Assembly: GCF_018986915.1 (NCBI RefSeq)
Contig: NZ_CP076723.1
Coordinates: 644,631-676,630 of the forward strand
DNA: 32,000 bases
Source of the DNA: Geomonas oryzisoli
Lineage (GTDB): Bacteria > Desulfobacterota > Desulfuromonadia > Geobacterales > Geobacteraceae
Direction of reading: 5' to 3'
Every line of letters begins with the position of its first letter. Position 1 is the first letter of the stretch. The notes beneath the pieces are model-generated. The model did not search any database, was not told the DNA's origin, and saw only the letters and a program-made list of their open reading frames with translations. Made by a program: the position numbers and the translations under genes. Below are positions 1-32,000 of the stretch, one piece after another.

Positions 1-759
1 GCCGCGCCGCCTGAACCGGCCCAGCAGCCCAAGGCTGCCGCGCCGCCCGCAGACCAATCCGGGCGCGTGGTGCGCAAACCGATGTCGCAGATCAGAAAGC
101 GCATCGCCGAGCGCCTGGTCTCGGTGCGCCAGCACACCGCCATGCTCACCACCTTCAACGAGGTGGACATGAGCGAGGTCATGAAACTCAGGAAAAAGCA
201 CGGCGAGCATTTCCAGAAGCGCCACAACGTGAAGCTGGGCTTCATGTCCCTTTTCGTGCGCGCCTGCTGTGCCGCTTTGCAGGAATTTCCGGAGGTGAAC
301 GGCAGCATCGAGGGTGACGACATCGTCTACCACAACTACTGCGACATCGGCATCGCGGTCGGCAGCGAGCGCGGACTGGTGGTGCCGGTACTGCGGGGCG
401 CCGAGAAGCTGAGCCTGGCACAGATCGAGCAGAATATCGCCGACTTCGCGGAGAAAGTGCGCAGCAACCGGATCGCCCTCTCCGACCTCGAGGGGGGGAC
501 CTTCACCATCTCCAACGGCGGCATCTACGGCTCCATGCTCTCCACCCCCATCCTCAACCCGCCCCAGTCCGGCGTGCTCGGCATGCACAACATCCAGGAG
601 CGGGCGGTGGTGGTCGATGGCCAGGTCGTGGTCCGTCCCATGATGTACCTGGCCCTTTCTTACGATCACCGCATCGTGGACGGCAAGGGCGCCGTCGGTT
701 TCCTGAAGCGGGTCAAGGAATACATCGAGGATCCGGAGGAGATGCTGCTGGAGTGCTGA
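1..759 (+). CDS. sucB: Dihydrolipoamide succinyltransferase (E2 of the 2-oxoglutarate dehydrogenase complex), C-terminal part; the 5' end lies outside the window
   Basis: Frame 1 is open from base 1 ([16 protein letters not shown], an Ala/Pro linker) and runs into track ORF 67..759. It has the 2-oxoacid dehydrogenase acyltransferase catalytic domain with the active-site motif [10 protein letters not shown]. lpdA and lipB follow directly. Confidence 0.9.
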
Positions 760-775
760 CCGGCATTAGCCGCGG

Positions 776-882
776 CCCCCTCCCCACCCCTCCCCCTCCG
801 GGGGCGGGAGCCGTTCTCTAGTCTGCGAAGACGGCGGGTCCATTCTCTCCTCCCCACGGAGGGGGGAGGCCGGGAGGGGGGC
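776..882. repeat. Inverted pair of G/C-rich GGGAGG-type palindromic intergenic elements (C-rich copy 776-812, G-rich copy 848-882)
   Basis: CCCCCTCCCCACCCCTCCCCCTCCGGGGGCGGGAG and CTCCTCCCCACGGAGGGGGGAGGCCGGGAGGGGGG are reverse-complement-related. The same family recurs at 5431-5527, with variants at 15477-15512 and 20948-20994. The pair sits just after the sucB stop codon. Confidence 0.7.
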
Positions 883-926
883 TCCCATGCAAACCTACGC
901 CGCACGTAAGCTTTTGGAGGGAAAAG

Positions 927-2333
927 ATGTCTGAAGAAACTTTCGATCTCATCGTCATCGGCGCCGGTCCCGGCGGTTACGTCGCCGCCATCAGGGGGGC
1001 GCAGCTCGGTATGAAGGTCGCCGTCGTGGAAAAGCGCGGCTCCATGGGCGGCGTCTGCCTGAACGAAGGGTGCATCCCCAGCAAGGCGCTCCTCGACTCC
1101 AGCGAACTCTACCACCTGGCCAAGGACCGCTTCGCCGTCCACGGCATCGAGGTGCAGCCGCCGACCCTCAACCTCGGCCAGATGATGGCGCGCAAGGATG
1201 ACGTGGTCAAAAAGCTCACCGACGGCATCGCCTTCCTCTTCAAGAAGAACAAGATCGTCAGCTTCCTCGGCACCGCGACCATGCTCTCCCCCGAAAACGG
1301 CACGCACCGCGTGGAAGTGAAAGGCGAGGAGACCAAGGTTATCAGCGCCAAGAAGGTCATCCTCGCTACCGGCAGTGAAGCTGTGCAGATCCCGACCATT
1401 CCCTTCGACGGCGAATCGGTGGTGAGCGCCCGCGAGGCGCTCTCGTTCCCCTCGGTTCCGGAGCACCTGCTGGTGGTGGGTGGCGGGTATATCGGCCTCG
1501 AGCTCGGCTCGGTCTGGTTGCGCCTGGGCGCCAAGGTGACGGTGGTGGAACTCCTTCCAAGGCTTGTGGCCGGCAGCGACGGCCAGGTGGCCGAAGCTCT
1601 GCTCCGTTCCCTGAAGAAACAGGGGATGACCTTCATGCTCGGGGCCAAGGTGGCCGGTGCGGAAAAGAAGGACGGCAAGCTCGTGGCGCGTGTCGAGACC
1701 GAGGGGGAGGCCAAGGAGATCTCCTGCGACAAAATCCTCGTGGCGGTGGGGCGCAGGCCGCTCACGGCAGGGCTGAATCTCGAAGGCCTGGGCATCGCCA
1801 TGGACGGCAGCCGCATCCGCGTCGACGCCGACTACGCCACCAACGTCGCCGGCATCTACGCCATCGGCGACCTGATCGCCGGTCCCATGCTGGCGCATAA
1901 GGCGATGGAGGAGGGGGCGGTCTGCGTGGAAAGGATGCACGGCGAACCGAGCCAGGTCGATTACGGCTGCATCCCAGGCGTCTGCTACACCTGGCCCGAG
2001 GCGGCCTCGGTGGGGAAGACCGAGGAGACCCTCAAGGAAGAGGGGATCGCCTACAAGGTGGGCAAGTTCAGCTTCATCGCCAACGGCCGCGCCAAGTGCA
2101 TGGATGAGACCGAAGGATTCGTGAAGCTCCTCACCGAGGCGGAAGGGGGACGGCTGCTCGGCGTGCATATCCTGGGGCCACGCGCCTCGGACATGATCGC
2201 CGAGGCGGTCACCGTGATGGCGTTCGGCGGCAGCGGCGAGGATATCGCCCTCACCGTGCACGGCCATCCCACCCTCTCCGAGGTGATGAAGGAGGCGGCG
2301 CTCGACCTGGACAAACGCGCCATCCACGGCTGA
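927..2333 (+). CDS. lpdA: Dihydrolipoyl dehydrogenase (E3)
   Basis: 468 aa. FAD-binding GAGPGGY motif, redox-active disulfide GGVCLNEGCIPSK, and C-terminal HGHPTLSE dimer-interface motif. An RBS-like GGAGGG lies upstream of the ATG. Confidence 0.94.
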   Translation: MSEETFDLIVIGAGPGGYVAAIRGAQLGMKVAVVEKRGSMGGVCLNEGCIPSKALLDSSELYHLAKDRFAVHGIEVQPPTLNLGQMMARKDDVVKKLTDGIAFLFKKNKIVSFLGTATMLSPENGTHRVEVKGEETKVISAKKVILATGSEAVQIPTIPFDGESVVSAREALSFPSVPEHLLVVGGGYIGLELGSVWLRLGAKVTVVELLPRLVAGSDGQVAEALLRSLKKQGMTFMLGAKVAGAEKKDGKLVARVETEGEAKEISCDKILVAVGRRPLTAGLNLEGLGIAMDGSRIRVDADYATNVAGIYAIGDLIAGPMLAHKAMEEGAVCVERMHGEPSQVDYGCIPGVCYTWPEAASVGKTEETLKEEGIAYKVGKFSFIANGRAKCMDETEGFVKLLTEAEGGRLLGVHILGPRASDMIAEAVTVMAFGGSGEDIALTVHGHPTLSEVMKEAALDLDKRAIHG

Positions 2334-2334
2334 C

Positions 2335-2952
2335 ATGGTGGTCCGCGACGTCGGCTGCATCGAGTACCGGGAGGCGCTCGCGCTGCAGGAGAGCCTGGTT
2401 CTCGAGGTACGAAATGGGGGCGCGGAGACGCTGCTCCTTCTGGAACACCATCCCGTCTATACCATCGGCGCCGGAGGCGACTCCGGCAACCTGCTCGACC
2501 CGGCGATAGAGGCGCACCGCGTCAACCGCGGCGGCGACGTCACCTACCACGGGCCGGGGCAACTGGTGGGATATCCCATTCTCGACCTGGGGCGGCGCGG
2601 GCGCGACCTGCACCGCTACCTTCGTTTTTTGGAGCAGTTCCTGGTGGAACTCTGCGGCAGCTTCGGCGTCGCCGGCTTCACCGTCCCGGGCAAGACCGGC
2701 GTCTGGACGTCCCGCGGCAAGATCGCCGCCATCGGCGTCGGCGTCAGGCAGTGGGTCTCCATGCACGGATTCTCGCTCAACGCGGCGGCCGACGTATCGC
2801 CTTTTGGCAGCATCAACCCCTGCGGCATGCCCGAGTGCCGCATCACCTCGCTCACCCTTGAGCGTCGGCAGGATATCACCGTACAGGAAGTGAAAGCCTT
2901 GGCCGGAGAACGATTCGAAGCGCTGCTCGAATCGAGCCTGCCACGCAGTTAA
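2335..2952 (+). CDS. lipB: Lipoyl(octanoyl) transferase
   Basis: 205 aa. LipB signature motifs LLLEHHPVYTIG and RGGDVTYHGPGQLVGYPIL are present. The ATG lies 1 nt after the lpdA stop (tgacATG), so the two genes are probably coupled. Confidence 0.93.
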   Translation: MVVRDVGCIEYREALALQESLVLEVRNGGAETLLLLEHHPVYTIGAGGDSGNLLDPAIEAHRVNRGGDVTYHGPGQLVGYPILDLGRRGRDLHRYLRFLEQFLVELCGSFGVAGFTVPGKTGVWTSRGKIAAIGVGVRQWVSMHGFSLNAAADVSPFGSINPCGMPECRITSLTLERRQDITVQEVKALAGERFEALLESSLPRS

Positions 2953-2981
2953 CCGTTGCCGTTGCTCGCAAGGAGGCTCCC

Positions 2982-5417
2982 ATGTCCGAAACCGATTGCC
3001 GAGTCCCCGTAGAGAAGCTCCGCTGGGTCTGCGATCCCGCCCTGTTCAATTTCAAGACCACCGAAGAGATAGCCAACCTGGAGGGGAACATCACCCAGGA
3101 CCGGGCCCTGGCCGCCATCGAGTTCGGCCTGGGGATGTCCAACAACGGCTTCAACATCTACCTGGCCGGCGAGCCCGGCACCGGCAGGACCTCCACCATC
3201 CGGCAGATGCTGAAGAAGTTCGTCAAGGACACCTGCCCCCCCAGCGACTGGTGCTACGTCAACAATTTCCACACCCCGGACGCGCCCCTGGCCATTGCCC
3301 TCCCCGCCGGAATGGGGCGCGCTTTCGCCGCGGACATGCGCGAGCTTTTGGACTACATGCGCGCCAACGTCCCCACTGCGCTGGAGAGCAAGGAGTACGA
3401 GACCAACCGCGTCTCCATCATCGAGCGCTTCCAGGAGCGAAACGGCGAGATCTTTTCCGACCTGGAGCAGGAGGCGGGGGAGAAGGGCTTCGCCCTGCAG
3501 CGCACCGTCTCCGGCCTGGTGATCGTGCCGCAGAAGGAGGGGCGCAACTTCACCCAGGAGGAGTACGAGGCGCTCGAGAAGGATGAGCGGGAAAAGCTGG
3601 ATACGGTGGGGCGCGAGCTGACCGAGAAGCTGAACGACGCGCTGCGCCAGGTACGCGAGAACGAGAAGGCGCTCAGGGACGCCCTGGCGCAGCTGGACCG
3701 CGAGCTGGGGCTCTCAGCGGTCGGGCACCACCTGAACCCGCTCAAGGAGAAGTACCAGGGATTCGGGAAGGTTCAGCAGTACCTGGAAGACGTCCAGGAG
3801 GATCTGCTTCTGAACCTGGAGGACTTCAAGCCGCAGGTCGCCCCGCCGCAGATCCCGGGGCTCAAGATCCCCAAGCAGGAGCCCACCTTCGAGCGCTACG
3901 AGGTGAACGTCCTGGTGGAGAACAACCCGGACAACGGCGCGCCTGTCATCTTCGAGTCCAACCCGACCTACAACAACCTCTTCGGGCGCATCGAGAACAT
4001 CATGCAGATGGGAGGAATGGCGACCACCAACTTCACCCTGATCAAGCCGGGTGCCCTGCACCGGGCCAACGGCGGCTACCTCATCCTGGATGCGCGCGAG
4101 GTGCTGATCAACCCCTTCGCCTGGGAATCGCTCAAACGCTGCATCAGGAACATGGAGATCAAGATCGAGGACGTCCTGGAGCAGTACCGCTTCATGACCG
4201 TGGTCTCGCTCAAGCCCGAGCCGGTCCCGCTCAACGCCAAGATCATCATGATCGGCTCGCTCTGGATCTATTACCTGCTCTACTACCTGGAGCCCGACTA
4301 CAGAAAGTTCTTCAAGGTGAAGGCCGACTTCGACAGCCAGATCAACCGCACCCCCGAGGTGATGCAGGATTACGCCCTGTTCGTCGCCGCCCACTGCTGC
4401 AAGGAGGGGCTGCTCCCCTTCGACCCCACCGGCGTCGCCGCACTCCTGGAGCACGCCTCGCGCCTGGTTGAGGACCAGGACCGGCTCTCCTCCCAGTTCA
4501 TGGAGCTCTCCGACCTGATCCGCGAGTCGAGCTACTGGGCCAAGCGCGGCGGCGCGCAGGTGGTCGACCGCAGCTGGGTCAAGAGGGCGATTCACGAGAA
4601 GACCTACCGTTCCAACCGTATCGAGGAGAGGATCCAAGAGTACCTGGCCCAGGGGATCATCCTGTGCGACACCAAGGGGAGCGTCGTCGGGCAGATCAAC
4701 GGCCTTTCCGTGATCACCATGGGCGATTACACCTTCGGCCGCCCCTCGCGTCTCACCATCCGCGTTTCCCAAGGGCGCTCCGGCATGGTCAACATCGAGC
4801 GCGAGGTGAAGCTCTCCGGCCCGATCCACGACAAGGGCGTGCTGATCCTCACCGGGTACCTGGCCGGCAAGTTCGGGCAGGAACAGCCGCTCTCCTACTC
4901 CGCCCACATCTGTTTCGAGCAGTCCTACGAGGGGATCGAGGGGGACAGCGCCTCCTCGGCCGAGCTCTACGGGCTCCTTTCCGCGTTCTCCGGTCTCCCC
5001 GTGAAGCAGGGGATCGCCGTCACCGGCAGCGTCAATCAGCACGGGCAGATCCAGCCCATCGGCGGGGCGAACTACAAGATCGAGGGGTTCTTCGCCGTCT
5101 GCAAGGCGAAAGGGCTGACCGGTGAGCAGGGGGTGATCGTCCCGAAGATCAACGAACACAACCTGATGCTGAGCGACGAGGTGGTGCAGGCCGTCTCCGA
5201 CGGGATGTTCCACATCTGGAGCGTTTCCCAGGTGGAAGAGGGGATCGAGATCCTGACGGGTGTTCCCGCCGGCAAGGTCGGCGAGGACGGCGGCTATCCC
5301 GAGGGGACCGTCAACTTCCTGGTGCAGAAGAAGCTCAAGACCATGCTGGACAACATGCGCAAGCTGCAGCTCCAGGACAAGGAGGGGAAGGACGAGCCGG
5401 TGAAACTGCTGGAGTAG
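2982..5417 (+). CDS. Lon-like protease (AAA-like domain plus C-terminal Lon S16 protease domain) with deviant nucleotide-binding motifs
   Basis: 811 aa. P-loop-like GEPGTGRTS and Walker-B-like YLILDA. The C-terminal Lon-type Ser/Lys region has GDSASSAE...TGSVNQHGQIQPIGGANYKIEGF. An AGGAGG RBS precedes the ATG. Confidence 0.85.
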   Translation: MSETDCRVPVEKLRWVCDPALFNFKTTEEIANLEGNITQDRALAAIEFGLGMSNNGFNIYLAGEPGTGRTSTIRQMLKKFVKDTCPPSDWCYVNNFHTPDAPLAIALPAGMGRAFAADMRELLDYMRANVPTALESKEYETNRVSIIERFQERNGEIFSDLEQEAGEKGFALQRTVSGLVIVPQKEGRNFTQEEYEALEKDEREKLDTVGRELTEKLNDALRQVRENEKALRDALAQLDRELGLSAVGHHLNPLKEKYQGFGKVQQYLEDVQEDLLLNLEDFKPQVAPPQIPGLKIPKQEPTFERYEVNVLVENNPDNGAPVIFESNPTYNNLFGRIENIMQMGGMATTNFTLIKPGALHRANGGYLILDAREVLINPFAWESLKRCIRNMEIKIEDVLEQYRFMTVVSLKPEPVPLNAKIIMIGSLWIYYLLYYLEPDYRKFFKVKADFDSQINRTPEVMQDYALFVAAHCCKEGLLPFDPTGVAALLEHASRLVEDQDRLSSQFMELSDLIRESSYWAKRGGAQVVDRSWVKRAIHEKTYRSNRIEERIQEYLAQGIILCDTKGSVVGQINGLSVITMGDYTFGRPSRLTIRVSQGRSGMVNIEREVKLSGPIHDKGVLILTGYLAGKFGQEQPLSYSAHICFEQSYEGIEGDSASSAELYGLLSAFSGLPVKQGIAVTGSVNQHGQIQPIGGANYKIEGFFAVCKAKGLTGEQGVIVPKINEHNLMLSDEVVQAVSDGMFHIWSVSQVEEGIEILTGVPAGKVGEDGGYPEGTVNFLVQKKLKTMLDNMRKLQLQDKEGKDEPVKLLE

Positions 5418-5430
5418 GCAGGCGGCTTAT

Positions 5431-5527
5431 GCTCCTCCCCCCGGAGGGGGGAGGTTGGGAGGGGGGAAGCCTGCTGGACCGAGGTTGGATCCCCCTCCCT
5501 GGCCCTCCCCCTCCGGGGAGGGGACGA
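5431..5527. repeat. Inverted pair of G/C-rich GGGAGG-type palindromic elements (G-rich copy 5431-5466, C-rich copy 5490-5527)
   Basis: CTCCTCCCCCCGGAGGGGGGAGGTTGGGAGGGGGG and CCCCCTCCCTGGCCCTCCCCCTCCGGGGAGGGGACGAGG are reverse-complement-related. This is the same family as 776-882 but in mirrored order. Confidence 0.7.
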
Positions 5528-5626
5528 GGCTAAAACTGTTGTAACCTTTTCATCTTTTTGCTACCTTCCGAGGGCCGCGACCGCGGCCCTTGCCATTTCG
5601 CTAGCACGCCGCAAAGAGGTGACCTC

Positions 5627-6496
5627 TTGTCCAGACGCTGTTTCCTGATCGTGAACCCCACCTCGGGGACCTACTCCCAGCAGAAAGTCGATAGCATCAT
5701 GAAGGGGCTTACCGAGCGCGGCCTCGCGCCCGAACTCCTCCCCACCCAAAGCGCCGCCGACCCGGCCCGCTTCGCCGCCCGCATCTGCCGGGAAGAGAGC
5801 GATCCGCTCATCGTGGTGGCCGGGGGGGACGGCACTATCAACGGCGTGCTGAACGGCCTCGTTCCGGGAGCGGCCACGCTCGGCGTGGTCCCCTTGGGGA
5901 CGTCGAACGTGCTCGCGCGCGAACTGGAGATACACTCCGTCGACGACGCGCTGGACCGCCTCGCCCGAGGCGAAACGCGCCCCATATCGGTCGGAGAGAT
6001 AGTATGCGGCGGAGAACGCAGACGCTTCGTCCTCATGGCGGGGGTCGGCTTCGACGGAGCTGTGGTGCGCGACGTGCGCCTGTCCGAGAAAAGGGCGCTG
6101 GGGAAGGGGGCCTACGTGCTGTCCGCGCTGCGCGCCCTGTGGAATTGGGACGCCTCGCAATTGACCGTGACGGCAGGAGAGAAAAGCGTCGCCTGCCACG
6201 GCGTGATCGTCTGCAACGCCGCCAAGTACGGGGGAAACTTCAGACTGGCGCCCGAGGCCGACCTCTTCACCCCCGGGTTCCAGGTGCTCTGCATCAGCGG
6301 CGGTCGCCTCGCCTACCTGGGGCTCGCACTGGGGCTCTTGAACGGCACCGCGGTCTTCAGCAGCCATGTCACCTGCTTCACGGGGGAAGCCCTCGAGATC
6401 TCCGGTGAGAAGGCCGTGCAACTCGACGGCGACTACGTCTGCCCCACCCCGATTGCCGTCCGGACCGTCCCGGACTTGGTCCGGCTGGTGGTCTGA
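5627..6496 (+). CDS. Diacylglycerol kinase-family lipid kinase (YegS/BmrU-like)
   Basis: DAGK catalytic-domain motifs are present (FLIVNPTSG, VVAGGDGTINGVLNGL, PLGTSNV). I chose the TTG at 5627 as start because AAAGAGGTGA lies 5-6 nt upstream and it gives MSRRCFLIVNP. The track ORF start at 5558 has no RBS. Confidence 0.82.
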   Translation: MSRRCFLIVNPTSGTYSQQKVDSIMKGLTERGLAPELLPTQSAADPARFAARICREESDPLIVVAGGDGTINGVLNGLVPGAATLGVVPLGTSNVLARELEIHSVDDALDRLARGETRPISVGEIVCGGERRRFVLMAGVGFDGAVVRDVRLSEKRALGKGAYVLSALRALWNWDASQLTVTAGEKSVACHGVIVCNAAKYGGNFRLAPEADLFTPGFQVLCISGGRLAYLGLALGLLNGTAVFSSHVTCFTGEALEISGEKAVQLDGDYVCPTPIAVRTVPDLVRLVV

Positions 6497-6514
6497 GATA
6501 GCCGAGTTTTTTGG

Positions 6515-6543
6515 TTGACAAAGCCAGGGCGATATTGATTAAT
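6515..6543 (+). promoter_or_regulatory. Candidate sigma70-type promoter for the REC-PilZ gene
   Basis: TTGACA (6515-6520), 17-nt spacer, ATTAAT (6538-6543). Sequence match only. Confidence 0.35.
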
Positions 6544-6611
6544 GTGCGGGTACGACCCGTTCGGCATCATCCCGCGTGAACCGTCTTTCAATACCAGAGT
6601 GGGGGAGTGGC

Positions 6612-7325
6612 GTGGCTAAACCTAAGATCCTGTTGGTCGACGATACCAGATTGATTCTTGAGCTGGAGAAGAGCTTTCTCAAAGCCTCCCATGTCGATGT
6701 CCTCACCGCCGGCGACGGTGTCGAGGCGCTGGAACTGGTCCGTAAGGACGCTCCCGACCTGATCTTCATGGACGTGAACATGCCGCTCATGGACGGCATA
6801 ACCTGCTGCAGGCTCTTGAAGAGCGATCCCTTCCTTTCCGCCATCCCCGTCGTCATGCTTACCACCGCCGGCAACGATGAGGACCGCGAGCGCGCACAGC
6901 AGGCGGGCTGCAACGACTTCCTCACCAAGCCCATCGACCGCCGCCTCTTCCTCGACATGGCCCGCAGGTACACCGACGCCGTGGACCGGCGCGAGGTGCG
7001 CATCCCCTGTCACATCCCGGTACTGTTCCTCCTGCACGGCAGCCCCGTCGGCGCCAATGCCCTCGACATCGGTGACGGCGGCCTGTTCCTCGCCAGCCGC
7101 GAAGAGGTCCTCGTCAACCAGGAACTGCGGCTCGCCCTTTTTCTGGAGACGGAGCAGAGGCCGCTATTGGAACTGAAGGGGAGGGTGGCCTGGGTGAACC
7201 AGGAGGGGAAACGGGTGCATGCCGGCCTCCCCACCGGATTCGGGGTCGAGTTACTGGAGCCGGCGCAGTGGCAAAAGGACGAGCTGAAGAATTTTGTCGA
7301 GGCGGTGCGCACCCCTCAACCTTAG
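6612..7325 (+). CDS. Response regulator: CheY-like receiver domain fused to a C-terminal PilZ (c-di-GMP-binding) domain
   Basis: REC motifs: KILLVDD, DLIFMDVNMPLMDG, VVMLTT, KP. PilZ motifs: RREVRIP ... DIGDGGLFL. The start is ambiguous. The GTG at 6612 follows GGGGGAG, while the track start at 6576 (GTG) has no RBS. Confidence 0.85.
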   Translation: MAKPKILLVDDTRLILELEKSFLKASHVDVLTAGDGVEALELVRKDAPDLIFMDVNMPLMDGITCCRLLKSDPFLSAIPVVMLTTAGNDEDRERAQQAGCNDFLTKPIDRRLFLDMARRYTDAVDRREVRIPCHIPVLFLLHGSPVGANALDIGDGGLFLASREEVLVNQELRLALFLETEQRPLLELKGRVAWVNQEGKRVHAGLPTGFGVELLEPAQWQKDELKNFVEAVRTPQP

Positions 7326-7340
7326 CCTCAACCTGCTTCT

Positions 7341-8390
7341 CTACGGCGCAGCGAGGAGCGTCAGCCGGAACCAGAGCCAGGTCAGGAGGGCGGCACCCAG
7401 GTCGCCCCCCTTGTTGTCGATGAGCCGCCCCAGGAGGCGGTCGTAAAGGTCCAGGAACCTCCCCCCCCTCCCTTCTTCCTTAATCCCGCCGGTCAAAACA
7501 TCCAGAAAGAAAGCGATCTGCCAGGCGTTCCCCCGCACATAGGCTCCGGTGCGGCACCATAACCGGCGCCGTTCATGCGCCTCGAGCTCGGCCATGGCCT
7601 GCTGCAGCGGCTCCAGGAAGGGCTTGAGCTGCAGGCGCGCGGTGGCGTCCTGGCTGCGGTAACTCGTCTGCAGGCACCGGACCAGAGAAAGATGGCCGAT
7701 ATGGGCCAGGTTCATCAGGATGGCGTTGAGCGTCTGCCTGGGGAGAAGCCCCTCGGTCTGGAAGCGCCGCGGCGAGGTGGTGATGGCGGCGGGGAGGAGG
7801 AGCCAGCGTCCCTCCCGCCGCACCCGCTCGGCGAGGAAGGTGTCTTCCATGAGCGGAAGCGACGTGTCGTAGGGGCCGACCTGCGCGAAGAAGTCGCGAC
7901 GGATCAGAAACCCCTGGTCGCCGTGGGTGCATCCGGGGCGGTCCAGGGCGGCCTTGGCGCCGTAGAAGCGGTAGGGGAACGGGGTGGTGCCGGGGAAGCC
8001 GAAACGGAGGGCGAAGCGGCCGGCGACGCTTGCTCCGGAGCGAAGGGCCTCCCCGAGGGAATCAAGCGCCTTCCTGAGGGCGAGCGGGTCTTCGAAGCTG
8101 GAATCGATGTGCAGGAAGAGGAGGGTTTCGGCGCGGGCCGCGTCGGCGCCCCGGTTCAACTGTCTCCCTCGTCCCTTGGTCCCTTGGACCAGGGAGAGCG
8201 GGAAGGGGAGCCCGTCATGCAGCTTCTGCGCGATGGCAAGGGTGCGGTCGCTGGAAGCGCCGTCGGAGAGGATGACCTCCAGGCGTACCCCCTGCTGCCG
8301 GGCGAGTGCCGTGAGGAAGGAAGCCACGTTCCCCTCCTCGTTATAGACCGGCACTACGACCGACAGTTCGGGGCACGACTCATAGGGCAA
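7341..8390 (-). CDS. Family 2 glycosyltransferase with a C-terminal extension of roughly 110 aa
   Basis: 349 aa. The N-terminal GT2 signature is LSVVVPVYNEEGNV ... ILSDGASSDRT ... FLHIDS. The start overlaps the cheV stop by 11 nt. Confidence 0.8.
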   Translation of the reverse strand: MPYESCPELSVVVPVYNEEGNVASFLTALARQQGVRLEVILSDGASSDRTLAIAQKLHDGLPFPLSLVQGTKGRGRQLNRGADAARAETLLFLHIDSSFEDPLALRKALDSLGEALRSGASVAGRFALRFGFPGTTPFPYRFYGAKAALDRPGCTHGDQGFLIRRDFFAQVGPYDTSLPLMEDTFLAERVRREGRWLLLPAAITTSPRRFQTEGLLPRQTLNAILMNLAHIGHLSLVRCLQTSYRSQDATARLQLKPFLEPLQQAMAELEAHERRRLWCRTGAYVRGNAWQIAFFLDVLTGGIKEEGRGGRFLDLYDRLLGRLIDNKGGDLGAALLTWLWFRLTLLAAP

Positions 8391-9321
8391 GGGTATCCGC
8401 CTTCTGCACCAGGTTGGGGAGGTCCGGCTTGGTGAGGATGTCGCTCGCCCCCAGGTTGCGCCATTTCATCTTGTTGTCCTCGCTGGCCAGCGACGAGAAT
8501 ATTACCACGGGGAGCCCGTCCAGGTCAGACTCCTTCCGGATCAGGGCGGTAAGGTGCAGTCCGTCCATGCGGGGCATTTCGATGTCGGTGATCACGAGGC
8601 TCAGTACCTCCTTCAGCGGCTGCTTGCTCTCCGCGCATTTCTGACGTATCGCCTGCACGTGTTCCCAGGCCTCCTCGCCGTTTTCCGCCTCGACTACCTG
8701 GTACCCCGCTTCACGCAGCGACCCGCACATGGTCCTCCTGATGAAGGCCGAGTCGTCGGCGACCAGGATGGTCCTGGCGCCGCGGTTCGCCACGGAGTGG
8801 GCCAGCATCAGGTCTTCCCCCGGTGTGGCCAGGGCCATGGTCGAGGAGAGTTCCCCGATGATCTTTTCGAAGTCGAGGATGAGGATGATCCGGTCCTCCA
8901 TCTTCACCACGCCGGTGATGTTGGCGTCGTGGATCGCTTTCACCGGCGGCTCCACGTTTTCCCAGGAAATGCGATAGATGCGGGAGACCGAGTGCACCTG
9001 GATGCCGACCACGATCCTGTTGAACTCGAGCACGATGACCCGGTCCGCGGGTATCCCTTCCGTGTTCTTGTTCAGCGAGCGGGAGAGGTCGATCAGGGTG
9101 ATCACCTGGTCGCGCAGTTTGATCATGCCGCTCACGCAGGGGTTGGCGTTCACCACCTTGCGCGTCTCCGGCAGTCTGATGATCTCGCGGACCTTGGCTA
9201 CGTTAACGCCGAAATAGCAGGGGATGACGTTCCCCTTGCCGTCCACCTCGTCGATCCTGAATTCGACTATTTCCAGTTCGTTGGTGCCGCTTTCGAGCAG
9301 AATCTTGTTGTTCGGTTCCAT
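8380..9321 (-). CDS. cheV: Chemotaxis coupling protein CheV (CheW-like domain plus receiver domain)
   Basis: 313 aa. N-terminal CheW-like domain (ELEIVEFRI..FGVNVAKVREIIRLPE). C-terminal REC domain (ILVADDSAFIRR, ITDIEMPRMDG, KP). Confidence 0.9.
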   Translation of the reverse strand: MEPNNKILLESGTNELEIVEFRIDEVDGKGNVIPCYFGVNVAKVREIIRLPETRKVVNANPCVSGMIKLRDQVITLIDLSRSLNKNTEGIPADRVIVLEFNRIVVGIQVHSVSRIYRISWENVEPPVKAIHDANITGVVKMEDRIILILDFEKIIGELSSTMALATPGEDLMLAHSVANRGARTILVADDSAFIRRTMCGSLREAGYQVVEAENGEEAWEHVQAIRQKCAESKQPLKEVLSLVITDIEMPRMDGLHLTALIRKESDLDGLPVVIFSSLASEDNKMKWRNLGASDILTKPDLPNLVQKADTLAL

Positions 9322-9418
9322 ACGCCCCCCGATTGTGTAGTGCCGTTGCTCCTCATTACATCGGCAGCCGGAGGGAAATCATGAGACAAAAACTGCGCAG
9401 CGGAGACCCGGACCTTCC

Positions 9419-9578
9419 CCTTACGCCTCTGCGGCTCCGGGGGGAGAGCCTCTGATTACAGACTTAACGCAAAGGCGCCAAGGTGCGAAGACGCAAAGAG
9501 ATTTTTTACTGAAACGTACTGGATCTTGCCTAACGCTTTTTCTTCGCGTCTCCGCGGCTCCGCGTCTTTGCGTTAAAG
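9419..9578. repeat. REP-like intergenic element family built from tandem 8-nt NCGCNNAG periods; an inverted pair plus a degenerate third copy
   Basis: Forward copy 9467-9498 = ACGCAAAG GCGCCAAG GTGCGAAG ACGCAAAG. Reverse copy 9542-9573 = CTTCGCGT CTCCGCGG CTCCGCGT CTTTGCGT. The outer 11 bp, TTAACGCAAAG and CTTTGCGTTAA, are perfectly complementary. The same family occurs at 20229-20415. Confidence 0.75.
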
Positions 9579-9588
9579 CTTTTGTTTG

Positions 9589-11595
9589 TCATATACCTTC
9601 CCGCACATCCACCCTGTTGTCGTAGAAGGTGCTCCCGCCCCCCCGGTCGGTCAGGCGCTGCGAGGTCAAAGCGTTCACCGAGCGCGCACCCGGCGCATGG
9701 GCGAGCCACCATACCCCCTCGGCGACCACCACTCCCCGAGGCACCTTGGGCGTGACCTGCAGCCGGAAGGTCACCTCCCCCAGCTCGTTCCAGGCGACCA
9801 CCTCCGCGCCGTCGGCGAGCCCCTTGCCCGCCGCGTCATCCGGGTTCATCTTGAGCTGCATCCCCCCCTGGCTCTCCCGCAGTTCCTCCCGCTCGTAGAA
9901 GGTCGCGTTCAGCGCGAAAGGGGTGGGCGCGGTCATCAGCCGGAAGGGGAGCTTCCCCTGTTCCTCGTGGGTGGGGAGGTAGCGCGGCAGCTTCTCCTCG
10001 AGCCGCTCGTTCAGGATCTCGATCTTCCCCGAGGGGGTCACGATCCCTCCCGGTCTTGCCGCCAGGGTCACCGGGCGCCCCTCGGCGAGAGCCTCCTCGT
10101 CGATTCCCGCCCGCAGCGGCTTGGGCACCGCGAGCAGCCGGTCGATCATCTGGTCAGCGGTGAGGGTGAAGATCTCCTCCTCGAATCCCATCGCCTGCGC
10201 CAGCAGGGAGAACACCTCCCAGTTGGACTTGCTCTCCCCCACCGGGTCGACCACCGCCTGGGCGCGCTGGATGCAGTAGGTGCCGTAGGAGCGGTAGATG
10301 TCGCTGTGCTCAAGCGACGAGGTGGCGGGAAGCACGATGTCGGCGTAGCGCGCGGTGTCGGTCAGGAAACGCTCGTGCACCACGGTGAAGAGGTCGTCGC
10401 GGGAGAGCCCCTTCAGCACCGCGTTCTGGTCCGGCGTCACCGCGGCGGGGTTCGAGTGGTACACGTAGAGCCCCATGACCCGCGGGGCGTCGAGCTGGTT
10501 CAGCGCGCTCCCCAACTGGTTCATGTTGATGAGCCGTGTCTGCCCCGGGATCAGGTCCTCCCTGGTCAGTATCTCCATGGGGAAGGCGGCGCCGGTCGCG
10601 GTATCCGGGAAACACCCACCCCCCTCCCTGCCGTAGGCCCCGACCAGCGCCGGCAGGCAGCAGATCGAGCGCACCGTCATGGACCCGTTGCCGTAGCGCG
10701 ACAGCCCGCTCCCGAGCCGGATGAAGGGGGCCCTGGCCGCCGCGTAGGCGCGCGCCATCTCCTCGATCACCTCCGGCGCGAGGCCGGTGATCTCCGCGCA
10801 ACGCTGCGGCGTCATCTCCGGAAGCACCTCGGCCGCCAGCTCCTCGAACCCCAGCACCTGTTGCGCAAGAAACTCGGCGTCTGTCAGCCCCTCGCGGGCG
10901 ATCACGTGCATCATCCCCAGGGCGAGCGCCCCGTCGCTTCCCGGACGCACCAGGAAGGTGCGGTCCGCGGCGGACGCGGTCGGTGTCTCGTAGGTATCGA
11001 TCAGCCAGATCCGCCCTCCACCTTGCCGCACCTCGTGCGCCTGGTTCAGGAAGTGGATGCTGGTCGCCGCCGCGTTGATCCCCCACAGGATCAGGAGATC
11101 GCTTTTGCCGGCCGATTCAGGCGGCGGGGTCGCAGTCTTCCCCATTACCGCCTCCCACCCCGCCCCCTTGGCCGGGGAGCAGATGGTGCGGTCCAGCCGG
11201 GAGGCACCCATGCGGTGGAAGAAGGGGTGCCCCGCGTTGCGCTGCACGATTCCCATCGTTCCGGCGTAGGAGTAGGGGAGGATGGCCTCCCCGCCGTGGC
11301 CGGCGATGATGGCGCGCCAGCGCTCGGCTATGGTGGCGATCGCCTCGTCCCAGGTGATGGCGGTGAACTCGCCGCTACCTTTGGCGCCGGTTCTCTTGAG
11401 CGGCGTGGTGAGGCGCAGCGGCGAATGCACGCTTTTCTCGTAGTGGCGCATCTTCGGGCAGAGGGTGCCGCGGCTGAAGGGGTGGAGGGGGTCGCCCTGC
11501 ACCGCGACGGCCTTGCCGTTTTCCACCTCGACCAGCATGCTGCAGGTGTCCGGGCAGTCGAATGGGCAGACCGATCTCCTGGTGACGACGTTCAT
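9589..11595 (-). CDS. Molybdopterin-dependent oxidoreductase with an N-terminal 4Fe-4S domain (cytoplasmic type)
   Basis: 668 aa. N-terminal Cys cluster CPFDCPDTC...C(PKM), followed by molybdopterin oxidoreductase and C-terminal molybdopterin dinucleotide-binding regions. A GAGGAG RBS is present. No signal peptide h-region is visible. Confidence 0.88.
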   Translation of the reverse strand: MNVVTRRSVCPFDCPDTCSMLVEVENGKAVAVQGDPLHPFSRGTLCPKMRHYEKSVHSPLRLTTPLKRTGAKGSGEFTAITWDEAIATIAERWRAIIAGHGGEAILPYSYAGTMGIVQRNAGHPFFHRMGASRLDRTICSPAKGAGWEAVMGKTATPPPESAGKSDLLILWGINAAATSIHFLNQAHEVRQGGGRIWLIDTYETPTASAADRTFLVRPGSDGALALGMMHVIAREGLTDAEFLAQQVLGFEELAAEVLPEMTPQRCAEITGLAPEVIEEMARAYAAARAPFIRLGSGLSRYGNGSMTVRSICCLPALVGAYGREGGGCFPDTATGAAFPMEILTREDLIPGQTRLINMNQLGSALNQLDAPRVMGLYVYHSNPAAVTPDQNAVLKGLSRDDLFTVVHERFLTDTARYADIVLPATSSLEHSDIYRSYGTYCIQRAQAVVDPVGESKSNWEVFSLLAQAMGFEEEIFTLTADQMIDRLLAVPKPLRAGIDEEALAEGRPVTLAARPGGIVTPSGKIEILNERLEEKLPRYLPTHEEQGKLPFRLMTAPTPFALNATFYEREELRESQGGMQLKMNPDDAAGKGLADGAEVVAWNELGEVTFRLQVTPKVPRGVVVAEGVWWLAHAPGARSVNALTSQRLTDRGGGSTFYDNRVDVREGI

Positions 11596-11743
11596 CTGTA
11601 ACTCCTCGTGTGGGCGGCTGGCGATGGGCGTCCCAGCAGCTCTGCGCGCTGATCCGGGACTGCCGCGAGCTCCTGGTGCGGCTGTTTCTTTTTATGTTTT
11701 TTCGGGGACTAGATCAACAGAAAAGGAAGGGGGGGAAGCGGCA

Positions 11744-11770
11744 GGCTGCGCCCCGGGATGGAGCGCAGCC
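11744..11770 (-). terminator. Hairpin 14 nt downstream of the cytochrome gene (possible weak terminator)
   Basis: GGCTGCGC / GCGCAGCC 8-bp stem with an 11-nt loop. On the minus strand it is followed only by an interrupted T-rich stretch (CTTCCTTTTCTG). Confidence 0.3.
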
Positions 11771-11784
11771 AAAATGCGGTATCG

Positions 11785-12093
11785 CTACTTCTTGTGGCAC
11801 TTGGCGCAGTTGCCGGCGGGCTTGAACGCCTTCTTGCCGTTGTGGCACTCGCCGCAGTATTTACCGGCGTTGATGTCGGCCATCTTCATCTGGGTGGACC
11901 CCTTCTTCATCTTGAAGATCTTGGTGTGACACTCGTTGCACTTGAGACCTTTGCCGGCATGGTCGTCACCCTTGAAGGTCACCTTGCCCATCGAAGTCGG
12001 CCATTCCACCGTTTTGCCGGCCGAAACCGCCATCGCCTGTGCCGCCATCATCACCACCGCCATCGCCGCCGCTGCCATCGCAATACGTTTCAT
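11785..12093 (-). CDS. Periplasmic triheme c7/c3-type cytochrome c
   Basis: Three CXXCH motifs (CNECH, CGECH, CAKCH) and a signal peptide MKRIAMAAAAMAVVMMAAQAMA. I chose the ATG at 12093 because GGGGAG lies upstream. The track start at 12111 adds 6 aa. Confidence 0.88.
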   Translation of the reverse strand: MKRIAMAAAAMAVVMMAAQAMAVSAGKTVEWPTSMGKVTFKGDDHAGKGLKCNECHTKIFKMKKGSTQMKMADINAGKYCGECHNGKKAFKPAGNCAKCHKK

Positions 12094-12130
12094 ATTCACT
12101 CCCCTATTCATTAGTAAAAAAGCCCTTACT

Positions 12131-12158
12131 GTGATAGCACAGCTACCGGCGATGTCAA
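12131..12158 (-). promoter_or_regulatory. Candidate sigma70-type promoter for the cytochrome gene
   Basis: On the minus strand: TTGACA, 16-nt spacer, TATCAC. Sequence match only. Confidence 0.3.
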
Positions 12159-12215
12159 GGAACCCCGGCGTAGTGCCTCGGTAAATCGGTAACCGGTTCT
12201 TTCGTAGTCGACCGC

Positions 12216-12243
12216 TTGCAAATTGCCGCGGTTGCAGTTTAAT
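12216..12243 (+). promoter_or_regulatory. Candidate sigma70-type promoter for the 337-aa PilZ gene
   Basis: TTGCAA (12216-12221), 16-nt spacer, TTTAAT (12238-12243). It lies about 45 nt upstream of the ATG at 12290. Confidence 0.35.
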
Positions 12244-12289
12244 GTGATAGTTCGCTCATTCTCTTATTAAAAGATTATCCGGATTCGAC

Positions 12290-13303
12290 ATGGAAGACGA
12301 GTACAGCGAATACCGCGCGGTCCTCGCACCGGGGATGCGCATCGAGATCGGCATCCCGCTGTCGGGCGGCGGCGTGTTCCGGGACTGGGGCGTCATCAGC
12401 GAGTCGGGAGGGGACCTGCTGCTGCTTCAGATCTCCCGCGACGTCCTGCCGGCCAACGTGCGGGTGGACGTCGGCTTCATCCTCGATGTCAGCGTCTGGC
12501 TGGGCAAGGACAGCTATACCTGCAGCGGCATCGTCACCGCCCGGCTCAGCGAATTGGTGCTGCAGGTACGGCTCTTCGGCAGGTTCACCCTGCGCGAACG
12601 GCGCCAGTTCTTCAGGACCGACATGGCCTTGAAGGTTCGCTACGACATCGTCGACGAGTCCAGCCGCAAAGAGGTGGAACGGGACTGGGAGGTGCGCAAG
12701 GAGCGCGAGCAGATGAAGTTCCAGGGGTACGACGACTTCGTCATTGCTGCCCAGATGGCGCGCTTCCAACCGGCCAAGGACATCGTATGGCGGGACCTGC
12801 TGCGCGCCCAGTTGAACCTGGGCGGGGGCGGCATCTGCCTGCGCATGCCGACCACTGCGCGCCCCGACCAGTTGGTGAACCTGGAGCTGTACCTTCCTTT
12901 GGAGCCGCCGCGGCTGGTGCACGCGGTCGGACAGGTGATACACGTCAAGCCCCCCCTTACGCTGCGCGACGGTTCCAGCCGCTACGACGTCGGCATGGAA
13001 TTTCTCTTCCTGGACGAGCGGGACCGCGACCTGATCTTCAAGCAGATCTCCTCGGTCCAGATCGCGAACCTGCGCAAGATTTCCGACAAACGCGACATGG
13101 ACGAGCTCGGCGACGACGTCGCCCCTTCGCTGGCCCCTCGGCAGTACCTGATGCGGGCTCTCTGGGTGTTGTTGTTCCTGTTTGCCGCCTACGGCCTGGG
13201 CCGCTACCTCATTGCCTACCGTCAAGCCCCCCCTGAAAACGAGATCCAGAAGACCTACGAAGAATCGATCCGCAAGTACCGCCACATGGACAGGCAGCCC
13301 TGA
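12290..13303 (+). CDS. PilZ domain-containing protein with a C-terminal transmembrane helix
   Basis: 337 aa. PilZ motifs RERRQFFR ... NLGGGGICL. There is a hydrophobic helix ALWVLLFLFAAYGLGRYLIAY near the C-terminus. Confidence 0.75.
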   Translation: MEDEYSEYRAVLAPGMRIEIGIPLSGGGVFRDWGVISESGGDLLLLQISRDVLPANVRVDVGFILDVSVWLGKDSYTCSGIVTARLSELVLQVRLFGRFTLRERRQFFRTDMALKVRYDIVDESSRKEVERDWEVRKEREQMKFQGYDDFVIAAQMARFQPAKDIVWRDLLRAQLNLGGGGICLRMPTTARPDQLVNLELYLPLEPPRLVHAVGQVIHVKPPLTLRDGSSRYDVGMEFLFLDERDRDLIFKQISSVQIANLRKISDKRDMDELGDDVAPSLAPRQYLMRALWVLLFLFAAYGLGRYLIAYRQAPPENEIQKTYEESIRKYRHMDRQP

Positions 13304-13400
13304 CCCGGCTGCTATCGTATTGCCTTGCAGCCCAAACTCTACTATGATGCCCCGTCCGCGGCAGCCTGCCGTCGGCACGGACGCATGCAAGGGAGTAGAG

Positions 13401-13874
13401 ATGACCAACATGATCAGCGCCGAAGGGCGCAAGAAGTTACAGGAACGCTACGACTTTCTCTGGGAAACCGAGCGGCCGCGCATGGTGAAGAACATGGCCG
13501 ATGCCGCCGCCGAAGGGGACCGCTCCGAGAACGCCGAGTACATCTACTCGAAGAAGAGGCTGCGCGAGATCGATCGCGAGCTGAAGCACCTGGGTGACCG
13601 CCTCAAGGTGCTCAAGGTGGTCTACGCGCCGCTGAACCCGACCTCGGTCAGCTTCGGCTGCTGGGTCACCTACGAGGACGAGGAGGGGGAAGAGCGCTGT
13701 TACCAACTGGTCGGGCCGGACGAGTTCGACGTGAGCCAGGGCAAGATCAGCATCGATTCCCCGGTCGGCAAGGCGCTGCTGGGCAAGAAGGTCGACGACG
13801 AGGTGACCATCAAGAGACCTGCCGGCGACCTGACCGTCACCGTGCTTGCGGTAACGTCGAGGAAACCGGAGTAG
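13401..13874 (+). CDS. greB: Transcription elongation (transcript cleavage) factor GreB
   Basis: 157 aa from the ATG at 13401 (GGGAGTAGAG upstream). It aligns by eye with E. coli GreB (LW..ERP, GDRSENAEY.Y.KKRLREIDR, SIDSP.G.ALL.K). The upstream part of the track ORF (13182-) is low-complexity and lacks an RBS. Confidence 0.88.
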   Translation: MTNMISAEGRKKLQERYDFLWETERPRMVKNMADAAAEGDRSENAEYIYSKKRLREIDRELKHLGDRLKVLKVVYAPLNPTSVSFGCWVTYEDEEGEERCYQLVGPDEFDVSQGKISIDSPVGKALLGKKVDDEVTIKRPAGDLTVTVLAVTSRKPE

Positions 13875-13917
13875 CGTTCGCAGGCTGCCACAGTCACAGC
13901 GCAGTCACCGAAAACAG

Positions 13918-13945
13918 TTTGACCTTCTTTGGGGAGCGGTTATAG
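13918..13945 (+). promoter_or_regulatory. Candidate sigma70-type promoter for the 228-aa PilZ gene
   Basis: TTGACC (13918-13923), 16-nt spacer, TATAGT (13940-13945). Its position argues against the track start at 13929. Confidence 0.4.
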
Positions 13946-14003
13946 TGTAGCAGGCCTCTCTCCGAAGCAATCTCCATTGTGTCAAGGACCGTTCCAAGCA
14001 TAC

Positions 14004-14690
14004 ATGTCAGACATCAAGATCCTGATAGTGGTAAAAGATGAAGAGGCCGGTCTCGCCTATGCGCAAGCCGTAGCGGAGATCGGCGTGGCCTGTGACGTGG
14101 CATGCTCCTTTGCAGAGATGTCGCAGCTCGCCACGGACAACCGCTATAACGGCTTCCTGGTCGACATACTGACTCTGGTGCGTTGCAGCAAGGAAGAGAA
14201 GGTGATCGCCTATGAGTGCATCAACCTTTTTCCGGTGCTGCGGGTGAAGTGGGAGGCACGGCAGAAGAAGATAAAGCTGAGCCCGCTGGAACAGAGTTTC
14301 TCCCCCGATACCGGTTCGGCGCTGCGCTTTTTCATCGAAAACCGCTGCAGGAACTTCCCCGCACGCTCGTTGCGCCGGTCGCCGCGCCGGTCGATCAACC
14401 TGAACCTTTACTACAGCACCGATCCCGATTTCCCGGCCGAGAGCACCCACAAGTCCTTCACCATCAACCTCGGCAGACACGGTCTGTTCCTGCACACCAT
14501 GCAGGAATTTCTGCAGGGGGACACCATCTGGATCCGTTTCCTCGAATTCACCGACCAGACCCCGATCCGGGCCAACGTGCGCTGGTCCCAGCACTGGGGG
14601 GTGACCCGCTGCATCCCCGGGGCAGGGGTGATGTTCGAATCTTTGACCAAGAAACAGGAGCAGGAGATCGCCAAGCTGCTCGATCTGTGA
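14004..14690 (+). CDS. PilZ domain protein with an N-terminal receiver-like domain
   Basis: The N-terminus is CheY-like (IKILIVVKDEE ... GFLVDILT). C-terminal PilZ motifs are RRSPRRSINL ... INLGRHGLFL. The ATG at 14004 gives MSDIKILIV. Confidence 0.75.
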   Translation: MSDIKILIVVKDEEAGLAYAQAVAEIGVACDVACSFAEMSQLATDNRYNGFLVDILTLVRCSKEEKVIAYECINLFPVLRVKWEARQKKIKLSPLEQSFSPDTGSALRFFIENRCRNFPARSLRRSPRRSINLNLYYSTDPDFPAESTHKSFTINLGRHGLFLHTMQEFLQGDTIWIRFLEFTDQTPIRANVRWSQHWGVTRCIPGAGVMFESLTKKQEQEIAKLLDL

Positions 14691-14712
14691 TCCTCTTTTC
14701 CAGGAAATCCGC

Positions 14713-15471
14713 ATGTGCACGCTGTTACTCGCCTACCGGTTCCATCCCGCCTACCGTCTCGTCGTTGCCGCCAATCGCGATGAATACTACCAGCGCCCGA
14801 CGCAGCCCGCCCACTTCTGGGAGGATGCCCCGCACGTCTTCGCCGGGCGCGACCTGGTGCACGGCGGCACCTGGCTTGGTGTCACCGCGACCGGCCGGAT
14901 CGCCGCGCTCACCAACTACCGCGATCCCAGCGACCTGCACCGGCACGGCCCTTCGTCACGGGGACAACTGGTGAGCGGCTTTCTCACGGAGGATGCGGGT
15001 GCCGAGGAGTACCTGGCGCGGCTGCGGGATTCCGGCATCTCCTATGGCGGTTACAACCTCCTGGTCGGGGACAGCGAGCGGCTTTTCTGCTACTCCAACA
15101 AGAGCGACCGGGTGCTCCCCATCGAACCGGGGATCCACGGCCTGAGCAACCACCTGCTGGACACCCCCTGGCCGAAGGTGTGCCGCGGCAAAGACGGGCT
15201 GGACCGGATCCTGGCGCGGCAAGATTTTGCAGTGGAAGAACTGTTTGCGCTCCTGGCCGACCACACGCACCCCCCGGACCAGGAGTTGCCGGACACTGGC
15301 GTGGGGCTTGAGCTGGAGCGGATGCTGTCGCCCATCTTCATCACGAGCGCGCAGTACGGCACCCGTTGTTCCACCGTGCTGCTGGTTGATCATTCGGGGA
15401 AGGCGACCTTCATCGAGCGCAGTTTCGAGGGGGGAGCGGCCACCGAGCGGCAGACCGAGTTCCAGTGGTAA
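14713..15471 (+). CDS. NRDE-family protein (TANGO2/DUF833-like)
   Basis: 252 aa beginning MCTLLLAY with the eponymous VAANRDE motif. N-terminal Cys2 is typical of the family. Confidence 0.88.
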   Translation: MCTLLLAYRFHPAYRLVVAANRDEYYQRPTQPAHFWEDAPHVFAGRDLVHGGTWLGVTATGRIAALTNYRDPSDLHRHGPSSRGQLVSGFLTEDAGAEEYLARLRDSGISYGGYNLLVGDSERLFCYSNKSDRVLPIEPGIHGLSNHLLDTPWPKVCRGKDGLDRILARQDFAVEELFALLADHTHPPDQELPDTGVGLELERMLSPIFITSAQYGTRCSTVLLVDHSGKATFIERSFEGGAATERQTEFQW

Positions 15472-15476
15472 GACGG

Positions 15477-15512
15477 CCCCTTGCCCTCCGAGAGAGGGCC
15501 GGGGGGAGGGCG
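15477..15512. repeat. Single variant copy of the G/C-rich palindromic element
   Basis: CCCCTTGCCCTCCGAGAGAGGGCCGGGGGGAGGGCG. It contains a CCCTC..GAGGG hairpin followed by a GGGAGGG tail, like the elements at 776-882 and 5431-5527. Confidence 0.5.
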
Positions 15513-15548
15513 TTTGTGCGATGGTGTGAAGTAACTGCAAAAAGCGAA

Positions 15549-15582
15549 AGGGGCGAACCATGATGGTTCGCCCCTTTTTTTA
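15549..15582. terminator. Bidirectional rho-independent terminator between convergent genes
   Basis: AGGGGCGAACCA / TGGTTCGCCCCT 12-bp perfect stem with a 3-nt loop. It is flanked by an A-run upstream and TTTTTTT downstream. Confidence 0.85.
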
Positions 15583-15656
15583 TTGATACGTGGAGGGTTG
15601 GTTTCCGTAGGGGCGAATAATCATTCGCCCTGACTTCACCTCTCCGGCAACCCCGC

Positions 15657-16835
15657 TTACTGGTACTGGATGTACAGCGGTTTCGGGTTCAGCATGAGCA
15701 CCTCTTTCGGGGTGAGCAGCGCATCGCCCTTCTTCGTGTCGTTGTGGTAGAAGAGCTTGAACCCGGTGAACTCGACCGGCTCGGCCACGACGTAATCCTT
15801 GTAGGAGTCGCGTTTGAGCCAGGGGGCGCCCCAGCCGTCCATGTTCATCACGATCTGCACCTCGGGGCGCAGCTGGATGTTCTTCGCGTTGGTCACGCCG
15901 TTTCTGGTGAAGCGGTGCACGATGAACACCTTCGGCGGGAGGTTGTACTTCTTCACCAGCTCCTTCAGGTAGTTCGAGGCGTAGTTGATGTCGGCCGCGT
16001 CGTAGGTGCCGATCTTGGTGCCCGGCTTCTTGCCGCTCTTGATCAGGTTGAACTCCGGGTCGATGCCCAGGTGCACGTCGGGGTTCTTGAGGATCCACTC
16101 GAAGCGCGGCAGCACGTTGCGGATGTTGTCGTGCCCGGTCTGGATGTCGATGAACATGATGGCGTTGATCGACTTGGCCCAGCTGTACACGTCGTTGATG
16201 ATCTTGTCGGGCATCACCATGCGGTAGAGCCCTGCCTTGCCCGGTTCCCCCTGGGCCACGACGGCGATCAGGTGCAGCGCGGGCTGTACCGGGTGGGAAG
16301 GATCGGCCGCCTGCCATTTTGCCGCTTCACGCTTCAGACGCTGCAGCATGTCATCCTTCTGGTACTCGCCCAGCGCCCCCATCCTTTTGGAGAGCGGGTT
16401 GCCGTAGTAGGCTACGATCCGCTTCTGGGGCAGGATCGAACCCGGCAGCGGTGCGGGAGATTTCACCGGCCAACCCTTCTTGGCGGCGAAATCCGGGTCC
16501 TCGCCGGCGCGGTAGGTGACCTTGGGTGCGGCGGCCTCTTTCCCCTTGGCGCCTTTCACCTTTTTCCCGGCACTTGAGTGCGCGTCGAACTTGGCGGGGA
16601 CTGCTGCCGGTGCCGCTTCGGTTGCCGGCGCGGCGGGCGCGGTCGGGACAGCGGTGGCCGGGGCAGGAGCCGCCGGGACGGCCTTGGCCGAGGTGGCTTG
16701 CCCTTGTTGCATGGCGCCGGCGCTGGTCGTGGTGGCCGAGGCCTTCTTATCCTTGCATCCGGCTACTGCCAGCGGCAGGGCCAGCAGGGCGATCAGCAGG
16801 AGGGCAGAGCGGTGGTTCTGGTACAGGTGCTTCAC
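15657..16835 (-). CDS. Conserved hypothetical lipoprotein (Ala/Pro-rich linker plus a C-terminal domain of about 260 aa with unknown function)
   Basis: 392 aa. Lipobox LAVAGC follows the hydrophobic leader LLLIALLALP. A low-complexity A/P/T linker follows. Codon usage is GC3-rich across the frame. I do not recognise the C-terminal domain with confidence. Confidence 0.75.
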   Translation of the reverse strand: MKHLYQNHRSALLLIALLALPLAVAGCKDKKASATTTSAGAMQQGQATSAKAVPAAPAPATAVPTAPAAPATEAAPAAVPAKFDAHSSAGKKVKGAKGKEAAAPKVTYRAGEDPDFAAKKGWPVKSPAPLPGSILPQKRIVAYYGNPLSKRMGALGEYQKDDMLQRLKREAAKWQAADPSHPVQPALHLIAVVAQGEPGKAGLYRMVMPDKIINDVYSWAKSINAIMFIDIQTGHDNIRNVLPRFEWILKNPDVHLGIDPEFNLIKSGKKPGTKIGTYDAADINYASNYLKELVKKYNLPPKVFIVHRFTRNGVTNAKNIQLRPEVQIVMNMDGWGAPWLKRDSYKDYVVAEPVEFTGFKLFYHNDTKKGDALLTPKEVLMLNPKPLYIQYQ

Positions 16836-17017
16836 GAAGTTCTCCTTATGGTGGTGCAGCGGACCGGCCTTGGCCTATGCGTGGATCTGGTGTGACGGCG
16901 CCGGGCGTGCTTATTTATTCTGGTGGTGCGGAGTCTGGTTTTGGCGGCTACTGGGGAGATATCTGGGCGGGCGTTTCGTGCCTTACACCTGTGACAAAAC
17001 CGACAAGCTCGTCCGTA

Positions 17018-17047
17018 CTTATACCCTTTTTGCATTTGCGGTGTCAA
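17018..17047 (-). promoter_or_regulatory. Candidate sigma70-type promoter for the lipoprotein gene
   Basis: On the minus strand: TTGACA, 18-nt spacer, TATAAG. Sequence match only. Confidence 0.35.
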
Positions 17048-17161
17048 CAACTGTGACCGGTTTTGGTGAGAATCATCTTAAGTTGTGGCAAGGTTTGCTC
17101 TTTTGAGTCCATTTTTTTTGGTTTCTTCGAGGAATCGTTCCCATTTACCGCCACTATGGCG

Positions 17162-17191
17162 TTGACGATAGCTCTTTCCCAATGGTATGCT
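17162..17191 (+). promoter_or_regulatory. Candidate sigma70-type promoter for the ABC transporter operon
   Basis: TTGACG (17162-17167), 18-nt spacer, TATGCT (17186-17191). It lies about 110 nt upstream of the GTG at 17300. Confidence 0.35.
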
Positions 17192-17299
17192 CGGCGGTCG
17201 AAAATAGGTCCGACCTTTTCACCGGTCGTGGCGATAGTTACTGATTCCCTTGGCAGTACCAGCAGCAGAAATTCAATTCAATGTAAACCGGAGGTATCT

Positions 17300-18295
17300 G
17301 TGCGCAAGAAGATCGGTATTCTGTTGGCTCTCGCTTTGTCGCTGTCGTCTGCGGCAACCGTTTTCGCGGCGGCTCCCGCCAAGCCCGTGACGATCGGCAT
17401 CTCCAAGATCGTCTCCCACCCGGCGCTGGATGCGGTCGTCAAAGGGATCCAGGATGAACTCAAGGACTCCAAGATCAACGCAACCTTCGACGTGCAGAAC
17501 GCCAACGGCGACATCAACACCGCGGCGTCCATCGCCACCAAGTTCCAGAGCCAGAAGGTCAACCTCGCCGTCGGCGTCGCCACCCCGACCGCGCAGGCGC
17601 TGGTGAACACCCTGAAAGGCATCCCGATCGTTTTCTCCGCCGTTACCGACCCGGTCAAGGCGGGCCTGGTTCCCTCCCTCGCCAAGGGTGGCAAGAACGT
17701 CACCGGCGTTTCCGACATGACCCCTGTGAAGCAGCAGATCGAGATGCTGCTCAAGATCAAGCCCAAGACCAAGCGTATCGGTCACATCTACACCAGCTCC
17801 GAAGAGAACGCGGTCGTCCTGGCCGGCATGGTGAAGCAGGTCTGTAAAGAGAAGCACCTCGAGTTTGTTGAGACCACCGTCACCAAATCCGCAGAGGTGA
17901 AGCAGGCCGCCCAGACCATCGCCAACCGCGTTGACGCCATCTACATCTCCACCGACAACACCGTCGTCTCCGCCATGAGCGCCGTCGCCGAGGTTGCCGC
18001 CAAGGCAAAGATCCCGGTCATGTCCGCAGACCCGAGCTCCTCCGAGACCTACGACGTCCTCGCCGCCTGGGGCTTCGACTACTACAAGATGGGCCGCGCC
18101 ACCGGCAAGATGATCATCGAGATCCTGAAAGGCAAGAAGCCCGAGCAGATCCCGACCCGCTTCATGACCAAGGCTTCCGACGTCGACCTGCTGATCAACC
18201 TCGACGTAGCCAAGAAGCTCGGCCTGACTGTCCCGGCCGACATCGTCAAAGCCGCCAAGACTGTCCGTCAGAACGGCAAGATCACCAAAAAGTAA
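17300..18295 (+). CDS. ABC transporter substrate-binding protein (ABC_sub_bind / COG2984 type)
   Basis: The GTG at 17300 follows GGAGG. Signal peptide VRKKIGILLALALSLSSAATVFA. The mature protein begins KPVTIGISKIVSHPALDAV, typical of this SBP family. The upstream part of the track ORF is non-coding-like. Confidence 0.88.
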   Translation: MRKKIGILLALALSLSSAATVFAAAPAKPVTIGISKIVSHPALDAVVKGIQDELKDSKINATFDVQNANGDINTAASIATKFQSQKVNLAVGVATPTAQALVNTLKGIPIVFSAVTDPVKAGLVPSLAKGGKNVTGVSDMTPVKQQIEMLLKIKPKTKRIGHIYTSSEENAVVLAGMVKQVCKEKHLEFVETTVTKSAEVKQAAQTIANRVDAIYISTDNTVVSAMSAVAEVAAKAKIPVMSADPSSSETYDVLAAWGFDYYKMGRATGKMIIEILKGKKPEQIPTRFMTKASDVDLLINLDVAKKLGLTVPADIVKAAKTVRQNGKITKK

Positions 18296-18309
18296 GTAAA
18301 AGCAGTAAA

Positions 18310-18428
18310 CCATTGGCCACGGAGAAAATCTGAGCAAATCTGAGAGAACCTGAAAGCCTGAATGTTTTAAACCAGACTATGGTTTTAGCCTTTCTCCGAA
18401 GTTCTCAGATTTTCTCCGTGGCCAATGG
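18310..18428. repeat. Perfect 25-bp inverted repeat (69-nt spacer) in the SBP-permease intergenic region
   Basis: CCATTGGCCACGGAGAAAATCTGAG (18310-18334) is the exact reverse complement of CTCAGATTTTCTCCGTGGCCAATGG (18404-18428). The inner sequence is partly self-complementary too. Confidence 0.9.
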
Positions 18429-18457
18429 TTTTGACTTTTCGTTTTAAGAAGGGTGTT

Positions 18458-19357
18458 ATGATCGAAGGTATTTTTGTCGAAGGGTTGATCTATGGCATCA
18501 TGGTCCTGGGCGTGTTCATCTCGTTCAGGATTCTTGATTTTCCGGACCTGACGGTTGACGGGTCCTTCCCCTTGGGGGCCGCACTCATGGTGCAGTGCCT
18601 CCTTTCCGGCATGAACGGCTGGCTCGCCCTCCTCGTTGCCTTTGCCGGCGGCGTGCTGGCTGGCGTGGCCACCGCCCTCATCCATAACCACCTGAGAGTA
18701 CCGAACCTCCTGGCCGGTATCCTCACCATGACCATGCTCTACTCGGTCAACATCCGCATCCTGGGCAACCGCGCCAACGTCCCCATCCTGGATCAGCCGA
18801 CCATCCTGAAGGAGGTCACCGAGAAATTCACCGGCGTCATCCCCGACGAGTACATCCTCCTCGTGTTCTTCCTGATCGTCGCCCTGGTGGTCAAGGTGCT
18901 GCTCGACCTCTTCTTCCGCACCGACCTCGGCATGACTCTGGGCGCCATGGGGAACAACGAGCAGATGGTCATCTCGCAGGGGGTGAACCCCAAGACCCTG
19001 AAGACCATCGGCGTCGGCCTCTCCAACGGCCTGGTCGCCATCTCCGGCGCCTTCGCCGCCCAGTACTTGGGCTTTGCCGACGTGGGGCTCGGGCAGGGGA
19101 TCATCGTCTCCGGCCTCGCCTCCGTGATGATCGGGGAATTCCTGATGCTCAAGAGCAACCGCATCGGCGTCCTCACCTTCTGTGCGCTTGCCGGTTCAGT
19201 CTGCTTCTACGCGGTCATGTACGTCGGGCGCTTCTACGGCTACGTGATCCACATGACCCCGAGCGATTTGAACCTGATCAAGGGCGTGCTGATCATCGTC
19301 CTGCTCATCATGACACAGGCAAAGAAACTGAAGGTCCCGTTTAAGGTGGCGAAATGA
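18458..19357 (+). CDS. ABC transporter permease (COG4120 type)
   Basis: Highly hydrophobic multi-span protein of 299 aa from the ATG at 18458 (AAGAAGGGTG upstream). The track start at 18425 lies inside the inverted repeat. The stop overlaps the ATPase start (ATGA). Confidence 0.88.
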   Translation: MIEGIFVEGLIYGIMVLGVFISFRILDFPDLTVDGSFPLGAALMVQCLLSGMNGWLALLVAFAGGVLAGVATALIHNHLRVPNLLAGILTMTMLYSVNIRILGNRANVPILDQPTILKEVTEKFTGVIPDEYILLVFFLIVALVVKVLLDLFFRTDLGMTLGAMGNNEQMVISQGVNPKTLKTIGVGLSNGLVAISGAFAAQYLGFADVGLGQGIIVSGLASVMIGEFLMLKSNRIGVLTFCALAGSVCFYAVMYVGRFYGYVIHMTPSDLNLIKGVLIIVLLIMTQAKKLKVPFKVAK

Positions 19358-20151
19358 TAGAGATTAAGAACGTTTCCATCGTATTTGGCCAGGGGACCGT
19401 CAACGAGAACAAGGCCCTGAAGAACATCAACCTCAAGGTGAAAGAAGGCGACTTCATCACCATCATCGGCTCCAACGGCGCCGGCAAATCGACCCTTTTC
19501 AACACCATCGCCGGGACCTACCTCCCCAGCGAAGGGCAGATCTTTGCCAACGACAAGAACGTGACCAGGGATCCGGAGTACAAGAGGGCGAAGTACATCG
19601 GCAGGATCTTTCAGAATCCGCTGCTCGGCACCGCCGGCAACATGAGTCTGGAAGACAACATGACCATCACCCATAAAAAGGGGATGAAGTGGTTGCGCCG
19701 CAGTCTCAACAACAAGACCCGAGAGATCTTCAGGCAGGAGCTGGTGCAGCTCAGGATGGGCCTCGAGCACCGCATGAAGGAGAACCTGGTCATGTTCTCT
19801 GGCGGCCAGCGCCAGGCGCTCACCCTGCTCATGATGGTCCTCTCCAAGCCGTCGCTGATCCTTCTCGATGAGCACACCGCCGCGCTGGACCCGAAGAACG
19901 CCGAGATCGTGCTGGAGTTGACCAACAAGTTCATCAGCGAGTACAACCTGACCGGCATGATGATCACCCACAACATGACCCACGCCATCGAGTTCGGCAA
20001 CCGTCTGCTCATGATGGACGGCGGCGAGATTATCTTCGACATCGAAGGCGAAGCGAAGAAGGCGCTCACCGTCGAGAAGCTGATCCAGAAGTTCCACGAA
20101 CTGCGTCACAAGACCTTCGAGAACGACAGGACCCTCCTCGCCGAAGAATAG
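19354..20151 (+). CDS. ABC transporter ATP-binding protein (COG1101 type)
   Basis: Walker A GSNGAGKST, signature FSGGQRQA, Walker B LILLDEHTAALD, and an H-loop ITHNM. Confidence 0.93.
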   Translation: MIEIKNVSIVFGQGTVNENKALKNINLKVKEGDFITIIGSNGAGKSTLFNTIAGTYLPSEGQIFANDKNVTRDPEYKRAKYIGRIFQNPLLGTAGNMSLEDNMTITHKKGMKWLRRSLNNKTREIFRQELVQLRMGLEHRMKENLVMFSGGQRQALTLLMMVLSKPSLILLDEHTAALDPKNAEIVLELTNKFISEYNLTGMMITHNMTHAIEFGNRLLMMDGGEIIFDIEGEAKKALTVEKLIQKFHELRHKTFENDRTLLAEE

Positions 20152-20178
20152 TAGGCGGGAAAGAGAAGAGACACCTAA

Positions 20179-20212
20179 AGGCCCGGCGGACAGATCCGCC
20201 GGGCCTTTTTGT
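20179..20212 (+). terminator. Rho-independent terminator of the ABC operon
   Basis: AGGCCCGGCGGA / TCCGCCGGGCCT 12-bp perfect stem with a 4-nt loop, followed by TTTTTGTTT. Confidence 0.85.
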
Positions 20213-20228
20213 TTAAAGACTAAAGACT

Positions 20229-20415
20229 CTAACGCAAAGGCGCGGAGCCGCAGAGACGCAGGGGAAGGCGAATCGAAGTCTTGCGGGTTTTCCCTCTAAA
20301 GCTTTTCTTAGCGCCTTTGCGGCTTGGCGTCTTTGCGTTAAAGCCTTTTCCTTTTGTGTGGTTTTTGGTTTTTGCCGTAAGGGTTTCTTAGTGTCTCTGC
20401 GGCTTTGCGTTAATA
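20229..20415. repeat. Three copies of the NCGCNNAG-octamer REP-like element (one forward, two reverse)
   Basis: Forward copy 20232-20263 = ACGCAAAG GCGCGGAG CCGCAGAG ACGCAGGG. Reverse copy 20307-20338 = CTTAGCGC CTTTGCGG CTTGGCGT CTTTGCGT. Reverse copy 20387-20410 = CTTAGTGT CTCTGCGG CTTTGCGT. This is the same family as 9419-9578. Confidence 0.75.
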
Positions 20416-20525
20416 TCCGGTTCTTGCCTTGTTTCGTCTACATAATCATTGACACAACTCGCGCTGGGGGTGTATTAAAAGACACTTTTTTATCACTAAA
20501 CGCAGTAGAAGGACTGAGAGAAGCC

Positions 20526-20903
20526 ATGATAAAGATCGATTTCGAGAAGATGGGTGGACTGATCCCTGCTGTTATCCAGGACAACGAAAGCGGGGAAGTT
20601 TTGATGGTCGCGTTCATGGACGAGAAGACCCTGAACCTGACCCTGGAAACCGGCAAGACCTGGTTCTTCAGCCGCACCAGGAACAAGTACTGGATGAAGG
20701 GCGAGGAGTCCGGCAACACCCAGGAAGTCATCGAGGTGCTGACCGACTGCGATGCCGACACCGTGGTGATCAAGGTGAAGCAGAACGGCCCCGCCGCCTG
20801 CCACACCGGGAACCGGAGCTGCTTCTACGTGAAGTACGAGAACGGGACCTGGGTCGAACACTCCAATCCGCTCTTCGATCCCAACACCGTCTACAAGAAA
20901 TAG
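20526..20903 (+). CDS. hisI: Phosphoribosyl-AMP cyclohydrolase
   Basis: 125 aa from the ATG at 20526. HisI motifs are [31 protein letters not shown] and DCDADT..C(H)TG..SCF. The upstream part of the track ORF covers the repeat elements. Confidence 0.92.
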
Positions 20904-20907
20904 CCTG

Positions 20908-20946
20908 AAAAGCCACGGAGCCAACGCTCACGTGGCTTTTTTTATT
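20908..20946 (+). terminator. Rho-independent terminator after hisI
   Basis: AAAAGCCACG / CGTGGCTTTT stem with a 13-nt loop, running into a T-tract of 8 or more nt. Confidence 0.7.
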
Positions 20947-20947
20947 T

Positions 20948-20994
20948 CTCCCCTCTCCCTCCGGGAGAGGGTGGCCGAAGGCCGGGTGAGGGCG
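20948..20994. repeat. Single variant copy of the G/C-rich palindromic element
   Basis: CTCCCCTCTCCCTCCGGGAGAGGGTGGCCGAAGGCCGGGTGAGGGCG. It has a CCCTCTCCC..GGGAGAGGG hairpin followed by a GGTGAGGG tail. Confidence 0.55.
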
Positions 20995-21090
20995 CTGCCA
21001 CGAAGATAACCATTCCCTCAGCCGGGCTCTCATTCCTTTTTTGCATGACCTTATCTTTATCCTAATCTGAATTTTGAGCCTGGAGGAATC

Positions 21091-21963
21091 ATGGAAAAGT
21101 TGAAGCTCGGCATCCCGAAGGGGAGCCTTGAAAACGCCACCGTCGACCTGTTCAAGAAAGCCGGCTGGCAGATATCGATCTCGTCACGCAGCTACTTCCC
21201 CGGTATCGACGACGATGAGATAAAGTGCTCCCTGATCCGTCCGCAGGAGATGGGCAAGTACGTCGAGCGCGGCACCATCGACGTCGGCATCGCCGGCCGC
21301 GACTGGATCCGCGAGAACGAGTCCGACGTCATCGAAGTCTGCGAGATGGTCTACTCCAAAGTTTCCCGCCGCCCGGCCCGCTGGGTGCTGGTGGTGAACG
21401 GCAATTCCAAGATCCAGGGCCCCGAAGACCTGCATGGCGCCACCATCTCCACCGAACTGGTCGGCTTCACCAAGCGCTACTTCGCCGAGCGGAACATCCC
21501 GGTCAACGTCGAGTTCTCCTGGGGCGCCACCGAGGCGAAGGTGGTCGAAGGGCTGTGCGACGCCATCGTCGAAGTTACCGAGACCGGTTCCACCATCAAG
21601 GCCAACGGTCTGAAGATCATCACCGAGTTGATGGAGTCCGTCCCTGTCATGGTCGTCAACAAGGCTGCGTGGGAAGATCCCTGGAAGCGCGCCAAGATCG
21701 AGCAGATCGCGACCCTGTTGCAGTCCTCTCTGAGGGCCGAGGGGATGGTTGGTCTCAAGATGAACGCGCCGAAAGAGAAAGTGGCCGAAATCACCGCCGT
21801 CATCCCGAGTCTGAAGAGCCCGACCGTCGCCAACCATTATAATTCCGACTGGGTTTCCATCGAGAGCATCATGCCCGAGCAGGAAGTCCGCCGCATCGTC
21901 CCCGAGCTCATCAAACTCGGCGCCGAAGGCATCGTGGAGTATTCGCTCAATAAGATCATTTAG
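21091..21963 (+). CDS. hisG: ATP phosphoribosyltransferase, long form (with C-terminal regulatory domain)
   Basis: 290 aa starting [26 protein letters not shown], with the catalytic region [10 protein letters not shown]. The HisG_C-like C-terminus is present, so no HisZ is required. A GGAGGA RBS precedes the start. Confidence 0.93.
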
Positions 21964-21983
21964 CCACAGAAGTCCCTGCTAAA

Positions 21984-22022
21984 GAAAATGCCCGGTCCAC
22001 TTCATGTGTGGCCGGGCATTTT
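21984..22022. terminator. Bidirectional terminator hairpin after hisG
   Basis: AAAATGCCCGG(T)CCAC / GTGGCCGGGCATTTT stem with one bulge. A-rich upstream and TTTT downstream. Confidence 0.7.
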
Positions 22023-22044
22023 GTGCGCTGCACACCATGTCGGG

Positions 22045-22238
22045 TCACGAATGGTTGCGCACCAGCCTGATCTCCAATTTGCAATCGACGGCGGCGGCAT
22101 ACTTGCGGAGCATCTCCAGAGAGGGCGAATGGCGGTGTGAGCCAAGTGAACCTTCCACTCTTGCCAGCGAAGGCTGGGAAATCCCATCCTGTTCGCCACT
22201 TCTTCATGCGTCAATCCTGCCTGCTTTCCTGTCGACAT
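22045..22238 (-). pseudogene. Frameshifted, N-terminally short XRE-family HTH gene remnant (antitoxin-like)
   Basis: On the minus strand, one frame reads MSTGKQAGLTHEEVANRMG. A second frame then continues ISQPSLARVEGSLGSHRHSPSLEMLRKYAAAVDCKLEIRLVRNHS* (stop at 22045-22047). Joined together they form a canonical HTH_XRE helix 2 and 3 plus tail. The join at ...AGGATGGGATTTCCC... requires a 1-nt frameshift. A TAA lies 3 codons upstream of the ATG and there is no clear RBS. Confidence 0.55.
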
Positions 22239-22259
22239 TCCATATTATGCCCAAGGGGG

Positions 22260-22905
22260 GCAATCGACGGCGCTGCCGATTTATTGCAGGGGCAGGAGAT
22301 TGAATCGAAGGTGCTGCGGATTTGCTGCCGGGGCTGGAGATTGAATCGACGGTGCTGGTGATTTATCGCCGGGGCTGGAGATTGAATCGACGGTGCTGGT
22401 GATTTATCGCCGAGGCTGGAGATTGAACCGACAGCGCTGAGGATTTATCGCCGGGGCTGGAGATTGAATCGACGGCGCTGACGATTTATCGCCGGGGCTG
22501 GAGGTTGAATCGACGGCGCTGACGATTTATCGCCGGGGCTGGAGGTTGAATCGACGGCGCTGCCGATTTATCGCCGAGGCTGGAGATTGAATCGACGGCG
22601 CTGGCGATTTATCGCCGAGGCTGGAGATTGAATCGGCGGCGCTGGCGATTTATCGCCGAGGCTGGAGATTGAATCGACGGTGCTGCGGATTTATTGCCGA
22701 GGCTGGAGATTGAATCGACGGTGCTGGGGATTTATTGCCGAGACTGGAGGTTGAATCGACGGCGCTGCCGATTATCGCCGAGGCTGGAGGTTGAATCGAC
22801 GGCGCAGCCGATTTATCGCCGCGGCTGGAGATTGAATCGATGGCGCTGACGATTAATCGGCGAGGCTGGAGATTGAATCGACGGCGCTGACGATTCATCG
22901 CCGAG
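22260..22905. repeat. Tandem array of about 16 head-to-tail copies of a 41-bp unit (consensus TGAATCGACGGCGCTGNNGATTTATCGCCGRGGCTGGAGAT); there are no spacers
   Basis: The TGAATCG landmark occurs at 22301, 22342, 22383, 22424, 22465, 22506, 22547, 22588, 22629, 22670, 22711, 22752, 22792, 22833 and 22874. All steps are 41 bp except one of 40 bp. A degenerate unit begins at about 22260. Confidence 0.95.
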
Positions 22906-22992
22906 ACCCAACATGCAATAGACAATGCTCACGCAGTCGAGGTGGGGGAGGGAGACAAAGGAGACTGTTGCGTGGGGGGGCTGGCGGGAAGT

Positions 22993-23020
22993 GCGGCTGC
23001 GGCACTGAAGCCGCAGCCGC
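22993..23020 (-). terminator. Perfect 11-bp hairpin 13 nt downstream of the 216-aa gene (possible terminator, no U-tract)
   Basis: GCGGCTGCGGC / GCCGCAGCCGC with a 6-nt loop. There is no T-run on either strand, so its terminator function is uncertain. Confidence 0.35.
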
Positions 23021-23032
23021 GTACGTTAATGA

Positions 23033-23683
23033 TCAGCTCAAGACGATATCGGTGACCGCAGACCACGGCCCGTAGCCTGTGTTGTTGTGGTACCTGACCC
23101 TGATGTAGTACCGTTTCACCAGATCAAGTTTCAACTCTATCTTGCACAGGTAGGATCTCTCCACGCTTGTCCAAGAGGCTTCATCGCTCGGATTTTCCGT
23201 GTACTGAGCCTCAATGCTCCCCATTCCCGCAATTTTACTGACGATAATCCAGAAGATACCGGAGCCTTTCGGACCGGGTCTCAGGTCGACTTTGTCCGGC
23301 TGGCCAGGAAGGGTGCTGCTGGCCGGTTTGGCAGGATAGGTCCGGTGGCTTAACTGGTAGCCTATATCCATCAGCGATGGGTCTTTTTCGTGCGTTGCCA
23401 CCATTACTGAGTGCTGGCAGGCGAAAATAAAGGCGGTGATGATTTCGTCGCGGGTGTTGTCTCTTTCTTCGGCTTTGAGTTTGTCGCCGTACCGCGCTGC
23501 TTCCGACGTTATCCCCAGTTTCGTTGCCAATTCGGTGAGGCGGTCGGGCCCGGGGACATGCTTCTGCAGGTCCTGGAAAGCGCGATGGGCTCTTATGCGC
23601 TCGGCAAACCTCAACGTTTCCTGAATCAGATCACCATCCGATAACTTCGTTAGCTCTGAAATGTCGTGCTTTGGAACCAGCAT
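23033..23683 (-). CDS. Hypothetical protein: helical N-terminal half and a beta-rich FN3-like C-terminal domain
   Basis: 216 aa. GGAGG lies 6 nt upstream of the ATG. The C-terminus YYIRVRYHNNTGYGPWSAVTDIVLS resembles the last strands of fibronectin type III domains. GC content is lower than in neighbouring genes. I recognise no family for the N-terminal half. Confidence 0.68.
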   Translation of the reverse strand: MLVPKHDISELTKLSDGDLIQETLRFAERIRAHRAFQDLQKHVPGPDRLTELATKLGITSEAARYGDKLKAEERDNTRDEIITAFIFACQHSVMVATHEKDPSLMDIGYQLSHRTYPAKPASSTLPGQPDKVDLRPGPKGSGIFWIIVSKIAGMGSIEAQYTENPSDEASWTSVERSYLCKIELKLDLVKRYYIRVRYHNNTGYGPWSAVTDIVLS

Positions 23684-23723
23684 AGGCGGCCTCCATGCGT
23701 TGGCGTTTATACATATGGCAAGT

Positions 23724-23751
23724 ATTATTAAAATAAATTAAAAAATGTCAA
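23724..23751 (-). promoter_or_regulatory. Candidate sigma70-type promoter of the 216-aa gene, in an AT-rich tract
   Basis: On the minus strand: TTGACA (complement of 23746-23751), 16-nt spacer, AATAAT (complement of 23724-23729). It lies about 40 nt upstream of the ATG. Confidence 0.45.
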
Positions 23752-23789
23752 GATTCGAGGTGCGTTTTATTCTGCTCCCGAACATTTCG

Positions 23790-23836
23790 CCGGCCGACTT
23801 GAGGTGGGGATGGATCTGGCGATTTATCGCCGAGAC
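23790..23836. repeat. Solitary, partly degenerate copy of the 41-bp array unit, including the array's terminal junction sequence
   Basis: CTGGCGATTTATCGCCGAGACC (23807-23828) matches CTGACGATTCATCGCCGAGACC (22887-22908) at 20 of 22 positions. Both are followed by ..AACAT. The upstream part, TTGAGGTGGGGATGGAT, only weakly resembles the unit. Confidence 0.7.
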
Positions 23837-23886
23837 CGTTAACATATCAGGTGAGCTGCGCAGATTAAAACGGAAGGAGGCGGGCT

Positions 23887-24327
23887 ATGACCAACACTAT
23901 CATTCTTCATCGCGTTTTTCGAGCGGCACCCGAGAAGATCTATCGAGCATTCCTTGACCCGGACGCCCTGGTGAAGTGGCTGCCGCCGAACGGATTCACC
24001 GCAAAGGTCCATCAGATGGACGCAAAGGTCGGTGGGACCTACAAGATGTCGTTCACCAATTTCTCCACGGGGCAGACCCATTCCTTCGGAGGCACCTACT
24101 TGGAACTGGTGCCGCACGAACGGATACGCTACACGGACGCTTTCGACGATCCGAATCTATCTGGAGAGATACAGACGACGACAACTCTGCGCCGGGTGTC
24201 GTGCGGAACTGAATTGAAGATCGTGCAGGAGGGTGTTCCTGAAGCCATTCCTGCCGAAGCTTGCTATCTCGGCTGGCAGGAGTCGCTGGCCCTGCTGAAG
24301 ATGCTTGTTGAGGCGGATGTTTCTTAA
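23887..24327 (+). CDS. SRPBCC-superfamily protein (AHSA1/Aha1-like domain)
   Basis: 146 aa. The pattern is typical of this domain: ILHRVFRAAPEKIYRAFLDPDALVKWLPP ... GGTYKMSF ... GGTYLELVPHERIRYT. A GGAAGGAGG RBS is present. Confidence 0.88.
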   Translation: MTNTIILHRVFRAAPEKIYRAFLDPDALVKWLPPNGFTAKVHQMDAKVGGTYKMSFTNFSTGQTHSFGGTYLELVPHERIRYTDAFDDPNLSGEIQTTTTLRRVSCGTELKIVQEGVPEAIPAEACYLGWQESLALLKMLVEADVS

Positions 24328-24390
24328 CGCATGAGAGGGGAGGGGGCGGTAGCCGCGCCATGCCGGCTGCCGCCCCGCCACAAGGTGTGA

Positions 24391-24591
24391 CTATCTTCTT
24401 CTTTCGTGTGCCTTCTTCCCGTGCACCCGCTCGTAGGCGCGGCAGAAGGGGCAGACGTCTTCCTCGATGCGGGTGACGAAGTCGTAGACGAGCCCCTTCT
24501 GATGATAACGGGCATGAAGGCATACCGGACAGAGCTCGCAAACGGTTGCCATGGCTTTGTCCAGTGCGGTCGGTTTCTCGGTGGGTGGCAT
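24391..24591 (-). CDS. Small Cys-rich (putative zinc-ribbon) hypothetical protein
   Basis: 66 aa from the ATG at 24591 (AAGGAAG lies 5 nt upstream). Two Cys pairs are present, CELCPVC and CPFC, with a basic C-terminal tail. It lies 45 nt downstream of qor on the same strand. Confidence 0.5.
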   Translation of the reverse strand: MPPTEKPTALDKAMATVCELCPVCLHARYHQKGLVYDFVTRIEEDVCPFCRAYERVHGKKAHERRR

Positions 24592-24636
24592 GATCACTTC
24601 CTTATCTATTAGTTTCTGCGGAACCGGGGCTGGTCG

Positions 24637-25614
24637 TTAATCCGGAATGAGGATGGTGGAGCCGGTAGTCTGGCGCGCCTCCAACTCCCGGTGAGCCTGG
24701 GCCGCGTCCTGTAACGGGAAGCTCCTGTTGATCTCGATCTTCACCTTACCGGAGGTTACCATCTCGAAGAGCTCGGCGGATGCCTCTTCCAACTCGGAAC
24801 GCTTGGCGATGTAGGTGGCGAGCCCGGTACGGGTCAGGTACAGGGATCCCTGTTGCGACAGGAGCAGCAGGTCGACCGGCGGGACCGGACCGGAAGCGTT
24901 GCCAAAGCTCACCATGAGACCCCGGGGGCGCAGGCACTTGAGCGAGGTCTCGAAGGTGTCCTTGCCCACGGAATCGTACACCACCGCAGCGCCTTCACCG
25001 CCGGTGATCTCCTTCAGCCGCTCCAGGATGTTTTCCGTGCGGTAGTTGACGCAGTAGTCGGCGCCGTGCTTGCGCGCCAGCTCGCACTTTTCTTCCGTGC
25101 CGGCGGTGCCTATCACCTTGGCGCCCAAGGCACGCAGCCACTGGCAGGCGATGGTTCCGACGCCGCCTGCGGCGGCATGGAACACCACGGTTTCTCCTGC
25201 CTGCACCCGGTAGGTTCTCCTGACCAGGTACTGTACGGTCAGCCCCTTGAGCATCATCCCGGCTGCCTGCTCGAATGAGACGGCATCAGGGAGCAGGCAG
25301 AGCCGATCCGCCTTGATGACGCGGGATTCGCAGTAGCCGCCGCCGGAAGTCCCCGCGTAAGCGACGCGGTCGCCGACCTTGAACAGCGTAACTCCCTCGC
25401 CGACGGCCTCGACCACGCCGGCTCCTTCATTGCCGGCGATTGCCGGCAGCGGCATCTTGTACAGTCCGCTGCGCTGGTACACGTCGACGAAGTTCACTCC
25501 GACCGCCTTGTGCCGGATGAGCACCTCCCCCGGTCCCGGTTCCGGTACATCGACCTCCATCCACTTCAGCACTTCCGGCCCGCCAAACTGTTCAAAGCAG
25601 ATTGCTTTAGACAT
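24637..25614 (-). CDS. qor: NADPH:quinone oxidoreductase (zeta-crystallin-type medium-chain dehydrogenase/reductase)
   Basis: 325 aa. FGGPEVLKW..V..P.PGPGEVLIRHKAVGVNFVDVY.RSG.Y, the nucleotide-binding motif AAAGGVG, and a non-zinc MDR pattern. Confidence 0.9.
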   Translation of the reverse strand: MSKAICFEQFGGPEVLKWMEVDVPEPGPGEVLIRHKAVGVNFVDVYQRSGLYKMPLPAIAGNEGAGVVEAVGEGVTLFKVGDRVAYAGTSGGGYCESRVIKADRLCLLPDAVSFEQAAGMMLKGLTVQYLVRRTYRVQAGETVVFHAAAGGVGTIACQWLRALGAKVIGTAGTEEKCELARKHGADYCVNYRTENILERLKEITGGEGAAVVYDSVGKDTFETSLKCLRPRGLMVSFGNASGPVPPVDLLLLSQQGSLYLTRTGLATYIAKRSELEEASAELFEMVTSGKVKIEINRSFPLQDAAQAHRELEARQTTGSTILIPD

Positions 25615-25637
25615 GGTGCACTCCTATAACGAAGATG

Positions 25638-25799
25638 TCAGAACCGTCTCCGGCCGTCACTAAAGGTTCCCTGGGTGTCTACGCGGCGATTGTAATCATC
25701 AATTGCCTCTTTGTTCTCCTCGTTCCAATGCAGGTAATAGTCCTCTCTGACAGTAATCAACTTTTGGGGAGCATTGGGGCCAAACAGATTCACTGGCAT
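25638..25799 (-). CDS. Short CcdA-family antitoxin-like protein (orphan)
   Basis: 53 aa from the ATG at 25799 (AGGAGG lies 7 nt upstream). The C-terminal HWNEENKEAIDDYNRRVDTQGTFSDGRRRF matches the CcdA pattern RW..EN..A...N.FV...G.F.D..R.F. The region N-terminal to it is only about 23 aa. Confidence 0.6.
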   Translation of the reverse strand: MPVNLFGPNAPQKLITVREDYYLHWNEENKEAIDDYNRRVDTQGTFSDGRRRF

Positions 25800-25861
25800 G
25801 CGGATGCCTCCTGCGATTTGCGATCCGTATAACATACCCCATTCGTGTCATTCTTGAAAGT

Positions 25862-25897
25862 TTCAACAAGAAAGGCCGCCCTTCATTTGGACGGCCT
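25862..25897 (-). terminator. Rho-independent terminator of the pckA / small-ORF transcription unit
   Basis: On the minus strand: AGGCCGTCC / GGGCGGCCT stem (one mismatch) with a 7-nt loop, followed by TTCTTGTTG. Confidence 0.6.
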
Positions 25898-25984
25898 CTC
25901 TATCCTCTTTATGCTTGCTGCCACGGAGGCAGCGGGAGTTGGCGACGGTTTCGCGGTCCTGCCCGCTGCCCCCGTGACAATGCG

Positions 25985-26173
25985 TTACGCAATCATCTCG
26001 CAGTCGTCTTCGGGCCAGCTGTCCAGGCTGCCGTCGGGGAGCTCCACCTGCACGGTGTCACCTTCGATGGTGCAGCCGTAACTCAGCCCGATCTCGCCGG
26101 TCTTCACGTTCTTCACCTGTACCCGCTGCTCTTTCCTCTCCGTGGTGTCACATATCTCTGAATGTACCCGTTT
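25985..26173 (-). CDS. Small hypothetical protein (62 aa), acidic C-terminus
   Basis: AGGAGG lies 5 nt upstream of the ATG. It sits 55 nt downstream of pckA on the same strand and is followed by a terminator. I recognise no family. Confidence 0.6.
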   Translation of the reverse strand, partial: KRVHSEICDTTERKEQRVQVKNVKTGEIGLSYGCTIEGDTVQVELPDGSLDSWPEDDCEMIA

Positions 26174-26228
26174 CATGGTAACCTCCTGAGTCCTGCGTTA
26201 ATGATAGCAGCGTGGCTTCGCAGTGCAA

Positions 26229-27818
26229 CTACAGAACGGAGGCGATCTCCGGCGCTGCCGTCTCCTTGAACTGGCCGAAGTTGTGGCGGAACATCTCCAC
26301 GAGCTTCTGGGCAGTGGCATCGTAGGCGGCCTTGTCGCTCCAGGCGTTTCTCGCGTTGAGGATTTCGGTCGGCACTCCGGGGCAGGCGGTGGGGATGTTC
26401 AGGCCGAAGACCGGGTCCTTTACGAAGGTGCCTGCGCTCAGCGTCCCGTCCAGGGCCGCGTTCACCAGGGCGCGCGAGTAGGCGATCTTCATCCTCGCCC
26501 CCACGCCGGGACCGCCGCCGCTCCAGCCGGTGTTCACCAGCCAGCAGTCGACCTTGTTCGCGGCGATCATCTTGCCGAGGAGGTCGGCGTACAGCGACGG
26601 CCTGAGAGCCATGAAGGGGGCGCCGAAACAGGCCGAGAAGGTCGCCTGCGGCTCGGTGACGCCCGCCTCGGTCCCGGCCACTTTGGCGGTGTAACCCGAC
26701 AGGAAATGGTACATCGCCTGCGCCGCGGTGAGACGGGCGATCGGCGGCAGCACACCGAAGGCGTCGCAGGTGAGCATGATCACGTTGCTGGGGTGGCCGC
26801 CTACCCCCGACGGGACGATGTTGGGGATGTGGGTGATCGGGTAGGAGGCCCGGGTGTTCTCGGTGAAGGAGGCGTCGTCGAGATCGATGCGGCGCGAGAT
26901 GGTGTCGATGGCGACGTTCTCCAGGATGGTGCCGAACCTCCGGGTGCACTGGTAGATCTCGGGCTCGCTCTCGGCCGAAAGGTTGATCACCTTGGCGTAA
27001 CACCCTCCCTCGAAGTTGAAGACCCCCTCTTCGTCCCAGCCGTGCTCGTCGTCGCCGATCAGGAGGCGGTTGGGTGCTGCTGAGAGCGTCGTCTTCCCGG
27101 TGCCGGAAAGGCCGAAGAAGATGGCCACGTCGCCGCCGGGCCCGGTGTTGGCAGAGCAGTGCATCGACATCACGTTCTTTTGCGGCAGCAGGTAGTTGAG
27201 CACGGTGAAGATCGACTTCTTGATCTCGCCGGCGTAGCTGGTGCCGCCGATGATGACCATCTTCCTGGCGAAGTTGATGATGATGAAGGCCTCGGAGTTG
27301 GTGCCGTCGACGCTGGGCTGGGCATGGAAGGCGGGGAGGTCGATGACGGTGAACTCAGTCTTGTGGGAGAGCAGTTCCTCCTGGGTTGCGCGCAGGAACA
27401 TGTTGCGCGCGAACAGTGAATGCCAGGCCCGCTCGGTTATGATGCGCACCGGGATGCGATGGGCGGGGCTTGCCCCGGCGAAGCAGTCCTGGACGAACAG
27501 GTCGCGTCCCTGCATGTAGTTGCACATCTTCCGGTAGAGCGCGTCGAACTTCTCCGGCGGGAAGGGGCGATTAACCTTGCCCCAGTTGATGTGGCTGCTC
27601 GAGGAGGGCTCATCCACGATGAACTTGTCGTTCGCCGCGCGCCCGGTGTAGTGCCCGGTCTTGACCGCGAGCGCCCCCAGGTGTGAGATGAGCCCCTCGC
27701 CGCGGCGGACCACCTGCTCGTAGAGAACGGAGGTCGGGGAGGTCCAGTAGATAAGGTTCGCGTTGTGGATGCCATGTTGCTCGAGTCCATTGCCCCTGGT
27801 GATATCGTTTAATCTCAC
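26229..27818 (-). CDS. pckA: Phosphoenolpyruvate carboxykinase (ATP-dependent)
   Basis: 529 aa. Kinase-1a P-loop FFGLSGTGKTTLS, IGDDEHGW, and a PckA-type N-terminus. The start is GTG, preceded by GAGGGGGAG. Confidence 0.94.
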   Translation of the reverse strand: MRLNDITRGNGLEQHGIHNANLIYWTSPTSVLYEQVVRRGEGLISHLGALAVKTGHYTGRAANDKFIVDEPSSSSHINWGKVNRPFPPEKFDALYRKMCNYMQGRDLFVQDCFAGASPAHRIPVRIITERAWHSLFARNMFLRATQEELLSHKTEFTVIDLPAFHAQPSVDGTNSEAFIIINFARKMVIIGGTSYAGEIKKSIFTVLNYLLPQKNVMSMHCSANTGPGGDVAIFFGLSGTGKTTLSAAPNRLLIGDDEHGWDEEGVFNFEGGCYAKVINLSAESEPEIYQCTRRFGTILENVAIDTISRRIDLDDASFTENTRASYPITHIPNIVPSGVGGHPSNVIMLTCDAFGVLPPIARLTAAQAMYHFLSGYTAKVAGTEAGVTEPQATFSACFGAPFMALRPSLYADLLGKMIAANKVDCWLVNTGWSGGGPGVGARMKIAYSRALVNAALDGTLSAGTFVKDPVFGLNIPTACPGVPTEILNARNAWSDKAAYDATAQKLVEMFRHNFGQFKETAAPEIASVL

Positions 27819-27857
27819 TGCTGGCTCCCCCTCTCATTGGATCTGCGCCAAGCTTAA

Positions 27858-27885
27858 AAGATATCAGGGGCAGGTAGCTTTGCAA
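27858..27885 (-). promoter_or_regulatory. Candidate sigma70-type promoter for pckA
   Basis: On the minus strand: TTGCAA, 16-nt spacer, TATCTT. It lies between the pckG terminator and the pckA RBS. Confidence 0.3.
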
Positions 27886-27900
27886 CCGGCGCGGCAACGC

Positions 27901-27931
27901 AAAAGGGCCCCGGTCATTAAGACCGGGGCCC
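27901..27931 (-). terminator. Rho-independent terminator of pckG
   Basis: GGGCCCCGGTC / GACCGGGGCCC 11-bp perfect stem with a 5-nt loop, followed on the minus strand by TTTTG. Confidence 0.8.
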
Positions 27932-27961
27932 TTGCTTGTTTCATTGTACTTCAGCGACTTG

Positions 27962-29818
27962 TTAGTCGTTGAACCCTTCGGCGGAGGCCGGGTTGTACTG
28001 CTCCCAGTGCTCCGGCGAACGCCACAGCCCGGAAAGGATCATCTCGCGGATGTGGAGGAATTCTTTCGGGAGACGGTCGTACATCTTCACGAACAGCTCC
28101 TCGTGGGAGAGGATCTCCTCCTTCCAGACGTCGCGGTCGATGGACATGAGCTCCTGGTACTGCTCGCGGGAGACCTCGTTCAGGCCGGTCCAATCCAGGT
28201 CCTCGTAGCGCGGCATCCACCCCAGCGGGCTCTCGACGGAGGCACCGCGGCCGTTGGCGCGGTCGGCGATCCACTTGAGAACGCGCATGTTCTCGCCGAA
28301 GCCCGGCCAGAGGAACTTGCCGTTGGCGTCTTTACGGAACCAGTTGACCGAGAAGATGCGCGGCGGGTTCGGGGTGGTGCGCCCGACCTGCAGCCAGTGG
28401 TTGAAGTAGTCCGCCACGTGGTAGCCGGTGAAGGGGAGCATCGCGAACGGGTCGCGACGGACGTTGCCGATGGCGCCCACGGCGGCCGCGGTGGTCTCGC
28501 TCCCCATGGTGGCGGCGAGGTACACGCCGTAGCTCCAGTTGAAGGACTGGTACACCAGCGGGATCACGTTGTTGCGGCGGCCGCCGAACACGAACGCCTT
28601 CATGGGCACGCCCTTCGGGTCTTCCCAGGCCGGGTCGATGGAGGGGCACTGCGAAGCCGGGGAGGTGAAGCGGGAGTTCGGGTGCGCGGCGTTCCTGCCG
28701 CAGCCCGGGGTCCACTCGTTGCCCTGCCAGTCGGTCAGCTTCGCCGGAAGCTCGTCGGTCATCCCCTCCCACCAGACGTCGCCGTCCGGGGTGAGCGCCA
28801 CGTTGGTGAAGATGGTGTTCTTGGCGCAGGAGTGCATCGCGTTCGGGTTGGACTTGAACGAGGTGCCCGGGGCCACGCCGAAGAAGCCTGCTTCCGGGTT
28901 GATGGCGTAGAGCTGGCCGTCGGGACCGGGCTTGATCCAGGCGATGTCGTCGCCCACGGTGGAGATCTTGTAGCCGCTCTTGGCGAAGTGGTCGGGCGGG
29001 ACCAGCATGGAGAGGTTGGTCTTGCCGCAGGCGCTCGGGAAGGCGGCGCCCAGGTAGGTCTTCTCACCTTCCGGGGTCTCGATGCCGAGGATCAGCATGT
29101 GCTCGGCCAGCCACCCCTCGTCCTTGGCGATCTTGGAAGCGATCCTGAGGGCGAGGCACTTCTTGCCCAGCAGGGCGTTGCCGCCGTAGCCGGAGCCGAA
29201 GGACCAGATGGAGCGCTCCTCCGGGAAGTGGACGATGTACTTCTCCTTGTTGCACGGCCAGGGCACGTCTTTCTGCCCGGCGGCGAGCGGTGCGCCGACC
29301 GAATGCAGGCAGGGGACGAACTCGCCGTTTTCACCGAGGATGTCGATGACCTTCTTGCCCATGCGGGTCATGATCTTCATGTTGACCGCGACGTAGGGGG
29401 AGTCGGAGATCTCGACGCCGATCTTGGCGATGTTGGAGCCCAGCGGACCCATGGAGAAGGGGATGACGTACATGGTGCGCCCCTTCATGCAGCCGGTGAA
29501 GAGGCCGGTCAGGGTCTTCTTCATCTCCTTGGGGTGCACCCAGTTGTTGGTCGGGCCGGCATCCTGCTTGGCGATGGAGCAGATGAAGGTGCGGTCCTCG
29601 ACGCGGGCGACGTCGCCGGGATCGGACAGGGCCAGGTAGCTGTTCGGGCGCTTCTCCGGGTTCAGCTTACGGAAGGTGCCGCCTTTGACCAGCAGTTCGC
29701 ACAGGCTGTCGTACTCCGCCTCGGTCCCGTCGCACCAGTGGATCTGGTCCGGTTGGCACATCTCGGCGACTTCCTTGACCCAGGCCAAGAGCTGCTTGTT
29801 CTTAACTTCGTAATTCAT
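27962..29818 (-). CDS. pckG: Phosphoenolpyruvate carboxykinase (GTP-dependent)
   Basis: 618 aa from the ATG at 29818 (AAGGAGGG upstream) giving [22 protein letters not shown] motifs are [24 protein letters not shown] and GDDIAWIK. The 54 upstream codons of the track ORF have no homology-like features. Confidence 0.94.
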
Positions 29819-30258
29819 GGATATTCCCTCCTTTGGGTATTGCTTCATCGCATTTTTAGAAGAGACCAAACCCTCCGCGGTGCTGCTAATCTCACAGGTT
29901 TCCATAGTTGTCCTCTCTGCCGTTATGGCGGTGGACCGCAAACGACCAAAAGTGACCAGTGCTTGGGCCGCCGATGGCAATTCCGGCCTACGGTTGATGT
30001 TTCGTTAGCGTCGGTTAGTTGGGTTTATGGTACCGAGTGTTGGGATTTATGGACGTCGAATGCGGGGTGCTGGGAAGTGAGGCCCTCGCCCTGACTGACG
30101 ATTCGCTCTGTGAGATCGTGGCGTTTGTTCCTTGAGAGACATGCACCAACTGATGTCATCGAACGACTGTCCGCTCTCCTCTCTGAGTCATAATTTTAAT
30201 TATTATAAAGTAACACAACAGCTTTCAAAAGCAAGCGCAAATGTATACAAGAGGTCAA

Positions 30259-30286
30259 TTGACACGCACTCTCAGTCTGTTAGACT
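30259..30286 (+). promoter_or_regulatory. Candidate sigma70-type promoter for the rubredoxin gene
   Basis: TTGACA (30259-30264), 16-nt spacer, TAGACT (30281-30286). Sequence match only. Confidence 0.35.
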
Positions 30287-30407
30287 TTTGCCGGGCTTGA
30301 GGCTGTGTCTGGTTCCTGTCCATTCAGTCCCGAGCTAACATTAGAGAGTTGAGACCTTTCGCCGACCCGAAACGGCCGGCCTCACCATGAAACACTGGGG
30401 GTATTCA

Positions 30408-30566
30408 ATGGAGCCTTACATCTGCACCGTCTGCCAATACGTCTACGACCCCTATCTGGGCGACCCTGATAACGGGGTGCCGCCCGGAACCCCCTTCGCC
30501 GACCTTCCCGACGACTGGGTCTGTCCCATCTGCGGGGTCGGCAAGGAGGCCTTCGAGCCGGAGTAG
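30408..30566 (+). CDS. Rubredoxin
   Basis: It is not in the ORF track because it is only 52 aa. My translation is [52 protein letters not shown]. It has the two CxxCG-type knuckles (CTVC, CPIC) and the conserved YDP, GT.F and DW residues. An in-frame ATG at 30387 is an alternative start. Confidence 0.87.
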
Positions 30567-30573
30567 GACACGT

Positions 30574-30609
30574 AAAAAGGGGGGGAGCTGAACTGCTCCC
30601 CCCCCCTTC
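30574..30609. terminator. Hairpin terminator between convergent rubredoxin and aminotransferase genes
   Basis: GGGGGGGAGC / GCTCCCCCCC 10-bp stem with a 6-nt loop. The A-run upstream gives a U-tract for the minus-strand transcript. The tract is weaker on the plus strand. Confidence 0.65.
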
Positions 30610-30613
30610 GACT

Positions 30614-31684
30614 TTAGAGACCCTGCAGCAGTCCCTCCAATTCGTTTGTGATCTGTTTGAGATCTTCCAGTTTCATGTCGCCCATGTGGGCTACGCGGAA
30701 GGTCTTCCCTTTCAGCTTCCCGTACCCGTCGTCGAACGCAATGCCGCGCTCACCCAGCTGTTTCTTCACCAGGCCCAGGTCGACGCCACGGTCGTTGGTC
30801 GCGCAGGTGAGGGTGACGGAACGGTACGGTTCGGCCGGCAGGATGCCGAAGCCGTGCTGCGCCACCCAGCCCCGCATGAACGCCGCCATCTCCTGGTGGC
30901 GCTGCCAGCGCTGCTCCAGTCCCTCCGCGAAGATGCGCTCCAGCTGAAGGTTCATCGCGTAGATGAGCGAGATGCACGGGGTTGACGGCGTGTTGTCCTT
31001 CTCGTCGGCGGCGAGGAACTCGAGGAAGTCGAAGTAGTAGCCGCGGCCGGGGACGGTCTTGGCGCGCTCCAGGGCCCTTTCGCTGGCGGTGAAGACGGCG
31101 AGGCCCGGCGGCAGCGCGAAGGCCTTCTGCACGCCGAAGACGCAGCAGTCGATGCCCAACTCGTCGATGGGGATGTTGAGCGCGCTCATCGAGGAGACGG
31201 TGTCTATGATGGAAACCACGTCCGGGTACTTCTTGAGCACCGCCCCGATCTCGGGAAGCGGGCTCATGGTGCCGGTGGAGGTCTCGTTGTGGATCAGGGT
31301 GATGGCGTCGTACTTGCCGGTGGAGAGTGCCGCGTCCACCATCTCGGGGGTGATGGGCTGGCCCCACTCGGCCTTGAAGGCGTCGGCTTCCTTGCCGCAG
31401 GAGAGGGTGACCTTGTGCCACTTGTCGGAAAAGGCGCCGTTGCAGAAGTTGGCGCAGCGCTTGCCGACCAGGTTCCGTACCGCCCCTTCCATGGCGCCGA
31501 AGGCGCTCGATGTGGAGAGGAAGACCTTCTCCTTGGTGGACATGAGCTGCTTCAGCTTGTCGGTAACGCCCTTGTGCAGGCGCGCGTACTCCGGCATGCG
31601 GTGGCCGATCATCGGCGTTGCCATGGCCTCGAGGATTTCCGGGCTCACTTCGATCGGTCCGGGGATGTACAGCTTCTTATGCAT
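30614..31684 (-). CDS. Class V pyridoxal-phosphate aminotransferase (alanine/serine-glyoxylate aminotransferase family)
   Basis: 356 aa beginning LYIPGPIEVSPEILEAM, with HNETSTG and the PLP-lysine context GVQKAFALPPG. Confidence 0.9.
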   Translation of the reverse strand: MHKKLYIPGPIEVSPEILEAMATPMIGHRMPEYARLHKGVTDKLKQLMSTKEKVFLSTSSAFGAMEGAVRNLVGKRCANFCNGAFSDKWHKVTLSCGKEADAFKAEWGQPITPEMVDAALSTGKYDAITLIHNETSTGTMSPLPEIGAVLKKYPDVVSIIDTVSSMSALNIPIDELGIDCCVFGVQKAFALPPGLAVFTASERALERAKTVPGRGYYFDFLEFLAADEKDNTPSTPCISLIYAMNLQLERIFAEGLEQRWQRHQEMAAFMRGWVAQHGFGILPAEPYRSVTLTCATNDRGVDLGLVKKQLGERGIAFDDGYGKLKGKTFRVAHMGDMKLEDLKQITNELEGLLQGL

Positions 31685-31797
31685 GTAGGCTCCGTAACAA
31701 GCTTATTTTTGCCGGCAGCGTGCGGCTGGGAAGGGGGTGGGGAAGGGCGCGGCGCCAAGGTGCGAGCGGTCCGCGAGCCTGCTGCAGGCGGATCGTC

Positions 31798-31826
31798 AAC
31801 CTAGCAGATTACGCCGCCGATGTCAA
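31798..31826 (-). promoter_or_regulatory. Candidate sigma70-type promoter for the aminotransferase gene
   Basis: On the minus strand: TTGACA, 17-nt spacer, TAGGTT. Sequence match only. Confidence 0.35.
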
Positions 31827-31903
31827 TTCTCGCGTCCTGATTTGTAACACAAAAAACGGCGGGTCACGCGGTAGGAGGACGCTGTGCGCCGGGGGGGGCA
31901 TTG

Positions 31904-32000
31904 TCATTGGGGAAGGGTAAGTAGCCGCTCGCTGCGCCATACCCTCACGATGCGGACGGCCTTCTTGTCGAGGCGGTAGATGATGCGAAAAGGAGGAAGG
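31904..32000 (-). CDS. ParE/RelE-family toxin, C-terminal 31 codons only (the gene continues beyond the window)
   Basis: The minus-strand translation from the window edge is LPPFRIIYRLDKKAVRIVRVWRSERLLTLPQ* (stop at 31904-31906). F/YRIIY...V.I.RV.H/R..R is the typical C-terminal pattern of RelE/ParE toxins. Confidence 0.6.
   Translation of the reverse strand, partial: LPPFRIIYRLDKKAVRIVRVWRSERLLTLPQ

Follow-up and report, generated by a model that had tools for sequence, protein, structure and literature searches.

The window analysed here is a stretch of 32,000 nucleotides from the Geomonas oryzisoli genome (contig NZ_CP076723.1, positions 644,631 to 676,630), and the part of it that concerns us lies between two conserved borders (table 1). 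On the left stands hisG, which retains 82–93% nucleotide identity across the genus. On the right, a block holding a small Cys4 ORF marks the point where the genomes compared over this interval become homologous again, and we therefore place the border there. Between the two lie a tandem array of a 41-bp unit, the gene for a 216-aa protein (p216), and, divergent from it, a gene of the SRPBCC/AHSA1 family that is present in G. oryzisoli, in G. anaerohicana, and in a metagenomic relative (L075). Next to hisG there is a decayed antitoxin reading frame; G001 and G014 have full-length homologues of it at the equivalent position, in the latter beside a Gp49/HigB-type toxin. Judged from sequence comparison, the interval from hisG to the Zn-ribbon block is a recombination-prone slot, occupied in each species by other modules and other cargo. 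No recombinase or transposase was found by Pfam scanning of a subset of the slot ORFs or among the neighbours of the family genes described below.

Table 1. Features of the hisG-to-Zn-ribbon slot of G. oryzisoli, in window coordinates
Feature	Position	Strand	Basis or remark
hisG, long form	21091..21963	+	Pfam HisG, HisG_C; left slot border
XRE-HTH antitoxin remnant, decayed, frameshifted, lacking the N-terminus	22002..22238	-	Read from sequence; full-length homologues in G001, G014
Tandem array, 41-bp unit, 15.7 copies, ~90% matches	22262..22908		TRF 22262-22905; unit-derived sequence to 22908
Last truncated array unit, ending ...GAGACC, with CAACAT tail (copy 1)	22880..22914
11-bp GC-rich hairpin, no U-run	22993..23020	-	Just past the p216 stop codon
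p216, 216-aa protein	23033..23683	-	Translation; no signal peptide
Predicted sigma-70-like promoter of p216 (TTGACA, 16 nt, AATAAT)	23724..23751	-	Consensus scan, 11/12 matches
Solitary decayed array unit (copy 2)	23796..23845		In the intergenic DNA that separates the divergent p216 and SRPBCC genes
SRPBCC/AHSA1-family gene, slot cargo	23887..24327	+	Pfam PF08327
Conserved block with small Cys4 ORF	24391..24591	-	Right slot border

The array lies 3' of p216 and begins 125 bp past its stop codon. Its unit has two dyad-like centres with a spacing of ~20.5 bp, and per-column variability shows that the triplet at unit positions 19–21 is hypervariable. It is the whole 41-bp unit that repeats, and the unique spacers of a CRISPR array are absent. 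An Rfam scan of positions 21500-24500 gave sub-threshold chance matches only, and a 10-nt match between the 3' coding sequence of the antitoxin remnant and the array unit was likewise put down to chance (by our estimate, about 0.16 such matches are expected). The hairpin between gene and array folds as RNA at -29.2 kcal/mol (z = -4.3) and is conserved in all orthologous modules, the same stem being found at L056-L059 and L075.

The AlphaFold2 model of p216 (mean pLDDT 87) consists of an N-terminal domain of three helices, approximately residues 1–110, followed by a fibronectin type III (FN3) domain. The assignment of the C-terminal ~100 residues is based on both structures and profiles of this seven-strand beta sandwich: the top Foldseek matches are all FN3 (E 1e-6, TM ~0.7, as single domains), PDB profile searches match the FN3 domains of titin (E 3e-6) and gp130, and the p216 family matches FN3 repeats of large proteins. 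The N-domain has no family match in Pfam, NCBIfam, or PHROG, and when searched alone with Foldseek against PDB and BFVD it gave no match at E <0.8. Searches of p216 and its two halves against Pfam, PHROGs, NCBIfam, and PADLOC returned weak FN3-like matches at most. The N-domain is acidic (median pI 5.9) and has no HTH, RHH, or winged-helix fold.

An order-wide profile search found the p216 family in 19/19 Geomonas genomes sampled, at 7–15 copies per genome, and also in two sister genera; p216 itself matches the family HMM with E 6e-78. Each member is a small cytoplasmic protein made up of the novel helical N-domain and an FN3 domain, or of the N-domain alone. Nearly all of these members are paired with a tandem array of their own, the period of which is a multiple of ~20.5 bp, that is, of two DNA helical turns. 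TRF detected arrays downstream of the gene at 24/40 family loci and never upstream. Similarly, a self-similarity of at least 0.6 was found downstream in 27/48 Geomonas loci and upstream in 0/48, and the lags across these 48 loci are all multiples of ~20.5 (20/21, 40–42, 60, 80, 102–104, and 122–123). Arrays are separated from their genes by ~80–380 bp and have periods of 20/21, 41–43, 82, 104, and 123–126 bp. Within the G. oryzisoli genome, periodicity is seen no more than 1 kb downstream in 9 of the 13 full-length members, and a tenth has an array of 82-bp period ~1.4 kb downstream. In the same genome an array lies no more than 700 bp downstream of 8/11 family genes vs 42/3128 other genes (Fisher p = 4e-13), an enrichment of ~200-fold. 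Homologues that consist of the N-domain only likewise precede arrays. In another genus (genome G108), 10/14 members adjoin an array with a period of 21, 42, 84, or 126 bp, and there half of the arrays are upstream of the gene. Clustering of neighbour ORFs at 54 loci (~1.5–3 kb on each side) revealed no conserved partner gene, and the recurrent neighbours were generic sensor histidine kinases only.

The array sequence is particular to each paralogue and is kept among orthologues. Protein pairs with at least 50% identity have similar arrays, and the array core is retained even in a cross-genus pair with 68% protein identity. In four sister species the orthologues of p216 occupy a different slot, and their arrays match the p216 array at 27/41 positions in the same register; orthologues and paralogues of p216 at other loci each have their own array. 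This pairing of array and protein is paralogue-specific and is kept across species and three genera. With its N-domain and the adjoining 41-bp × 15.7 array, p216 has both parts of the ~20.5-bp-period arrangement. We conclude that p216 and the 41-bp array on its 3' side are inherited together as one two-part module, that this module belongs to a lineage-specific family of Geomonas and two sister genera, and that the solitary unit upstream of the gene is probably a relic of array turnover; taken as a whole, we consider this explanation likely.

It could be argued that the arrays are functionless minisatellites, generated by slippage in a genome prone to a 21-bp period, with gene and flank co-duplicated and moved together. 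Like minisatellites and other VNTRs, including those of Geobacter bemidjiensis, for which intergenic direct repeats of 6 to 42 nucleotides have been reported (PMC2996986), they are non-coding, homogenised, intergenic tandem arrays, and the two species belong to the same bacterial family. The G. oryzisoli genome is rich in 21/41–43-bp arrays, about half of which have no family gene nearby; relics and orphan arrays of this kind are common, and identity is 90% within arrays vs ~66–77% between species, as under concerted evolution. Unlike minisatellites, however, the Geomonas arrays are tied to one protein family, at the enrichment given above, and keep a strict 20.5n period. Furthermore, gene-array linkage persists among paralogues with 23–40% protein identity and unrelated array sequences, which implies either long-term retention or repeated birth at the same place, and array cores can be aligned between orthologues whereas the gene-array spacer and the promoter region cannot. 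On these grounds we consider the minisatellite explanation unlikely. The correspondence is imperfect in both directions: several arrays have no nearby family gene, and a few family genes have no array.

The Geomonas family of array-linked proteins is undescribed. A full-text literature search that covered Geobacter genome papers and some supplements found no published description of the link between gene and array. The 21/41-bp arrays of the group were formerly listed as unexplained "multicopy sequences", and the main text of that paper reports no link between the repeats and a gene family (PMC2996986). In G. oryzisoli, ~11 of 26 large arrays can now be linked to a single uncharacterised family of proteins, and what were anonymous 21/41-bp arrays of metal-reducing soil bacteria become a testable protein-plus-repeat system.

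A preliminary description of the locus had noted that the end of the array recurs on the far side of p216. The terminal copy lies where it was placed, at 22887–22908 with the CAACAT tail reaching 22914, and the match of 20/22 positions to a second copy is correct. That second copy exists at 23816–23837, followed by GTTAACAT to 23845; the coordinates first given (23807-23836) were 9 bp off, and the two copies are 929 bp apart, not 920 bp. The direct repeat can be extended to 29 nt (22880–22908 vs 23809–23837, 24/29 or 83%). With a profile of the unit, a whole decayed 41-bp unit aligns at 23796–23836 (nhmmer E 1e-3), the sole extra plus-strand match in the window, and its well-kept half equals the array consensus at 19/19 positions. 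A search for the 22-bp junction across the 4.85-Mb genome, which had been suggested as a check, found it outside the array solely at copy 2 when at most 3 mismatches were allowed. Both copies end in GAGACC, whereas internal units end in GAGGCTGG, and AACAT follows both at an offset of 1 or 3. A common origin of the two copies is supported. It had further been claimed that the junction itself was duplicated: the shared ending and the AACAT tail agree with this, but local alignment of the flanks found no similarity beyond AACAT (p = 0.9), so that the claim rests on a common truncation point and 5–6 bases, and such a duplication is suggestive and not proven. A GAGGTGGGG 9-mer shared by the 3' spacer and the decayed half-unit was, judged by eye, within chance.

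Comparison with other species bears on how copy 2 arose. What lies between hisG and the SRPBCC gene varies from species to species. Copy 2, together with ~20 bp on its inner (cassette) side, is conserved in position in G. anaerohicana (L009, from ~4391) and in part in G. paludis (L010, 4334–4380); neither species has p216 or an array at this site, and the rest of the repeat-bracketed interval is replaced by other genes. Homology to G002 and G004 starts at 23792–23798, about where the unit match starts (23796). Copy 2 is one whole decayed unit of the p216 array type at the edge of the slot, common to two sister species. Homology was rejected for the large genes that adjoin the relic, one of 996 aa in G. 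anaerohicana and one of 1094 aa (CARDB) in L075, as they show no similarity.

These findings can be set against the proposal that p216, accompanied only by its promoter and hairpin, is foreign DNA that entered as a cassette where a pre-existing array ended, with ~28 bp of the junction duplicated as a target site or att core. The proposal would account for two direct copies of a truncated unit end with an AACAT tail at their present spacing, and it is consistent with the variability of the slot and with the presence of p216 orthologues elsewhere in four sister species; the shared origin of the copies, which was part of it, has held up. What speaks against it is that array and gene are co-inherited and move together, arrays being homologous across loci, and that the ~20 bp inside copy 2 are common to two species without the gene there, from which it follows that copy 2 is not a simple target duplication caused by gene insertion. 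Additionally, none of the relatives compared at this slot showed an empty site; the scanned ORFs and gene neighbours include no integrase or transposase, and the closest relative of p216 has no such bracket.

Composition had been offered in support of acquisition. The hand-counted GC of four 60-nt blocks within the gene is reproduced by computation (0.60, 0.42, 0.55, and 0.52), and at 53.9% GC p216 does stand at the 4.6th percentile of proxy genes. Its GC3 of 66% (38th percentile) and its synonymous-usage score (15th percentile overall, 31st among ORFs of similar size) are nevertheless ordinary, its neighbours are equally low in GC (hisI 52.2%, the SRPBCC gene 55.3%), and all 12 paralogues fall between 53 and 60%. 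The low GC of p216 is confirmed, yet it is not distinctive, and composition is no evidence of foreign origin. We regard the foreign-cassette proposal as quite improbable, and note that a bracketing repeat and low GC do not suffice to call a cassette foreign.

The position of copy 2 had also been described as operator-like. It lies 64–86 bp upstream of the -35 box predicted for p216, in agreement with the distance first estimated, and ~50 bp upstream of the SRPBCC start. If it were a working operator, p216 would regulate its own promoter, the divergent SRPBCC promoter, or both, and the array would serve as a titrating reservoir. The perfect agreement of the well-kept half with the array consensus and the retention of the copy upstream of the SRPBCC gene in G. 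anaerohicana fit this idea, although conservation there (20/22) does not exceed the 85% over 1.9 kb seen for the intergenic DNA around it, and the p216-type array of G. anaerohicana itself has a different unit. A strongly significant upstream copy of a module's own unit occurs in just 1/41 modules, namely at the p216 locus (z = 9.3; the next values are 3.3, 2.5, 2.1, and 2.1), and such a copy was rejected as a general trait of the family. It is absent at L075, which encodes the closest relative of p216 (79% identity), a homologue carried by two Logan samples, and has an a-type array downstream of the gene; the relic upstream there comes from another type of array. The operator reading is thus left without comparative support, and we give it little credence.

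We infer instead that copy 2 is a relic of array turnover in the slot, neither the scar of a gene insertion nor an operator. It might derive, for example, from a truncated earlier array or from a tandem module. Orphan a-type and c-type arrays exist. The relic model leaves unspecified the duplication event behind the shared truncation point and AACAT tail, and this counts against it.

How the two parts of the module might work together can be approached from either the RNA or the DNA. In the first case, the array would be transcribed, by read-through or, in the G108 subfamilies, from upstream, and the repeat RNA would be bound or processed by the protein, following the logic of type III toxin-antitoxin systems or acting as a scaffold. 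Read-through is possible, given that the hairpin past the p216 stop codon has no U-run, and the downstream placement of arrays at the Geomonas loci would suit a transcript of this kind, as would a mild sense-strand excess of A over T (31 arrays vs 8). Three array units fold better than shuffled sequence on the sense strand (z = -2.7), but they fold better still on the antisense strand (z = -4.9); many dyads are loopless; and copy numbers of up to 50 together with helical-repeat periods (20.5n, including 41, 43, and 82) better fit a phasing of DNA. A rut-like C-rich sense strand was rejected, as the GC skew of arrays relative to gene direction is inconsistent in sign, which also weighs against an RNA function. 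Moreover, p216 resembles neither ToxN nor CptN nor any other known RNase in its fold. We judge the RNA-level model to be rather improbable.

In the second case, p216 would use its N-domain to recognise, at the DNA level, the units repeated in its array and would coat the same face of the helix, in the manner of a centromere- or iteron-binding protein; FN3 would offer a surface for interactions. By analogy with those systems, we put forward tentatively, as the likeliest of the mechanisms considered, that p216 may bind its phased array in this way. The dyad symmetry of array units is enriched (8/36 at p <= 0.05); as a universal trait of the units it was rejected. The binding is proposed by analogy, and it has against it an acidic N-domain with neither a DNA-binding fold nor a structural analogue. 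Arrays that lie upstream in half of the G108 cases, array-less genes, gene-less arrays, and the non-universal dyads also count against it, and the gene-array linkage could reflect co-mobilisation instead of function. A broader and more doubtful conjecture is that each genome of the Geomonas clade maintains at least a dozen interchangeable modules, swapped between fixed chromosomal slots, in which each protein would recognise its own array, and that the resulting paralogue-specific nucleoprotein assemblies might serve in chromosome organisation or marking, or in self/non-self discrimination.

Among known systems, centromere and iteron arrays share several traits with these modules. In F, sopC consists of twelve 43-bp repeats and goes with SopB; parC goes with ParR; and blocks of iterons flank repE or repA in F and P1. 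There, as in Geomonas, head-to-tail repeats phased by the helical turn adjoin the gene of one small protein, the unit spans about two or four helical turns, many units have dyad-like cores, and each paralogue has its own repeat sequence. In contrast, the Geomonas modules are chromosomal and number ~13–19 per genome, and neighbour clustering at the 54 loci showed no ParA, ParM, or Rep partner, no other partner NTPase, and no origin. Also unlike these systems, p216 has an acidic three-helix domain with FN3 and no recognised DNA-binding fold, and is not a ParB, ParR, ParG, or Rep protein.

In type III toxin-antitoxin systems (ToxIN, CptIN, and TenpIN), 2–6 repeats precede the toxin gene. The resemblance lies in one protein gene tied to an array of 20–45-nt units with a hairpin between them. 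The Geomonas repeats differ in that they follow the gene and reach 16–50 copies: the arrays detected in the 48 Geomonas loci are downstream, not upstream of an endoribonuclease of the ToxN, CptN, or TenpN type, and the protein, with its helical and FN3 fold, is not a ToxN-like RNase. PADLOC gave no match to p216. REPs are dispersed genome-wide, and their RAYT transposases are HUH enzymes. As with REP/REPIN and RAYT, each Geomonas paralogue stands beside its own repeat sequence family, but the repeat is confined to one array and rare orphans or relics, and no enzyme-like motif is present in the protein. In bacteria, FN3 domains are typically part of secreted enzymes and adhesins, whereas p216 is small, has no signal peptide, and joins its FN3 to a helical domain that is uncharacterised. 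Should the proteins bind their arrays, the family would provide a new DNA-recognition domain and a ready set of orthogonal protein/site pairs, and the modules would represent a new example of gene-linked repeats beside CRISPR, iterons, centromeres, and type III toxin-antitoxin systems.

The gene for the 216-aa protein (p216) belongs to a family whose members are strictly linked to an adjacent tandem array. The closest p216 homologues, in G. paludis, G. anaerohicana, G. azotofigens, G. edaphica and a 'Geobacter sp.' MAG, lie beside neither hisG nor the SRPBCC gene, and a 41-bp tandem array stands immediately 3' of each except that of the MAG (56% identity), at which TRF found none. A paralogue with 37% identity in another genome (G009) likewise has a 41-bp array just 3'. 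Among 40 further family loci from 20 genomes, TRF detected arrays in 24, all downstream and 80-380 bp from the gene, with periods of 20-21, 40-42, 61, 80, 102-104 or 120 bp. TRF-independent autocorrelation of 48 loci gave self-identity of at least 0.6 downstream in 27 and upstream in none, at lags that were all multiples of ~20.5 bp. Within the G. oryzisoli genome, such periodicity lies no more than 1 kb downstream of 9 of the 13 full-length members, a tenth has an 82-bp-period array ~1.4 kb downstream, and for one family member the array is on the upstream side. An array of this period class lies within 700 bp downstream of 8 of 11 family genes versus 42 of 3128 others (odds ratio ~200, Fisher p = 4e-13). 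Genes encoding the N-terminal domain alone follow the same rule (21 bp x 20, 43 bp x 14, 21 bp x 24 and 42 bp x 6.6), and in a genome of another genus (G108) 10 of 14 members adjoin an array of period 21, 42, 84 or 126 bp, five upstream and five downstream, the side being fixed per subfamily. We regard as established both this strict linkage and the tie of array periods to two helical turns of DNA. No conserved partner gene was found among the neighbours of family genes, and thus the module consists of one gene and one array.

The p216 product matches no family in Pfam, NCBIfam, PHROG or PADLOC and lacks a signal peptide. Its AlphaFold2 model (12 homologues, mean pLDDT 87) comprises a three-helix N-terminal domain (approximately residues 9-105), a disordered linker and, from about residue 132, a beta sandwich. 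This sandwich is an FN3 domain: every top Foldseek match is FN3 (E 1e-6), as are the titin and gp130 domains that a profile search of PDB returned. For the N-domain, modelled by itself with a pLDDT of 85, neither PDB nor BFVD yielded a structural analogue. Across the family the median pI is 5.9 (acidic) for the N part and 9.4 (basic) for the FN3 part. In databases, the relatives of p216, from Geomonas species, are annotated as no more than hypothetical or FN3-domain proteins. With a single query sequence, 22 of 23 Geomonas genomes gave a family member, against 0 of 17 from outside the genus. Profile searches recovered it from all 19 Geomonas genomes (7-15 copies each) and from two other genera of the same taxonomic family (18 and 2 copies); it was absent from 40 other genomes of that taxonomic family and from 89 genomes of the order's other families. 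The G. oryzisoli genome encodes 13 full-length members and about six shorter N-domain-only genes.

Gene and array are also inherited together, and the likeness of arrays rises with that of the proteins. The mean local alignment score between arrays is ~7 at protein identities below 50%, 14 at 50-70% and 38 above 70%. Arrays at p216 orthologues also have a 41-bp period and match the p216 array in register at 27 of 41 positions, with the common core CTCCAGC.T..G.GATAAAT in gene sense; their promoter regions and gene-array spacers do not align, apart from a GC hairpin that follows the stop codon and is conserved. Even between genera, in a pair whose proteins are 68% identical, the array core is recognisable. 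It is established that the array sequence is paralogue-specific and conserved among orthologues, and that the pairing survives relocation. Because units are ~90% alike inside an array, exceeding their likeness between species, the arrays undergo concerted evolution. Dyads are frequent in the units, the one in locus L052 being a perfect 16-bp palindrome and those of several other loci measuring 14-19 bp; they beat shuffles at p <= 0.05 in 8 of 36 arrays, and many units have none. Arrays without a family gene nearby also occur. One orphan, with none within 1.3 kb, is the array that the p216-orthologue arrays of four sister species most resemble (74-77% identity, closer than p216's own array), and a p216-type orphan (75-79% identity) lies at an unrelated locus in G018 with no family gene within 3 kb.

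The p216 module occupies a slot of changing content, since the DNA between hisG and a conserved Cys4-ORF block differs among relatives (see table). The p216 orthologues of four sister species reside in another slot, which in G. oryzisoli holds a different paralogue. At the orthologues' loci in that slot, a composite element flanks the whole module (array plus gene) at either end and may be a recombination substrate; it consists of three ACGCAAAG octamers and then three AGGGATAAA nonamers, and the octamer element is the one noted in the preliminary description at window 20229-20415. The closest p216 relative (79% identity) was found in Logan metagenome contigs, where the same qor and SRPBCC genes adjoin with a 1094-aa CARDB gene between; a same-type array follows the gene, and the contig stops inside it. 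Two unrelated large genes adjoin the SRPBCC gene in G. anaerohicana and a metagenomic contig, and thus the slot also carries varied non-module cargo. An HTH remnant in the window is what is left of the XRE antitoxin once paired with a Gp49/HigB-type toxin; the toxin gene and the antitoxin N-terminus are gone, and the array begins 22 bp from the remnant's ATG. The dispersed repeat between hisI and hisG is present at tens of sites with 90-100% identity in every Geomonas genome searched, and is therefore a REP/MITE-like element of the genus. Several REP-like arrays with periods of 126-395 bp, based on AAAGCAGTTACGCAAAG, are scattered over the genome.

Features of the p216 locus, its relatives' slots and other repeats (window, positions 644631-676630 of the single-contig genome, 4.85-Mb, 61.8% GC)
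Feature	Location	Description
p216 array	window 22262-22905	TRF: 41-bp unit, 15.7 copies, 90% matches
Direct-repeat pair	window 22880-22908 and 23809-23837	29 nt, 83% identity (repeat search)
Second copy of terminal motif	window 23816-23837	tail to 23845
Decayed unit	window 23796-23836	whole 41-bp unit, E 1e-3
HTH remnant	window 22002-22238	decayed antitoxin
Cys4-ORF block	window 24391-24591	80-87% identity across genus; synteny resumes here after slot
Dispersed repeat	window 20949-21005	~55 bp
Octamer element	window 20229-20415	ACGCAAAG type
21-bp arrays	genome 820407-820903 and 4781094-4782136	outside window; 24 and 50 copies, common unit
Orphan array	genome 85161-85660	outside window; 41/82-bp
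Orthologues' slot	genome 4.334-4.339 Mb	different paralogue with own 20/41-bp array
312-bp repeat	genome 3191625-3197224	outside window; 17.9 copies, 100% identity; presumably repeat region of giant surface protein
G018 orphan array	L077 3085-3255	41 bp x 4.2
Gp49/HigB + XRE pair	L013 1641-2289	intact at same site in G014
Large gene, G. anaerohicana	L009 1383-4373	996 aa; AbiV-like match only, sub-threshold (E 0.003)
Large gene, metagenomic contig	L075 1356-4640	1094-aa CARDB-domain protein
Composite-element copies	L004 592-653, 2277-2338; L003 793-817, 3002-3064	also L002, L005, L006
G001 slot		intact HTH antitoxin, unrelated 42-bp x 10 array, N-domain-only family gene; order and orientation as in window
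G014 slot		G001 content plus Gp49-type toxin
G003 slot		family gene with 41-bp x 10.5 array, abutting hisG
G015 slot		another family member with 41-bp array, opposite orientation
G010 slot		orphan 41-bp x 11 array only
G. anaerohicana and G. paludis slot		203-aa family member directly after hisG, then 973-996-aa gene

In register, the p216 array has 14 full units and a truncated last unit ending ...CGCCGAGACC at 22908, unlike internal units, which run on as ...GAGGCTGGA. Variation between units clusters in a triplet at unit positions 19-21, and two weak dyad centres are spaced 20.5 bp apart. The preliminary description had noted a second copy of the terminal motif beyond the gene. This copy exists and matches at 20 of 22 positions, 9 bp higher than claimed and 929 bp from the first; a check of the rest of the genome, allowing up to three mismatches, found the 22-bp motif nowhere outside the array and this copy. 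A profile made from array units recovers the decayed unit and, across the 32-kb window, no other plus-strand match beyond the array. The further idea was that the junction itself was duplicated. The cut point within the unit is identical in the array end and the solitary copy, and AACAT follows both, at an offset of 1 nt in one and 3 nt in the other, so the two ends probably share an origin, although the evidence is short (by our own estimate, ~1 in 41 for the same truncation point by chance and ~3 in 1000 for the shared pentamer); the flanks beyond AACAT are unrelated (p = 0.9). Remains of a tandem module pair, a circle of gene and array integrating through array-unit recombination, or a template switch would each be a plausible route to such ends.

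It had also been proposed that p216 is a lower-GC cassette, either acquired by recombination at a repeat unit or enclosed by a duplication of the array end. The hand-counted GC of blocks within the gene was correct on recomputation, and p216 as a whole (53.9%) falls at the 4.6th percentile of ~2750 proxy genes, but its third-position GC of 66% is at the 38th percentile of these genes and its synonymous-usage score at the 15th overall and the 31st among similar-length ORFs. Equally low values come from the core gene hisI (52%) and from the SRPBCC gene (55%), and the 12 paralogues that the genome encodes all fall at 53-60%. These values give no sign of foreign origin; the low GC comes from the family's amino-acid composition and not from recent import. 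In G. anaerohicana, homology with the window restarts at 23798, near the start of the decayed unit, and spans the unit (well-kept half 20/22, end GAGGCC + GTTAACAT) into the SRPBCC gene, while in G. paludis a ~47-bp unit region alone is common, with different genes after it. At this site both species lack p216 and any array. Given that the solitary unit and 20 bp on its p216 side are shared with two species that lack p216 there, this segment either lay at the slot edge already before these three lineages split or was left when the rest was replaced; the unit did not arise by a simple gene insertion. Only one strongly significant upstream match to a module's own unit occurs in 41 modules, that at p216 (z = 9.3; next-highest z = 3.3, 2.5, 2.1 and 2.1). 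The 79% relative has no upstream copy of its own unit, and just upstream of its promoter are two units of a different array type, that of the G010 slot. Relic units at both loci thus show that partial units are common debris of module turnover in the slot, and the bracketing repeat at p216 is a real but secondary, locus-specific relic.

What the module does can be proposed tentatively. The leading single proposal, though we would not favor it over its rivals taken together, is that the N-domain would recognise the units as DNA and that the protein would coat one array face; p216 would then resemble a centromere- or iteron-binding protein with FN3 as its interaction surface. The acidic N-domain, which has no known DNA-binding fold, and the non-universal dyads count against DNA binding. 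If the units are bound as DNA, same-type orphan arrays could be bound in trans. Of the two 21-bp arrays with a common unit, one has an N-domain-only family gene upstream; the other, without one, comes after a putative dCTP-deaminase-like ORF (read from translation) and is a candidate for such binding. DNA binding has two alternatives: the module may act at the RNA level, with transcription reading through the hairpin, which lacks a U-run, or the arrays may be minisatellites that have no function and are carried along with the gene.

Papers on Geobacter genomes record direct repeats (6-42 nt) as abundant in intergenic DNA and give no gene link (PMC2996986, PMC2700814), and full-text literature searches found no description of the gene-array association. 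The module shows none of the features that define CRISPR, type III toxin-antitoxin systems, partition/iteron systems, REP/RAYT and integron cassettes; all that it has in common with them is the broad principle of linking a gene to repeats of its own. For these reasons, we consider the module family a feature of a new kind.
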